Assembly: GCA_937952265.1 (NCBI GenBank)
Contig: CALFYW010000016.1
Location: 270,661 to 334,660, forward strand
Direction: 5' to 3'
Origin: an uncultured bacterium
Lineage (GTDB): Bacteria; Patescibacteriota; Minisyncoccia; Phycocordibacterales; GCA-2401445
DNA length: 64,000 nt
Of the stretch, positions 1 to 64,000 are shown in pieces. Made by a program: the position numbers and the translations under genes. The notes under the pieces are model-generated. The model did not search any database, had not been told where the DNA came from, and saw nothing but the letters and a program-made list of their open reading frames with translations. Positions within the stretch are counted from its first letter, which is position 1, and the number at the start of each line of letters is the position of its first letter.

Positions 1-140
1 TTACTGATGGTCCATTTAAGGAGCTTGATGGAAAGGTTTCCGAAATCGACGAGGAACGTGGAAAGGTGAAAGTGTTGGTTTCTATGTTTGGGCGAGAGAC
101 GCCGGTGGAACTTGATTTCTTGCAAATTAAAAAGATTTAA
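1..140 (+). CDS. nusG: Transcription antiterminator NusG, C-terminal KOW fragment (5' end outside window)
   Basis: Frame 3 reads [45 protein letters not shown], the classic NusG KOW tail; lies directly upstream of rplK as in the conserved nusG-rplK arrangement. Confidence 0.8.
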
Positions 141-158
141 GCTAGCGTAGGTATACTT

Positions 159-581
159 ATGGCAAAGGTTGTTGCAAAAAAATTAAAATTACAAATCCCA
201 GGAGGGCAAGCAAATCCTGCGCCTCCGGTGGGGCCAGCGCTTGGTCAGGCGGGGATTAATATTGGTGAGTTCGTTACTAAGTTTAACGAAGCAACCAAAG
301 AGATGCGAGGAGATATTGTTCCTGTTGAAATATCAGTTTACGATGACCGCTCTTTTGATTTTGTGCTTAAAACTTCACCCGCGTCACGGTTAATTCTTAA
401 GGCGATTGGAAAAGAAAAAGGTTCTGGAAAAAACACCATCAGCAAAATTGGGACTTTAAGCGAGGCACAGCTTCGAGAAATTGCAGAAAAGAAGATGGGT
501 GATCTTAATGCGGGGTCTCTTAAGGCGGCAATGAATATTATTGCAGGCACTGCCCGTTCAATGGGAGTTGAGGTAAAATAA
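159..581 (+). CDS. rplK: 50S ribosomal protein L11
   Basis: 140 aa; [35 protein letters not shown]... matches the L11 N-terminal signature. Confidence 0.95.
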
Positions 582-609
582 CAATAAGTATTATTTTTTT
601 ACCCCCTCA

Positions 610-1155
610 TTATTTGGATGTCGTATTTGAGCGTACGAGCTCAATCCATGTGTATTCAACCCCCGTTTTTGGGTCAGTGTGTGCTTCACGGAAAATTTCT
701 TTGCTCAATATCTGGTTCCACTCGGGAAAAAATACGTCTCCTTTTAGATCGCTTCTAACCAGCGTAAGGTAGAGTTTGTCCGCATAGGGAAGTGCTTGCG
801 CGTAAATTTCTCCTCCGCCAATAATAAATATTTCATTTTTTTGGTTTTCTGGGGTTTGCGCTCGGTCGCGGATATACGCCCTTCCAAGATCCAAGGCTTC
901 TTTAAGAGAGGGAGCTTTCACCACATCCTTTTCTTTCCATTCGGTATTTTTTGTGACCACGATATTTAAACGATTCGGGAGCGCTTTTCCGATAGAATCA
1001 AAGGTTTTTCTACCCATAATAATTGGGTTTCCGGTAGTGATTTTTTTGAATCGCTTAAGATCCTCGGGTAAGTGCCACAGTAGGGTGTTCTTGTATCCAA
1101 GCGCTCGGGTCTTTTCTGAGATCGCGGCAATAATACTTATGGTGGGTTGGTGCAT
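610..1155 (-). CDS. folA: Dihydrofolate reductase
   Basis: Translation contains ISIIAAISEKTRALGYKNTLLWHLPEDLKRFKKITTGNPIIMGRKTFDSIG, the DHFR motifs. The ORF runs to 1299, but the DHFR-like start is MHQPTISIIAA, so the upstream extension is probably not translated. Confidence 0.8.
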   Translation of the reverse strand: MHQPTISIIAAISEKTRALGYKNTLLWHLPEDLKRFKKITTGNPIIMGRKTFDSIGKALPNRLNIVVTKNTEWKEKDVVKAPSLKEALDLGRAYIRDRAQTPENQKNEIFIIGGGEIYAQALPYADKLYLTLVRSDLKGDVFFPEWNQILSKEIFREAHTDPKTGVEYTWIELVRSNTTSK

Positions 1156-1235
1156 GTTATGTACATTAGCACAGGTTTTGACCCCTTTCATGTGCGGTAT
1201 GCAGTTTAAGGGTATTTTTGTTATACTGCCTGTTA

Positions 1236-1919
1236 ATGAAGCATCGATATGAGGTGGAAATAAAGAGCTTGTTGGGTTCAAAAGAAAACGCCGATTCACT
1301 CAAAGCGAAACTCAAAGCGCATGACCCAAATTTGGTTGCCCGCGGCGCGCATACTCAGAAAAATCATTATTTTGAAATACCTGAGGATTTCTCGGGGATA
1401 TATCATGCGGTTTCTCCACTTCTCTCTCAAAGCAATAAAAAAGAGCTTCAAAGAATTATCGCCTCCCATGTTGGGAGTGTCTCAATTCGTACTCGAGATG
1501 CCGATGGTAAGGTTTTCTTTATCTTGAAAGCCTCGGTGGGGGATGATACGAGTGCGAACGGAGTATCACGCATTGAATTTGAAGCCCTGGTACATGAGAG
1601 TCTTGATGAGCTTGATGCGCGATTGTTACGTGCTGGAGCGGTGTACCAAGCTAAATGGTCTCGAGCACGGGAAGAGTATCAGAGTAGTGATGTTTCAATT
1701 ACTATTGATAAGAACGCGGGGTACGGATTCTTGGCCGAGTTTGAACAGGTGGTTGAGGACGAGAAACTTATTCATGATTCGCGAAAGGCGCTTCTCGCGC
1801 TTATGCAAGAACTCCGTATTGAAGAGCTTCCCCAGGATCGGCTCGAGCGCATGTTTGCGTACTATAATAAACACTGGCCTGATTATTACGGTACCGATAA
1901 GACATTTATCATAGAATAA
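1236..1919 (+). CDS. CYTH-domain (triphosphate tunnel metalloenzyme-like) protein
   Basis: N-terminus MKHRYEVEIKSLLG resembles the CYTH ExExK start; ORF opens at 1218; no closer assignment possible. Confidence 0.45.
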   Translation: MKHRYEVEIKSLLGSKENADSLKAKLKAHDPNLVARGAHTQKNHYFEIPEDFSGIYHAVSPLLSQSNKKELQRIIASHVGSVSIRTRDADGKVFFILKASVGDDTSANGVSRIEFEALVHESLDELDARLLRAGAVYQAKWSRAREEYQSSDVSITIDKNAGYGFLAEFEQVVEDEKLIHDSRKALLALMQELRIEELPQDRLERMFAYYNKHWPDYYGTDKTFIIE

Positions 1920-1920
1920 T

Positions 1921-2487
1921 ATGTTTTTATCCGATCAAGACATTAAAGAGGCAGTTCAAAAAAAGGAGATAACTATTCGTCCGTTTGTATTAGACCGACT
2001 TCAGCCCGCAAGTTATGACATTACACTCGGCAACTTATTCATTGTGAACGATGCGCACACCTCAGCATTTATCGATCCTCTCAATAATGTATTTCCTAAA
2101 ACTCGGGAAGTGAAAGTAAAAGATGGTGATGGTTTTGTGCTTCATCCGGGAGTAAGCCTATTAGGTTATTCGAAAGAGTATTTTGGGTCGGATAATTATC
2201 TTATCGAGGTAAATGGGAAGAGCTCACTTGCCCGTATTGGGCTCTTGGTACACAATTCCGCGGCATTAATTAATCCGGGACATTTCCTTAATGTGGCACT
2301 TGAATTATGCAATTTAAATAACGTTCCAATTATTCTTCGTCCGGGCATGTCGATCGCACAACTCACTTTTTCTACGATTTCAAGTGCGACTACTCAAAAT
2401 TATCGAAATACAGGGCGATACTCAAAAAATAATATCGTTGGGTATATTCCGCCTAAAGGCAAAAACAAAACAAAGCGTAAAAAATAA
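1921..2487 (+). CDS. dcd: dCTP deaminase (possibly bifunctional dCTP deaminase/dUTPase)
   Basis: 188 aa; MFLSDQDIKEAVQKKEITIRPF...SYDITLG...HPG matches the Dcd family. Confidence 0.8.
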   Translation: MFLSDQDIKEAVQKKEITIRPFVLDRLQPASYDITLGNLFIVNDAHTSAFIDPLNNVFPKTREVKVKDGDGFVLHPGVSLLGYSKEYFGSDNYLIEVNGKSSLARIGLLVHNSAALINPGHFLNVALELCNLNNVPIILRPGMSIAQLTFSTISSATTQNYRNTGRYSKNNIVGYIPPKGKNKTKRKK

Positions 2488-2488
2488 T

Positions 2489-3463
2489 ATGGAAAAAAAT
2501 CGCACACATCCTGAATACCAATATCTTGACCTACTCCAAGATATTCTTACATCCGGTACCTATAAAAAAGACCATAATACCGGGAATGGGCTTTTAAGTG
2601 TTTTTGGGAGGCAAATTCGATTCGATCTTTCTCAGGGATTTCCGCTACTGACGAGTAAGAAAGTTGCGTGGAAAAGTATTCTTCATGAGCTGTATTGGTT
2701 TATGTCGGGGCAGACAAACATTAAATATTTAGTGGATCACCACGTTCCGATTTGGAATGATTATCCATATAAAATCTATGCAAAGAAAGCAGATAAAGAA
2801 GGGTTGCCAGTGCTTACCCTCGATGAATTTTCTCTACGCATCAAAGAAGATGAGGATTTTGCGAAAGCGCATGGAGAACTCCCTCGTATTTATGGCGAGC
2901 AGTGGCGCGCGTGGCCTGCGTCTGATGGCCGAACGATCGATCAGCTCGCATGGGTCATCAATACTCTTAAAGATTTTCCTGAACGTAAACACGCGATTCT
3001 TTCAGCATGGAATCCTCAATTTCTCTACGCGATGGCCCGACCCGGAGAAGCACTTTCATTCCCGCTCTGCCATATCCTTTTTCATTTTAATGTTAATGTA
3101 GAGAAGCATACGCTTTCATGCTTGCTTTATCAGCGGAGCGCGGATATGTTTTTAGGAGTTCCATTTAATATCGCAAGTTACGCCGCGCTTACCATGATTG
3201 TGGCAAAAATATGTGGATATAAACCAGGAGAATTTATCCATACCTTTGGAGACGCGCATATCTACGAGAACCATCTTTCACAGGTAAAAGAACAGCTCAC
3301 TCGCACACCCAAACCATTTCCAAGGCTTTCAATTGATGATCGTGTGGTAAGCCTTGAGACCTTCTCTCCCGAGCTCGTCTCCCTTATTGGCTATGAATCC
3401 CATCCTCGACTCAAAGGAGAGATGACGGTTGCGGGTGGTTTTGATGAAAAAGATAGAAAATAA
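2489..3463 (+). CDS. thyA: Thymidylate synthase ThyA
   Basis: Catalytic FPLCH motif and PFNIASYAALTMIVAKICGYKPGEFIHTFGDAHIYENH. The ORF opens at 2384, but MEKNRTHPEYQYLDLL at 2489 is the ThyA-like start. Confidence 0.9.
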   Translation: MEKNRTHPEYQYLDLLQDILTSGTYKKDHNTGNGLLSVFGRQIRFDLSQGFPLLTSKKVAWKSILHELYWFMSGQTNIKYLVDHHVPIWNDYPYKIYAKKADKEGLPVLTLDEFSLRIKEDEDFAKAHGELPRIYGEQWRAWPASDGRTIDQLAWVINTLKDFPERKHAILSAWNPQFLYAMARPGEALSFPLCHILFHFNVNVEKHTLSCLLYQRSADMFLGVPFNIASYAALTMIVAKICGYKPGEFIHTFGDAHIYENHLSQVKEQLTRTPKPFPRLSIDDRVVSLETFSPELVSLIGYESHPRLKGEMTVAGGFDEKDRK

Positions 3464-3473
3464 AACAGGGGTT

Positions 3474-5171
3474 ATGATAAAAGATATGGATACGCTACAT
3501 ACTCTTGAGTCATTGGTGCGTGATGCACTACGTACCTTTCCTGATCTAATGGATGTTCCAATTACATTTGAGCACCCTGCTGACTTGTTGCACGGTGATT
3601 TTTCAACGAATGTGGCGATGGTATACGCAAAAAAGATAGGAAAGAAACCCCGTGATTTTGCCGAATATATTGTTGAGAAAATCCAACAAAGGAAGCCTGA
3701 ACTGCTTGAGCGGGTGGTGATTGCTGGCCCTGGATTTGTTAATTTTTATCTTTCGTCCCTCTATTTTAAAAATACCATTGGCGATATTTTAGAGAAAAAG
3801 GAAACATACGGAGAAAATAGTTTACGAAAAGGGGTTCGTGTGCTTATTGAATATACCGATCCTAATCCATTTAAAGAATTTCATATTGGTCACTTAATGC
3901 CCAATATCATCGGGGAATCAATCGGAGCCCTGTTAGAAGCTACCGGCGCAAAGGTAATTCGGGCAAGCTATCAAGGAGATATTGGGCCACATGTCGCAAA
4001 GGCGTTATGGGGATACCGAGCACTTTCAGGTGATAGTGAAGTACGTTGGAATGGTGCCTATGCGCATGGCGCAACCGCGTATGAGAAAGATCCGAAGGTA
4101 AAGGAAGAAATTGATATACTCAATAAAAAATTATATGAAAAAAGCGATCCAGAATTGATGGAGTTGTATGAAGAGGGAAAGAAGCGCTCACTTCTCGCGT
4201 TTGAAAAAATGTATGTTCGCCTCGGCACATCTTTTGATCATTATTTTTTTGAAAGCGAGGTGGCGGACGACGGGATTTCGATTGTTCGAGAATTTCTTAA
4301 AAAAGGAGTATTTGAAGAGAGCGATGGAGCGGTTGTGTTTCGTGGGGATAAATACGGATTGCATACCCGTGTGTTCTTAACTGCCCGAGGACTTCCGACG
4401 TATGAGGCCAAAGAATTAGGGCTTACGAAAAAGAAATTTGATCGAGAGAACCCAGATCTTTCCATTGTTATTACCGCGAATGAGCAGGATGAATATTTCA
4501 AGGTTATTCTTCAGGCGTTAAAGGAGATCTATCCGTATATCGCAGAAAAAACAGTGCATATTTCCCACGGTATGATGCGGCTTTCAAGTGGAAAAATGGG
4601 TTCACGAACGGGTAATGTGATTCGCGCGGCATCATTACTTGATGCCATTGAAAAATTAGTACATGAGAAAATTTCATCGAACACCTTTTCAGCGACTGAA
4701 AAAAGTGAAATTAAATCTTTAGTTGCGGTTGGGGCGGTAAAGTACGCAATTCTGCGACAGGCAATTGGAGGAAATATTGTGTATGACGCAATGAAATCAA
4801 TTTCTTTTGAAGGAGACTCTGGCCCTTATTTGCAGTATACCATCATACGAATGCGCTCATTATTAGAAAAAGGAAAGAGCGAAGAAATCCTTCCTTCACC
4901 CCTTGAGACAAAGGATATTTCTGATGTTGAAAGACTGTTGGTTCGATTTCCTGAAGTGGTGCTTAAAGCTGGTAGCGAACTTGCTCCACACCGAATCGTG
5001 TCCTATCTTATCCAGCTTGCGGGGGCGTTTAATAGCTACTACGCAGCACACCGTATTGTTGACAAAGAAGATGCATTTTCTTCGCATCGTTTGGCGCTCA
5101 CTCAAGCAAGCGAGATAGTTTTAACTCGAGGTTTGCGAATACTTGCGATTCCGATTCCTTCAAAAATGTAG
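3474..5171 (+). CDS. argS: Arginine--tRNA ligase
   Basis: HIGH motif (FHIGHLMPNIIG), Arg-tRNA synthetase N-terminal region and a C-terminal DALR anticodon-binding end; start moved past the thyA stop. Confidence 0.9.
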   Translation: MIKDMDTLHTLESLVRDALRTFPDLMDVPITFEHPADLLHGDFSTNVAMVYAKKIGKKPRDFAEYIVEKIQQRKPELLERVVIAGPGFVNFYLSSLYFKNTIGDILEKKETYGENSLRKGVRVLIEYTDPNPFKEFHIGHLMPNIIGESIGALLEATGAKVIRASYQGDIGPHVAKALWGYRALSGDSEVRWNGAYAHGATAYEKDPKVKEEIDILNKKLYEKSDPELMELYEEGKKRSLLAFEKMYVRLGTSFDHYFFESEVADDGISIVREFLKKGVFEESDGAVVFRGDKYGLHTRVFLTARGLPTYEAKELGLTKKKFDRENPDLSIVITANEQDEYFKVILQALKEIYPYIAEKTVHISHGMMRLSSGKMGSRTGNVIRAASLLDAIEKLVHEKISSNTFSATEKSEIKSLVAVGAVKYAILRQAIGGNIVYDAMKSISFEGDSGPYLQYTIIRMRSLLEKGKSEEILPSPLETKDISDVERLLVRFPEVVLKAGSELAPHRIVSYLIQLAGAFNSYYAAHRIVDKEDAFSSHRLALTQASEIVLTRGLRILAIPIPSKM

Positions 5172-5209
5172 TTTTAGGGTTCTTTTTCGAGGAAGGTAAA
5201 AGTGCTACA

Positions 5210-8200
5210 ATGCCTCTCATGGAACCGGAAAAGCCGCTGACACTTAAAGAAAAAGAGGAAGAGACTGCTCTTTTTTGGAAAAAAGAAAATATTTTCTCTC
5301 AATCAATTTCACGACCTGCGCCGCAAGGCGATTTTGTATTTTATGATGGCCCTCCATTTGCCACAGGAGTACCACATTATGGGCATGTAGTACCAGGTAC
5401 CATTAAAGACATTATTCCTCGATTTCGAACCATGCAAGGGTTTCGGGTGGCCCGTACTTGGGGTTGGGATTGCCACGGACTTCCGGTTGAAAATATTGTT
5501 GAAAAAGAACTTGGTTTAAATAGTAAAAAAGATATTGAGGCACACGGTATTGCTTCATTCAATGAACGTTCTCGAAAGGTGGTAATGCGTCATGCTTCTG
5601 ATTGGCGGGATATTATCCCCCGTCTTGGAAGGTGGGTAGATATGGATAATGATTATCAGACACTTGATGCGAGTTATACCGAGAGTGTGTGGTGGGTATT
5701 TAAATCTCTTCATGAAAGAGGTTTGATCTATGAAGGGTTTCGGTCTATGCATCTTTGTCCCCGATGCGAGACCACCCTTTCAAATTTTGAGGTTAATTTA
5801 GGTTATCGAGACATCACCGATCAATCAGTGTTTACCCTTTTTCCTCGTACCGGAAAGCAGGGGAGCTTTCTCGTGTGGACCACGACCCCGTGGACACTAC
5901 CCGGAAATACTGCATTAGCGGTAAACCCTGATTTTACCTATGTTCTTGTGGATCAGGTTAAATCCCAAGATGGAGTTGCCTCTTTTGAAGAGCCTATTAT
6001 CCTTGCGAAAGAGCGGATAGAAGACGTGCTTCATGGTTATACGTATCGTATTATTGAGGAATTTTCAGGGGATACATTAGTGGGCGATCACTACGAACCT
6101 CCTTTTTCATACGCTAAAGATCCTACACTTGAAGGTTATGAATCAGGATGGAGAGTGTATCCCGCATCTTTCGTGACTCAAGAGAGCGGCACAGGGATTG
6201 TACATATTGCCCCAGCATTTGGAGAAGACGATTACACACTTTCAAGAAAATACAAACTCCCATTTATTCAGCATGTAAATCGTCAGGGAAGATTTGTTGC
6301 TGGTATGGACGCGCTAAGCGGACTCAAGGTTAAACCAAAAGGAGACCATACCGAAACAGACCAGAAGATTATAACCTTACTTAAAGAAAAAAAATCTCTT
6401 TTTGGAGTACGAGAGATTACGCATGCGTACCCCTTTTGTTGGCGGTGTGAGACGCCACTGCTCAATTACGCGACATCATCATGGTTTGTGAATATTCAAA
6501 AAATTAAACAAAGAATGCTCCATGAGAATGAACAGGTGTCATGGGTTCCGTCCAGTGTTGGCACTGGACGTTTCAAAAACAGTATTAGTGATGCGCCTGA
6601 CTGGGCAATTTCTCGATCTCGATTCTGGGGGGCACCGATGCCGGTATGGAAGAATGTAGCTACGGGGAAGCAGGTTATCATTGGATCTTTTGATGAATTA
6701 AAAAAGTACACTAAAAAATCAGGAAATAACTATCTGGTAATGCGGCATGGAGAATCGGAGAGTAATATTAATGGAGTAGTGAGCTCGGATGTTTCGAATG
6801 AACATCATCTCACCGAAAAAGGGAAACAAGAGGCCGTAGAAAGTGCACAGTCTTTAAAAAATGCTTCAATCGACCTCGTCATTGCTTCAGACTTAGTTCG
6901 TACTAAAGAAACCGCTTATGTGGTTGCTCGTGAACTAGGTTTACCTCAAGAAAAAGTGCTATTTGATTCTCGCATCAGAGAAATTCAAACGGGAATCTTT
7001 AACGGAAAACCGATTGAAGATTACCAGAACTATTTTTCTTCGATTGAGGAAAAGTACCACAAGCAGCCCAATGGAGGAGAAAGTGTAAGTGATATGCGAA
7101 AACGCGTTGGGGCATTCCTGTATGAGCTTGAAGAAAAATATCATGAAAAAAATATTTTGATCGTCACTCATGAGTACGGGGTTTGGCTTATCGAGGCAGT
7201 GTCAAAGGGGTATAACGAAAAAGAAACTATTGCGCTAAAAAAAGACCGTGATGATTTTGTTAAGACTGGCGAAGTACGAAAGTTTGATTTTACTCCATTA
7301 CCACACAATACTTTTTTTGAGCGGGACCTACATCGACCTTATATTGACACCGTGAAGCTCATGGATAAGGACGGTACGGCGCTTGAGCGTATTCCGGACG
7401 TATTTGATTGTTGGTTTGAATCCGGATCTATGCCGTATGGCATGCATCATTATCCCTTTAAAAAGAATAGCTCATTTAATCCTCATGCAGGGTGGTTTCG
7501 CAAATCGAGGGGGTTTCCGGCGGATTTTATTGCCGAAGGACTGGATCAAACTCGGGGCTGGTTTTATTCGCTCATGGCCATTTCAGTTGGTTTGTTTAAG
7601 AAGGCACCGTATCAACATGTGGTTACCAACGGGCTCGTATTGGCGGAGGATGGTCGGAAAATGTCAAAGAGCCTCAAGAATTATCCCGATTTAATGGGAG
7701 TGGTTGATCGATACGGTGCTGATGCGCTTCGGTATTACCTTATGGCATCTCCTATCGTGCGCGGTGAGGATCTTTGTTTTTCAGAGAAGGGAGTTGATGA
7801 GGTTATGAAAAAACTTATTATCCGTTTGGATAATGTAGTTTCATTTTACGCATTGTATCAAAAGGATACTCCTCCGCACCATAAAAGCAGCTCGCCTCTT
7901 GATCAGTGGATTTTAAATCGTCTGTATGCGCTGACATCTCTCATTACTCGTTCATTTGAGGCGTATGAGATTGATCGAGGGGTACGCCCGATTAGCGATT
8001 TTATCGATGATCTTTCAACCTGGTATATCCGCAGGTCGCGCAATCGTTTTAAAGAAGAAGGGAGTGATAAAGAAAACGCCGAGGCAACACTTCGTTTTGT
8101 GCTCCATTATTTTTCTCGCCTGATTGCTCCGGTAATGCCTTTCTTGGCAGAGCGAACTTATCAGGCGGTACGGACTTCGGAGGACGAGGTGAGCGTCCAC

Positions 8201-8725
8201 CTTACTTCGTGGCCTAAAGAGAGAGCGTATGATGAAGGGCTACTTAATCATATGGCGATGGTTCGCGAAATCACCTCTCTTGGTCTGCTCGCTCGCGCGC
8301 GCGCAGAAATTAAGATTCGGCAACCACTCCGTGCGTTATTTGTCCCGGAAAAATATCGAGTATTACCTAAAACACTCCTTTCGTTAGTTGCGGAAGAACT
8401 TAATATTAAAGAAATTGAACCCGCGCCTCATCCCGGGACTGAGGTAACCATTGACACGCATATCACGCAGGAGCTTCGAGAGGAGGGTGCTGTCCGTGAA
8501 CTTATACGAAGTATTCAGGATTTTCGTAAACAATCAGGGTTAACACCCAAAGATTTTCCGCGACTTATGGTAAGTAGTAAAAGTCGTGGACAAACACTGT
8601 TTGAAAAAAATAAGAATGAAATTAAGGAGGCAACTCATGTTCGAGAACTCCATTTTAAACAAATGACTGAGGGTAAGAAGATTGTTGTTGAGAATGAAGA
8701 ATTCATCATTGCGTTTGAGGAGTAG
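5210..8725 (+). CDS. ileS: Isoleucine--tRNA ligase (type 2) carrying an inserted histidine-phosphatase domain
   Basis: PPFATGVPHYGH (HIGH) and KMSKSLKNYPD (KMSKS); WAISRSRFWGAPMPVW and RIPDVFDCWFESGSMPYG are the eukaryote/archaeal-type IleS blocks. An RHG-motif phosphatase domain (about 200 aa) sits between them at about 6707-7330. Confidence 0.9.
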   Translation: MPLMEPEKPLTLKEKEEETALFWKKENIFSQSISRPAPQGDFVFYDGPPFATGVPHYGHVVPGTIKDIIPRFRTMQGFRVARTWGWDCHGLPVENIVEKELGLNSKKDIEAHGIASFNERSRKVVMRHASDWRDIIPRLGRWVDMDNDYQTLDASYTESVWWVFKSLHERGLIYEGFRSMHLCPRCETTLSNFEVNLGYRDITDQSVFTLFPRTGKQGSFLVWTTTPWTLPGNTALAVNPDFTYVLVDQVKSQDGVASFEEPIILAKERIEDVLHGYTYRIIEEFSGDTLVGDHYEPPFSYAKDPTLEGYESGWRVYPASFVTQESGTGIVHIAPAFGEDDYTLSRKYKLPFIQHVNRQGRFVAGMDALSGLKVKPKGDHTETDQKIITLLKEKKSLFGVREITHAYPFCWRCETPLLNYATSSWFVNIQKIKQRMLHENEQVSWVPSSVGTGRFKNSISDAPDWAISRSRFWGAPMPVWKNVATGKQVIIGSFDELKKYTKKSGNNYLVMRHGESESNINGVVSSDVSNEHHLTEKGKQEAVESAQSLKNASIDLVIASDLVRTKETAYVVARELGLPQEKVLFDSRIREIQTGIFNGKPIEDYQNYFSSIEEKYHKQPNGGESVSDMRKRVGAFLYELEEKYHEKNILIVTHEYGVWLIEAVSKGYNEKETIALKKDRDDFVKTGEVRKFDFTPLPHNTFFERDLHRPYIDTVKLMDKDGTALERIPDVFDCWFESGSMPYGMHHYPFKKNSSFNPHAGWFRKSRGFPADFIAEGLDQTRGWFYSLMAISVGLFKKAPYQHVVTNGLVLAEDGRKMSKSLKNYPDLMGVVDRYGADALRYYLMASPIVRGEDLCFSEKGVDEVMKKLIIRLDNVVSFYALYQKDTPPHHKSSSPLDQWILNRLYALTSLITRSFEAYEIDRGVRPISDFIDDLSTWYIRRSRNRFKEEGSDKENAEATLRFVLHYFSRLIAPVMPFLAERTYQAVRTSEDEVSVHLTSWPKERAYDEGLLNHMAMVREITSLGLLARARAEIKIRQPLRALFVPEKYRVLPKTLLSLVAEELNIKEIEPAPHPGTEVTIDTHITQELREEGAVRELIRSIQDFRKQSGLTPKDFPRLMVSSKSRGQTLFEKNKNEIKEATHVRELHFKQMTEGKKIVVENEEFIIAFEE

Positions 8726-8733
8726 GGTGTTAT

Positions 8734-9321
8734 ATGTCGTATCATATTTACACTACTGACGCCTTGATACTCAAAACAGCTCCGGCAGGAGAACGTGATC
8801 TTTCTCTTTTGGTGTTTACGAAAGATTTTGGAATGCTTTCTGTTCGGGCGCGTGGAATTCGGATGATGCAATCAAGATTACGTGCGACGCTTCAAGAACT
8901 CTCTTTTGTACGTCTTTCTTTGGTTCGAGGAAAAGGGGTGTGGCGCGTTACGAGTGCGCAGTTGGTGGATGCTTTCTTTCGAAAGGTACTAAGGCGTTCA
9001 GATATCCAGAAGGTTTTTGGGAATATTGTTTCTTTGTTGCATCGCTTGTCGCCAGAAGCTGAAGAAAATCATACTTTGTATATCGTATTACACCATGGGA
9101 TACACCAGTTGTGCAGTGTGCCAGAAGATCGATTGGTGTTTGTTGAGTATATTACGGTGCTTCGAATGTTGCGCTGTCTCGGATATGTGGGAGATACAAA
9201 GACACTCCAAAGGGTATATGGTAGTATGCCCATTGATCAGGAGGTGCTTCAGGAGGTAGAGAATAAAAAACAGCTGATTATTCAGACCATCAATGAGTCT
9301 CTGGCTGCAACTCAATTGTGA
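8734..9321 (+). CDS. recO: DNA repair protein RecO (short form)
   Basis: MSYHIYTTDALILKTAPAGERDLSLLVFTKDFGMLSVRARG resembles the RecO N-terminal OB fold; 195 aa. Confidence 0.75.
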   Translation: MSYHIYTTDALILKTAPAGERDLSLLVFTKDFGMLSVRARGIRMMQSRLRATLQELSFVRLSLVRGKGVWRVTSAQLVDAFFRKVLRRSDIQKVFGNIVSLLHRLSPEAEENHTLYIVLHHGIHQLCSVPEDRLVFVEYITVLRMLRCLGYVGDTKTLQRVYGSMPIDQEVLQEVENKKQLIIQTINESLAATQL

Positions 9322-9334
9322 TATACTAACCCTT

Positions 9335-11209
9335 ATGGAAAACTACGGAGAAAGTCAAGGTGAGCCCACGATGCCATTTTCCAAGGAAAGAGAATCGGTT
9401 GCAGCAACCTGGGAGCATACTCGTCAACATGAGGCAGGATCAACCCCTATGCGTAAACATACTTTTTCATTTACTAAAGTAATCTTTATTTTTTCGCTTG
9501 TTTTTTTCTTCGCTACCATTCTTATTGCGGGATTTTTTATTTTTGGGGGAAGGAATATTGTCTCCTCAGATAATATCGTTTTTGAGATTGAGTCTCCAGT
9601 CGCGGTTGCCGCGGGGGAAGAGTTGGCTCTTAATTTTTCGATGATTAACCGAAACACGGTGGCACTTGAATCAGTTGATTTTGAGATCTCTTTTCCTGAA
9701 GGAAGTCGAAATGCTGAGGATCTTAGTGTACCGGTGGATCGATATCGGGAGTCTTTCGGAACTATCGCAGTAAATGAGAAGGTTGATAGGAATATTTCAG
9801 TGGTACTTTTTGGGGAGGAGAACGAAAAGAAAGAAATTCGATTTTTTCTTGAATATCGGGTAGAAGGTTCCAACGCTATTTTGCAAAAAACAGTTCCTTA
9901 TGAGGTAACCATCAGTTCTGCCCCTGTTATTTTGAGGATTGATTCTTTTAAAGAAATTAGTAGTGGACAACAATTTAAAACTACCGTTGAGGTGGTTTCT
10001 AATACTTCTGAAGTGGTAGAAGATCTCTTGCTTGTAGCTGATTTTCCGGAAGGTTTTTCAGTTATTTCTACGGATATTGATCCTTCATATGGTGATGATA
10101 CATGGGTGATTGGAGATCTTCCGAGTAAGGCAAAATATACTATTACTATTCTGGGGACTTTAAACGGTCATCAGGCTGATGAGCGAACCGTTCGTTTTGT
10201 CGTGGGAGTTGTTAATAGTCGGAACCCACAAAGAATCGGCACTCCACTACTTTCTGGGTCCCACCGTGTTACCGTGACCGAACCGTTTATTTCTGTTGAT
10301 TTTGCTCTCAACGGGAGCCAAAATTCTCCCTTTGTAACTCAAAATGGAAAGACGATTCGAGCTGATATTTCGTGGGTTAATAACCTTCCCACTAAAGTTA
10401 TCAATGCAGAAGTTGAAGTTTCATTACGTGGGGTCGTTCTTGATAGACGCTCAATTACAGTACCCGAAGGTTTTTATGATTCCTCGAAAGGGGTGGTGCA
10501 ATGGAATAAAGACACGCTCCCATCACTTGGAGAGCTCTCGCCAGGAGACTTTGGGAGGGTGAGTTTTACTTTTAATACGATTGATTTCTCACGAGCGTCA
10601 CTTGATATTTTCCGTGATCCTGAAATTGTGCTTGATCTTACCGTAAAAGGTAAACGTGTCTCTGATAGCGAGGTTCCCGAAGAGATTGTCTTTACCGCAG
10701 TTCGGAAAGCTCGTATTGCAACCGATTTGGCGGTAGTACCCCAAGCGCTCTTTTCAGTTGGACCATTTTCAAACACTGGACTTCTGCCACCACACGCAGA
10801 ACAAGAGACTACCTATACGATTATTTGGACAGTTACGAACACTCTCAATGAGGTAAAAAATGCGGAGGTTTCAGCAACACTCCCCTCATATGTTAGGTGG
10901 ACCGGTAATGTGTCTCCGGGAAGTGAAAATATTATATTCAATCCTTCAGGAGGGCAGGTTGTCTGGCGCATTGGGGATCTTTCCCGCGGTCAAGGTATTG
11001 TAGGAGCCCCTCGTGAGGTTGCGTTTCAGGTTGCATTAAAACCAAGTTTAAGTCAGATTGGATCACGGCCGGTGCTTATTGGAGATGTGGTAGTTCGCGG
11101 AAGAGACGCATTTACCGAGATATCAGTGGAAAGTCGGCGATCGGCATTAACCACTTTTTTGTTGAATGACCCGGGTTTCTTAAGTGGGAATGATATTGTA
11201 ACTCAATAA
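9335..11209 (+). CDS. Hypothetical membrane-anchored protein with large extracytoplasmic domain
   Basis: N-terminal TM helix (VIFIFSLVFFFATILIAGFFIFGG) followed by about 550 aa of beta-rich sequence; start ambiguous (9335, 9371 or 9449). Confidence 0.6.
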   Translation: MENYGESQGEPTMPFSKERESVAATWEHTRQHEAGSTPMRKHTFSFTKVIFIFSLVFFFATILIAGFFIFGGRNIVSSDNIVFEIESPVAVAAGEELALNFSMINRNTVALESVDFEISFPEGSRNAEDLSVPVDRYRESFGTIAVNEKVDRNISVVLFGEENEKKEIRFFLEYRVEGSNAILQKTVPYEVTISSAPVILRIDSFKEISSGQQFKTTVEVVSNTSEVVEDLLLVADFPEGFSVISTDIDPSYGDDTWVIGDLPSKAKYTITILGTLNGHQADERTVRFVVGVVNSRNPQRIGTPLLSGSHRVTVTEPFISVDFALNGSQNSPFVTQNGKTIRADISWVNNLPTKVINAEVEVSLRGVVLDRRSITVPEGFYDSSKGVVQWNKDTLPSLGELSPGDFGRVSFTFNTIDFSRASLDIFRDPEIVLDLTVKGKRVSDSEVPEEIVFTAVRKARIATDLAVVPQALFSVGPFSNTGLLPPHAEQETTYTIIWTVTNTLNEVKNAEVSATLPSYVRWTGNVSPGSENIIFNPSGGQVVWRIGDLSRGQGIVGAPREVAFQVALKPSLSQIGSRPVLIGDVVVRGRDAFTEISVESRRSALTTFLLNDPGFLSGNDIVTQ

Positions 11210-11218
11210 TTTAATGAC

Positions 11219-12532
11219 ATGACAGAACATAAAGAAAAGACTTTAGAAGATGTAGTCGCGCTTGCAAAGCGACGTGGTTTTATATATCAAGGCGCTGAAA
11301 TTTACGGAGGACTTTCGGGTACATGGGATTATGGACCCCTGGGTACGGAATTGCGTTTCAATATTGAGCAGTTATGGTGGAAACAATTTGTCTCTGGCCG
11401 TGATGACATGTTTGGGATTTCTTCAAGTTTGATTATGCCAGAGTCAGTGTGGCGAGCGAGCGGGCATTTAGATGGTTTTACTGATCCACTGGTTGAATGT
11501 GAGAAATGTAAACGAAGGTTTCGAGCCGATCATTTAGAGGATAAAGAGAAGTGTCCTCATTGTGGAGGAGTATTGGGAAAAGAAAAAGTATTCAACTTAC
11601 TTTTTCCATTAGAGATGGGAAGTGCGGTAGGTGGTACCAGTACGGCATACCTGCGAGGTGAAGTGGCACAGGGAATGTTTGTAAATTTTAAAAATATTGT
11701 AGACTCATTCCATCCAGATTTACCCTTCGGTATTGCTCAGATCGGCAAAGCGTTTCGAAACGAAATCAATCCACGCGATTTTCTATTTCGAGTTCGAGAG
11801 TTTGATTTAGCAGAATTTGAGTATTTTATTCGTGAAAACTCGTGGGAAGAGCATTTCTCTTACTGGCAACAAGAAATGTGGCGATGGATTGATCAGATCG
11901 GACTTTCTCGCGAGCGGGTACACGAATATGAAGTTCCCGCATCGGATCGAGCGCATTATTCAAAACGTACAATCGATTTTGAATACGAGTATCCATTTGG
12001 CAAAAAGGAGCTATACGGGCTTGCGTACCGAACTGATTTTGATTTGAAACGTCACATGGAAGCCAGTGGTGTTGATCTCTCTTTTGTTGAGAAGGACGGA
12101 AGTAAATACATCCCACACACTATTGAACCAACATTCGGGATTGGTCGTACGGTGCTTGCGGTATTATGTGAAAGTTATTGCGAGGACGAACTTGGTGGTG
12201 AATCTCGTATTGTCTTAAAGTTGCCCCCACGGATCGCTCCTATTAAAGTAGCGGTGTTTCCACTTTTAAAGAATAAACCGGAACTCGTCAAAAAAGCAAA
12301 AGAGGTATATCACCTGTTACGGAAAGAATTAAACGGAGTAGTATTCGATGATCATGGAAATATTGGAAAAAGGTATCGACGTCAAGATGAAATTGGAACA
12401 CCGTTTTGTATTACAGTTGATTTTGATTCGCTTTCAGGTGAAGACGCGACCATTCGTTATCGTGATTCGGGAAAACAAGATCGTATTCCACTTGGGAGTC
12501 TCATGACATTCTTAAAAGATCACCTCGCATAA
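11219..12532 (+). CDS. glyQS: Glycine--tRNA ligase (dimeric GlyQS type)
   Basis: AEIYGGLSGTWDYGPLGTELRFNIEQLWW and FRNEINPRDFLFRVREFDLAEFEYF class II motifs. Confidence 0.9.
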   Translation: MTEHKEKTLEDVVALAKRRGFIYQGAEIYGGLSGTWDYGPLGTELRFNIEQLWWKQFVSGRDDMFGISSSLIMPESVWRASGHLDGFTDPLVECEKCKRRFRADHLEDKEKCPHCGGVLGKEKVFNLLFPLEMGSAVGGTSTAYLRGEVAQGMFVNFKNIVDSFHPDLPFGIAQIGKAFRNEINPRDFLFRVREFDLAEFEYFIRENSWEEHFSYWQQEMWRWIDQIGLSRERVHEYEVPASDRAHYSKRTIDFEYEYPFGKKELYGLAYRTDFDLKRHMEASGVDLSFVEKDGSKYIPHTIEPTFGIGRTVLAVLCESYCEDELGGESRIVLKLPPRIAPIKVAVFPLLKNKPELVKKAKEVYHLLRKELNGVVFDDHGNIGKRYRRQDEIGTPFCITVDFDSLSGEDATIRYRDSGKQDRIPLGSLMTFLKDHLA

Positions 12533-12579
12533 CATCTTGAGGTTTTCTGTTTTTATTCTGTGTGGTAAACTCAGTTTTT

Positions 12580-13857
12580 ATGAAGCACCAGAAGAAAGTA
12601 CTAAAAAACGGATTACGAGTAATTTTTGTTCCACTCAAAGAAAACCCAACGGTGACCGTCTTGGTCATGGTTGAGGCAGGATCCAAATACGAAACAAAAG
12701 AAATAAACGGCCTCTCCCATTTTTTGGAACACCTCTGTTTTAAGGGAACCGAGAAGAGGCCGAAACCAACGGATATTAGCGGAGAACTCGATGGTATTGG
12801 TGCAGAATATAACGCATTCACCTCACAAGAATTTACTGGATATTTTGCAAAGGCTCATCGTAAACACGCAAATCGATTACTCGATATTGTAGCTGATCTA
12901 TACCAGAATCCTATTTTTCGGACTGAAGATATTGATCGAGAACGCGGAGTTATTATTGAAGAGATCAATATGTACGAGGATCTCCCTCAACGGCAAGTAC
13001 ACGAGACGTACATGGAGCTACTGTATGGGGATCAGCCTGCTGGATGGAGTATTGCGGGTCCTAAAGAGGTTATTCGACGATTGTCCCAAGAGGAATTTAT
13101 CTCGTACCGTAATAAACATTATGTATCAAAAGCAACTACGGTAGTTATTTCGGGGGCATTTGACCGTGCCCAGATTCTCAAACAGATTCAAGAGAAGTTT
13201 TCTGGAATGTCTTCCGGGAAAAAACATTCAAAAATAAAAGTGCAGGAATCACAGCAGAAGCCCCAGGTACGAATTAAGGAGAAGAAAACCGATCAGGCTC
13301 ATCTTATCCTCGGTTTTCGGAGTATGGGAGTTACCCATAAAGATGAGCTCATCGCGTCATTTATTGCGGCCATCCTTGCGGGAGGGATGAGCTCGCGTTT
13401 ATTTGTAAGATTGCGGGAGAAGATGGGAGTTTGTTACTACGTAAAAGCATTTCAGGATTCCTATACAGATCACGGGTCTCTTTTTGTGGCCACAGGAGTT
13501 GACACAAAAAGAGTTCAGGAGGTGATTCGCGCGCTTCTTGAGGAATATACTCGATTAACGAAAGAGTTGATTTCTGATGAGGAGCTCAACCGAGTCAAAG
13601 AATCGGTTATTGGGAAGATGATTTTAGGGCTTGAGGCATCCGATGATGTTGCAGAATATATTGGGATACAAGAAATTTTACGTACGAGCATCGTTTCTCC
13701 TGAAGAGCGCGCAAAAAAGATTCGTGCCATCACCGCAAATGATATTCGGCGAGTTGCGCGGAAGATTATTACTGAAAAGAGGATGAACCTTGCACTGATC
13801 GGGCCATTTAATAACGTAAACCATTTTACGTCTATTTTGAAACTTCCACTTGAGTGA
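12580..13857 (+). CDS. M16-family zinc peptidase (insulinase-like)
   Basis: Inverted zinc motif HFLEHLCFKGT (HxxEH) near the N-terminus; ORF opens at 12562. Confidence 0.8.
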   Translation: MKHQKKVLKNGLRVIFVPLKENPTVTVLVMVEAGSKYETKEINGLSHFLEHLCFKGTEKRPKPTDISGELDGIGAEYNAFTSQEFTGYFAKAHRKHANRLLDIVADLYQNPIFRTEDIDRERGVIIEEINMYEDLPQRQVHETYMELLYGDQPAGWSIAGPKEVIRRLSQEEFISYRNKHYVSKATTVVISGAFDRAQILKQIQEKFSGMSSGKKHSKIKVQESQQKPQVRIKEKKTDQAHLILGFRSMGVTHKDELIASFIAAILAGGMSSRLFVRLREKMGVCYYVKAFQDSYTDHGSLFVATGVDTKRVQEVIRALLEEYTRLTKELISDEELNRVKESVIGKMILGLEASDDVAEYIGIQEILRTSIVSPEERAKKIRAITANDIRRVARKIITEKRMNLALIGPFNNVNHFTSILKLPLE

Positions 13858-13869
13858 TATTATAACAGT

Positions 13870-14964
13870 ATGCACTTTGAAGGAAAGCAGCATACCATTA
13901 CGATAACCACAGGAACTATTGCTCGCGTTTTTTTGCTCGCGTTCCTTTTTTATCTTATTTATGTACTCATCGATATCGTACTGGTGGTGCTTACCGCGGT
14001 GGTTATCGCGTCATCCATTGAACCATTGGCCCGATGGCTTGGGAAACAGGGTATCAGTCGGTTGCCCGCGGTTCTTATTATTTATATCACTACCATCCTA
14101 TCGTTTGTTGCAATTTTTTATCTTTTTGTCCCTCCTTTCTTAAGTGATGCCACCAGATTTCTCTCTACGTTGCCGGAGTATGTTGAAAGTATTGATGTGT
14201 GGACCCCAGATAAACAAGGGATTCTTGCAAATTTTGCTCCAGTATTAGGAGACAGTCTTTCTTTAAAGGATGCGGTTCTTGAAATAGAACACGCATTAGA
14301 GAACATTTCAGTAGGATTCTTTCAGGTAGTAAGCCGTGTTTTCGGGGGTATCCTGAGCCTTATCTTGATTGGGGTACTCTCTTTTTATTTATCAGTGCTT
14401 GAAGATGGAGTTGGAGCATTTCTGCGAATTATCACTCCGATTAAACACGAAGCCTATGTGGTAGGCCTCTGGAAGCGATCTCAAGAGAAGATTGGGCAAT
14501 GGCTCCAAGGGCAGATTCTTTTAGGACTTATTATTGGTATTTTAGTGTATTTAGGATTGACGATACTCGGGGTTAAGTATGCGTTTCTTCTCTCAATTTT
14601 AGCAGCGGTAACCGAGTTAATTCCACTTTTTGGACCGATTATGGCGGCAACACCAGCGGTACTCCTCGGTTTTGCTGATGGGGGTATTGGCTTTGGGTTT
14701 TTAATTATTGGTTTATATCTTATTATCCAACAATTTGAAAACCACCTCATTTATCCATTAGTTGTTCGGAAGGTGGTAGGTGTTCCTCCGCTTCTTGTTA
14801 TTCTTGCATTATTAATTGGTTTTAAGTTGGCAGGCTTTTTGGGGCTCATTCTCTCGGTTCCAATTGCGGCCGCAATTCGAGAGTATATACGAGATCTCGA
14901 ACTAGATAAACGCCAAGCACACAGCTTGCAGGAAAAGAATATCTCTGGTATAGAGCAAGCATGA
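13870..14964 (+). CDS. AI-2E family transporter (PerM/UPF0118)
   Basis: Eight predicted TM helices with the characteristic AI-2E profile; overlaps the metG start by an ATGA. Confidence 0.7.
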   Translation: MHFEGKQHTITITTGTIARVFLLAFLFYLIYVLIDIVLVVLTAVVIASSIEPLARWLGKQGISRLPAVLIIYITTILSFVAIFYLFVPPFLSDATRFLSTLPEYVESIDVWTPDKQGILANFAPVLGDSLSLKDAVLEIEHALENISVGFFQVVSRVFGGILSLILIGVLSFYLSVLEDGVGAFLRIITPIKHEAYVVGLWKRSQEKIGQWLQGQILLGLIIGILVYLGLTILGVKYAFLLSILAAVTELIPLFGPIMAATPAVLLGFADGGIGFGFLIIGLYLIIQQFENHLIYPLVVRKVVGVPPLLVILALLIGFKLAGFLGLILSVPIAAAIREYIRDLELDKRQAHSLQEKNISGIEQA

Positions 14965-16436
14965 AAGATATAAAAGAGAAAGGTAATTTTTATATTACGA
15001 CACCTATTTTTTACCCCAATGCTAAGCTGCATATGGGGCACGCTTACACCACGACTCTTGCTGACAGTATTGTGCGTTTTCATCGAATCTACGGTGACAG
15101 AACCTATTTTTTAACAGGCGCTGATGAAAATACTCAGAAGCTTGACCGTGCCGCGAAGCAGGCGGGAGAAGATACCAGCGCGTATCTTGATGAGATTATT
15201 TCTAATTTTAAATCTTTATTCTCAAACTTAAGTATCTCATATGACCAGTTTATTCGAACATCAGATAAAAAAGTACACTGGCCAGGGGCGCAGAAACTCT
15301 GGGAACATCTCGAAGCTTCAGGAGATCTTAAAAAACGTCGGTACGAGGGATACTATTGTGTTGGACATGAATCATTTATTACCGAGAAAGAATTAGTTGA
15401 TGGAAAGTGTCCAGATCATAAAGAAAAACCAGAGCTCATTTCTGAAGAAAATTATTTTTTTACACTTTCAAAATATACTGATGAAATTAAAAAGAAAATT
15501 CTTTCGAATGAATTTCATATTGTACCTGATTCTCGTCGGAATGAAGTGCTTTCTTTTCTGGATCAAGGTGTTGCGGATGTCAGTTTTTCGCGACCAAAAG
15601 AAAAATCTCCTCGTGGAATTCCCGTACCAAATGACCCATCTCAAATTATCTATGTGTGGTGTGACGCATTAGTAAATTATATTTCAGCTCTTGGGTATGG
15701 AAGGGAGGATACCACATTGTTTCAAGAATTTTGGCCTGCTGATTTGCATGTGATTGGTAAAGATATTCTTCGCTTTCACGCAGTTATTTGGCCGGGGATG
15801 TTGTTGTCGGCAGGGTTACCTCTTCCGCGCAAACTTTTGGTACATGGATTTATTACTGCGGGGGGACAGAAGATGTCGAAGACACTTGGTAATGTGGTTA
15901 ATCCAGAAGAGTTGATTCATAAGTATGGAACTGACGCACTCCGGTATGTGCTCTTGCGACACATTTCTCCTTTTGAAGATGGAGACATTACACAGGTATC
16001 ATTTCATGAATACTACGAGGCTCATTTGGTAAAAGGGCTTGGGAACCTCGTCAGTAGGATATTAACCATGACGCATAAAGCAAATATTTCTCTTGAAAAG
16101 GGGAAAATCATGGAAATCAAAAAATCTATTATTTCAGGTAGCGCGTGGGAAGGATATCGGAAATCTTTTACTACTCTCGATGTTCGAGAGTCCCTCAATG
16201 AGATTTGGAAACTTATTGGTAGGCTTGATCGTGAGATTCAAGAGAAGAAACCATTTCAAGAGATTAAATATAATGAAGCTAAAGCAAAACCTGTACTCGA
16301 GTTTCTCATTGGTGAGCTGTATCGAATTGGGATATTACTTGAACCTCTATTACCTGAAACTGCGGAGAATATTAAAGCACTGGTGTTGTCTAATACGCCT
16401 CCAGATAAAGCGCTTTTTCCTCGTCTTGAGTTATGA
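14961..16436 (+). CDS. metG: Methionine--tRNA ligase (core enzyme, no C-terminal tRNA-binding domain)
   Basis: ITTPIFYPNAKLHMGHAYTT (HIGH) and KMSKTLGN (KMSKS). Confidence 0.9.
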   Translation: MKDIKEKGNFYITTPIFYPNAKLHMGHAYTTTLADSIVRFHRIYGDRTYFLTGADENTQKLDRAAKQAGEDTSAYLDEIISNFKSLFSNLSISYDQFIRTSDKKVHWPGAQKLWEHLEASGDLKKRRYEGYYCVGHESFITEKELVDGKCPDHKEKPELISEENYFFTLSKYTDEIKKKILSNEFHIVPDSRRNEVLSFLDQGVADVSFSRPKEKSPRGIPVPNDPSQIIYVWCDALVNYISALGYGREDTTLFQEFWPADLHVIGKDILRFHAVIWPGMLLSAGLPLPRKLLVHGFITAGGQKMSKTLGNVVNPEELIHKYGTDALRYVLLRHISPFEDGDITQVSFHEYYEAHLVKGLGNLVSRILTMTHKANISLEKGKIMEIKKSIISGSAWEGYRKSFTTLDVRESLNEIWKLIGRLDREIQEKKPFQEIKYNEAKAKPVLEFLIGELYRIGILLEPLLPETAENIKALVLSNTPPDKALFPRLEL

Positions 16437-17173
16437 TTATTACACCGATTTGCACCCGTCGCCTGATGCCACCGCGTGACCATCTTTTTGATGCGCTACG
16501 TCCCGCGCTCTCTCACGTTTCCGAGAAGAGTATCTTTGTGGTTAGTTCAAAAGCGGTAAGTATTGGAGAGGGAAGATGTATACCAAAAACTTCAGTTTCT
16601 GATCTTTCCTCTTTAGTAAAACAAGAGGCAGATTGGTTTTTACCCTTATCCCAAACACCACATCGAACAATACCACTTACGGTAGTACGCCATGCATTTA
16701 TTGGAAAATCAGGGATTGATGAAAGTAACGGAAATGGATACTTAATTCTTCTTCCAAAAGATCCAACGCAAAGCGCGCGGATGATTCGATCGTGGATTCA
16801 AAGAGAATACCACGTTTCGGATGTGGGGGTTATTATTGCAGATTCTTATTCTATGATGTTGCGACGGGGGGCATCAGTGATCTCAATTGGCACTGCCGGA
16901 TTTGCTCCCTTAATTGATTATCGAAAAACTCCTGATTTGTTTGGCCGACCATTCGTATCTGAGGTTGAAAATATTGCTGATAAACTTGCTGCGGCTGGTG
17001 GTGCGGTAATGGGTGAGGGAGCACTCTCTGCGCCAGTGGTTTGTATTAGTGATCTTCCTGAACGAATCTCTTTTTCTGAATCAGAAGAGGGGCTGGTCCA
17101 CCTTCTTTCTTTTTCGGAGGATCGATTTTCAGCGATTTTAAAACAACCATGGGAGCAAGGAGGAAAAAAATAA
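16433..17173 (+). CDS. CofE-like (F420-0:gamma-glutamyl ligase family) protein
   Basis: VVSSKAVSIGEGRCIP resembles the CofE/folate-type gamma-glutamyl ligase motif; ATGA overlap with metG. Confidence 0.45.
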   Translation: MIITPICTRRLMPPRDHLFDALRPALSHVSEKSIFVVSSKAVSIGEGRCIPKTSVSDLSSLVKQEADWFLPLSQTPHRTIPLTVVRHAFIGKSGIDESNGNGYLILLPKDPTQSARMIRSWIQREYHVSDVGVIIADSYSMMLRRGASVISIGTAGFAPLIDYRKTPDLFGRPFVSEVENIADKLAAAGGAVMGEGALSAPVVCISDLPERISFSESEEGLVHLLSFSEDRFSAILKQPWEQGGKK

Positions 17174-17186
17174 TCGTGCATTAACT

Positions 17187-18047
17187 ATGGTCAAATTTTC
17201 GTATATTGATATTCATGCGCATTTAAACTTCTCAGCTTTTGACGAGGATCGTGAGGAAGTAATCGCGCGTATGGAAAATGTGGGGATTGGGGCAATTAAC
17301 GTTGGTACTCAGAAAGATACTTCCGCAAAAGCGGTTTCTCTCGCGGAAGCGCATCAAAATCAGTGGGCTATTGTTGGATTGCACCCCGTACACACTGAAG
17401 TAGGGTATCATACTAAAGCAGAGATTGGTGTCGGAGGATCACCTTTTAATTCACGAGGTGAAGCATTCGATCGAGAGTACTATCTAAGACTTGCCCGTAT
17501 GCCGAAAGTAATCGGCATTGGTGAGTGTGGACTCGATTATTTTCATGTTTCAAAGGAGTCTAAAGAACACCAAGCTAATATTTTTGTAGCACATATTGAG
17601 CTTGCAAATACGCTTCGTAAGCCACTCATGCTCCATATACGTAACGGTAAAGACTCCAGTGTTGATGCATATGAAGACGCATTAACCTTATTGCGTTCAC
17701 ACGCGAAGGTGCCAGGGAATGTTCATTTTTTTGCGGGTAGTATTGAGCAGGCACGATCGTTTCTTAATTTAGGATTCACCATTTCTTTTACGGGGGTTAT
17801 TACTTTTGCAGATTCGTACCGGGAATTGGTGCGTTTTGTGCCCCTTGATATGATGCACATAGAAACGGATTGTCCTTTTGTTGCGCCGGTGCCATATCGA
17901 GGAAAACGAAATGAACCCTCTTTTTTGCCTTCTATTGGTGAGTGTGTGGCGGAGATTCGCCAAAATCCCATTGAGAAGATTCAAAGGTCTCTACTTCAAA
18001 ACGCGGAGCGGCTTTTTGGTATCTCTCTTGAGGGGTTTGAGCTCTAA
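17187..18047 (+). CDS. tatD: TatD-family metal-dependent hydrolase/DNase
   Basis: DIHAHLNFSAFDEDREEVI at the N-terminus and GECGLDYF mid-protein. Confidence 0.85.
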   Translation: MVKFSYIDIHAHLNFSAFDEDREEVIARMENVGIGAINVGTQKDTSAKAVSLAEAHQNQWAIVGLHPVHTEVGYHTKAEIGVGGSPFNSRGEAFDREYYLRLARMPKVIGIGECGLDYFHVSKESKEHQANIFVAHIELANTLRKPLMLHIRNGKDSSVDAYEDALTLLRSHAKVPGNVHFFAGSIEQARSFLNLGFTISFTGVITFADSYRELVRFVPLDMMHIETDCPFVAPVPYRGKRNEPSFLPSIGECVAEIRQNPIEKIQRSLLQNAERLFGISLEGFEL

Positions 18048-18160
18048 AATTACAGAGCATGGGGCCCACTTGCGATGATTCTTGAGGTATGGTACCTTTG
18101 TCCTACATGGTTTCGCCAGAAAAAAAACCTGAAATAGCAGACAGCGATGATTTTGACCCT

Positions 18161-18646
18161 ATGGTTTACGAGGTAAGCTTTTGGCTTGCGCCACTCATTC
18201 CTGAAGAGGATATTTCACGGCACGTATCTGAAATAAAAGAGGAGATTGAACAGAGGGGTGGAAAAATTATCACTGAAGAATTTCCTAAGATGAAAAACAT
18301 TGCATACCCAATGCAAGGCATCATTGAGGGCAAGAAACACCTTTTTACCACGGGTTATTTCGGTTGGATGAAGTTTGAGATTGCTCCGGGGTCAGTCGCT
18401 GAGCTGGCGAAGTGGTTTAAAGAACAGTCGCGCATTATTCGTCACTTGATTATTACCACGGTACGAGAAAATACCCTTATGTGGAAACCTTCACTCTTGA
18501 AAAGGGATGAAGACCCTATAAAGGGGAAAGATAAAAAAGCCCCTTCTGGACGAAAGAAACAGCCGTCTGTCGAGAAAGAAAAAGAGGATGCCGTTATTAC
18601 GGATGAGGAACTTGATAAGACTATTGATGAGCTCGTGGTAGAATAG
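18161..18646 (+). CDS. rpsF: 30S ribosomal protein S6 with charged C-terminal tail
   Basis: MVYEVSFWLAPLIPEED...GGKIITEEFPKMKNIAYPM; the ORF opens at 18089, but the S6-like start is M at 18161. Confidence 0.85.
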   Translation: MVYEVSFWLAPLIPEEDISRHVSEIKEEIEQRGGKIITEEFPKMKNIAYPMQGIIEGKKHLFTTGYFGWMKFEIAPGSVAELAKWFKEQSRIIRHLIITTVRENTLMWKPSLLKRDEDPIKGKDKKAPSGRKKQPSVEKEKEDAVITDEELDKTIDELVVE

Positions 18647-18649
18647 GGT

Positions 18650-19120
18650 ATGTATATTAATAAAGCCTTTGTATTTGGAAACTTAACACGAGACCCTGAA
18701 TTGCGCGCATTACCATCAGGGAATCACGTTACCTCGTTCTCGGTGGCTACTAATCGTGTGTGGAAAGATCGAGATGGAGGTCGCCAAGAAGGAACTGAAT
18801 ATCATAATATTGTAGTATTTGGACGCCAGGCAGAGACAAGCGCGCAATATCTTCGTAAAGGGAGCTCAGTTTTTGTTGAAGGTCGGATGCAGACGCGAAG
18901 TTGGGAGGCGGCAGATGGTAATAAAAAATATCGAACCGAGATTATTGCAGAGCGGGTTCAATTTGGACCGCGTTCCGGATCATCAGGAGGTGCATCCTCA
19001 CCAGGAGAAGGGGGAAATAATGGGGCAGTATCACGTACTCCTAAAAAAGAAAGTCCTGACACTGAAGCATCAATTGAATACCCAGAGGAAGATATCAATC
19101 CGGATGATATTCCATTTTAG
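18650..19120 (+). CDS. ssb: Single-stranded DNA-binding protein
   Basis: OB fold (AFVFGNLTRDPELRALPSGNHVTSFSVA) and C-terminal acidic tail ending DDIPF. Confidence 0.9.
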   Translation: MYINKAFVFGNLTRDPELRALPSGNHVTSFSVATNRVWKDRDGGRQEGTEYHNIVVFGRQAETSAQYLRKGSSVFVEGRMQTRSWEAADGNKKYRTEIIAERVQFGPRSGSSGGASSPGEGGNNGAVSRTPKKESPDTEASIEYPEEDINPDDIPF

Positions 19121-19155
19121 TTATTAAGTTTAGAAAAGACGATAATAAAATTTAT

Positions 19156-19356
19156 ATGACCCAATGCTTTTTTTCACAAAATAATATTACGCATATTGAC
19201 TATAAAGATGTTGAAATTCTGAAAAAGTTTTTAAATCCTCATGCGCGTATGATCTCACGAAAACGTACTGGTGTGTCTGCTAAAAATCAAAGAAAACTCG
19301 CGCGAGCGGTAAAACGGGCTCGATTTATGGGGTTGCTTCCCTATGTCGCTCAATAA
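19156..19356 (+). CDS. rpsR: 30S ribosomal protein S18
   Basis: ISRKRTGVSAKNQRKLARAVKRARFMGLLPYV; completes the conserved rpsF-ssb-rpsR operon. Confidence 0.9.
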   Translation: MTQCFFSQNNITHIDYKDVEILKKFLNPHARMISRKRTGVSAKNQRKLARAVKRARFMGLLPYVAQ

Positions 19357-19380
19357 GCAGGTTGAGTAAAGGTAATAAAA

Positions 19381-19414
19381 AACAGATTCTACTGTACACA
19401 GAATCTGTTTTTTT
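19381..19414 (+). terminator. Rho-independent terminator after rpsR
   Basis: Hairpin aacagattct...agaatctgtt followed by a T run. Confidence 0.6.
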
Positions 19415-19480
19415 GTTTGGTCTTGTGTGGTATCTTCTAGGAAGAACCCTCAACCAAGGATTATTGTGAAAAAGTTCTTT

Positions 19481-20113
19481 ATGGCAGGTATTTTCTGTTT
19501 TTTTCTGGCAAGCACGCTCGGTGCTCAGATTCTCAGTTGGAGTTTTGACGGTGCCATAGGTGATGAGGAAAGTTTTCTTCCTGATACCGTTGGACTTGGG
19601 ATTTCAGCAAGTTCAATGGTTCGGGGGTTGGGATTAACCAGTGTTTCAGGCGCGGGAGCATTTAATGCAAGAGGTTTCTCGACCGGAGCAATTGAGAGCG
19701 AAGACTATTTTGGTTTCTCTCTTGCTCCAGAAGCAGGAATGCGACTCTCGCTTTCCTCATTGAGACTTGATGAACGGCGTTCTTTGTCAGGTATTCGAGA
19801 ATGGTCGGTTCGTTCGAGTCTCGATAATTACACCACTGATTTAAGGGCGTTCTCAGTACCCGACAATAGCGATACTCGAATAGGGCAAACCATAAGTCTT
19901 GGAAACTCATTTAATGACCTTGATCATATGGTCGAGTTTCGTTTCTTCGGGTACGAAGCCGAAAGCTCACTCGGTACCTGGCGCATAGATAATGTTTCTC
20001 TAGATGGGCTCGCCACACCAGTACCTGAACCAGAAACCTACATGATTGTTGTTGCTTCGGGACTTATTCTTTTCTCTCTGGTACGGCGTTATTATCAAAA
20101 GTCTAAGGCCTAA
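19481..20113 (+). CDS. Secreted protein with PEP-CTERM-like C-terminal sorting signal
   Basis: Signal peptide MAGIFCFFLASTLGAQ. C-terminus TPVPEPETYMIVVASGLILFSLVRRYYQKSKA has a VPEP motif, a TM helix and a basic tail. Confidence 0.55.
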   Translation: MAGIFCFFLASTLGAQILSWSFDGAIGDEESFLPDTVGLGISASSMVRGLGLTSVSGAGAFNARGFSTGAIESEDYFGFSLAPEAGMRLSLSSLRLDERRSLSGIREWSVRSSLDNYTTDLRAFSVPDNSDTRIGQTISLGNSFNDLDHMVEFRFFGYEAESSLGTWRIDNVSLDGLATPVPEPETYMIVVASGLILFSLVRRYYQKSKA

Positions 20114-20170
20114 TCGGGCTAGTACTTACTGGCAGTTTTACACACCTCGCTCCTATCGGCGCGAGGTTTT

Positions 20171-20731
20171 TTACGCGCGTTCTACGTATTCTCCAGTTTC
20201 GGTATTAATTCGAAGTGTATCTCCAGTATTGATAAAAAGTGGAGCAGAAATAACCGCTCCGCTTTCAAGCGTTACTTGTTTATTTCCGCCTTGTGCGGTA
20301 TTGCCCCGAACCGCAGGAGGAGCATCAGTCACTTTTAATTCCACCTTAATAGGGAATCGTACACCAATAATCTCACCTTTAAAACGAACTGATTGTATGA
20401 CGAGTCCTTCTTTGAGGAATCGGCGCTCGTTACCAAGTAGGGTGGGTGGTAATTCGAAACGTGTTTTAGGATCTTGAGGAAGAGAAAACCAATATGATCC
20501 ACGATGCTCATAAATATACTGAATATCCTGAGTCTCTAGTTGCGCTTCATGAGCTTTTTCAGAAGCTCCAAAAGAGCGTTCGGTAACACTTCCGGTAATG
20601 AGATTTCGGAGCTTAGTTTGATTGACAGGTTTTCGCTGTTGTTTTCGGAATACATGAGAAGCAATGACTTCATAGGGTTCGCCATCAAGTTCAATGTATT
20701 TCTTTTGTGTAATCTCGTTATAGGCAAGCAT
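20171..20731 (-). CDS. efp: Elongation factor P
   Basis: MLAYNEITQKKYIELDGEPYEVIASHVFRKQQRKPVNQTKLRNLITGS has EF-P domain I with a KPGKG-like loop; the ORF extends to 20755. Confidence 0.85.
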   Translation of the reverse strand: MLAYNEITQKKYIELDGEPYEVIASHVFRKQQRKPVNQTKLRNLITGSVTERSFGASEKAHEAQLETQDIQYIYEHRGSYWFSLPQDPKTRFELPPTLLGNERRFLKEGLVIQSVRFKGEIIGVRFPIKVELKVTDAPPAVRGNTAQGGNKQVTLESGAVISAPLFINTGDTLRINTETGEYVERA

Positions 20732-20825
20732 ATTCCACGTGCATTTCATTGGCACAAATCAAACGTGCCAAGGTCGGATCCCATCTTAGCGTATCTTTTG
20801 TATTTTGTCACGAGCGGATCAAAAC

Positions 20826-21830
20826 TTATTTTTCTGCCATTTTGGCTCGGATTTCCTTCAGGATTTGTCCCGCAATCTTTTCTTCTTTTCGAAGAAAATG
20901 ACGTGTTGCGTCATAACCTCTACCGAGACGCACTTCATTAAAGCTATAAGAAGAACCACTTTTTTTAATAATATTAAATTTTTCACCAAGGGCGATGAGT
21001 TCTCCTTCACGGGAGATTCCTTCATTGTACATGAGGTCAAATTCAGTGACTCGAAATGGTGCAGCAACTTTGTTTTTGACTACTTTTGCTCGAATACGTG
21101 ACCCCATTACCTCATCTCCCTTTTTGATTTGGGCAATACGCCGAACATCAATACGTACTGAAGTATAAAATTTAAGCGCCTTACCTCCTGGAGTAGTTTC
21201 TGGATTTCCAAACATTACTCCAATTTGCATTCTAATTTGGTTGATAAAAATCACAATTGTTTTACTTCGCGCAACGATACCAGTGAGTTTTCGGAGAGCC
21301 TGCGACATTAATCGAGCCTGTTTCCCGACATGGTGGGCGCCCATATCTCCCTCAATCTCATCTTTTGGAGTAAGCGCGGCAACCGAGTCAATAACAATAA
21401 CATCAATTCTTCCAGATCGAACAAGACTCTCGGTAATCTCAAGGGCCTGTTCTCCAGTATCAGGTTGAGAGATGAGGAGTTCGTCAATTTTGACTCCAAG
21501 GCGTCTTGCATATTCAGGATCCATCGCATGTTCTGCATCAATAAATGCACAGATACCGTTTTTCTTTTGTGCTTCTGCCACCACATGTAAGGACAAGGTT
21601 GTCTTTCCCGATGATTCGGGTCCGTATATTTCAACAATCCGACCTCGGGGAAGTCCGCCTACTCCAAGCGCATTATCAAGCCCAAGAGATCCAGTGGGGA
21701 TGGCGTTCACATCTACATGGGGCTTCTCCCCAAGCTTCATGATGGCATCGTCTCCAAACTTGGTTTTGATTTGATCAATGGTTGCACTGATACTGTCGGG
21801 TGTTGGTGAGGCTACTTTCTTTTTTGGCAT
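20826..21830 (-). CDS. recA: Recombinase RecA
   Basis: [20 protein letters not shown] (Walker A) and the L1/L2 loops; 334 aa. Confidence 0.95.
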
Positions 21831-21834
21831 ACTA

Positions 21835-22185
21835 TTAGATCTTTTCTCGGTAAATAATCCTCTGAATTGTCTGTTCTCGATCGAACCGGTCTTCGGTTAC
21901 AGCTGTTATTATAGCATATCCAGGGGGGAGTAAGACATTTTCTGAAAATTGGCCGTCCTCGCTTATAAACACCGATCTTCCATTAATGGTAAGTGATTTT
22001 ATGTTTTCTCCGTAACCGCTAATTTCAATTGATGGGGTGGTAATCAGAGCTCCATTGAGAGGTTGTTCGATGGTAATTGACGGTCCGGTAATGATATTTC
22101 TTGCTTGTCGATAGAGATACCAGCCACCAGTGCTTACAAGGACAAGGAGTACTATGATTTTAATCATCGAGAAAAATGAAGGCAT
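21835..22185 (-). CDS. Small membrane-anchored hypothetical protein
   Basis: N-terminal TM helix plus beta-rich ectodomain; co-directional between ftsK and recA. Confidence 0.45.
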
Positions 22186-22188
22186 ACC

Positions 22189-24354
22189 CTAAAATTCCTC
22201 ATCTTCATCAGTTGTTTCTCTGTCTTCTCCAATGAGTACCGAACGGGGGCGAGACCCTTCTGCCGGGCCAATCACTCCTTTCTCTTCAAGCATATCCATA
22301 AGTCGGGCCGCTCTAGAGTAACCGATTCGAAGCTTTCTCTGAAGGTATGAGGTTGATGCTTTTTTTGATTCTATAACAATAGCTCGAGCTTCTTCATAGA
22401 GATCGTCATCCACCGGATCCTCTGAATCTCCCCCTGTTTCAAATAAAGGGTTGGAGTCGTCTTGGGTTTGCGAGAAGGAGATTTCGTCAGGGAGCTCGTG
22501 TTGATAGGAGTCTCGAAGGTATCCAACCACTTTTTTTACTTCTGATTCAGTAATATAGGCTGATTGGATACGTTTAGGTTTCGACATTTCTCCTGATAAA
22601 TAGAGCATGTCTCCTGCACCTAAAAGTTTTTCCGCACCACTGGCATCGAGAATAGTCCGAGAATCGATCTGAGATGAAACTTGAAGCGCGATACGGGCAG
22701 GGATGTTTGCTTTGATAAGCCCCGTAATAACATTTACTGACGGGCGTTGTGTAGAGAGGATCAAATGAATACCAACCGCGCGACTCATTTGTGCTAAACG
22801 CACTACCGCGGCTTCAAGTTCTCTGGGATATGACTGCATAATATCTGCGAGCTCATCAATCACGATGACAATATACGGCATTTGATCCGGAAGTGGGGAA
22901 GTGTCTTCTTTTTTTCGTTTTTTTAGTAATGGGGCGAGAACATTTCGGTGGTATGATTCAATATCGCGTACTGACGCCTTTTCAAGGAGATCATATCTTC
23001 TCGACATTTCTTTTCCCGCCCATTTGAGCGCGAGGATCGCTTTTTTCGGATCAGTAATTGTTGGTGTAAGAAGATGTGGAATTTGATTATATAGAGTGAG
23101 TTCTACTCGTTTAGGGTCAATTAAAATAAACCGTAAATTTTCAGGTGCATTTCGAAAGAGAAGTGAGGTGAGGAGCGAATGAATCGTAACCGATTTTCCA
23201 GAACCGGTTGCACCAGCAATCAAAAGATGGGGCATTTTCGCAATATCTGCAAAGCATGCGCTGCCAGAAATTCCTTTTCCAAGGGTAATAAAAAGTGATC
23301 GATCAGTGTTTTGGTATTCTTTACTTGCAAGTAAGGTGCCGAGTCCAACGGTTGTTTTGGCGGTGTTGGGTATTTCAATACCAACGAGTGATTTTCCGGG
23401 AATTGGAGCCTCAATTCGGATTGGGTGTGCTGCGAGTGCGAGGGAGAGATCGTTTTGCAAACCAAGAATTCGAGAAAGCTTCACCCCCTCTGCGGGCTTA
23501 AGCGAGTATCGGGTAACCGATGGACCGACTGAAATTTCATCCATTTCAACGGTAATACCAAAATTTTGTAGGGTGCGTCTAATAATAAGGGCATTTGCTT
23601 TGATGTCGCCAACTCCTGGTTTTCCTTTATCTTTTTCAAGTAATGACAAAGGGGGTGGTGTGTATCGTTTTGCTCGAAATGGGGCCAAACGGATGCCATC
23701 TTCTTCTTGTGGTGGAACGGGACGTTCTTTTGTGTGCGCGGGTTCTTTCTCTGGTTCAGGGTTTTTTTCATGCGACGTTTCTTCAGATATTCCGTTTAAT
23801 ACTGGCATTGTTGCATCGTCTTCCGCTTCAGTTTGGGACTTCTTTTTTCGAAAGTGAGCAAAGAAATTAACGATATGTTTAAAGCTTGAAATCTCAATGT
23901 TAAAAATAATGAGCACCGAAATAATAAGTACCCCAACAAGAATAATACCCCCTGCGTAAATCCCCACTAAAGTTTTAATCGGGGTGCTAATAAGATCTCC
24001 AAGCAATCCCCCGGAACCACTTTTTGCGAGGGAGAGGATCCCAAGTCCTGAAGCCAAAAAGAGGAGGGACCCAATACCACGGGTGATAGCGAATGGTTGC
24101 AATTCTGATTTTCGAAAAAAAGATGCAGATAAGGTAAGGAGTAGTATAGGTAAAATAAAATAACCTAAGCCCACAGCTTTTTCTAAAATCTGGAATAATT
24201 TACTTCCAAGCACACCCGCACTTCCAAATGAAGCGAGAATAAAAAAAATGCCGACTACTAAGAGAAGTATTCCGTATACACTCTGTTGTGTTTCGTTGCG
24301 GAGCTCTTTCAAAAAAGTTCGTTTTTCGATTTTCTTTCTTCCCATGCTATTCAA
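22189..24354 (-). CDS. ftsK: DNA translocase FtsK/SpoIIIE
   Basis: N-terminal TM helices, proline/charged linker, LIAGATGSGKSV Walker A, and C-terminal gamma-domain-like wHTH. Confidence 0.9.
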   Translation of the reverse strand: MNSMGRKKIEKRTFLKELRNETQQSVYGILLLVVGIFFILASFGSAGVLGSKLFQILEKAVGLGYFILPILLLTLSASFFRKSELQPFAITRGIGSLLFLASGLGILSLAKSGSGGLLGDLISTPIKTLVGIYAGGIILVGVLIISVLIIFNIEISSFKHIVNFFAHFRKKKSQTEAEDDATMPVLNGISEETSHEKNPEPEKEPAHTKERPVPPQEEDGIRLAPFRAKRYTPPPLSLLEKDKGKPGVGDIKANALIIRRTLQNFGITVEMDEISVGPSVTRYSLKPAEGVKLSRILGLQNDLSLALAAHPIRIEAPIPGKSLVGIEIPNTAKTTVGLGTLLASKEYQNTDRSLFITLGKGISGSACFADIAKMPHLLIAGATGSGKSVTIHSLLTSLLFRNAPENLRFILIDPKRVELTLYNQIPHLLTPTITDPKKAILALKWAGKEMSRRYDLLEKASVRDIESYHRNVLAPLLKKRKKEDTSPLPDQMPYIVIVIDELADIMQSYPRELEAAVVRLAQMSRAVGIHLILSTQRPSVNVITGLIKANIPARIALQVSSQIDSRTILDASGAEKLLGAGDMLYLSGEMSKPKRIQSAYITESEVKKVVGYLRDSYQHELPDEISFSQTQDDSNPLFETGGDSEDPVDDDLYEEARAIVIESKKASTSYLQRKLRIGYSRAARLMDMLEEKGVIGPAEGSRPRSVLIGEDRETTDEDEEF

Positions 24355-24461
24355 TCATAGCACGAGAAAAAGGAAGATTGAATGAATAGTGTTAGAGGGA
24401 CTATAAAGTTTTTAAAGGAAGAGTTTCATCAGGATTTTTATTTCATCAAGGCCGGCATTTT

Positions 24462-24491
24462 TTGACTTTTACGCGAGAAGAAGAGTACAAT
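24462..24491 (+). promoter_or_regulatory. Candidate sigma70-type promoter for the 24557 gene
   Basis: TTGACT, an 18-nt spacer, then TACAAT in the divergent ftsK/24557 intergenic region. Confidence 0.35.
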
Positions 24492-24556
24492 AGGGGCACA
24501 ATACTCTAAAAGACAGGAACAGTTACTTACAGGACACAGAGAGGCCCATAAAGATT

Positions 24557-25330
24557 ATGGCTTTTATAAAAAACAAAAAGGACATTGAGGAGAATCTAAA
24601 AATAGGCCTATTTTCTGGCGACCAAACCGCTATCTTTTTGTACAAAAAGACAGAACGTATTGTGCAGGCAATGTATTTAGTCACAGAATTTTTAGATGAC
24701 CTTGAGCCCTTGAAGAGAGGGCTAAGAGAAAAAGGACTCAATTGCATTTCGGACGTAACCCTCTTTTTGGTACATGGAAATAGTGAGTATGCATCCCCGT
24801 TACTACAGAAGGCGAGCATGTCGTTAGTACTCCTGCGTTCATTAGGGGATTTGGCTTCAGAAAGTGGTCTTATTTCATCCATGAATATGGGTTTGATTCG
24901 GGATGAGATTGGATACCTGATTCGATCGATCGAGGTGTATCGGGGAGACCAACACGCAGGAACCCCATTCCTTTTAAAACGCGACTTTTTTGAAACAGGG
25001 AATGGAGTCTTTGCTAATAAGGCGAGAGATAAATATAAAGGACAACAAAATTCGTCCTTGAATAAGAATTCGGTTACAAAACAGTCCAATCTAGGACAAA
25101 TGGACACTGTTCAAGAGAAATCCAATGTTTTTGAATCATCAAGAAAACAAGCCATAAGAAATATTATCGCTACTCGAGGAGAAGTGAGTATAAAAGACAT
25201 TGTAGGAGTAATAAAGGACTACAGTGAGAAGACAATCCAACGGGAGTTATTAGAAATGGTGCAGCTCGGTATTTTGGAAAAAAAAGGGGAGCGACGCTGG
25301 AGTCGTTACACGCTTAAGCGCAGTGGGTAG
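24557..25330 (+). CDS. Hypothetical protein with C-terminal winged-helix DNA-binding domain
   Basis: C-terminus SIKDIVGVIKDYSEKTIQRELLEMVQLGILEKKGERRWSRYTL is wHTH-like; the N-terminal 170 aa are unassigned. Confidence 0.5.
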   Translation: MAFIKNKKDIEENLKIGLFSGDQTAIFLYKKTERIVQAMYLVTEFLDDLEPLKRGLREKGLNCISDVTLFLVHGNSEYASPLLQKASMSLVLLRSLGDLASESGLISSMNMGLIRDEIGYLIRSIEVYRGDQHAGTPFLLKRDFFETGNGVFANKARDKYKGQQNSSLNKNSVTKQSNLGQMDTVQEKSNVFESSRKQAIRNIIATRGEVSIKDIVGVIKDYSEKTIQRELLEMVQLGILEKKGERRWSRYTLKRSG

Positions 25331-26113
25331 TGAACCCTTCCAGATTTTCGTTTTTGTGAGCCAATGTAAGATAGATCGAGCATTTTATGTTTCGTGTAGA
25401 GGGTGGTGCGTCATTCGTTGACTTTTTAGCTTTCTCGGGTTACTATGCCAACGCAGTGTGGTGTCGCTTGCTCTAGGGAAGCGGTAATGCGTTTCTTAAA
25501 TTTAGCAGTTATCCACACTATATTTTGCAGGAGAGAACTGCAAATAATATAATGTCGGAAGGCTACGTATGGGTGCTTTTTGTCACGTATCTTTCGAAGA
25601 CCGGATGCTTGATTTTTCTTAAAAAGAGTTCTTGAAAAAATGGTGCAGTTGAAATTTGGAACGAAGCTCATTTTGTGTAAAAAATGAGTTCAAAAAGGAT
25701 CATAAATTAACCAAATTTTTCGCTCAATTTTTTAAAGACGGTTTAAGAAAAAATTAGAGGCTGTTATTCATAAGTTCATTGAAAATTTAATATTCGGAAT
25801 CGCTCAATGTGTGATTCATTAATTATTACTATTTAATGTGCGTTGTTATCACCACAGTTATGGAAGCAGTGAGCAGACACAGGTGTTTATTTCAGTATGA
25901 CCGTTTAACCATTACCAACTAATTTGTATTCATTTTTCTTTTTTATTTTAAGAGAAACGGATATGAAATAGTAACCGGTAGAGACATCGATTTTCTCGAT
26001 GTTTCTAATTGAAAATTAATTCGCATGACCATATTGGCTTTAAGTCGAAAGCTAATAAAGCATGCACCAGTACTCCGTGAATAGCGGAGTGCAAATTATT
26101 AGAAATATACAGT

Positions 26114-29100
26114 ATGAACGTTATTAAAAAATCTAAAGCTCTGAAAATGGTTGCCGTTTTTGCAGGAATTGCAATGGCGCTTTCATTGGTTGCGGGAGCC
26201 GGTGTTGCTAATGTACAAGCAGCGTTGACACAGAGTCAGGTAGACTCAATCATCAGCTTGCTTCAGTCATTCGGCGCTGATGCTGCAACAATTCAGAACG
26301 TGCGTGTATCTCTTGAAGGAGGCACCCCAACAACAGGGGGTGGCGGTACCACCGGTGGTGGCACTGGCTATGTCTTCAGTACGGATCTCCAGCAAGGAGA
26401 CACTGGTGAAGATGTTCGCCAACTTCAGATCGCGCTCAACAATGATGGAGTAACTGTTGCCGCAACAGGTGTTGGATCACCAGGTAACGAAACTTCGTAT
26501 TTTGGTTCCCTCACAAAGTCAGCAGTAATTCGATTTCAGAACAAGTATGCTTCTGAAATTTTGACTCCTGTTGGTCTTTCAAATGGTACCGGATACGTTG
26601 GTCCATCAACACGAGCAAAGCTCAATAGTATGGGGACCGTAGTGGTAACACCTCCTCCAACCACTGGAGGTGGCGGTACAACCACTCCTCCTCCTGCAGT
26701 TGGAACTGGGTTGACTGTTTCAAAGCCAACACAGCCAGAAAACTCACTTGCTCCACAAGGGGCAGCACGAGTTCCTTTCACTAAAGTTACACTCACCGCA
26801 GGTTCTGATGGTGCAGTAACCGTGAATAGTCTAACCGTTGAACGCGTCGGTCTTGCACAAGACAGCGCATTCGCGAGCATCGTCCTTTTGGATGATCAAG
26901 GATTACAGGTTGGGCTTTCAAAGACCTTCAATTCAAATCACCGCGCAACGGTAGGTGAAGCAGTAACTATTCCAGCAGGTCAGTCACGAACCTTTACGGT
27001 TGCAGGAAACATGGCAGCAAGCCTTGCAAATAATGCGGGTGAAGTTCCAGCATTGTCAGTTGTATCAGTTAACACTTCAGCAGCAGTAAGTGGGGTGCTC
27101 CCTATTGTTGGTGCAGCACACACCACGAATGCAACGATTTCAATCGGAACCGTAACTGCACAACGTGGTCCGCTTGATCCAAATGCAGCTGTTACCAAAA
27201 ATGTTGGTACTACGGGCTACATTTTCTCATCAGTAAAGATTACTGCAGGTTCAGCAGAGAAGGTACGACTTCATTCAATTCGATGGAATCAAGCATCATC
27301 AGCTTCTGACTCAGACTTGAAAAATGTAAAGACTGTTGTTGATGGAGTAGAATACCCAACAACACTCTCAGCAGATGGTAAGTTCTACACCACGACCTTT
27401 GGAAGTGGCATTGTCATTGATAAAGGTTTAAGCAAGGAGATGTCAGTAAAAGCTGACATTGACAGTGGGTCAGGACGAACTATTGCGTTCAACGTTGAAG
27501 AAGCAACCGATATTCACCTTACCGGTGAACTCTATGGTTATGGTATTTCACTACCAACATCAGGAACAGGTATTTCATCAGGAAATATCTGGTACGCAGG
27601 TAAAACCGTTACCATTGCTGCAGGAAGCATGACTGTTGAAAATGCAACGAGCGTAGTATCTCAGAACATTGCAATCAACCAGAACGATCAAACACTCGGA
27701 GGATTCAATGTTGATATCAAGGGAGAGCCAATCTCTGTTGCACAGATGGTATTTAATCTCGCAACCACAGGTAGTCCAACTACTGGTGGATCAAGCCAGC
27801 TCATTACCAATATCAGTATTGTTGATGAAAACGGCGTAGTAGTAGCGGGTCCAGCAGATGCAACCGGAAGCACCGCAGCTCAACAGCAAGTAACCTTTAC
27901 GGATACAATCGAATTCCCAGTTGGGAAGCGCACGTATACCTTGAAAGGTAAGCTTGGTTCGAACTTCGCAAACAATGGAACTGTTATTGTAAGCACGACC
28001 CCAACTTCAAACTGGACAACCATTAAGGGTGTTTCAACTGGTAAGACCGTAACTCCGTCATCAGCAACGGTAAGCATGAACACCATGACCGCAAAGTCTG
28101 GAGCATTGACCATCAGCGTCTCTCCATCACCTGCAGCACAAACCATTGTGGCGGGTACACAAGACTTTACGTTCGCAAATTATCAACTTGACGCAACTGC
28201 ATCAGGTGAAGACCTTCAGATGAGCTCATTCATTCTTGAGTCCGCAGTAAACAGTGGTGCAACAAACATCACCAACTGTCGTATCTTTAACGGGGCTACT
28301 GCACTCACTACAGGAACGAATGCAAAAGACTCAGTTACGAACTCATCAACAACCACCTTTACCTTTGATGTGCCGCTCACAGTTCCAAAAGGAACGGTTA
28401 CCACTTTGGCACTCAAGTGTAATGTTGCATCAGGCGCAACAGGAGTTTACCAGTTCGGTTATGATTCAAGTGCATCACCAACTGCAACTGGTTTGATTTC
28501 TGGTCAAAGCGTCTCAATTGTTGAGAACGACAGTGCTGGTCAGCGAATGACTTTGGCTTCAGCAGGAACGCTAAGCGTTACTGAAGATTCATCAAGTCCT
28601 TCATACAAGATCGTTTCAGCAGGAACCACTGATAATACTCTGAACGTACTTCGTTTCGAGGGTACCAATGAAGACATCCGTCTTCAGGAAATAGCATTGG
28701 TTCTTACCAACACATCTTCTTCATCACCAAGTGATATCAGCAAGGTAACACTTTGGGATGGAGCAACGAAGGTTGGTGAAGCAATCTTTACGGGAACCAA
28801 TACGGTTGCAACCTCAACAATTACAGGTACCGTGATTGTTCCAAAGAATGACAGCAAACTTATTACCATTAAGGCAGATTTGGCCGGACATGGGCAAGGT
28901 TTGGTTGGTCAACCAGGAGCATTCATTGCGATTGACTGGGATTCTTCAGCAACAATCGGTACTACCGGTATCGGACAGGGAAGTGGTCAAACCATCGAAG
29001 CAGGTGGTTCAGGTAGCGACACTTCTTCAGCTGGTATCCGTGTATTCAAGTCAGTACCAACCATCGAATTGGTAAGCTTGCCAACATCAAAATTGACCGC

Positions 29101-29725
29101 AGGACGACAGCCGATCTTCCGATTTAAGGTAACGGCGTCACCACAAGGCAGTGTTGGTATCTACCAGATCACCTTCCGTATGTCGACCACTTCAGCGACA
29201 TCACAGAGTGGTATGATCACCGATGTTAACGCATATGCGTTTACTGACTCAGGATACTCAAACCCAGTATCAGGTCTTTCAACCACTGACGGTCGTTTGG
29301 CAGCAAGCCATAGCAATACATGGGCAGCTGCAACTACCGACATTGAAATCACTGCAAATGATGGAAGCAATAACACCACAGTTATTGTTCCAGCAGGCCA
29401 GACCCGATACTTTGAGATTCAAGGTACTGCAACACTTGCGGGTACCCAGTATAGCTTGGCAACACAACTCCAAGGTGACGCAAAGTTTGTATCTGATCGA
29501 GCAAGCTCTGCACACCCAGCAGGTACGTCAGGAACTGCCGCAGGATCACCTGCAACCTTCTTGGCAACCTCGACTTATATAGCAGCAGCGGGTGATGATG
29601 ACTTTATCTGGAGACCGTTCTCAACTACTACAAGTCAGAGTGCAAATGCCAACGATTACACCAACGGTTACGGTATTATCGGTTTGCCAACTGGAAATAC
29701 CAACACCCAGGTACTCACACAGTAA
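26114..29725 (+). CDS. Large secreted cell-surface protein with PG_binding_1 domain and repeated beta-sandwich regions (S-layer-like candidate)
   Basis: Signal peptide; GTGEDVRQLQIALNNDGV...GSLTKSAVIRFQNKYAS...GYVGPSTRAKL matches the peptidoglycan-binding repeat; G/T/P linkers; 1203 aa rich in T/S/G/V/A; distinct codon usage; strong terminator downstream. Confidence 0.6.
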   Translation: MNVIKKSKALKMVAVFAGIAMALSLVAGAGVANVQAALTQSQVDSIISLLQSFGADAATIQNVRVSLEGGTPTTGGGGTTGGGTGYVFSTDLQQGDTGEDVRQLQIALNNDGVTVAATGVGSPGNETSYFGSLTKSAVIRFQNKYASEILTPVGLSNGTGYVGPSTRAKLNSMGTVVVTPPPTTGGGGTTTPPPAVGTGLTVSKPTQPENSLAPQGAARVPFTKVTLTAGSDGAVTVNSLTVERVGLAQDSAFASIVLLDDQGLQVGLSKTFNSNHRATVGEAVTIPAGQSRTFTVAGNMAASLANNAGEVPALSVVSVNTSAAVSGVLPIVGAAHTTNATISIGTVTAQRGPLDPNAAVTKNVGTTGYIFSSVKITAGSAEKVRLHSIRWNQASSASDSDLKNVKTVVDGVEYPTTLSADGKFYTTTFGSGIVIDKGLSKEMSVKADIDSGSGRTIAFNVEEATDIHLTGELYGYGISLPTSGTGISSGNIWYAGKTVTIAAGSMTVENATSVVSQNIAINQNDQTLGGFNVDIKGEPISVAQMVFNLATTGSPTTGGSSQLITNISIVDENGVVVAGPADATGSTAAQQQVTFTDTIEFPVGKRTYTLKGKLGSNFANNGTVIVSTTPTSNWTTIKGVSTGKTVTPSSATVSMNTMTAKSGALTISVSPSPAAQTIVAGTQDFTFANYQLDATASGEDLQMSSFILESAVNSGATNITNCRIFNGATALTTGTNAKDSVTNSSTTTFTFDVPLTVPKGTVTTLALKCNVASGATGVYQFGYDSSASPTATGLISGQSVSIVENDSAGQRMTLASAGTLSVTEDSSSPSYKIVSAGTTDNTLNVLRFEGTNEDIRLQEIALVLTNTSSSSPSDISKVTLWDGATKVGEAIFTGTNTVATSTITGTVIVPKNDSKLITIKADLAGHGQGLVGQPGAFIAIDWDSSATIGTTGIGQGSGQTIEAGGSGSDTSSAGIRVFKSVPTIELVSLPTSKLTAGRQPIFRFKVTASPQGSVGIYQITFRMSTTSATSQSGMITDVNAYAFTDSGYSNPVSGLSTTDGRLAASHSNTWAAATTDIEITANDGSNNTTVIVPAGQTRYFEIQGTATLAGTQYSLATQLQGDAKFVSDRASSAHPAGTSGTAAGSPATFLATSTYIAAAGDDDFIWRPFSTTTSQSANANDYTNGYGIIGLPTGNTNTQVLTQ

Positions 29726-29769
29726 TCTCTGCCACTTGTGCATCTAAGCCTAAAAAGCTAAGATGGGCT

Positions 29770-29804
29770 AAAAACAACCCCCTTTATGGGGGTTGTTTTT
29801 TTTG
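29770..29804 (+). terminator. Rho-independent terminator after the surface-protein gene
   Basis: aaaaacaaccccc ttta gggggttgtttttttt. Confidence 0.7.
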
Positions 29805-29828
29805 CCTTCTATGTTAACGTAACAGCAT

Positions 29829-30686
29829 ATGCAAAAACGTCTTTTGGTTCCCTTTACTGCCCTATTTTTATTAGTTGGTTTGGGAGTGTATATATTTTTT
29901 GATTTAGCCTCAAATAATGATTCAGCAAACAATCCAGGAGATAGTGAGCAGGTAGTAGATAACTCAGATGGTGGACCAGAACTCGACCAGATCTTGAACG
30001 ATGATCTTAGTGGTATTGGTGTAGTGGCCGATACTGACGGAGACGGTATTATTGAGGAATATTTACCAGACACTGTTTCTTTTGACTCATACCCTAGTTT
30101 AGACCGGTCATTTACCATTCCAGCAAGCTTTCCGGCTGATGCAGTTCAGATTATGCGTAGCAATATAAATGAAGTGGTTGGACGGCTAAAGGAGGATCGT
30201 AAGGATATCTCAGAGTGGATTAGCTTAGCGGTATTACTCAAGACTATTGATGATTATCTGGGTGCTGCCGAAATATGGGAATTCTTAGGACGGGAATTGC
30301 CAACAAATACGGTTACTTTTGCTAATTTGGGCTCTCTCTACCACCTCCATCTTAAAGATTATCCAAAATCAGAGCTTAATTTTCGAAAGGCAATTGAAAA
30401 CAATCGTACCAACCCCGCGCTTTATCTAGGGCTTCATGAGCTTTATAAATATTCATATAAAACCGAAACCGGACTTGCGCAAGATGTTTTGAAAGAAGGG
30501 CTCCAGCATATTACTGATAATACAGACCTCTTAATTACCTCAGCCCGTTTTGCGCACGAGAGGGGAGAAATTGACCAAGCGGTGGTCTATTATACGAGAG
30601 CTCGTGATGTTGCTGAAGAATCTGGTAATAGTAAATTAGTTGGACAAATTGATCGTGATCTTGTTCCACTTTTAAACATGGAGTAA
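29829..30686 (+). CDS. Membrane-anchored TPR-like repeat protein
   Basis: N-terminal TM helix, acidic linker, then helical repeats (AEIWEFLG...YHLHLKDYPKSELNFRKAIENN...ALYLGLHELY). Confidence 0.5.
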   Translation: MQKRLLVPFTALFLLVGLGVYIFFDLASNNDSANNPGDSEQVVDNSDGGPELDQILNDDLSGIGVVADTDGDGIIEEYLPDTVSFDSYPSLDRSFTIPASFPADAVQIMRSNINEVVGRLKEDRKDISEWISLAVLLKTIDDYLGAAEIWEFLGRELPTNTVTFANLGSLYHLHLKDYPKSELNFRKAIENNRTNPALYLGLHELYKYSYKTETGLAQDVLKEGLQHITDNTDLLITSARFAHERGEIDQAVVYYTRARDVAEESGNSKLVGQIDRDLVPLLNME

Positions 30687-30695
30687 GATTAATCT

Positions 30696-30857
30696 ATGTT
30701 ATTTAATAAAACCGCATTTCGGTTTACGCTTGGCTTCGTATCGATTATTTTGCTCAGTATCGCATTCTCTTTTTTGGTAACCAAATTTGGATTTCAGGAT
30801 AAAGATTATGTTGGAGCTCCAACGTCAGAATATCTTGACAAAGGAAGTGCTGATTAG
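30696..30857 (+). CDS. Possible small membrane protein (53 aa)
   Basis: ATG-to-TAG ORF below the 60-aa track cutoff with one TM helix (FTLGFVSIILLSIAFSFLV); no other support. Confidence 0.2.
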   Translation: MLFNKTAFRFTLGFVSIILLSIAFSFLVTKFGFQDKDYVGAPTSEYLDKGSAD

Positions 30858-30869
30858 GTATGATTTGTT

Positions 30870-30985
30870 TAAGGCCAGTGACGGCAGGCATTAAGAGTAA
30901 GTCCTGCTGAGGCACCACAATATATTTTTCCAGGACTCTGGAAGAATAACACGGCCTTTTATTAAGGGTCGATTTTTATTTTAAC
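30870..30985 (+). promoter_or_regulatory. Putative ribosomal L10 leader (autoregulatory 5' UTR)
   Basis: Structured GC-richer segment with hairpins (gcagg...cctgc; ccaggactctgg) immediately upstream of rplJ, the usual leader position. Confidence 0.3.
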
Positions 30986-30994
30986 GAAGTATAT

Positions 30995-31510
30995 ATGGCG
31001 ATTTCAAAAGAGAAAAAAACAGCAATTCTTGAAAATATCAAAAATATCTTAGATCAATCGTCGAGCACTGTTTTTATCGGGTTTAAGGGGCTTAGTGTCA
31101 ATGATACTGCCTTAATGCGAAACAAACTCCGGGAAGCGGGGGTTGGTTATACCGTCGTGAAGAAAACTCTTTTTAACCGAGTCTTGAAAGAGAAAGGTAT
31201 TGAGGGTGAATTACCGGAACTTTCTGGAGAACTTGCAATTGGATACCATCGTGGGACGAGTGAAAAAAGTAGCGATGTAACGCTTCCTGCACGCGAAATC
31301 TTTTCTTTTCAAAAGAAATTTAAAGATATGTTGTGGATTCAAGGAGGTGTATTTGAAGGGGTGTTCTTAGACCAGAATCGTATGGTTGAGATTGCTTCGA
31401 TCCCTTCACGCGAAACACTGCTTGGACAGCTGGTTATGTTGATTAACTCACCAATACAGCAGATTGCAGGAGTGCTCCATGAGGTTGCGGTAAAGCGTGA
31501 GGTAGCATAA
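30995..31510 (+). CDS. rplJ: 50S ribosomal protein L10
   Basis: [59 protein letters not shown]. Confidence 0.9.
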
Positions 31511-31533
31511 ATTATTATTTATCGTGTAAATAT

Positions 31534-31962
31534 ATGAAAGAAGAAAACAAAGAGAACGTTGAGGAAACACAAGAGGAGACGGTTGAAGTGCCTCAACAAT
31601 TCAAAAAAATGGTTGAAGACATTGAAAAGATGAGCGTTTTGGAGCTCCATGAGCTTGTTAAGGTGCTTGAGAAAAAGTTTGGTGTTTCTGCGCAAGCGGT
31701 TGTTGCGGCGCCTTCAGGTGGAGCAGCTTCAGGTGATGATGTTGCAGAAAAATCAGTCTTTACTCTCGAATTAACTGCTGCGGGAGACCAGAAAATTGGA
31801 GTTATTAAGATTGTAAAGGAAGTATTGGGTCTTGGGCTTAAAGAAGCAAAGGATATCGTTGACGGAGCTCCTGGGGTGCTTAAAGAAGGGGTGAAAAAGG
31901 AAGAAGCGGAAGAAATTAAGAAAAAAATTGAAGAAGTCGGAGGAAAAGTGACACTAAAATAA
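31534..31962 (+). CDS. rplL: 50S ribosomal protein L7/L12
   Basis: [19 protein letters not shown]...[38 protein letters not shown]...KVTLK. Confidence 0.9.
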
Positions 31963-32036
31963 GTGAATTCTCAGTAATGAACCACAAAACAGCAGTACGC
32001 TTTTGCTACTGCTGTTTTCGGTGTAGAATACCCATC

Positions 32037-32681
32037 ATGGACATACTCGAGAAACTTTTTGGGAGCACTGCACGTGTTAAAATCATGCGCCTTTTTTTAT
32101 TTAATGCGAATGAGATATATGATCTTAAAGAAATAGTTAAACGATCTCAAGTCTCAGTATCAAATGCTCGTCGTGAGACCCGATTACTTGAACGTATTGA
32201 ATTGATTAAGAAAAAACAGTACTTAAAGGAGTATGAGAAAAAGGAGAAGGGCAAGGTTGTGATTTCTAAAAAGAAACTATCTGGATGGCAGGTAAACTCT
32301 AAATTTATTCACCTCAATGCCTTACAGAACCTCTTGATCGGATCAATACCCTTTAATTATACTGACTTAATACAAAAGATCAGCAGAGGGTGCCGTTTAA
32401 AACTGTTGGTTGTTTCCGGTGTATTTATACGAGAATGGGACACGAGCAGGGTTGATCTTTTAGTGGTAGGTGAAAAACTTAAAATGCCGGTATTGGAGAG
32501 TTTTATTCGATCACTTGAAGCAGAAATTGGAAAGGAGATTCGGTATGCTATTTTCGATACTTCGGATTTCCAGTACCGGGTAAGCGTCTGTGACCGCTTA
32601 GTGCGAGATATTTTAGAATATCCACATGAACGACTGATCGATAAAATTGGTGTCGATATTGGGGTATCAAATGCAGTTTAG
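32037..32681 (+). CDS. wHTH plus nucleotidyltransferase-like domain protein
   Basis: N-terminal ARVKIMRLFLFNANEIYDLKEIVKRSQVSVSNARRETRLLE is wHTH-like. LLVVSGVFIREWDTSRVDLLVVGE resembles a minimal nucleotidyltransferase fold. ORF opens at 31977. Confidence 0.45.
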   Translation: MDILEKLFGSTARVKIMRLFLFNANEIYDLKEIVKRSQVSVSNARRETRLLERIELIKKKQYLKEYEKKEKGKVVISKKKLSGWQVNSKFIHLNALQNLLIGSIPFNYTDLIQKISRGCRLKLLVVSGVFIREWDTSRVDLLVVGEKLKMPVLESFIRSLEAEIGKEIRYAIFDTSDFQYRVSVCDRLVRDILEYPHERLIDKIGVDIGVSNAV

Positions 32682-32838
32682 GGTTATCCACATATTTTAA
32701 TCTCTATTTCTAGCCTGCTTGTTATACTATAACGTAGTGGGAAAGCAATTATGCTTTTTCTTACGTTTCTTATCATACCCTAGTCGGAAAGGGTATACCT
32801 CGTTTATTAGTAAAGTTTATTAATCTAAATATCGTATT

Positions 32839-33528
32839 ATGTTGCTTGAAACATGGAGTGATGTGCTCTCTCGCTCTTTTCAAGAATTATGGGTTGGACT
32901 TATCAAAGGGTTCCTTCCTAATTTTCTTGCAGCAGTGATCATCTTTATTCTCGGATGGATTGTTGGTGCACTGCTTGGGCGTGTGGTAGCACAAATTATT
33001 CGTTCTCTTAAGGTTGATAAAGCGTTGCGTGGTGCAGGCATTGAGGATGTATTGCGCCGTGCTAATATCTCGCTCGATTCAGGTGCCTTTATTGGGGGGC
33101 TCGTAAAATGGTTTGTCATTGTTGCTTTCTTGCTCGCATCCCTCGATGTACTAAATTTGACCGAGGTAAATAATTTCCTTAGTGAGGTGGTGCTTGGCTA
33201 CTTACCACAAGTCATTGTTGCGGTGTTGATCTTACTTGCCGCGGCACTCATTGCTGAAGCAATGCAGCATGTTGTAGTAAGTTCTGCGAAAGCTGCTGAG
33301 ATTAAAGCTGCGCATCTCTTGGGAACGGTTACTCGCTGGTCAATCTGGGTTTTTGCACTTCTCGCCGCGCTCTCTCAACTTAAGATTGCGCCTGCGTTTA
33401 TGCAAACTCTCTTTACGGGTATTGTAATAGCATTCTCTCTTGCGGTAGGTCTTGCATTTGGTTTAGGCGGTCAGGAGGCGGCAGCTCGGTATATTGAACG
33501 TGTTCGGGACGAAATAGCGCATAAATAA
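32839..33528 (+). CDS. Membrane protein (conserved TM-helix repeat family)
   Basis: Four to five TM helices and a charged C-terminus; no catalytic motif. Confidence 0.5.
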   Translation: MLLETWSDVLSRSFQELWVGLIKGFLPNFLAAVIIFILGWIVGALLGRVVAQIIRSLKVDKALRGAGIEDVLRRANISLDSGAFIGGLVKWFVIVAFLLASLDVLNLTEVNNFLSEVVLGYLPQVIVAVLILLAAALIAEAMQHVVVSSAKAAEIKAAHLLGTVTRWSIWVFALLAALSQLKIAPAFMQTLFTGIVIAFSLAVGLAFGLGGQEAAARYIERVRDEIAHK

Positions 33529-33555
33529 AACAAAATTTTTGTTTTGAGTGTTATC

Positions 33556-33590
33556 CACACACCCCTCTTCTGAGGGGTGTGTTTCTGTTT
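33556..33590 (+). terminator. Rho-independent terminator
   Basis: cacacacccctc ttct gaggggtgtgt then a T-rich tail. Confidence 0.6.
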
Positions 33591-33687
33591 GACACAAAAG
33601 AGATCTTCGGTATACTGGATGCTATTGATGCAAAGAGCAAGAAAAAACCCATGAAAAGCGGAATTGCCCCGTGCGTTAGCAATGGGC

Positions 33688-33712
33688 AAACCGCTTCAAA
33701 AGCGGTTTTTTA
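33688..33712 (+). terminator. Second hairpin/T-run terminator upstream of 23S
   Basis: aaaccgctt caaa agcggtttttta. Confidence 0.5.
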
Positions 33713-34439
33713 TTTGGATGGAAGGATCGCTCGTTGACATTTATATAAGTTAAGTAGAGTAGAATAGAAGTGCTTTTAGGTTTACAGCATAACCAAAAAG
33801 CACACATTGAAGATAATATTATTGTGGTCATTAAATTTCCTAATAGGAAATTTAAGGGCGTACGGTGGATGCCTTGACTCTATAGAGCGATGAAGGACGC
33901 AGCAAAGCGGCGATACGCTCCGGGAAGGTGCCAAGCAACCTGTGATCCGGAGATTTCCGAATGGGGAAACCCATCCAGCATTACGCTAGGATAATCTCGT
34001 CTTAAAAAGACGGATAGCGCACCCAGGGAAGTAAAACATTTCAGTACCTGGAGGAAAAGAAACCAATACGTGCTTATTATTGAAAGATAATAAGTCGGCA
34101 TTTCCCAAGTAGCGGCGAGCGAAAAGGAAGAAGCCCAAACCTTTCGACTCGACACTGTGTGTCTCACTCAGAGTAAGCTTTATTAAATAACAGAGTTTAC
34201 GTTACGTGAGGTGCTTAGCGTCGAGTTGAAGGGGGTTGTAAGACAACAACGGTCATTCGACGAAGAGTTATCAAATGTTTTATTAATTGAATTGGCTGGA
34301 AAGCCAGACCCTAGAAGGTAATAGTCCTGTAAATGAAAATAAAACATCTCTTTGGTTGTTGTTCTTGAGTACCTCAGGACACGAATAGCTTGAGGGAAGC
34401 TACCGGAACTAACCGGTAAGGCTAAATATCTATAGAGAT

Positions 34440-34476
<37 letters not shown>

Positions 34477-36410
34477 CAGCCCGGTGAGGGCGGTGAAATA
34501 GACCTGAAACCGTATGCCTACAAGGAGTCGGAGCCCTGAGCTTGTCGAAGGGTGACGGCGTTCCTATTGAAGAATGAGCCAACGAGTTTTTGTATATTGC
34601 AAAGCTAAGCCCGATGGGGTGGAGCTCTAGGGAAACCGAGTGTGAATAGCGCGTAAGTAGTATACAAAAGACCCGAAGCCAGGTGAGCTTGCCATGAGCA
34701 GGGTGAAGGCGGTCGAAAGACCGTCGGAGGCCCGAACCGTTTGGTCGTACAACGCCATCGGATGACTTGTGGTAAGGAGTGAAAAGCTAATCGAACTTGG
34801 TAATAGCTGGTTCTCTCCGAAATAGCTTTTGGGCTAGCGTCGAGGTTACCTTCTGGGGGTAGAGCACTGGATGGTCTAAATAGGGAGCAATCTCGTTAGA
34901 CCAATCAAACTCCGAATACCAGAAGCCATTACTCGGCAGTTAGACTGTGGGCGCTAAGGTCCATTGGTCAAAAGGGAAACAGCCCTTGATCTCCAGTTAA
35001 GGTCCCTAAATTTATGCTCAGTGCACTTAAGGAGGTGAAATTTCTCTGACAGTGAGGAGGTTGGCTTAGAAGCAGCCATCCTTTAAAGAAAGCGTAACAG
35101 CTCACTCACTAAGAGATTTTGCGCCGCAGATTATCGGGGCTTAAGCATAATACCGAAGCTGAGGGCTTGTGAGTTTCATTGAGGATTTTCTGGCAAGTAT
35201 GTTTACATAGTTTGCCTCCTCGATGAAATTCATAAGCGGTAGGAGAGTGTTCATGTCTGCTGTGAAGGAGGCGCGTAAGCAACTCTGGAGCGTCATGAAG
35301 TACGAATGTTGGCACAAGTAACCACAATAGGGGTGAGAGTCCCCTACGCCGAAAAACTAAGGTTTCCTTGGCAATGCAGATCAGCCAAGGGTTAGTCGGT
35401 CCTAAGTGGATGGCGAGAGCCGAACACGATGGATACATGGTTAATATTCCATGACTTTATATATAAGCAATGGGAGGACGGAGGGTAGTAGTATGAGCGC
35501 ATTATTGGATTTGCGTTTATGGTGTGAGAGTGTGGTAGTGGAAAATCCCTACCGCGTAAGCTCAAGCATTGTAGAAATCTGGCGATACGTCAAAGGAGAT
35601 TCATATGAGCACGCTTCCAAGAAAAGTCTCTAGCGTTAATTGTATATAAAACCGTACCGTAAACCGACACAGGTAGTTAGGTCGAGTAGACCAAGGCGAA
35701 CGAGTGAAATTTCCCCAAGGAACTCGGCAAAAAAGCAGCCGTAACTTCGGAATAAGGCTTGCCCTTCGATTCGACACTGTGCGTCTCTATAAGACCCGAG
35801 CATTACAGAGTAGTAAATTAAAAATGCACGGGCCTGAGTGAGACGCTTAGCGTCGAGTCGGGGGGCCGCAGCGAAAGTATGCCTGGCAACTGTTTATCAA
35901 AAACACAGCTTCCTGCGAACTCGTAAGAGGATGTATAGGAGGTGACACCTGACCAATGCCAGAAGGTCAAACAACGGCGGTCTATACCACCATGTACTTG
36001 AATAGTTCGAGTATACGGTGGTGTAGGCTGACTGTTGTAAGCCCTGGTGAATGTCGGCGATAACTATAATCGTCCTAAGGTAGCGCAATTCCTTGTCTGG
36101 TAAGTTCAGACGCGCACGAATGGTGTAATGACTGGGCAACTGTCTCGGGGAATAGCTCGGTGAAAATGCGGTACCGGTGAAGATGCCGGTTACCTACAGC
36201 TAGACGAAAAGACCCCAGAAGCTTTACTATAGCTTGATATTGAGCATATGCTTATAGTGCGTAGCATAGGTGGGAGACTTTGAAGTTTCGCTTTCGGGCG
36301 AAATGGAGTCATCAGTGAAATACCACTCTCTATTGGGGTATGTTCTAACCTCATCGGCAAAAACGGTGAGAGACAGTATCTGGCGGGTAGTTTTAGTGGG
36401 GCGCTATCCT

Positions 36411-37362
36411 TGGTCATATTATTTTAGTTACTAAAATAGTGTGACCTTACTATGGCGCCTCTCTGGAATTCACTCCGAATTCTTAAAAAAATAAATAAGG
36501 GGGTATTTGAGAAATCAAATAGGTAATTAGCTATATGCTGGGAAATCCGGTGTATCCAACAGTACTCAATAAGAGTGAAAATCTGTTTGGTGCGGATAAT
36601 CAGCAGGAAAGGTGCAGAGTTCTTGCAAACACTGCACATCCTCAGAGACTAAACGCTAATCACTCGTAAGAGTGAAATTATAGTCCGATCTTCGTGGCGA
36701 CATGAAGCTTACTACAAATAAATAGTAAGAACCCAATGAACACAAAAGAAATAAGAGATTATAAACAACACCTTAAGTTAACTGACCTACAAAGATCAAT
36801 TTTAGTAGGAACCTTGCTCGGTGATGGCCATTTTGAGACGCAAGATCAAGGTAAAACCTATCGGCTTAAGATTGAGCATCAACGAGCACAGAAAGATTAT
36901 CTGGAATGGCTTTATGAGCAGTTTAAGGAGTGGGTTGGTAATGGAATTCAGCATAGAATAAAGAAAAACGGAAGAGAGTATGTGTTATTTAATACATATT
37001 CTCACGGATCATTCAGATTTTACGCCCAACAGTTCTATGTGAATAGAAAAAAAGTAATTCCAAAACTAATCAAAAAATTACTTGATCCGATTGCGCTAGC
37101 AGTTTGGTATATGGATGACGGATCATGGAAATCAAATCACCACAATACGTTTATAATCCACACTGTTGGATTTGTTAAAAAGGATTTGGAAAGAATTCAG
37201 GATGCTCTAAAAGAAAATTTTGAACTCGAAACAAGTCTTCACAAACAAAAACAAAAGTATTGGAGATTGTATGTAAAATCAAAATCATCCGAAACATTCA
37301 GGAGGATTATTGAGCCCTATACATCACACATCCCTTCAATGCAAAAGAAAATGGGTAACAAA
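36411..37362 (+). mobile_element. Group I-type intron 1 in 23S (domain IV/V, near gggcg|cctaaaaagtaacgg)
   Basis: Conserved 23S sequence breaks after gtggggcg (about 36408) and resumes at cctaaaaagtaacggaggag (about 37363); boundaries approximate. Confidence 0.7.
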
Positions 37363-37377
37363 ATGCCTAAAAAGTAA
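36736..37377 (+). CDS. LAGLIDADG homing endonuclease (double-motif) encoded in intron 1
   Basis: Two motifs, ILVGTLLGDGHF and LAVWYMDDGSW; 213 aa; the stop lies inside the 3' exon (aaaaagTAAcgg). Confidence 0.85.
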   Translation: MNTKEIRDYKQHLKLTDLQRSILVGTLLGDGHFETQDQGKTYRLKIEHQRAQKDYLEWLYEQFKEWVGNGIQHRIKKNGREYVLFNTYSHGSFRFYAQQFYVNRKKVIPKLIKKLLDPIALAVWYMDDGSWKSNHHNTFIIHTVGFVKKDLERIQDALKENFELETSLHKQKQKYWRLYVKSKSSETFRRIIEPYTSHIPSMQKKMGNKMPKK

Positions 37378-37696
37378 CGGAGGAGTTTATTAAGGTTCCC
37401 TAGGCGCGGATGGAAACCGTGCTGATAGTGTAATGGCACAAGGGGGCTTGACTGCAAGGCGTACATGCCGAGCAGGTGCGAAAGCAGAACATAGTGAACC
37501 GCGGGTTCGCATTAGATGCGGCCCAAGATTAACGGATAAAAGCTACTCTGGGGATAACAGGCTGGTTCCGCCTAAGAGTTCATATCGACGGCGGAGTTCG
37601 GCACCTCGATGTCGGCTCGACTTATCCTGGGGGTGGAGAAGCTCCCAAGGGTTTGGCTGTTCGCCAATTAAAAAGTCACGCGAGCTGGGTTCAGAC

Positions 37697-38030
37697 CGTA
37701 GATTATCTAAATAGGGATATATATTTGGGTAATGTACTGTCTGAATTCACTCTGAAAACGACAGTAGTATTGAGTCTTTTTGTCTATGAAATTTAAGATA
37801 GTGCTAATCATATTACGGCGGTCATGTGCAGTAATGCAGCATGATTGAACTGACGTATATCGGTGAAATCCTAGATTCGCGAAATGTGAATTAAAGGACA
37901 ACACCGAGGGAATCATTTATATTTTGGAATATAAATGAGCCCGTAGAGACTAAGTGTCAGTGTTCCTTGAAATAAGGAATAAGTTATAGTCCAATGCACG
38001 AAGTAATTCGTGATACCATGCGTAAGACAG
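37697..38030 (+). mobile_element. ORF-less intron 2 in 23S (peptidyl-transferase region)
   Basis: gggttcagaccgtag|...|cgtaagacaggttggtctcctatctgc splits the conserved GGGTTTAGAACGTCGTGAGACAGTTCGGTCCCTATCTGC by about 335 nt. Confidence 0.6.
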
Positions 38031-38091
38031 GTTGGTCTCCTATCTGCTGTAGGCGTTGATTCTTGAGAAGACTTGCTCCTAGTAAGAAATT

Positions 38092-38928
38092 GCTACTTTC
38101 GAGAGTAATCTCGAATGACAATTCGGCTAATAACGGTGAAGCCTTCATATGGTTTGGTTTTAGAGTTATATCATACACGGTCCATGATGATATAATTTGC
38201 TTGAGGACCAAACCCTCTTTAAGGTAATACCGTGGGAAGTCAGTCTAATAGTGATAAAGCATATATTGCGGGATTTCTTGATGGCGATGGCAGTATTATG
38301 TTGCAAATTAAAAATCGGAATGACACAAAACGTAGTTTTCGATTTATGGCAACAATCTGTCTGTATCAAGATTCTCGTCATGACACAACATTTATTTGGG
38401 TTCGTAGTGTGTTAGGTGTGGGATATCTTTCGAAGCGGAAAGACGGAATGTCAGAGCTTCGTATTAATGGGTACACGCGTGTTAAGAGTATTCTTTTAAT
38501 GCTCTTACCGTTTATTAGGTTTAAAAGAAAGCAAGCACAAGCTATGATTAAAGCTTGTAGTATTCTTGAAACCATTCCATTAAAAAAGATGAAACGTAGC
38601 CACTTAAAAAGACTTGTTGAACTAGTTTTGTTTATTCAAAATCAAAATTATTCAACAAAACGGAAACGAAAAAAAGTTGAGTTTTATCAACAATTAGGCT
38701 TGACCCCGTAACGACTGAACCAACCTGGTTGATAACCACCAGGAAGGAGAGACTGATATACGAGGAATTATCTCTTTGAAGATAACTGCGTATATGGGTA
38801 ATACGCCGACTCCTTAGATTAAAGACTAAGGATGAAGATATAGTCTGCGCTCCTAGAAATAGGGGAAACAAATCCTCAACCATATTTTGTAGTTGTTGGA
38901 TTACGCGACGAGAGGACCGGAGTGAACT
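38092..38928 (+). mobile_element. Intron 3 in 23S, beside the sarcin-ricin loop
   Basis: gctcctagtaag|...|cgacgagaggaccggagtg; about 840-nt insertion carrying a homing endonuclease ORF. Confidence 0.7.
38232..38711 (+). CDS. LAGLIDADG homing endonuclease (single-motif) encoded in intron 3
   Basis: YIAGFLDGDGSIMLQI motif; 159 aa basic protein. Confidence 0.8.
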   Translation: MGSQSNSDKAYIAGFLDGDGSIMLQIKNRNDTKRSFRFMATICLYQDSRHDTTFIWVRSVLGVGYLSKRKDGMSELRINGYTRVKSILLMLLPFIRFKRKQAQAMIKACSILETIPLKKMKRSHLKRLVELVLFIQNQNYSTKRKRKKVEFYQQLGLTP

Positions 38929-39195
38929 GACCTCTGGTGTACGAGCTGTCCTGCCAAGGGCACTGCTCGGTAGCTAAGTCGGGAATGGATAACCTCTGAA
39001 AGCATCTAAGAGGGAAGCCAGCTTCAAGATAAGGAATCGTTTGAGACCCCTAGGAGATGACTAGGTTGATAGGCTCTCGGTGAAAGCACAGTAATGTGTT
39101 GAGCCAAGGAGTACTAATTCGTCGACTCCTATTAGGAAATTTGGTGGCCACTATAATATTATCTTCACTCTACAAGAGCGTTCGTTCGATACTGA

Positions 39196-39306
39196 GTCCT
39201 GGTGATTTGACGCCATGGAAACACCCGTTCCCATTCCGAACACGGAAGTGAAACGTGGTAGTGCCGATGATACTCACTTGGGGAAAGTAGGTAGTCGCCG
39301 GGACTG
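39196..39306 (+). rRNA. rrf: 5S rRNA
   Basis: cctggtgat...cccgttcccattccgaacacggaagtgaaacg...ggtagtcgccggga matches the 5S consensus (CCGAAC...GAAGTGAAAC). Confidence 0.85.
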
Positions 39307-39355
39307 AGGATCGAACAAGTTTTTTTAACACTCCTTTTGAGGTATACTTCAAAAT

Positions 39356-40111
39356 ATGTTTTCGTGGCGAACTCGAATGAGATTGTGGTATATCCTGCTG
39401 TTTTTGATTGTCCTCGGAGCGTTTATTGGAGGCACGGTGGCATTTTTTAATAATCGTAGCTCGTGTAGCGACGGGACACAAAATGGTGATGAACTGGGGG
39501 TTGATTGCGGTGGATCGTGTAAACTAGTATGTCCGACTACTATTCGAGAACCTTTAGTATTGTGGAGTCGGGCATTACCTATCTCTGATGGCATCTATCA
39601 TGCCGTTGCGTATGTTGAGAATAAGAATGATGCCATTGTTGATAATGCGGGATATCTGTTTCAGGTGTATGATTCCTCAAACACGTTAGTCGCAGAACGA
39701 AGAGGGAGAGTGGATATTCCTGCGAGTAAACAGTTTTCCGTCTTTGAAGGGAATATCCGTATCGATGCTCCGGCACCATTTCGAACCTTCTTTGAGTTTA
39801 GCGATGATTTAGTGTGGACACAGAATGAATTTAAACCAACCCTTCTCGCAAGTGGTATCCTCCTCGAGGAGCTTGCCTCATCACCTCGGCTTGAGGTAAC
39901 GATTGAGAATCCAACGGTCTATGATGTTCGTGAATTAGTAGCGCATGTGTTACTACTTGATTTTGAGGGTAATGCGGTGGGGGTTTCTCGATCAGTTATT
40001 AATGATCTTAAGGCGGGTGAATCATTGGTACGAACATTTACCTGGCCACGACCATTTTCTGAGCAACCAGTACGAACGGTTGTTGAGATTTCAGTAGTTG
40101 ATTTTAATTAA
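39356..40111 (+). CDS. Hypothetical membrane-anchored protein
   Basis: N-terminal TM helix, Cys-rich stretch (SCSDGTQNGDELGVDCGGSCKLVC), beta-rich remainder. Confidence 0.5.
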   Translation: MFSWRTRMRLWYILLFLIVLGAFIGGTVAFFNNRSSCSDGTQNGDELGVDCGGSCKLVCPTTIREPLVLWSRALPISDGIYHAVAYVENKNDAIVDNAGYLFQVYDSSNTLVAERRGRVDIPASKQFSVFEGNIRIDAPAPFRTFFEFSDDLVWTQNEFKPTLLASGILLEELASSPRLEVTIENPTVYDVRELVAHVLLLDFEGNAVGVSRSVINDLKAGESLVRTFTWPRPFSEQPVRTVVEISVVDFN

Positions 40112-40115
40112 AGAT

Positions 40116-41282
40116 ATGGATTGGGAAAAGTCTCGGATGTCTTTTTTGAGACCTTTTGTTTTAGGATTTCAAGGGATCGATTGGATGCTTCTCGGAGCCG
40201 TCATTCCGCTTTTGTTTGCGGGCCTCATTACCATGAATTCGTTTGAAGGAGCGAATCTGTTCTTTGAGCGTCAGTTGCTCTGGATCACGCTCTCTTTGGT
40301 AGCTTTTTTTGTATTAAGCACTATCGATTTTCGTTTCTTGAGAAGAACAGGAGTCATTGTTTCCCTCTTTATTTTTGGAGTGTTGATTTTGGGTGCAACC
40401 CATGTTGTGGGGAGTACGTTTAAGGGTGCTTCCCGTTGGATTGATTTTGGTTTTTTCTCTTTTCAACCCTCAGACCTTGTTAAGATTATTCTCGTATTGA
40501 TTTTGGCAAAGTATTTTTCCCGCCGACATATTGCGATTGCGAATATTCGACATATTTTTATCTCCGGATTCTATGCTTTTACGTTTTTTGTTCTAATCTT
40601 TTTTCAGCCTGATCTGGGATCTGCCATCATCATCTTTATTATTTGGCTCGGCATGGTATTGGTTGCCGGTATTTCCAAGAAACACCTTGCGTTTATTTTC
40701 TTTATGGCTCTATTTTCAGTGCTTGGTTTGTGGCAGTATGTTTTCGAGCCGTATCAGAAGGCAAGGATTGTCACTTTTCTTCATCCGCTCGCCGATATTC
40801 AGGGGGCTGGTTATAACGCGTACCAGTCTACGATTGCAGTGGGCTCAGGACAGTTTCTTGGAAAAGGAATTGGATATGGTACGCAGTCGAAATTGCAATT
40901 TCTGCCTGAATATGAGACAGACTTCATCTTTGCTTCGTTTGCGGAAGAATGGGGGTTCATAGGCGCGATCATTCTTTTCGGTCTTTTTGGCGTGGTGTTT
41001 TGGCGCCTCATTGATGCAGCGCTTCATGGGGAAACTAATTTTGAAACATTGTATGCTACAGGACTTGCGATCTGGTTCATGTGCCATTTTACCGTTCACG
41101 TGGGAATGAATATCGGTTTATTGCCGGTTACCGGAACGACACTTCCATTTATGAGCTATGGAGGATCTCACTTATTAACTGAATTTATTGCACTCGGTAT
41201 TTTGATGGGGATGCGGCGTTATCAGCGGACGGTAGATCGTTTGTCTTTGACACGTGAAGTGGAAAGTGTAACTCATCTATAG
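40116..41282 (+). CDS. SEDS-family peptidoglycan glycosyltransferase (FtsW/RodA)
   Basis: Ten TM segments with the SEDS-conserved region (PDLGSAIIIF...GYGTQSKLQFLPEYETDFIFASFAEEWGFIG). Confidence 0.85.
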   Translation: MDWEKSRMSFLRPFVLGFQGIDWMLLGAVIPLLFAGLITMNSFEGANLFFERQLLWITLSLVAFFVLSTIDFRFLRRTGVIVSLFIFGVLILGATHVVGSTFKGASRWIDFGFFSFQPSDLVKIILVLILAKYFSRRHIAIANIRHIFISGFYAFTFFVLIFFQPDLGSAIIIFIIWLGMVLVAGISKKHLAFIFFMALFSVLGLWQYVFEPYQKARIVTFLHPLADIQGAGYNAYQSTIAVGSGQFLGKGIGYGTQSKLQFLPEYETDFIFASFAEEWGFIGAIILFGLFGVVFWRLIDAALHGETNFETLYATGLAIWFMCHFTVHVGMNIGLLPVTGTTLPFMSYGGSHLLTEFIALGILMGMRRYQRTVDRLSLTREVESVTHL

Positions 41283-42400
41283 AGTGCAATGATATTTTTA
41301 AGCATCAATTCAAGACGAAAATGGTCTCGTATTCGCTGACGGAGATTTTTTCCGTATACTTCACCCCGAGGTTCTATTTCTTTAATTGCGCGAATAATGG
41401 CAGGAGTGTTTTTAGGAGGAATAAGTATTCCGGTTTTTGTGTCGATAATCAAGGAATCAATACCTCCGGTATCAGTTGCAATCACTGGTTTCTGGTAGGT
41501 GCCGGCTTCGAGTAGGACATAAGGGAGCCCTTCCTTAATTGAAGGGAGCAAGAATAAGTCAAACCCAGGTAACAACGATGATGCGTTTTCAATAAAACCT
41601 AAGAGAAACACTCGCTGAGTTAAATTTTCTTTTTGAATAAGGCGGGAGAGTGTTTCTTTTTCAGGCCCATCACCAATGATGAAGTAATATGCGTGGGGAA
41701 TTTCTTTGATTGCGTTTATTGCGTAGTTGAGACCTTTGTTTTTTGTCAGTTCCGCAATGGTTCCAATGATGAAAGGGTTATGAAGAGGTTCCGTGTTATC
41801 TTGAATGTAAGAGAAGAGTTCAGTACGCACTCGGTTTCGATCTTTTTGTTTTTCTGGAAGAGCAATTCCTAGTGGGATAACGCGTATCTTTCTTTTGATG
41901 AGGGGGAGAAATCGGACCATCTTTTTTTCTTTGAGTGAGAGTGTAATAACATGTGATGATAAAAGTGCGGTGATCCAGCTTAATTTCATTAAGAAGAGAC
42001 GCGTGAGAAAAGGCCTATCCTCCATAAACGGCCATCCATGAACGGTAAATATTCTAGTTGAGATGCCTAGATATATCCCCGCACAGGCTCCAAGTAGCGA
42101 AGCTACTGAACTATTGAAGTGAATGATATCCGGGGCCTCTTTTTTTAACGCAAGGATGATCGCTTTCAGCGCCTTGATGTTTTGTATGGGGTTTAGCGTA
42201 TTTTTAAGGCTTGAGAGCGCGACGGTCGAGATGCCGATATCTTTAAGTTTCTGATTTAGTCGGCCCGGACTACCTGTGATGATGGTTACCTCAAATTGAT
42301 CCTGAGGAAGTGATTGTGCAATATCAAAAACATACCGGCTTGCACCACCCCATGACCCCTTAGTAATCATCAAACACACTTTACGCTTCACTGTTTCCAT
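41273..42400 (-). CDS. GT4-family glycosyltransferase
   Basis: EGLPYVLLEAGTYQKPVIATDTGG (E-x7-E region) in the C-terminal Rossmann half. Confidence 0.8.
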   Translation of the reverse strand: METVKRKVCLMITKGSWGGASRYVFDIAQSLPQDQFEVTIITGSPGRLNQKLKDIGISTVALSSLKNTLNPIQNIKALKAIILALKKEAPDIIHFNSSVASLLGACAGIYLGISTRIFTVHGWPFMEDRPFLTRLFLMKLSWITALLSSHVITLSLKEKKMVRFLPLIKRKIRVIPLGIALPEKQKDRNRVRTELFSYIQDNTEPLHNPFIIGTIAELTKNKGLNYAINAIKEIPHAYYFIIGDGPEKETLSRLIQKENLTQRVFLLGFIENASSLLPGFDLFLLPSIKEGLPYVLLEAGTYQKPVIATDTGGIDSLIIDTKTGILIPPKNTPAIIRAIKEIEPRGEVYGKNLRQRIRDHFRLELMLKNIIALYR

Positions 42401-42441
42401 ACGTTGAATTTAGGTGTTATTTATCGTATATTAATACGACT

Positions 42442-43770
42442 ATGTCAATTACTAATCGATCCGAGCCCCTCGTGCTTTTTTTGGGCGATATATTGGCATT
42501 TTTGGTGGCGTTATACATGATGCTTATTGTTCGTTATGGAGGATTTCCTCAAGGTGAGATTTTTTATGCCCACTTAGCTCCATTTGCTATTCTCTTCGTA
42601 ATATGGGCAGGAGTATTTTTTATTGCTGGGTTATATGAGAAGCACACACTTATTTTAAAAAGTAAACTGTCATCCATTATCCTCAATGCGCAAGTCTCGA
42701 ATAGTATTTTAGCAGTACTCTTCTTTTATTTTATCCCTTATTTTGGGATTACACCAAAGATAAATCTTTTTATTTACCTCTTCTTTTCTTTTTGTTTTCT
42801 CTACCTCTGGCGTATGTATGGAACTGAAGCGCTCGGTATTCGGAAACGACAGCGTGCCATTTTGATTGGAAGTGGGGATGAAATGAAGGAGTTGCGCGAT
42901 GAAGTGAATAACAACAATCGCTATCATTTATCTTTCCTTTCTTCTGTTGATTTAGATGATGTGGATGCGTTGGATGTGCAAGAAGAGTTGATCGGAAGGA
43001 TTTATGCGGAGGGAATTACAAGTATTGTGGTTGATCTGAAGCATGAGAAGATTGGGATGCTTCTCCCGCATCTCTATAACCTCATTTTCTCTAAAATTCG
43101 TTTCATTGATAAATACAAGGTATATGAGGACATCTTTGATCGCGTCCCACTTTCTTTGGTGCAGTATAATTGGTTTCTTGAGAATATCTCTCTTTCTCCA
43201 AAAATGACGTATGACACATTAAAGCGAATTATGGATATTGGGCTCTCAATTGTGTTATTGGTATGCTCGCTCCCTCTCTATCCGCTGGTATTTCTCGCGC
43301 TTCGTTTCGAGGGGAAGGGTTCAATTTTTTGTAGACAAACTCGTTTAGGAAAAAACAACGCGCACATCTCTTTAATTAAATTTCGTAGTATGACCACTTG
43401 TGATGGAAGCGGAGAAGTAACGCGGGTAGGTTCTTTTTTACGTAAGACACGTATCGATGAATTGCCACAGTTATGGAATGTCCTAAAAGGCGATCTGTCA
43501 TTAATTGGGCCACGTCCAGAACTCCCTGATTTGGCTCGGATATACGAAAAAGAAGTACCTTACTATCACGTACGCCATCTATTAAAACCAGGACTTTCCG
43601 GTTGGGCACAAATCTATCACGAACATCACCCACACCATCGTCCGGATGTTACTGAAACCAAGGTAAAATTGTCTTATGACCTTTATTACATTAAAAATCG
43701 ATCTTTTCTCTTGGATATTAAAATTGCATTGCGTACCCTCCAGATCCTTCTTTCTCGAAAAGGATTATAA
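42442..43770 (+). CDS. Polyprenyl-phosphate sugar phosphotransferase (WbaP/PglC-like bacterial sugar transferase)
   Basis: N-terminal TM bundle and C-terminal catalytic domain (DELPQLWNVLKGDLSLIGPRPELP...KPGLSGWAQI). Confidence 0.85.
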   Translation: MSITNRSEPLVLFLGDILAFLVALYMMLIVRYGGFPQGEIFYAHLAPFAILFVIWAGVFFIAGLYEKHTLILKSKLSSIILNAQVSNSILAVLFFYFIPYFGITPKINLFIYLFFSFCFLYLWRMYGTEALGIRKRQRAILIGSGDEMKELRDEVNNNNRYHLSFLSSVDLDDVDALDVQEELIGRIYAEGITSIVVDLKHEKIGMLLPHLYNLIFSKIRFIDKYKVYEDIFDRVPLSLVQYNWFLENISLSPKMTYDTLKRIMDIGLSIVLLVCSLPLYPLVFLALRFEGKGSIFCRQTRLGKNNAHISLIKFRSMTTCDGSGEVTRVGSFLRKTRIDELPQLWNVLKGDLSLIGPRPELPDLARIYEKEVPYYHVRHLLKPGLSGWAQIYHEHHPHHRPDVTETKVKLSYDLYYIKNRSFLLDIKIALRTLQILLSRKGL

Positions 43771-43779
43771 CTATCACCT

Positions 43780-44946
43780 ATGATGAAAGATAAAGCCGTT
43801 GAGCGTTTAATTAAAAGGGAAGCAGTCAGACAGAAAAAATTCTGGAATTTAATTGCTTCCGAAAATTATGTTTCTGCTGATGTACTTAAAGCGCTCGGTT
43901 CGGTGCTTACGAATAAATACGCGGAAGGTTACGTATCAGCACGATATTACGGGGGGAATGAGGTCATTGATATGCTTGAGAAGCTTGCTCAGGATCGAGC
44001 ACGTAAAACTTTTAAACTTTCTTTGGATGAATGGCACGTGAATGTACAGCCTCTCTCAGGGTCTCCAGCAAATATCGCTGTATATCTTGCACTCGTCCCT
44101 TTTGGCGGAAAAATTATGGGTATGTCGCTTGATCATGGAGGGCATTTAACTCATGGGCATAAAGTCTCCCTTTCAGGTAAAGCGTGGAAGCAGGTGTCTT
44201 ACGGTGTTGATACCAAGACTGAAACACTTAATTATGACGATCTTCTTTCTCTGGCACAGAAAGAAAGACCTAATCTGATAGTGGCAGGATTTACCGCATA
44301 CCCACGCATCATTGACTGGAAGCGTTTTCGAGAGATTGCTGATTCAGTGGGAGCAATCTTAACGGTTGATATGTCCCACATTGCCGGGCTTATTGCCGGA
44401 GATCAATATCCGACACCTTTTATGTATGCGGATGTTGTAACAAGTACGGTGCACAAGACGCTCCGTGGTCCTCGAGCAGCAATGATTTTTTGTAAAAAAG
44501 AATACGCATCGAAGATTGATAAGGCAGTGTTCCCTGGGCTTCAGGGAGGACCACACATAAATCAAATCGCAGGGACCGCTATCGCGCTTAAAGAAGCATC
44601 CCAGCCTTCGTTTCGCGCGTATGCTCGTCAGGTAATTAAAAATGCTCACGCGCTCGCTGAAGCGCTCAAGATGTTCGGATGGCGTCTTGTCTCTGGAGGC
44701 ACTGATACACATCTCATTCTCGTGGACACGTGGATGGAAGGGAAAGGTATAAGCGGAAAGGAGGCAAGTGATCGTTTAGAACGTGAGGGGATTGTGGTGA
44801 ATAAAAATACAATTCCTTATGATACGCGAAAGCCTGCTGACCCATCGGGTATACGCCTTGGTACTGCCGCAGAAACCACACGAGGAAAGAAAGAAAAAGA
44901 TTTTATTCGTCTTGCAAAAAAAATTGATACGATTCTTCGGTCATGA
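43780..44946 (+). CDS. glyA: Serine hydroxymethyltransferase
   Basis: WNLIASENYVSADVLKALGSVLTNKYAEGY and a PLP site TSTVHKTLRGPR (lysine in HKT). Confidence 0.9.
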   Translation: MMKDKAVERLIKREAVRQKKFWNLIASENYVSADVLKALGSVLTNKYAEGYVSARYYGGNEVIDMLEKLAQDRARKTFKLSLDEWHVNVQPLSGSPANIAVYLALVPFGGKIMGMSLDHGGHLTHGHKVSLSGKAWKQVSYGVDTKTETLNYDDLLSLAQKERPNLIVAGFTAYPRIIDWKRFREIADSVGAILTVDMSHIAGLIAGDQYPTPFMYADVVTSTVHKTLRGPRAAMIFCKKEYASKIDKAVFPGLQGGPHINQIAGTAIALKEASQPSFRAYARQVIKNAHALAEALKMFGWRLVSGGTDTHLILVDTWMEGKGISGKEASDRLEREGIVVNKNTIPYDTRKPADPSGIRLGTAAETTRGKKEKDFIRLAKKIDTILRS

Positions 44947-45752
44947 TATTCGATGGACGCACATGTGCGCAAGAAATACAAAATAGGTTACACCGCGCGT
45001 TTAATACCTACCGAGGTGAATTACTCGTGCATGTAGTTTCAGTTGGAGACTCTAAGGTATCACGTGACTACATGAGGAGGAAAAAAGAAGTGGGGGAATC
45101 AATCGGTGTTTCTCTTGTGTGTGACTCATTTGGAGACTCCATATCAGAAGAAGCACTCGCTGATGTATTACGGAAGAAGGCTCTCGACCCGCATATTCAT
45201 GGTCTCGTACTTCAGTTGCCAGTTCCAGATTCATGGTCAACTGAAGCGCTGGTTAAGGAGATACCGCCTGACAAAGACATTGATGCGTTAGGAGTGGCTC
45301 CACGCGTATATCCTCCGGTAGTTGAGGCAATACGTGAGATTTTTAAACGAGAGGGATTGCATGCTCAAGGTAAAAAAGCGGTCGTGATTGGAAGGGGAAG
45401 ATTGGTGGGTGTTCCCGTATTTGAGTGGCTCACGAAAGAAGGAGCTCGCGTTAAATCTTTTGATCGTTCACAGGAGGGCCTGCAGGAAGCATTAAGTGAG
45501 GCGGAGATCATCGTGTCTGGCGCTGGTTCTCCCGGGCTCATCACCCCCGACCTACTACCTTCAAACGGAAAAGTTATCTTACTTGACGCGGGAACGAGTG
45601 AGGCAAGTGGGAAGATTGTAGGGGATGCAGACCCGCAATGTGCTCAAAAATGCGCCCTTTTTACCCCTGTTCCTGGGGGTATTGGCCCCATGACGCTCGT
45701 GATGCTCTTTCGAAATTTGGCATTCCTTCAACGAATCCCGTTTGATTTTTAG
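44943..45752 (+). CDS. folD: Bifunctional methylene-THF dehydrogenase/cyclohydrolase FolD
   Basis: VVIGRGRLVGVPV NAD(P)-binding site and PVPGGIGPMT motif; ATGA overlap with glyA. Confidence 0.85.
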   Translation: MIFDGRTCAQEIQNRLHRAFNTYRGELLVHVVSVGDSKVSRDYMRRKKEVGESIGVSLVCDSFGDSISEEALADVLRKKALDPHIHGLVLQLPVPDSWSTEALVKEIPPDKDIDALGVAPRVYPPVVEAIREIFKREGLHAQGKKAVVIGRGRLVGVPVFEWLTKEGARVKSFDRSQEGLQEALSEAEIIVSGAGSPGLITPDLLPSNGKVILLDAGTSEASGKIVGDADPQCAQKCALFTPVPGGIGPMTLVMLFRNLAFLQRIPFDF

Positions 45753-45778
45753 GGGCGAGTTCTTATAATAGCGTTAAT

Positions 45779-47119
45779 ATGTGGAAAATAAGGATATTAG
45801 CTCTCGTCATTCTTTTTCTTGCAACTGGTCTTGGTTTTTTTGTCTACCTCTCTGAAACGAGACCAGAGAGCAATTTTCGTTTTTCATTCGGACTTGATTT
45901 ATCCGGAGGAAGCCATTTAGTATATCGAGCTGACACCAGTACGCTTAACCCGCGAGACGTCGAAGACTCTATGGAAGCGCTACGAGATGTTATTGAACGA
46001 CGTGTTAATTTGTTTGGCGTCTCAGAACCATTGGTTCAAGTAGAACATGGGAGTATCTTAGGAAGCCAGCGCGACCGTCTCATTGTTGAACTTCCTGGAG
46101 TGAGTGATGTAGGCGAGGCTGTTGCCCGTATTGGAGAAACGCCATTGCTTGAATTTAAACTCCTAAAGAATGATATTGTGTTTCCTGAAGAAGCAGAGGT
46201 TACGGCTGAAGAGCTTGCATCGTTTTTTGAACCAACCGGACTCACGGGCCGACTGCTCAAGAGGGCAGAACTCCAGTTTGGAAACGGGAGCCATTCCGGA
46301 CTTTCCAATGAACCAATCGTCCTCATAACGTTTACTGATGAAGGCGCAAAGCTATTTGCTTCTATCACTAAAGAAAATGTGGGCAGGGTGCTTGCTATTT
46401 TCCTCGACGGTGTGCCCTTATCGAACCCGGTCATTCAACAGGAGATTATTGGTGGCACCGCCCAGATCTCCGGGGGGTTTACTCCCGAGGAGGCTCGTGA
46501 TCTTGTTCGAGAATTAAACTTTGGTGCATTACCAGTCCCTATTGAATTAATATCAACACAAACCGTTGGAGCGTCATTAGGTAGCCAGGCGGTAGAATCT
46601 GGGGTCTATGCGGGCATGGTTGGACTGCTTCTCGTCACACTTTTCTTAGTGGTGTGGTATCGTCTTCCCGGGTTTGTCGCAGTTCTCTCTCTTGGGGTAT
46701 ACATTATTATCATGCTCACCTTTTTCAAATTGATCCCAGTCACCCTCACCGCTGCTGGGATTGCGGGATTTATTCTTTCCATCGGTATGGCGGTTGATGC
46801 GAATATTTTAATTTTCGAGAGAATTCGTGATGAACTCAAACGAGGAGCAACTGTTTCCGATGCGGTGGAAGCAGGGTTTAAACGAGCGTGGCTTCCCATT
46901 CGGGATAGTAATATTTCAAGTATTATTACCGCGGGCATCTTATTTTGGTTCGGTACGTCTCTCGTTGAAGGGTTTGCCCTCACGTTTGGACTCGGTGTGC
47001 TGATCAGTATGTTTACGGCGATCACCATTACCAAAGTGTTTATGCGGTCTGTGGTATGGTCTGATTCAGGGACAATGCGCTTCTTCTTTGGAAGTAGATT
47101 TGGCACGGTTAAAAAATAA
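45779..47119 (+). CDS. secD: Protein translocase subunit SecD
   Basis: Periplasmic domain then six TM segments (GIAGFILSIGMAVDANILIFERIRDE). Confidence 0.9.
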   Translation: MWKIRILALVILFLATGLGFFVYLSETRPESNFRFSFGLDLSGGSHLVYRADTSTLNPRDVEDSMEALRDVIERRVNLFGVSEPLVQVEHGSILGSQRDRLIVELPGVSDVGEAVARIGETPLLEFKLLKNDIVFPEEAEVTAEELASFFEPTGLTGRLLKRAELQFGNGSHSGLSNEPIVLITFTDEGAKLFASITKENVGRVLAIFLDGVPLSNPVIQQEIIGGTAQISGGFTPEEARDLVRELNFGALPVPIELISTQTVGASLGSQAVESGVYAGMVGLLLVTLFLVVWYRLPGFVAVLSLGVYIIIMLTFFKLIPVTLTAAGIAGFILSIGMAVDANILIFERIRDELKRGATVSDAVEAGFKRAWLPIRDSNISSIITAGILFWFGTSLVEGFALTFGLGVLISMFTAITITKVFMRSVVWSDSGTMRFFFGSRFGTVKK

Positions 47120-47124
47120 CTATT

Positions 47125-48024
47125 ATGTTTGTTATTCAACATCACAAATTCTTTTTTATTCTCACCGCCTTATTATTCTTGGTTTCTTTAGGGGGGATTA
47201 TCGGTGTCGGTGTTCCGGTGGGAATTGATTTTAAAGGAGGCGCGCTTCTTGAAATAAGCTACCCGGGAGAACGGCCAGAAGTCTCACTTTTGGAAGAGCG
47301 TATACGCTCGCTTCCTATTGGGGGTTTTTCAATACGAGAAACAGGGGATACGGGTTATATTATTCGCACCAGGGCACTCAATGAGGCAGAGCATCAGGCG
47401 ATACTTGCCCTACTTTCTCAAGATGAAGGCCTTAATCCCACTGAAGAACGTTTTACCACGATCGGGCCTGTTATTGGCCAAGAGTTGCGCAATAAAGCAT
47501 TAGTTGCCATTGTCTTAGTATTACTTGCCATCATCCTCTTTATCGCGTATGCGTTTCGTGGTGTTTCAGAAATCGTATCTTCATGGAAGTACGGTATTGT
47601 TGCAGTCATTACCCTGGTCCATGATATCGTTATTCCCTCGGGAGCGTTTGTTGCCTATAGCATGTTGACGGGAGCAGAGCTCGATATTCTCTTCGTCATG
47701 GCTCTTCTTGCTATTCTCGGTTATTCGGTTAACGATACGATTGTAATTTTTGATCGAGTAAGAGAGAACCTGAAAATAAATCAGGAGCAGAATGTGGTAA
47801 GCACCTTCCGCGAGACTGTTGGACAGAGCCTATCTCAGACCTACGTTCGTTCAATCAATACATCATTAACTACCGCTTTTGTCTTACTCATGTTGTTTCT
47901 GCTCGGGGGGAGCGCGATTGAAGCGTTCGCCTTCGTACTTTTAGTAGGAGTCATTGCGGGTACGTATTCATCCCTCTTTTTTGCGGCTCCATTATTGGTT
48001 TGGATTCAAGGTAGAAAGCAATAA
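47125..48024 (+). CDS. secF: Protein translocase subunit SecF
   Basis: LAILGYSVNDTIVIFDRVREN motif; adjacent to secD. Confidence 0.9.
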   Translation: MFVIQHHKFFFILTALLFLVSLGGIIGVGVPVGIDFKGGALLEISYPGERPEVSLLEERIRSLPIGGFSIRETGDTGYIIRTRALNEAEHQAILALLSQDEGLNPTEERFTTIGPVIGQELRNKALVAIVLVLLAIILFIAYAFRGVSEIVSSWKYGIVAVITLVHDIVIPSGAFVAYSMLTGAELDILFVMALLAILGYSVNDTIVIFDRVRENLKINQEQNVVSTFRETVGQSLSQTYVRSINTSLTTAFVLLMLFLLGGSAIEAFAFVLLVGVIAGTYSSLFFAAPLLVWIQGRKQ

Positions 48025-48055
48025 TAGATCGTCTTTTTAAGGCGATTATCCCTCC

Positions 48056-48084
48056 TTGACGGGTTGCGAGTTATGATTATACTA
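48056..48084 (+). promoter_or_regulatory. Candidate sigma70-type promoter for the 16S rRNA gene
   Basis: TTGACG, a 16-17-nt spacer, then TATACT about 200 nt upstream of the 16S 5' end. Confidence 0.4.
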
Positions 48085-48280
48085 GTATTACCTCTAGTAA
48101 AAGAGGGGCTCTTTGAAAATATATCACAATGGTGAGACATATATAGCAAAGCTGTATATGTGCAAGTCAACACACAATAAACGCAATAATTCAGCGAACA
48201 AATAAAATACTATTTTTTACTTTGTTCCGTTCAACCTTTCAAAGGATACTTCACTTGATTTTTCAAGATTATCTTTTGAA

Positions 48281-49875
<1,595 letters not shown>

Positions 49876-50130
49876 CTAAATTTTTTTTAGAGCTGAAATG
49901 GTCGTTCAGAACTTTTGTTCTGGGATAATGATTCTATATCCTAAAGAAGAATCTGGCTTTCAGGAAAGACTGAATTATGAACGGAACAAAGTAAAACATA
50001 GTATTTGAGACAAAAACCACACAATAACATGTGTGGTTTTTGTGTGATTTCGAAGTCGTAATATTGACAAGTATATGCTTATACAGTATCTTTTTATGGG
50101 TTCCTTCTCACGTTCTAGGAAAGGAGTGTT

Positions 50131-50427
50131 ATGAAAGCATACAAAGAAAGAAAGAGGGTATCAATTTCATTGTATCCTCGCTGTTGGGAGTTCAAATTTC
50201 AGATTGATCCATTTGGATTACCAGCACCATTGCCGTTGCCGAGAACGAAAAGGAAGAAGAGTAAGAAAACAGATACAAAACATCGCGTCAGCGCACCGGA
50301 TCCGAGAGCACTTTTCTCTCGGAAGGAAAAAATGTTTGGGTTTTTAGGAATGCTTATCCTATGGCTCAGTATGGGACTGTTTTGGTTCTTTCGCGATCAG
50401 ACACTCGAGCGTTTATATGCTCGTTGA
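50131..50427 (+). CDS. Small basic protein with C-terminal TM helix (98 aa)
   Basis: Strong RBS aggaaaggag 5 nt before the ATG; two hairpins plus a T-run immediately after the stop. Confidence 0.4.
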   Translation: MKAYKERKRVSISLYPRCWEFKFQIDPFGLPAPLPLPRTKRKKSKKTDTKHRVSAPDPRALFSRKEKMFGFLGMLILWLSMGLFWFFRDQTLERLYAR

Positions 50428-50514
50428 TCTCCCTTTCAGGGAGTCAAAAGCCTCGTTTTTATAACGAGGTTTTTGTTTGAATCATCCCGTACAATCTGCT
50501 ATATTAAGCTTCAT

Positions 50515-50591
50515 GCGCGTGTAGCTCAGCTGGTTAGAGCGCGTCACTGATAATGACGAGGTCCCAGGTTCGAGTCCTGGCATGCGCACCA
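50515..50591 (+). tRNA. tRNA-Ile (GAT), CCA encoded
   Basis: Cloverleaf parsed by hand: acceptor gcgcgtg/catgcgc, anticodon loop ctGATaa, T loop ttcgagt. Confidence 0.9.
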
Positions 50592-50971
50592 AAACATGAC
50601 TTTCCGGCTTTTTGAGAGCCAGATCGTGGGCGGCACTTTGTGCCGCCCACTGATTTTGCGGCGCTACCGCGCCGCCGCAGGCGGCGAAATGCGTTCGAAC
50701 TATTTTAAGAATGGAGCACCAGAATAGAACTTAACGGTTTTGAACCAACAGCGGAGTGGGCGGGGTGTTCTCCGAGCGTAGGATTTAGGTCAGAGCCACC
50801 ACGCGCTCCGGGCGTGGCACATTGTCAGTGATTTTGAAAATAGGTTCTAACTTGGTACAGTAAAGACACCAATATCAAAAACTAACCTGAAAGCTCAGGT
50901 GAGTCCGCCACGAAGATGGAGAAAAGATCAATTTGAGTTTTGAATGACATGCTTACTGATAATATTAGAAA

Positions 50972-51532
50972 TTGTACTTATGGTATCATTTATGTATTAA
51001 AATAATTTTTAAAAATGATATGTTTATTTTAAAAAGTGACAACACTACAAAGATCTCAGGTTTTTATAGCATACTCAATACTCCTGTTGGTGGAAACCTT
51101 TTATCTATCATTTTAACCGCTCTCTATTTTAGTGTGCTCTTTATTGTCATTTTGGGAATTACACACAATTGGAATGAAGAATTTTCTAATTTTAGTTTTG
51201 ATTTATACTTATTAGCTGAGTCAATCTTTCCTCTGTTGTTTTTTTTAGTGCTCGCTGTGGCAATACATAAGAAATGGACGATTGCTTTTTATACTTATGG
51301 TTGTCTCTTTGCTCTTGCGGCTTTGATTTTGATCTTATATCCATCCTCTGAGAACGACCCTTTTACATTAGTTCTTTTGTTTTCTATCCCAGTATTTTTT
51401 ATTACCCTCTTTCTTTCTGCAGTTTTACGGCCGGTATTTCGTTTAGGGATCGGAATTCGGATTACGCTTGGTGTTATTCCATTTCTGATAATATTTTTTG
51501 TATTTATTTTTAGAATGTGGAATATAATCTAA
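50972..51532 (+). CDS. Hypothetical polytopic membrane protein
   Basis: 186 aa with five or six hydrophobic helices; AT-rich segment; no motif. Confidence 0.4.
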   Translation: MYLWYHLCIKIIFKNDMFILKSDNTTKISGFYSILNTPVGGNLLSIILTALYFSVLFIVILGITHNWNEEFSNFSFDLYLLAESIFPLLFFLVLAVAIHKKWTIAFYTYGCLFALAALILILYPSSENDPFTLVLLFSIPVFFITLFLSAVLRPVFRLGIGIRITLGVIPFLIIFFVFIFRMWNII

Positions 51533-51914
51533 CCAATGAAAATTGAGTTTTTGGTTGAGGTGGGTGGAGTAATTTTGATATTCGAGATATAGGTTTTGGC
51601 AATGGAAACCATACCTACATCCGAATTCCTCAATGGAAAGATCGTTATAAGCTTATCCATGATGAATTTCAGTATGGAGTAGACGATAAAATCCGTAGTT
51701 GTCCTCGCCATTTTATTGATTCGACAACCTTAGCAGTACCCTCGTCTATGGTATGGTACTTAAAGAAACTCAATAGCAGCTTTCGCATCATTGATCTTGA
51801 GAAAGAAAAAGATCTAAGACTTGTGTCATTTTTTGCTAACTAAATTCATATAAAGTCGTGGTCTTTTTCCAAAGAAGATTGGTCATTCCAATCTTCTTTT
51901 TATATAATACACAC

Positions 51915-52142
51915 GTGGCGCGACGAAAACGACGACATTCACTTTTAAATTATTTTGTAGATAATCTGCTTGTCGTAGCGGGACTCGTTTTTATTTGGCG
52001 GGGGATTTGGTATGTACTTGATTGGATTGATATTACTTTTTTAAATGGAAACCATGTGATCACTGCGGTCGGTGGCATCATCGGCGGGCTCTTGGTCTTA
52101 TATCTTCCAGATAAAGATCTCAAGGAGATCCAAAAATTATAA
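51915..52142 (+). CDS. Small membrane protein (GTG start; ORF opens at 51858 but is preceded by a hairpin)
   Basis: TATAAT at 51904-51909 a few nt before an in-frame GTG; one TM helix; speculative. Confidence 0.25.
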   Translation: MARRKRRHSLLNYFVDNLLVVAGLVFIWRGIWYVLDWIDITFLNGNHVITAVGGIIGGLLVLYLPDKDLKEIQKL

Positions 52143-52181
52143 ATCTTTATTAAAAGTCTTATTTTTGCTACTATACGCACT

Positions 52182-52433
52182 ATGCTCGAAAATGATGAGC
52201 AGAGGAAAATAGATAGGATACTGAAACTCACCGAAGAGAATAATAGCCTGCTTCACAAGCTCCATCGAAGCATGATTTATCGTCGGATGATCTCGATCTT
52301 TTATTGGATATTGGTTATTGCTATTACTTTTGGTACGTATTACTATATTCAGGGCTTCCTGGAATCATTGGGGCCAGTAGGAGATTTAGTCCCTCAACCA
52401 GTACAGAATCTTATTGAAAACCTGGGGCGGTAA
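52182..52433 (+). CDS. Small membrane protein (83 aa)
   Basis: ORF with one TM helix (ISIFYWILVIAITFGTYYY); ends 2 nt before tRNA-Phe. Confidence 0.3.
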   Translation: MLENDEQRKIDRILKLTEENNSLLHKLHRSMIYRRMISIFYWILVIAITFGTYYYIQGFLESLGPVGDLVPQPVQNLIENLGR

Positions 52434-52434
52434 C

Positions 52435-52508
52435 GCTTGGGTAGCTCAGTTGGTTAGAGCATTCGCCTGAAGAGCGAAGGGTCGTCGGTTCGACTCCGAC
52501 CCCAAGCA
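52435..52508 (+). tRNA. tRNA-Phe (GAA)
   Basis: Acceptor gcttggg/cccaagc, anticodon loop ctGAAga, T loop ttcgact. Confidence 0.85.
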
Positions 52509-52513
52509 CTAAA

Positions 52514-52545
52514 AATAAAACAACCTCATCTTGAGGTTGTTTTAT
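52514..52545. terminator. Bidirectional hairpin terminator between tRNA-Phe and hsp20
   Basis: aaaacaacctc atct tgaggttgtttt flanked by A/T runs on both sides. Confidence 0.6.
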
Positions 52546-53039
52546 TTTGATTTGACTTTGAGTTTTGTTTGTCGGGCTTTATTGATTTTTGGCAAGCGGA
52601 GAGTGAGTAGACCATGGTCCGCAATAGCTTCGGCATCTTCAACCTCGATTTCTTGCGGTAACAGAATGGTTCGTGAGAATGAGCCCCAATAGAGTTCTCG
52701 ATGGAAGTAGTGGTCGCGTTCAACGGTGTGTGATTCCTGGCGGTCTCCACGAATGGTTACCATATCGCGTGTGATTGAGATATCAAGGTGGTCAGGATGC
52801 ACCCCCGCAACCATGGTCTTTATGATAATTTCGTCAGGTGTTTGGAATACATCGATTGAAAGTTGCCCCTCTCCTTGATCTTCTTCATGCAATTCTTGTG
52901 GGGAAGCCACTGTGCTCGGATCGGAGGTATACGCCTGTTCTTCCATTGAAACATTGTTAGCCATGACCGGTGTATCATAATCATCAATAGAGACACTTCC
53001 GGTAAGTCGCTCAAAAAAAGATTTTTTGTCTTTTGCCAT
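52542..53039 (-). CDS. Hsp20/alpha-crystallin family small heat-shock protein
   Basis: Alpha-crystallin domain (IDVFQTPDEIIIKTMVAGV...ITRDMVTIRGDRQ...GSFSRTILLPQEIEVEDAEA...GLLTLRLPK). Confidence 0.85.
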   Translation of the reverse strand: MAKDKKSFFERLTGSVSIDDYDTPVMANNVSMEEQAYTSDPSTVASPQELHEEDQGEGQLSIDVFQTPDEIIIKTMVAGVHPDHLDISITRDMVTIRGDRQESHTVERDHYFHRELYWGSFSRTILLPQEIEVEDAEAIADHGLLTLRLPKINKARQTKLKVKSK

Positions 53040-53051
53040 GTTTTTAGTGTA

Positions 53052-53735
53052 TCATTTTTTTATTCTTTTGACTTTTTCAAAAAAGAGGATAAGTAACATA
53101 ATTGAAACCCATACTCCGCTAAATACGACGAAGATGAGCTCACCGTTGCTTTGAATTATAAAGAAATTAAAGAGTGTATGCAAGAGCGTTGCAAGTACAA
53201 TACCAATACATAAATACTGCCACCGAATTCGTCTGCTTCGATAGAATGAGAGTCCGATTGCCATACCAATGACCGCTGATGAAAGCACGTGGAGGAGTGT
53301 TGCGCCAATGAAGCGCATGTTTCCGGTGAGTGCGGATTGGATAAACAAATCTTTGCTGATGGGATCAATCAAAAAAAGGGTGTTTTCAAGAGCCGCGAAA
53401 CCGATTGCGGTGGTGATAAGGTAGATGACGGGGTCAATTGGTTCGTTGGTTACGCGACGGCGTAATGATGAGAAATATGCGGCAATATATTTTGCAACTT
53501 CTTCAGTGAGTGCCCAGAGAAAGATGACAAAGAAGGTAATGTGCACTGGCGAGGCGAAGTTTTTTTGTATCCATGCTTCTACAGGAATGACGAGAATAAT
53601 GATTCCCATACCAGCGAGAAATGAAAAAATGAGTGAAGAGCGGGGTTCTGGGTGCTGGTCTTCTTTAAGCCAAAACCAGAGCCAGAGAAGTGCCGGAAGT
53701 ATGCCGCCAAGTAACGCGTAAAAGATAATTGACAT
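53052..53735 (-). CDS. PrsW-like intramembrane protease (putative)
   Basis: Polytopic; ALTEEVAKY (EExxK), FAALENTLF (FxxxE) and a later LLHVLSS motif resemble PrsW/CPBP-type motifs. Confidence 0.5.
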   Translation of the reverse strand: MSIIFYALLGGILPALLWLWFWLKEDQHPEPRSSLIFSFLAGMGIIILVIPVEAWIQKNFASPVHITFFVIFLWALTEEVAKYIAAYFSSLRRRVTNEPIDPVIYLITTAIGFAALENTLFLIDPISKDLFIQSALTGNMRFIGATLLHVLSSAVIGMAIGLSFYRSRRIRWQYLCIGIVLATLLHTLFNFFIIQSNGELIFVVFSGVWVSIMLLILFFEKVKRIKK

Positions 53736-53738
53736 GTA

Positions 53739-55907
53739 TTATAATCCGGGCGTTGGCCACGGGGTGATCATAAGCATTTCTTTGTTTTTTAGAAAGGGAA
53801 GCGACTGCCAGATTTCTTCGGTGATGAATGGCATAAAGGGGTGGAGTAGGGTAAGAAGGGTGGTAAGCATATACTGCAAGGTCCATGCTGAAGATTTCCT
53901 CAAGTGTTCATTGTCTCCGCGAAGATTCGCTTTACTTTCTTCAATAATAACATCTGCAAAGGTATGCCAGAAGTAGTGGTAGAGTTTTTCGGACGCGAGA
54001 TATAGACGAAACGATTCGATATCTTGGGTTATCTCTTTGCATACCGCATGGAGCGCCTCGATATATTTTTGGTCTTGTGGTGTTAATTCAGGGATTTGAT
54101 GTTTATCAAAAGGTATATCCCCCGTCTCGCTGATTATCAGCCGGCTCGCATTCCAAATCTTGTTTGCAAAGTGTTTGTACGCTTTTACTTTTTGCTCATC
54201 AAAATTGGCGTCATTTCCAGGACCAATGCCTACCATAAGCGACATGCGCAGCGCGTCAGCGCCATATTGTTCGATAACCTGAATTGGGTCAATGCCATTT
54301 CCGAGTGATTTGCTAAATTTTCGTCCTTGTTTATCACGGAGGATTCCATGGAGATAAACGGTCTTAAATGGTATTGTTCCGAGAAGAAAGGTGGACATAA
54401 GAATCATGCGTGCTACCCAAAAAAAGAGTATTTCATACCCAGGCGCCATTACCGTAGTTGGGTGGTAAGTCTTGAGGTCTTCCGTCTCTTTTGGCCATCC
54501 AAGGGTAGAAAATGTCCAGAGCGCGGAAGAAAACCAGGTATCAAGGGTATCTTCATCTTGCACCCAACCTGATCCTTGCGGCATGTCTTTGCTGATAACT
54601 GCTTCTTCCCCTCGGTACCATACGGGAATACGATGGCCGTACCAGAGTTGCCGTGAGATACACCAATCACGAAGGTTATCAATCCAATGGAAATATATTT
54701 TTTCGAACCGCTCTGGAATGATGGTGATCTCTTTTTGCATGACTGGTTCGCGCATGAGCATCTTAAGGGTTTTCTCTCCGCGTTCTTTGATTGGCTGATT
54801 CACATTCACAAACCATTGCAGTTTTGGCAGTGGTTCAATAATACCCCCACTGCGTTCTGCGGTTGAAACATTGATCACCACTTCTTTTTCATCTTTGAGA
54901 AGTCCTTGTTCGTTAAGCCATGCCACCACGAGCGCGCGCGCCTCTTTTGTTTTTTTGCCTTTGAGTAGCTCTCCGGCGTTTTCATTCATGCGTGCGTGCT
55001 CGTTAATGACCGACAGTATTGGAAGCCCGTGACGTCTTGCGATATCTGCATCAGTGATGCTATGGGCAGGCGTTACACCCACGGCGCCAGTTCCGAATGC
55101 AGGATCAACCGCGGTATCACCCACTACTTTGATATGGATCACGCTTCCCGCGAATGGAATGTTTCTAAATTCTTTACCAATGAAGGCTTGGTATCGTGAG
55201 TCATCAGGGTGCACCGCAACCGCGGTATCGCCAACTTTTGTCTCGGGCCGTGTGGTAGCAATAGGAATCGGGAACTCTTTTCCATAGGTAAAGGTATACA
55301 TTTTGCCCGTTTCTTCGCGGTGTAAAACTTCGTCATCAGAGACGGTGGTTTGTCCTTTCGGGTCCCAATTAATGACACGATGCCCTCGATAAATTAAACC
55401 CGCGTCATACATTTGCTTAAACGCGGCAACAACCGCTTCACTCCGTTTCTCATCAAAAGTAAAAGCTTCACGCGACCAGTCACACGATGCCCCCATGCGT
55501 CGTATTTGTTGTTGGATCGTTCCCCGGCTTTCTGCAACATACTCTTCCACGCGGTGTAAAAATGCTTCGCGTCCAATATCATGGCGGTTTTTTCCTTCAT
55601 TTTTGACGAGTTCTTTCTCGACCTTGGTATTTGTTGCAATGGCTGCATGATCAGTTCCCGGGAGCCATAGGGTATTTTTACCCCGCATACGGGAAAATCG
55701 AATCAGCGCGTCTTGGATTGTATCTTCAAGCGCGTGTCCGAGGTGGAGAATCCCCGTTGCGTTTGGTGGGGGAAGCATAATGGTGAAGGTCTCCTCTCGT
55801 TTCCCCGGGAGATTATCCGGGTTAAAATATCCGCTTTCTTCCCAGCGCGAGTAAATTCTCTCCTCAGTATCTTGAGGATTATATGGCTTGAGAAATTTAT
55901 CCTCCAT
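53739..55907 (-). CDS. valS: Valine--tRNA ligase (compact, no C-terminal coiled coil)
   Basis: PPPNATGILHLGHA (HIGH) and KFSKSLGN (KMSKS); the ORF extends to 55955, but MEDKFLKPYNPQD is the ValS-like start. Confidence 0.9.
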   Translation of the reverse strand: MEDKFLKPYNPQDTEERIYSRWEESGYFNPDNLPGKREETFTIMLPPPNATGILHLGHALEDTIQDALIRFSRMRGKNTLWLPGTDHAAIATNTKVEKELVKNEGKNRHDIGREAFLHRVEEYVAESRGTIQQQIRRMGASCDWSREAFTFDEKRSEAVVAAFKQMYDAGLIYRGHRVINWDPKGQTTVSDDEVLHREETGKMYTFTYGKEFPIPIATTRPETKVGDTAVAVHPDDSRYQAFIGKEFRNIPFAGSVIHIKVVGDTAVDPAFGTGAVGVTPAHSITDADIARRHGLPILSVINEHARMNENAGELLKGKKTKEARALVVAWLNEQGLLKDEKEVVINVSTAERSGGIIEPLPKLQWFVNVNQPIKERGEKTLKMLMREPVMQKEITIIPERFEKIYFHWIDNLRDWCISRQLWYGHRIPVWYRGEEAVISKDMPQGSGWVQDEDTLDTWFSSALWTFSTLGWPKETEDLKTYHPTTVMAPGYEILFFWVARMILMSTFLLGTIPFKTVYLHGILRDKQGRKFSKSLGNGIDPIQVIEQYGADALRMSLMVGIGPGNDANFDEQKVKAYKHFANKIWNASRLIISETGDIPFDKHQIPELTPQDQKYIEALHAVCKEITQDIESFRLYLASEKLYHYFWHTFADVIIEESKANLRGDNEHLRKSSAWTLQYMLTTLLTLLHPFMPFITEEIWQSLPFLKNKEMLMITPWPTPGL

Positions 55908-55979
55908 AGCAAGGATAATAACAGAAATAGCGCAATTCTCAATAATCGTAAGCACTCATGGATCCTAAGAATTTTCGGT

Positions 55980-57131
55980 TTAGAGTTCGAGTGTGCCCGT
56001 TGCGGTCAGTGATTCCGGATCTTCTGCGCCGGTACGCATATATTTTAAATATCCCGCAGCCCCAATCATGAGTGCATTATCGGTAGCAAGGGTGGCTGAG
56101 GGGGTGTGGAGTGTGAGCGGTGGGTATTTTTGCACGAGTCTGTTGAACGCATCACGAATGTGGGTATTTGCAATAACACCTCCCGCAACGATAAGTGAGT
56201 GTATGTTTCGCTCAGAGAGCGCTTTTTCTGTTTTTTGTATAAGGATTTGGGTAATTGCGTCTTCAGTTTCTCGGGCAATTTGCATACGCATCGTATCGCT
56301 CAGGTTGCTCTTTAGATCTCGTATGCGGTACCGTACAGCGGTTTTAAGTCCGGAGAATGAGAAGTCGAGATCTCTGCTCCCAAGCATTGGGCGGGGGAGG
56401 GGTTCAATGGGAGGCAGATTTTTCTGACGTGCAATTTTGGCCAACGCGCTCACTTCAGGTCCGCCAGGATACGGAAGTCCGAGAAGGCGCCCAATTTTAT
56501 CGAATGCTTCGCCAACCGCATCATCACGGGTGGCGCCAAGAAGGGTATACGATCCCCACGCATCAACTTCTACGAGTTCGGTGTGCCCGCCTGAGATCAA
56601 GAGTGCAAGCGCGTTAAAATTAATGATCGGTTGTTCTTTTTCAAGTAGTACCGATGCAATGTGTCCTTCCATATGATTGACGCCAACAATTGGTTTTTTC
56701 CATACCCTGGAGAGGGCACGCGCAAAGTTGACTCCAACCCACAATGCCGGTTCGAGCCCGGGCCCGGTGGTTACGGCAATCAGGTCGATAGGTGGTATAC
56801 CAAGAGTGTTAATTCTTTTTAGAAACCGCTGTTTTAGTTCAGGTTCGCGCACAAAGAGATCAGCTATTTTTTGCGTCTCAAAGAGAACTGTTTCTGTGTT
56901 TTGGAAATGTTTCGCATGAGTCAGTGCTTCTTCGAGGAGTGGCATAAGTGCTTTGCTGTGTTCGCGTTTTGCGAGAGAGGGGAAAACACCCCCATATTTT
57001 TCATGGAGTTTCATTTGTGATGTTAAGGTATTGGCGTGTATTTCGAATGACGGGCGCGTTAACCCTCCTTCGGCTTCAATAATACTGATTCCTGTTTCGT
57101 CACAGCTTGTTTCAATGGATAGTATATTCAT
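55980..57131 (-). CDS. tsaD: tRNA N6-adenosine threonylcarbamoyltransferase TsaD
   Basis: MNILSIETSCDETGISII start and H-x-x-GH metal site (VNHMEGHI); the ORF extends upstream to 57398, but that 90-aa extension is not TsaD-like. Confidence 0.85.
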   Translation of the reverse strand: MNILSIETSCDETGISIIEAEGGLTRPSFEIHANTLTSQMKLHEKYGGVFPSLAKREHSKALMPLLEEALTHAKHFQNTETVLFETQKIADLFVREPELKQRFLKRINTLGIPPIDLIAVTTGPGLEPALWVGVNFARALSRVWKKPIVGVNHMEGHIASVLLEKEQPIINFNALALLISGGHTELVEVDAWGSYTLLGATRDDAVGEAFDKIGRLLGLPYPGGPEVSALAKIARQKNLPPIEPLPRPMLGSRDLDFSFSGLKTAVRYRIRDLKSNLSDTMRMQIARETEDAITQILIQKTEKALSERNIHSLIVAGGVIANTHIRDAFNRLVQKYPPLTLHTPSATLATDNALMIGAAGYLKYMRTGAEDPESLTATGTLEL

Positions 57132-57191
57132 AGGCAGAGACACTTGTACTATATCCTTTTTTATGTTATTTTCCAGTCTAGGAGGTGCATT

Positions 57192-57371
57192 ATGATCTAT
57201 TGGAAATTTATGCAGGAGCAACGGCGCCGAATGGGTATGGAAGGAGGAGGCGAACCTCCACATTTGGATTATCCGCTCCGGAATCAGATATCGAAGGCGG
57301 TGGTATCTCCACGGGGTTGCCATACCCGGCCTTCGAGCACTGCTCCCTTGAAGAAGAAGCTGAGGAAGTAG
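57192..57371 (+). CDS. Small basic protein (59 aa)
   Basis: GGAGGTG 6 nt upstream of the ATG; hairpin plus T-run terminator at 57393-57425; Lys/Arg-rich. Confidence 0.35.
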   Translation: MIYWKFMQEQRRRMGMEGGGEPPHLDYPLRNQISKAVVSPRGCHTRPSSTAPLKKKLRK

Positions 57372-57495
57372 TGAGTTGTTAAGGGAACCCCATCCCACAG
57401 CATAGAAATATGCTGTGGGATTTTTAACAAATTAAGGTTGTAAAAATTGGACGTTTGTTAAAATAAGTTCCGATTTTCAATTTCTTCAATTTCGG

Positions 57496-57582
57496 CGGAA
57501 GGGGTGGGATTCGAACCCACGGTACCCTTTCGAGCACACCGCATTTCGAGTGCGGCCCATTCGACCACTCTGGCACCCTTCC
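57496..57582 (-). tRNA. tRNA-Ser (CGA), long variable arm
   Basis: Reverse complement reads GGAAGGGTGCCAGAGTGGTCGAATGG...CCGCACTCGAAATGCGG...GGGTTCGAATCCCACCCCTTCCG; type II tRNA. Confidence 0.85.
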
Positions 57583-57677
57583 ATGAGAAAATAAACGAGG
57601 AAATAATACCATCTTTTTGATTATTTTCAAAAAAATGGTATACTGTGCCAGTAACGAGGCCGTATGTCTCGATTTAA

Positions 57678-57749
57678 GGCCCTATCGTCTAACGGTTAGG
57701 ACAACGGGTTTTCAATCCGTTAATCGGGGTTCGATTCCCCGTAGGGTCA
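57678..57749 (+). tRNA. tRNA-Glu (TTC)
   Basis: ggccctatcgtctaacggttaggac...acgggttTTCaatccgt...cggggttcgattccccgtagggtca; T loop TTCGATT. Confidence 0.85.
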
Positions 57750-57754
57750 CATTC

Positions 57755-57786
57755 AAAAACACCGACACAATATGTCGGTGTTTTTG
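57755..57786 (+). terminator. Rho-independent terminator after tRNA-Glu
   Basis: aaaaacaccgaca caatat gtcggtgttttt. Confidence 0.65.
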
Positions 57787-58070
57787 TAGCACAATGATCT
57801 TTAAGTAGAGAGAATCAAAAGCCGAAGTACGATAGTGCGAGCAAAGGTAGGTATGAAAAAATTTACGCATTCAATTACCATTGGGGGAACCTGGGAGCGG
57901 GGTAAACATACCTCTTTCTTTGTTTGATCGATCACAACAGAGAGGAACCAAAGTAGTTTTAGAGGATTTCAAACTACATCGAATCAGAACAAGTGTTATC
58001 TTTTGTGATAAGATATCGTTCGGCGGTTTTGAGGTTATTATCTCTGTTAAGTATATAAAAGGAGGTTTTT

Positions 58071-58262
58071 GTGGATAGGAATATAGAGGCGATACGGGAG
58101 GTAGCTCGGCGTTTTGGATTAAAGTTGTCAGAACGGGAGATGACCACATTTGCACATTCGGTTTGTGAGGCACTCGGGTTAAAACGTCCTGGGAAGATAA
58201 AATCAGTAATCAAAGAAAAACGTAGAGTTACCAGGAAACATAGAACACAAGAGAAAAAATAA
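58071..58262 (+). CDS. Small basic protein (63 aa, GTG start)
   Basis: AAAGGAGG 5 nt before the GTG; C-terminal KEKRRVTRKHRTQEKK tail. Confidence 0.35.
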   Translation: MDRNIEAIREVARRFGLKLSEREMTTFAHSVCEALGLKRPGKIKSVIKEKRRVTRKHRTQEKK

Positions 58263-58403
58263 AAGAGGTACCAGATTACAACTTGGCTTATGATAAGCCA
58301 AGTTTTTTGCATCCTGTGGAGAAGATTTTTTAATAAAACTGTTACAATGGTTGTGTGTAAGATTACGTATCATTTATTATTTTTTTGAACACACGCTATT
58401 GCT

Positions 58404-59432
58404 ATGAAAATTGCATTTTTTAGATACGAAGATTGGGAAAAGCAGAGCATAGAAGCACATGAAGACCTTAAAGCGCTCGGCGCGGAGACTATTTTTTTTG
58501 AAAAACCATTAACACCCGCAGATGCCGTTCCTGAGGAGGCTCGTGATGCGGAGGTGATCTCGGTTTTTGTGGATTCCGCGATGCCAAAAGAAATCATCGA
58601 TACCTTTCCTCACTTGAAACATATTGCAACGCGTTCTACGGGTTTTGATCATATTGATTTAGCCTACTGCAATGAAAAAGGAATTACCGTCTCAAATGTT
58701 CCCTCGTACGGCGAGCGTACGGTTGCAGAACAGGCGTTTGCGTTACTGCTTACTATCTCCCGCCGTGTGATTGAGGCATATGGACAGCTACGCGAGACGG
58801 GGGATTTTTCTCAACGCCCGTTGCGCGGTTTCGACCTTTTTGGAAAGACAATTGGTATTGTAGGAACTGGTAAAATTGGAAAGAATAGCGCTCGTATTGC
58901 GCGTGGATTCGGAATGAAAGTGCTTGGGTACGATGTGTATCGGGATGAATCGTTTGCGCACGAAATCGGTATGCATTATATGGAGCTCCCTGAATTAGTA
59001 CATCAGAGCGATATCGTAACTATTCACGTACCGTACATGAAGGCAACACACCATCTAGTGAACAAAGAATTATTTTCCCATTTCAAAAAAGGCTCCGTAC
59101 TTATCAATACAAGTAGGGGGGCGGTTGTTGATACTGAAGCATTAATCCAGGCGCTTGATAATGAGACGCTTGCCTATGCTGGACTCGATGTACTTGAAGA
59201 AGAGGAGGCCTTTCGTGAGGAGGAGCACCTGCTTGCCACGGGTGCAATGACTGAAGCTCAGGCAAAAACGGTACTTGCAAACCACGCGCTTATTGATATG
59301 CCCAATGTGGTGGTTACTCCACATAATGCGTTTAATACCTGGGAAGCACTCGGGCGTATTTTACTTACGACAATTGAAAATATTGTTGGTTTTGCAAATG
59401 GATCCCCAGTAAATGTGGTGAAGAAAAAATAG
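58404..59432 (+). CDS. D-isomer-specific 2-hydroxyacid dehydrogenase (D-lactate dehydrogenase-like)
   Basis: GIVGTGKIGKNSARIARGFGMKVLGYD NAD-binding fold; catalytic R/E/H context (SRGAVVD...TPHNAF). Confidence 0.85.
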   Translation: MKIAFFRYEDWEKQSIEAHEDLKALGAETIFFEKPLTPADAVPEEARDAEVISVFVDSAMPKEIIDTFPHLKHIATRSTGFDHIDLAYCNEKGITVSNVPSYGERTVAEQAFALLLTISRRVIEAYGQLRETGDFSQRPLRGFDLFGKTIGIVGTGKIGKNSARIARGFGMKVLGYDVYRDESFAHEIGMHYMELPELVHQSDIVTIHVPYMKATHHLVNKELFSHFKKGSVLINTSRGAVVDTEALIQALDNETLAYAGLDVLEEEEAFREEEHLLATGAMTEAQAKTVLANHALIDMPNVVVTPHNAFNTWEALGRILLTTIENIVGFANGSPVNVVKKK

Positions 59433-59470
59433 TACACGGCGGGGATATACAAGGTTTTTAATTACGGAAT

Positions 59471-59510
59471 AAAGCAAAAGGAAGCTTTAATAGGCTTCTT
59501 TTTGCTTTTT
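59471..59510 (+). terminator. Rho-independent terminator after the dehydrogenase gene
   Basis: aagcaaaaggaagc tttaatag gcttctttttgctttttt. Confidence 0.6.
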
Positions 59511-59577
59511 TCATATAAGATGCTATATTGCTTGAGGCGTCAAGTGTCCTCTGTGTCACTCCTGATACCATCTCAGA

Positions 59578-60891
59578 TTGCTTGTGTTTATGAAAAAGAA
59601 ATGGCGACAGTTGAAGAGGGAATATTTACATGCCATGCGAGTAGGCTTCTTTTTGGCGGTGCGCCAAATTAAACGCTCAAGCAAAGGAACCACAGCGTTG
59701 ATTATCTTTATCATGGTTCTCACGTTTTTAAATCTTGTTGTTGTCTCTGGGTTGTTGCTCGGATTGATTAGTGGTTCATTTGTGCAGTTTCGAGAAAGTT
59801 ATTCAGGTGAGGTGATCATTACCCCAGAAGAAGGAAGAGATTATATTGAAAATTCTCCTCAACTGGTCTCGTTTCTTGAGAGCCACCCTGAGGTGGATAT
59901 GATTTCTCCGCGTTATGGTGTAGGAGCAACGATTCGTGGAACTCTAGGGAGCCTTCCTCAAAACAATGAACGCCCTAATGAACTTTCGATGCGCGTGACG
60001 GGTATTGACGTTGGGCGTGAAGAGCACGTTACCGGATTTTCTCGTTTCGTACTTTTCGGGGAACACCTCAACGCCGATGAAGAAGGCTATATGCTTATTG
60101 GTGCTAACCTACTAAAGAAATATTCTTCATTTGCTGATGCGAATATCCCCGGGCTCGATCTTCTTGAGGATGTTGATGTGGGAAGCCGTGTCCGAATGAG
60201 CATTCCGCGTAGGGATGGAGGAGAAATCCGGAAAGAGTTTATTGTCAAAGGGATTGTAAAGAGTAAGGTTGATGAAATTTCCACCCGTATGTTTATTACG
60301 GACAAAGAACTTAAACGACTCTTACCGGTGAATAAAGAACAGTTTCAGGAAATTGCGGTACGCACTGATTATGATTACGCGCCATATTTAGTAAATGAGG
60401 TTAAAAATTTTATGGGGAACTCTCGTGCTCGCGTGCAAACTTCTGATGAGGCAATTCCTTCATTTTTGCGTGATATTGAGACGACCATGGGGGTGCTCGG
60501 GAATGCGCTCTCTTCAATCGCGCTTGTGGTTGCAACCATCACTATCTTTATCGTTATTTTCATCAATGCGGTAACGAAGCGAAAGTTTATTGGTATTATG
60601 AAGGGGATTGGTATTAGCCCGGGGGCGATTCAATTTTCGTATGTACTTCAGGCGCTTTTCTATGGTATCGCGGGATCTATTATTGGGGCGGTGTTAACCT
60701 TTGGTTTGCTTGAACCGTATTTTTCTGCAAATCCAATCAACTTTCCATTCTCAGACGGTATTTTGGTGGTAACCCCGCTTGGGGCACTCATCCGTATTGG
60801 AATCCTTATTGTAGTTACCGTGTGCGCAGGATATATTCCCGCGAAGATTATCGTTCGGAGGAATACGCTTGACGCGATTCTTGGTAGATAA
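59578..60891 (+). CDS. ABC transporter permease, FtsX/MacB-LolE type
   Basis: N-terminal TM helix, about 230-aa periplasmic domain, three C-terminal TM helices (FtsX fold). Confidence 0.8.
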   Translation: MLVFMKKKWRQLKREYLHAMRVGFFLAVRQIKRSSKGTTALIIFIMVLTFLNLVVVSGLLLGLISGSFVQFRESYSGEVIITPEEGRDYIENSPQLVSFLESHPEVDMISPRYGVGATIRGTLGSLPQNNERPNELSMRVTGIDVGREEHVTGFSRFVLFGEHLNADEEGYMLIGANLLKKYSSFADANIPGLDLLEDVDVGSRVRMSIPRRDGGEIRKEFIVKGIVKSKVDEISTRMFITDKELKRLLPVNKEQFQEIAVRTDYDYAPYLVNEVKNFMGNSRARVQTSDEAIPSFLRDIETTMGVLGNALSSIALVVATITIFIVIFINAVTKRKFIGIMKGIGISPGAIQFSYVLQALFYGIAGSIIGAVLTFGLLEPYFSANPINFPFSDGILVVTPLGALIRIGILIVVTVCAGYIPAKIIVRRNTLDAILGR

Positions 60892-60899
60892 ATAAACCT

Positions 60900-61568
60900 A
60901 TGATTACGGCAAAACAACTCACCAGAAAATATGGAAAAGGAGCGCTTGAAATGGTCGCACTTAAAAGCGTTGATCTCTCAATCAAGAATGGTGAATTTAT
61001 TGCGATCATCGGGCCGTCTGGTGCAGGAAAATCAACACTCCTCTATCAGCTTTCGCTTCTTGATGAGCCAACTTCGGGGGAGATTCATTTCGCTGGAACA
61101 GAGACCTCTCGCCTGAATCAGGCAGAAAAAACCGAATTACGACTTCATAAAATGGGATTCGTGTTCCAAGATTATGCGCTCCTCCCAGAGCTGAGCGCGC
61201 TTGAAAACGTAGCACTTCCTTTCTTGATGCAGGGAATGGGGAGGATTGATGCGCTTCAGCACGCGGGGAATGCGCTTCAACGTGTTGGACTTTCAGATAA
61301 GGCCGATAATCTTCCGAGCGCGCTTTCAGGTGGTCAGCAGCAGCGGGTCTCTATTGCGCGCGCGATCGCGCATAACCCGGAAGTACTTTTCGCAGATGAA
61401 CCTACGGCGAATCTCGATTCAAAGAATGGGAAACTGGTAATGGATACGTTTGAATCACTTTCTAAGGAGGGGCAGACAATTGTAATGGTAACTCATGAAG
61501 AAGAGTATGCGGCTCATGCTCGGCGCACCATTTCACTTAAAGATGGCAGTATTGTCTCTGATCAGTGA
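60900..61568 (+). CDS. ABC transporter ATP-binding protein (MacB/LolD-like)
   Basis: GPSGAGKSTLL (Walker A), LSGGQQQRVSIARA (signature), LFADEPT (Walker B). Confidence 0.9.
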   Translation: MITAKQLTRKYGKGALEMVALKSVDLSIKNGEFIAIIGPSGAGKSTLLYQLSLLDEPTSGEIHFAGTETSRLNQAEKTELRLHKMGFVFQDYALLPELSALENVALPFLMQGMGRIDALQHAGNALQRVGLSDKADNLPSALSGGQQQRVSIARAIAHNPEVLFADEPTANLDSKNGKLVMDTFESLSKEGQTIVMVTHEEEYAAHARRTISLKDGSIVSDQ

Positions 61569-61598
61569 AATAGTTAGTATAGAATAGTTCTTATAAGG

Positions 61599-61671
61599 GG
61601 GCGGTTAGCTCAGTTGGTAGAGCGCAACATTGACGTTGTTGATGCCAGAGGTTCGAGTCCTCTACCGCCCA
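61599..61671 (+). tRNA. tRNA-Val (GAC)
   Basis: gggcggttagctcagttggtagagcg caaca ttGACgt tgttg ... ttcgagt ... accgccca. Confidence 0.85.
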
Positions 61672-61732
61672 CATTTGCCCTCGGTATCATCTCTTGGTAT
61701 GTTAGGGTTGGAGGAGGATCCTTATGAAAAAG

Positions 61733-61912
61733 AAACCTCACGCAAGAGATCGTCACGTGCTGTTTCTGTTGAGGAGGAGCCGCATACCGATTGTTTTTGA
61801 GCGGACAATTCCTTTTCAGGATAATGAAGTGCCGATCTTCATCAAAGGGGTAAAAAAAATCGAGAGAAAATCACGAGAGAAAACATACCAGGTGAGGTTC
61901 TAAGAACCCACT
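61733..61912 (+). CDS. Small basic protein (59 aa)
   Basis: GGAGGAGG 6 nt before the ATG; palindromic hairpin at 61927-61955 shared with trxB; below the ORF-track cutoff. Confidence 0.3.
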
Positions 61913-61953
61913 TAATGTTTGTCACTAATACGCATATTCTATAGATATGCGTA

Positions 61954-62877
61954 TTATTTTGTATGCAAGAAGAGGTAGATGTCTTCCAGCGCTTTTACCG
62001 CGTCTCCGGCGGCAATATTGTTTTGGTGGTAGAGGGCGTCAGTACAGTCGCCTGCTGCCCAAATGCCAGTAACTGATGCTCGTTGGGTTCGTGGATCAGT
62101 AATAATATGACCCCATTTATCAAGGGTGAGGATATCTTTTACAAAACCAGTGGTTGGAATAAGCCCAATTTCAACAAAAATTCCATCTGTTTTGAGAGCA
62201 ACTTCTTTTCCTGTATTGTTGTCTTTATAGGTGAGCCCAGTTACAAAAGTATCGCCAGTAATTTTGATCAGTTCAGTATTCGTGATACCAGTCATTTTCT
62301 CATTTTTGAGTACTCGATCTACGGTAACGGGATCAGCTCGGTATTGTGGTCCTCGTTGTAAGAGGGTAACACTCTTGGTGTATGCTAAAAGTTGCGCTGC
62401 GGTTTCAAACCCCGCATTACCTCCACCAATAACCACGACATCTTTATCAGAAAAAAGAGGGCCGTCGCATGTTGCGCAATAGGTAATACCTTTATTTTCA
62501 AATTCTTCTGCTCCCGGAATATCAAGTTTTCGCCGGTGGCTTCCAGTGGTAACAAGCACTGTTTTTGCTTCATAGGATCCTCCGTTTTGTGTGGTAACTA
62601 CAAAATTGGAGTCTTTTTTCTCCACGCGAGCAACTTTTTCTCCTTCGTGGATTGAAACAATGTCTCCCGCGTACGCTTCAAGATGTTTTTTCAAGGATTC
62701 GGCGAGTGCTTGTCCACTAATAGAGATGGTGCCGATCCAGTTTTGGATATCTTCTGAAACAATACTTTGTCCGCCAAATGAGTCTGTGATGAAGGCAGTT
62801 TTTAGACGTTTTCGAGAGGCGTACACACCTGCCGCAACACCTGCTGGTCCACCGCCGATAATAATGAGGTCATGCAT
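61954..62877 (-). CDS. trxB: Thioredoxin-disulfide reductase
   Basis: IIIGGGPAGVAAGVYASR FAD site, redox CATCDGPLF, VVVIGGGNAGFETA NADPH site. Confidence 0.9.
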   Translation of the reverse strand: MHDLIIIGGGPAGVAAGVYASRKRLKTAFITDSFGGQSIVSEDIQNWIGTISISGQALAESLKKHLEAYAGDIVSIHEGEKVARVEKKDSNFVVTTQNGGSYEAKTVLVTTGSHRRKLDIPGAEEFENKGITYCATCDGPLFSDKDVVVIGGGNAGFETAAQLLAYTKSVTLLQRGPQYRADPVTVDRVLKNEKMTGITNTELIKITGDTFVTGLTYKDNNTGKEVALKTDGIFVEIGLIPTTGFVKDILTLDKWGHIITDPRTQRASVTGIWAAGDCTDALYHQNNIAAGDAVKALEDIYLFLHTK

Positions 62878-62969
62878 AAAAAAGAAATTATCTATGGATA
62901 AAAAAATAAATAGTCAAAGTAAAGTATAACAAGCTCACAACCAGAGAGCAATTTAATAAGAGAGATTGT

Positions 62970-64000
62970 CTACTTGAGTTTTGATCTTCGTAGAAATGCT
63001 GGCACTACCCCCCAATCGCTGTCATCATCATCGTCCTTAAATTTCTTTTCTTCGGTCGGTTTTTTTGCAGGCTCTCGATTCGCGGTCGGCGCTTCCTTCT
63101 CTTTTTCCTTGGTGGGCATTGGGTTATAGATTTTCCCGCGTGACTCTTCTTTTGCAAGTGCCTCTGGTTGTTCTCGTTGAGGAAAGAGCGACGCGCGAGC
63201 TCCCATTGATTGCTCTGGAAAACCTGATGCAATTACCGTTACTTTTATTTCACCTTTCTTAAGTTTTTCGTCACGGATTGCCCCGAAAATTACCTTCGCA
63301 TTAGGATCAATCGATTCAGTAATGTGTTTTGCAGCTTCTTGGATTTCATGCATGGTCATATCATCACCGCCAGCAATGGCGAAGAGAACCCCTTTTGCTC
63401 CGGTGATTGAAATATCAAGTAGGGGAGAGTTAATCGCAGACCGTGCGGCATCCTCAGCTCGTTTTTCACCGGTGGCAGTACCGATACCCATAAGCGCAGA
63501 ACCGGCGCTTTTCATAATGGCTCGAATGTCAGCAAAGTCGACATTAATGATACCTGGGGTGGTGATGAGATCAGAGATTCCTTCCACTGCATTTTTGAGG
63601 ACTTCATCGCAGAGGGAGAACGCGTTTTTTAAGGTTGTTTCTTTTTCAACAATAGCAAGGAGTCGGTCGTTAGGAATGATAATAATTGCATCAACTTCTC
63701 TACGCAGTTCTTCGAGCGCGTGATCAGCGACTTGGCCTCGTTGCGCTCCTTCAAATGAGAATGGTTTGGTGATAACCGCGACGGTAAGCGCGCCAAGCTC
63801 ACGTGCTGTTTTTGCAACCACCGGACTTGCGCCACTTCCGGTACCCCCACCAAGTCCGCATGCAATAAAGACCATATCCGCGCCTTTTACCACTTCCTGA
63901 ATTTCTTCTTTAGTTTCTTCCGCGGCGCGTCGCCCGACCTCAGCATTCATGCCAGTTCCAAGTCCACGAGTGAGATTTTTCCCAATATGTATTTTTCTTT
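62970..64000 (-). CDS. ftsZ: Cell division GTPase FtsZ (N-terminus beyond window end)
   Basis: GGGTGSGASPVVAKTARE tubulin signature; the reading frame stays open past 63950 (..IHIGKNLTRGLGTGMNAEVGRRAAEE); C-terminal conserved DDDSDWGVVPAFLRR tail. Confidence 0.9.
   Translation of the reverse strand, partial: RKIHIGKNLTRGLGTGMNAEVGRRAAEETKEEIQEVVKGADMVFIACGLGGGTGSGASPVVAKTARELGALTVAVITKPFSFEGAQRGQVADHALEELRREVDAIIIIPNDRLLAIVEKETTLKNAFSLCDEVLKNAVEGISDLITTPGIINVDFADIRAIMKSAGSALMGIGTATGEKRAEDAARSAINSPLLDISITGAKGVLFAIAGGDDMTMHEIQEAAKHITESIDPNAKVIFGAIRDEKLKKGEIKVTVIASGFPEQSMGARASLFPQREQPEALAKEESRGKIYNPMPTKEKEKEAPTANREPAKKPTEEKKFKDDDDDSDWGVVPAFLRRSKLK

Follow-up and report, generated by a model that had tools for sequence, protein, structure and literature searches.

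Aminoacyl-tRNA synthetases are among the best-studied enzymes, and to our knowledge accessory catalytic domains nested in synthetase cores are rare in bacteria. Isoleucyl-tRNA synthetases (IleRS) of type 2, represented by 1ILE, 8C8U and the Candida, yeast and human cytosolic enzymes, are built in the order Rossmann fold, CP core, CP1 editing domain, CP2, CP3, anticodon-binding domain and DUF5915, with HIGH and KMSKS signatures. The CP3 subdomain, as defined in PMC7191050, is peripheral and variable among IleRS, with Zn-knuckle cysteines described for the T. thermophilus enzyme, and in the IleRS literature that we found, including PMC7191050, no role of CP3 in catalysis or tRNA binding is reported. 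The window analyzed here (a stretch of 64,000 nucleotides from an uncultured member of the Patescibacteriota) encodes an IleRS with this same domain order and both signatures. However, where solved type-2 structures have a loop of about 6 residues between the two CP3 helices, the window protein has about 205 extra residues, amounting to an entire enzyme. The features of the locus are as follows.

3429..5171, + strand: argS, upstream neighbor of ileS (ORF; synteny kept in related loci)
5210..8725, + strand: ileS, complete type-2 (eukaryote/archaeal-like) IleRS hosting the phosphatase (1171 aa, single continuous ORF)
5375..5386, + strand: HIGH-type signature H56-Y-G-H59, synthetic site (conservation in 120 homologs)
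5876..6235, + strand: CP1 editing-domain motifs, WTTTPWTLPGN (aa 223-233) and GTGIVHIAPAFGEDD (aa 327-341)
6647..6709, + strand: CP3 N-terminal half, beta-hairpin aa 479-490 and helix aa 494-500 (AF2 secondary structure, 66-ortholog consensus, junction comparison)
6710..6727, + strand: N-linker TKKSGN, aa 501-506
6728..7279, + strand: branch-1 histidine phosphatase domain, aa 507-690 (Pfam, ortholog conservation, AF2, Foldseek)
6743-6748, + strand: catalytic R512-H513
6764-6766, + strand: N519 of the phosphatase
6899-6901, + strand: R564 of the phosphatase
6980-6982, + strand: E591 of the phosphatase
7169-7171, + strand: H654 of the phosphatase
7280..7324, + strand: C-linker KFDFTPLPHNTFFER, aa 691-705, specific to the inserted form
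7325..7423, + strand: CP3 C-terminal half (DLHRPYID helix, second half of the former Zn knuckle) to DCWFESG
7658..7672, + strand: KMSKS signature, aa 817-821 (conservation in 120 homologs)
8734..9321, + strand: recO-like gene, downstream neighbor of ileS (ORF; synteny kept in related loci), with a RecO_N Pfam match on an identical locus

Host enzyme and insertion site

An earlier, sequence-only reading of this DNA had described a type-2 IleS interrupted by an in-frame insertion, and the single reading frame through both junctions and the domain matches bear this description out. The protein passed the TIGR00392 ileS equivalog cutoff (860.6 bits against 621.4), with the match divided in two by the insert, and both IleS blocks quoted in that reading as flanking it are present. 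Its best PDB matches were the human, yeast and Candida enzymes, P. megaterium IleRS2 and T. thermophilus IleRS, with E-values of 4e-188 to 6e-199 for type-2 structures versus 1e-77 to 7e-87 for type-1 enzymes. Pfam matched the anticodon-binding domain (PF08264, E 1.1e-28) and a DUF5915-type C-terminus (PF19302), and the MupA and MupB mupirocin-resistance models (NF000257 and NF000258) failed at 643 and 638 bits with a cutoff of 1900. Among the 120 homologs listed, H56 and G58 of the HIGH signature and K817 and K820 of the KMSKS signature were invariant, with H59 and M818 each conserved in at least 90%; W223, T224-T226, W228, H332 and D341 of the CP1 editing motifs, which take the form WTTTPW / GTGIVH..D in the window IleRS, were likewise invariant. 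By these matches, the window ileS is a full type-2 IleRS around its insert.

Alignment to human IleRS runs from aa 10 to 500 of the window protein (human 10-491), and that to solved IleRS picks up again at D706 (aa 706-1072 with human 498-883). The host site is the loop between two CP3 helices; the sequence-only reading had put the insertion into the catalytic core, whereas the site belongs to the peripheral CP3 subdomain (PMC7191050) and lies outside the catalytic core proper. Spacing from WxISR to WF(D/E)SG is 275 aa in the window versus 71-77 aa in insert-less relatives, for which a linker of about 60 aa had been roughly correctly estimated, and one insert-less relative (L081) reads '...ELKKKAGVSEINDLHRP...' in the loop at the insertion site. 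The interval first assigned to the insert (6707-7330, that is, aa 500-707) marks the right region on the + strand, although it takes in both linkers (aa 501-506 and 691-705) in addition to the domain proper at aa 507-690.

Both junctions are strongly conserved among 66 orthologs. In the N-linker, S504 is kept in 57 of the 66 and N506 in all of them; in the C-linker, F694, P698, H699, N700 and E704 are each at least 91% conserved, and the pattern is common to about 200 inserted sequences. The C-linker is missing from free-standing phosphatases, which end in ...TGEVRKLK. Two cysteines (WkC..C) of the CP3 N-terminal half are present in most orthologs and absent in the window copy, and the C-terminal half keeps H708, P710, D713, R727 and D733 without exception. 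Between aa 486 and aa 706, 64/66 orthologs span 215-227 aa.

The nested phosphatase and its spread

Pfam placed His_Phos_1 (PF00300) at aa 509-655 between two tRNA-synt_1 stretches, the arrangement that the sequence-only reading had expected, with an E-value of 1.7e-28 and 100.1 bits (cutoff 21.7) for the whole protein, and with 6.7e-30 and 104.6 bits for the insert alone. The AF2 model of the domain had a pLDDT of 92.1 and a pTM of 0.89, and Foldseek matched it with probability 1.00 to PspA, CobC, Rv2419c and PhoE at target TM scores of 0.74-0.78. The alpha/beta fold is complete, with the C-terminal portion that the Pfam match leaves out. R512, H513, R564, E591 and H654 are conserved in all 66 orthologs and N519 in 97%. 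The same catalytic set is retained in every other context in which such a domain was found (further IleRS insertion sites S2-S4, ValRS copies and 49 free-standing copies), the acid position of the free-standing copies being E591 in 38 and a conservative E-to-D change in 11. The insert is apparently a complete and active histidine phosphatase with an intact active site, and its completeness had been claimed beforehand. Majority-residue conservation over the orthologs was 0.55 for the insert versus 0.58 for the editing and anticodon domains; measured in this way, the insert is conserved to the same degree as the editing domain, and it is evidently under purifying selection.

These residues also argue against a dead pseudo-enzyme that modulates IleRS conformation or senses a phosphorylated metabolite. 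Ligand sensing is conceivable for this fold, and the strongly conserved linkers suggest a fixed geometry; however, essentially every copy retains the nucleophile His, both Arg, the Glu/Asp acid and the second His, and free-standing genes have the catalytic set as well, yet cannot be structural elements of IleRS. We regard this explanation as very improbable.

The domain fell below every curated phosphatase equivalog cutoff, so family membership points to no particular substrate. Phosphoglycerate mutase models (NF038349, TIGR01258 and others) failed at 80-85 bits versus 225 and 27 versus 81.7, and the domain has about 184 aa versus 230-250 aa for cofactor-dependent phosphoglycerate mutases. CobC alpha-ribazole phosphatase failed with TIGR03162 (72-76 bits versus 162.9) and NF011580 (65-70 versus 250), as did PspA phosphoserine phosphatase (NF045917, 62-66 versus 350) and SixA (TIGR00249, 36 versus 74.5, covering the N-terminal part only). 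An IleRS-with-GNAT model (NF040702) failed as well (311.6 bits versus 1999), and an acetyltransferase Pfam match was absent from the window protein.

A rival reading would be an assembly chimera, a frameshift artefact or a recent foreign insertion confined to one contig; nothing in its favor was found. At least 6 contigs, drawn from different assemblies, encode an identical protein, and two of them are identical to the window across 5516 nt covering both junctions, and GC content is continuous across the insert. In a genome search with a 3-sequence insert alignment as query (ORFs at related loci being chosen by BLAST), both junctions were matched in at least 214 GTDB species genomes of Patescibacteria. 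Identical DNA in separate assemblies, together with junctions common to so many species, excludes a chimera. All 120 IleS homologs listed carry PF00300, cluster representatives at E<=1e-10 number 1434, and the homologs sharing the junctions come from hundreds of species at 39-54% identity. Together with the continuous reading frame, these observations refute the artefact reading, to which we give practically no weight. From this distribution, a large lineage of Patescibacteria (Paceibacteria/Parcubacteria) evidently has the phosphatase-bearing form as its standard IleRS, and the architecture is by all indications ancient, with a single origin for the CP3 site as judged by the common linker. 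In the openly accessible literature searched, we found no account of an IleRS-nested phosphatase; the architecture seems undescribed so far, as had been supposed.

Two sets of apparent variants were discarded along the way. Proteins of about 750 aa that start about 80 aa before the phosphatase were considered as split IleS genes and rejected, as they begin at a conserved internal Met (RMSDLR...) and represent gene calls cut short. Two loci taken for the free-standing type (L085 and L114) are frameshifted inserted-type genes.

Free-standing genes and captures at other sites

The same phosphatase is also encoded as a separate gene of about 200 aa, indicating that the module is autonomous and that insertion is not required. 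The usual place of this gene is the argS-ileS-recO locus, where it sits, translationally packed, after argS and before an insert-less ileS, and in 28 loci it lies directly upstream of the latter. At least 2 free-standing relatives are located away from ileS, so the phosphatase can presumably act without a link to the synthetase. Comparison of closely related loci revealed a mosaic: between L110 and L108, identity is 91% for recO, 76% for the phosphatase, 67% for argS and 42% for ileS, and between a free-standing (L088) and an inserted (L096) locus it is 73% for recO, 79% for the phosphatase and 46% for ileS. These identities point to co-divergence of phosphatase and recO in close relatives, with the ileS body swapped and the phosphatase kept.

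In the IleS tree, bodies from free-standing-type loci are scattered over at least 5 positions, with bootstraps of 100 for the F12 clade, L081/L108/L119, L109 with L121, and L132/L133, and of 61 for the grouping of L093. The gaps of five free-standing-type loci (L106, L113, L126, L118, L119) were searched for degraded traces of a former IleS body, and the sequence past the L113 stop codon for a linker relic, with nothing significant in either case. In the large domain tree the bootstraps of deep nodes are near 0, leaving the direction and number of transitions between inserted and free-standing forms uncertain.

Histidine-phosphatase domains also occupy three further IleRS insertion sites (S2-S4) in other lineages, one case being a complete 1419-aa gene on a 28.6-kb contig. 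In ValRS of Gracilibacteria and Peregrinibacteria, a histidine phosphatase in 1-3 copies stands at the homologous CP3 site: 70/119 of the ValRS relatives listed carry such copies, and 72/83 of the copies are at the CP3-equivalent position. The ValRS linkers are unrelated to those of IleRS, and the ValRS domains are about 26% identical to the window insert (median 41 bits), no nearer than CobC, which scores 53 bits. This indicates that the ValRS capture was probably independent of the IleRS insertion and drew on a distinct phosphatase lineage; copying from IleRS by recombination was rejected on the same grounds. We infer that capture of a histidine-phosphatase domain happened several times over, each time independently: at the three further IleRS sites and at CP3 of ValRS. 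A protein combining phosphatase, GNAT and Y1 transposase (P0246) was set aside as a functional architecture, since it stops after the GNAT and the IleS continuation is absent from its contig.

Possible functions and comparison with known systems

The histidine phosphatase superfamily moves a terminal phosphoryl group onto a histidine. We propose that the window protein is two enzymes in one chain, a functional type-2 IleRS and, in CP3, a self-contained phosphatase predicted to be catalytically competent, the nested enzyme being of the small branch-1 type like PhoE, CobC and PspA. By family chemistry the reaction would pass through phospho-His513, with the phosphoryl group probably held by R512, R564, N519 and H654 and with E591 as the putative proton donor; the group removed would be a terminal phosphate, borne most likely by a small molecule. 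An aminoacyl-adenylate, suggested earlier as a substrate, is unlikely because its phosphate is doubly substituted and the superfamily transfers a terminal phosphoryl group. The repeated independent captures in IleRS and ValRS suggest that tethering to, or co-expression with, a class-Ia editing synthetase was selected for, with the phosphatase possibly acting on a phosphorylated species made or bound at these enzymes. PPi and a nucleotide monophosphate would be candidates; a phosphorylated tRNA end or a phospho-protein is less likely. We are highly confident of the structural and evolutionary part of this explanation; the functional coupling of phosphatase to synthetase we consider evenly balanced, and the whole, a bifunctional IleRS-phosphatase with a selected synthetase link, we somewhat favor.

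The explanation in its most specific form, which we put forward tentatively and would not yet call probable, is that class-Ia editing synthetases of Patescibacteria have the phosphatase activity as a hitherto unrecognized accessory function, acting directly on a species made or bound at IleRS or ValRS. On-site clearance of PPi or AMP would then drive activation and editing cycles; alternatively, a blocking phosphate would be taken off the tRNA acceptor end or the synthetase. Coupling would explain both the convergent capture of different phosphatases at CP3 of two paralogous enzymes and the retention of the separate gene in the ileS operon.

Recurrent capture could instead come from a permissive loop combined with a common, compact domain that has neighboring termini, and a gene that separated may have stayed adjacent for historical reasons, without selection. 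A housekeeping phosphatase with an unrelated metabolic role (possibly a generic enzyme for sugar phosphates, phosphoserine or nucleotides, mechanistically unconnected to aminoacylation) may have hitch-hiked in a tolerant loop of an essential gene, and nesting in a constitutively expressed gene would keep its expression steady and shield it from being deleted from a streamlined genome. This account is possible, if doubtful. It fits the relatives located away from ileS, the loci in which the module stands without covalent attachment, a generic small-phosphatase fold with metabolic phosphatases as best matches, the peripheral and variable nature of CP3 and the presence of other foreign domains in these synthetases (GNAT and Y1 transposase in P0246, and the ileS_w_GNAT model). 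However, different histidine phosphatases were captured independently at four IleRS and two ValRS sites, every non-free architecture among the best 150 relatives is an IleRS or a ValRS, and in two distinct clades the separated gene still lies immediately 5' of ileS despite replacement of the ileS body. Repair or counter-defence, in which an inhibitory phosphate is removed from the synthetase or the tRNA acceptor end to restore chargeability (examples being HipA-type kinase toxins acting on a synthetase, a tRNA 3'-phosphate, or pyrophosphate added by a RelA/SpoT-type toxin), would also account for a recurrent, synthetase-specific association with multiple tandem copies. The superfamily includes the protein phosphatases SixA, Sts-1 and PGAM5, and the domain has a weak, below-cutoff NCBIfam match to SixA. 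Yet the fold is small-capped with small-molecule phosphatases as best matches, a SixA-type entry is absent from the 50 best Foldseek matches listed, and restriction to IleRS and ValRS follows no obvious toxin logic, making this explanation improbable. An RNA-binding signature is absent too: tRNA binding by the domain, tested via charge, was unsupported, as the charge tracks the proteome and the window's copy of the domain is slightly acidic (net -7, pI 5.5).

Across a major and little-understood radiation of ultra-small bacteria, a whole second enzyme is fixed in IleRS, and an analogous capture took place independently in ValRS. Mechanistic coupling, if true, would mean a new auxiliary step in tRNA charging and would point to something peculiar in how these symbionts handle nucleotides, PPi or tRNA. 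If the two activities are uncoupled, the locus still offers a clean natural example of domain nesting, of reversible conversion between a nested domain and a neighboring gene, and of an essential synthetase gene replaced in situ among close relatives. The finding bears on annotation too: the only label carried by thousands of these proteins is 'isoleucyl-tRNA synthetase', 'class I tRNA ligase family protein' or 'hypothetical'.

Compared with known systems, the insert shares fold and size with the small branch-1 phosphatases PhoE (1H2E), CobC (6NRU, 6E4B), PspA (4IJ5) and Rv2419c (4QIH) at target TM scores of 0.70-0.78, the best superpositions being with PspA 4IJ5/4IJ6 and PhoE 1H2E (rmsd 2.2-2.4 A over 175-176 columns). 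It has their R-H-G...N...R...E...H constellation but is only 21-27% identical to them, and unlike them it lies inside an aminoacyl-tRNA synthetase or in an operon with one. The bifunctional RNase H / CobC-type acid phosphatase (Rv2228c, NF005567) is a precedent for joining a CobC-like phosphatase to a nucleic-acid enzyme, and the insert matches its phosphatase half at 70-74 bits, below the cutoff of 326; that type is, however, an end-to-end fusion with another partner enzyme, whereas the window case is a nested insertion. The curated ileS_w_GNAT family (NF040702) is a precedent for an IleRS hosting a whole accessory enzyme domain, but with another domain at another site: window aa 320-483 align to model positions 499-657, and these coordinates place about 180 extra residues of the model N-terminal to aa 320. 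The Zn-knuckle cysteines of CP3 described for T. thermophilus are kept by most orthologs, whereas all four are lost in the window copy. In the ValRS inserts, too, a class-Ia editing synthetase carries catalytically intact His_Phos_1 domains at the CP3-equivalent site; they differ in having their own linkers and their own phosphatase lineage, which marks them as a convergent capture and a separate insertion.

Phosphatase domain and its host site in IleRS

The window contains one phosphatase copy and one ileS only within its 64 kb, the latter flanked by argS and a recO-like gene.

Features of the window (coordinates, strand, description)
3429..5171, + strand: argS, ORF flanking ileS
5210..8725, + strand: ileS, single uninterrupted ORF of 1171 aa
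6728-7279, + strand: phosphatase domain, IleRS aa 507-690, with linkers at aa 501-506 and 691-705
6650-6670 and 7364-7380: positions of lost Zn-knuckle cysteines, IleS aa ~481-487 and ~719-724, from comparison with orthologs
8734..9321, + strand: recO-like gene, ORF flanking ileS
53739..55955, − strand: ValRS, 738 aa, with a short CP3 without insert

Pfam places His_Phos_1 (PF00300) at aa 509-655 (E 1.7e-28, 100 bits against a cutoff of 21.7), and the domain order is tRNA-synt_1, His_Phos_1, tRNA-synt_1, then Anticodon_1 and DUF5915. With PF00300 lying between two tRNA-synt_1 stretches of one ORF, the in-frame insertion into IleS proposed by the sequence-only reading is borne out, and its boundaries (aa 500-707) were placed correctly. 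The host scores 860.6 bits with the NCBIfam ileS model TIGR00392 (cutoff 621.4). Among solved structures, it matches type-2 IleRS (human, yeast, Candida, P. megaterium IleRS2, T. thermophilus) at E ~1e-190 and type-1 enzymes at 1e-87. Residues 10-500 align with residues 10-491 of human cytosolic IleRS and residues 706-1072 with 498-883, so that about 205 residues stand in place of a loop of about 6. The key residues of the HIGH, KMSKS and CP1 editing motifs do not vary among 120 homologs, and the IleRS signatures are intact.

CP3 of Candida IleRS comprises residues 473-534 and forms a beta-beta-alpha-alpha unit linking CP2 with the second half of the Rossmann fold; the T. thermophilus enzyme carries a zinc-binding motif in it (PMC7191050). 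This subdomain is the host site: in the full-length AF2 model (pLDDT 91.4, pTM 0.84) hairpin 479-490, helix 494-500, phosphatase 507-692 and helix 711-714 follow one another, so that the insert separates the two helices of CP3. At the exact insertion point, IleS proteins without insert show an ordinary loop of 6-15 aa. Cysteine pairs of a Zn knuckle (WkC..C ... C.cG) flank the insert in most orthologs, and all four are lost in the window IleRS, which reads KNVATG and MDKDGT there. Besides the first five N-terminal residues, pLDDT fell below 50 only at VFDCW (aa 731-735, window 7400-7414), where the conserved active-site motif DCWFESG begins, right behind CP3.

Folded separately, the insert reached a pLDDT of 92.1 and a pTM of 0.89, and it superposes on the small branch-1 phosphatases PspA, CobC, Rv2419c and PhoE and on mycobacterial hydrolases with target TM of 0.74-0.78, alike in fold at 21-27% identity. 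Against none of the phosphatase subfamily models, dPGM, CobC, PspA, GpmB and SixA among them, does it reach the curated cutoff, and it is therefore a superfamily member belonging to no characterised subfamily. R512, H513, G514, R564, E591, R632 and H654 are invariant in all 66 full-length orthologs, and N519 and E624 are 97% and 98% conserved. Together with the confident fold, the invariance of R512, H513, E591 and H654 agrees with the earlier reading of the domain as complete. In 64 of these orthologs the stretch between aa 486 and 706 is 215-227 aa long. Mean majority-residue conservation (0.55, against 0.58 each for the editing and anticodon domains) shows the insert to be conserved like these two domains, indicating purifying selection. 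The R-H-R-(E/D)-H set is kept in essentially every domain copy in every context, which essentially excludes a pseudo-enzyme. The protein thus combines a complete IleRS with a complete, modular phosphatase whose active site is intact.

Breadth of the architecture

GC content runs continuously across the insert. At least six contigs, drawn from NCBI, ENA and Logan assemblies, encode the exact window protein (P0017); two of them match the window without a difference across 5516 nt that include both junctions. When one genome per GTDB species was scanned, at least 214 proved to encode a relative covering both junctions. The same insertion point therefore recurs in homologous IleS, and the assembly chimera that the sequence-only reading had kept in view is essentially excluded. 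The best 80 of these genomes, nearly all with IleS and insert in one continuous ORF, are without exception Patescibacteria/Parcubacteria MAGs, including Yonath-, Nomura-, Adler-, Lloyd-, Wolfe- and Vogelbacteria, RAAC4_OD1_1 and GW2011 genomes. Among the matches listed, all 120 full-length homologs carry PF00300 inside IleS, and their source names are only 'isoleucyl-tRNA synthetase', 'class I tRNA ligase family protein' or 'hypothetical'.

At two metagenome loci, L085 (3657-7147) and L114, inserted-type ileS is broken into 3-4 overlapping ORFs, most likely by frameshift errors of the assemblies; public names of such fragments include 'histidine phosphatase family protein, partial' and even 'ribosomal protein S21'.

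Elsewhere in the window, 23S rRNA matches cover model positions 15-2044 (33856-36168) and 2103-2284 (36226-36406) only, and the 3' third finds no match before the 5S gene (39198-39303) within 33856-39303. A group I intron match at 37799-38013 scores 51.9 bits, just over the gathering score of 50. Downstream, about 9 kb beyond 23S-5S, are the 16S gene (48282-49866) and, after it, tRNA-Ile(GAT) (region 48282-50591). This unusual arrangement suggests a 23S gene interrupted by an intron or insertion, and unlinked rRNA genes.

Neighbour-gene forms and recurrent capture

The nearest non-IleS relatives of the insert are proteins of about 200 aa ending in ...TGEVRKLK. At loci L081, L083 and L084 such a gene precedes an insert-less ileS (919 aa, running off the contig end, to 961 aa) by 3-5 nt, in the order argS-phosphatase-ileS-recO, the synteny of the window. 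A metagenome scan with this free-standing family gave 57 loci, each with the phosphatase either within ileS or directly ahead of an ileS that lacks the insert; the upstream arrangement, also seen for P0198, totals 28 loci. The linker C-terminal to the domain has the pattern F..LP[HY]N...ELDLHRP in essentially all of about 200 CP3-tip insertions and is absent from free-standing phosphatases, which argues for a single origin of the CP3-tip architecture.

These loci are mosaic. Between L110 and L108, identity is 91% for RecO, 76% for the phosphatase, 67% for ArgS and 42% for the IleS body; between L088 (free-standing) and L096 (inserted), it is 73%, 79%, 68% and 46%, respectively. Phosphatase and RecO co-diverge in one closely related group, while the synthetase bodies do not. 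Free-standing-type loci occupy at least five separate positions in the neighbour-joining tree of IleS bodies, four with bootstrap 100 and that of L093 with 61. In the domain tree free-standing phosphatases nest among inserted ones; deep-node bootstraps of a larger domain tree are about 0. We infer that this clade started from the inserted form and that foreign insert-less ileS genes may have replaced the resident body, with the phosphatase surviving as a separate gene. The gaps of free-standing-type loci and the sequence after the L113 stop codon showed no decay intermediates. Whichever way the transitions ran, the phosphatase persists through host exchange; it is therefore under selection of its own and can do without covalent attachment. 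Among organisms with RecO and phosphatase 55-90% identical (L081-L133), ArgS is of at least three very different types, those of L119 and L093 being about 28% identical to ArgS of other loci; in-situ replacement therefore involves argS as well as ileS.

Searched exhaustively, 1.84 billion representatives yielded 1434 relatives at E<=1e-10. Besides the common CP3-tip site (S1), phosphatases occupy three other sites in further IleRS lineages, often together in one protein, giving variants with two or three phosphatase domains.

Further insertion sites in IleRS
S2, DLHR to WFESG interval: P0227, P0272, P0251
S3, WFESG to DQxRGWF interval: P0251, P0281
S4, after KMSKS: P0281

The P0281 gene, coding for 1419 aa, is complete and lies on a contig of 28.6 kb. 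An IleRS variant at L143 (5001-9260) lacks argS/recO synteny, has an SLH-domain neighbour and may represent a different lineage. At L153 (5001-8201), the IleS-like ORF P0246 combines an IS200-type Y1 transposase domain, in frame within its editing region, with a phosphatase at CP3 and, following WFESG, a GNAT acetyltransferase. It then ends at a stop, past which the contig carries no IleS continuation. Although P0246 is probably decaying or a chimera, it illustrates how large a number of foreign domains may build up in such genes.

In ValRS, 70 of the 119 relatives of P0139 among the matches listed carry 1-3 phosphatase copies. The genes (P0285-P0402; L144, L145) are complete, their contigs reaching 1.37 Mb, and all source-named ones are labelled Gracilibacteria or Peregrinibacteria. 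Most copies (72 of 83) lie, up to three in tandem, between WxISRQ..WG and DTWFSS, the CP3-equivalent site, a further copy precedes the WxISRQ motif in 8 cases, and RHG is kept in 78 of 81 copies. Their linkers are unrelated to those of IleRS, and the domains match the window insert at a median of 41 bits (~26% identity), no closer than CobC (53 bits), which points to convergent, independent capture from a distinct phosphatase lineage. The ValRS of the window itself ends soon after the anticodon-binding region, apparently without the C-terminal coiled-coil domain, and measures 738 aa compared with about 880-930 aa for insert-free relatives among the matches listed.

Function and precedents

Catalysis would proceed via phospho-His513 on a terminal phosphoryl group, going by family chemistry. 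The small cap and the best match to small-molecule phosphatases favour a small substrate. PPi or a nucleotide monophosphate are candidates; phospho-synthetase and a phosphorylated tRNA end are less probable ones, and an aminoacyl-adenylate is unlikely. Domain charge follows the proteome, and the window insert is mildly acidic.

The phosphatase is recurrently associated with IleRS and ValRS. From this comparative pattern, tethering to or co-expression with a class-Ia editing synthetase could be what is selected, a reading to which we give an even chance. The main rival is somewhat doubtful though possible: a housekeeping phosphatase without functional relation to the synthetase, which hitch-hikes in a loop that tolerates it. 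In favour of this rival, CP3 has no known catalytic role, and the free-standing P0224 and P0163 sit in unrelated neighbourhoods, so that adjacency to ileS is not universal.

Phosphatase-bearing sequences and their automatic domain matches are already public. In line with the earlier statement that the architecture was not known as described, full text searchable without subscription yielded no published account of a histidine phosphatase within either IleRS or ValRS. An NCBIfam model of IleRS with a GNAT domain and RNase H-CobC fusions are precedents, and a synthetase with an accessory enzyme domain is therefore a known kind; what is surprising is the lineage-wide spread, the interconversion of nested domain and neighbour gene, and the convergent capture in ValRS.
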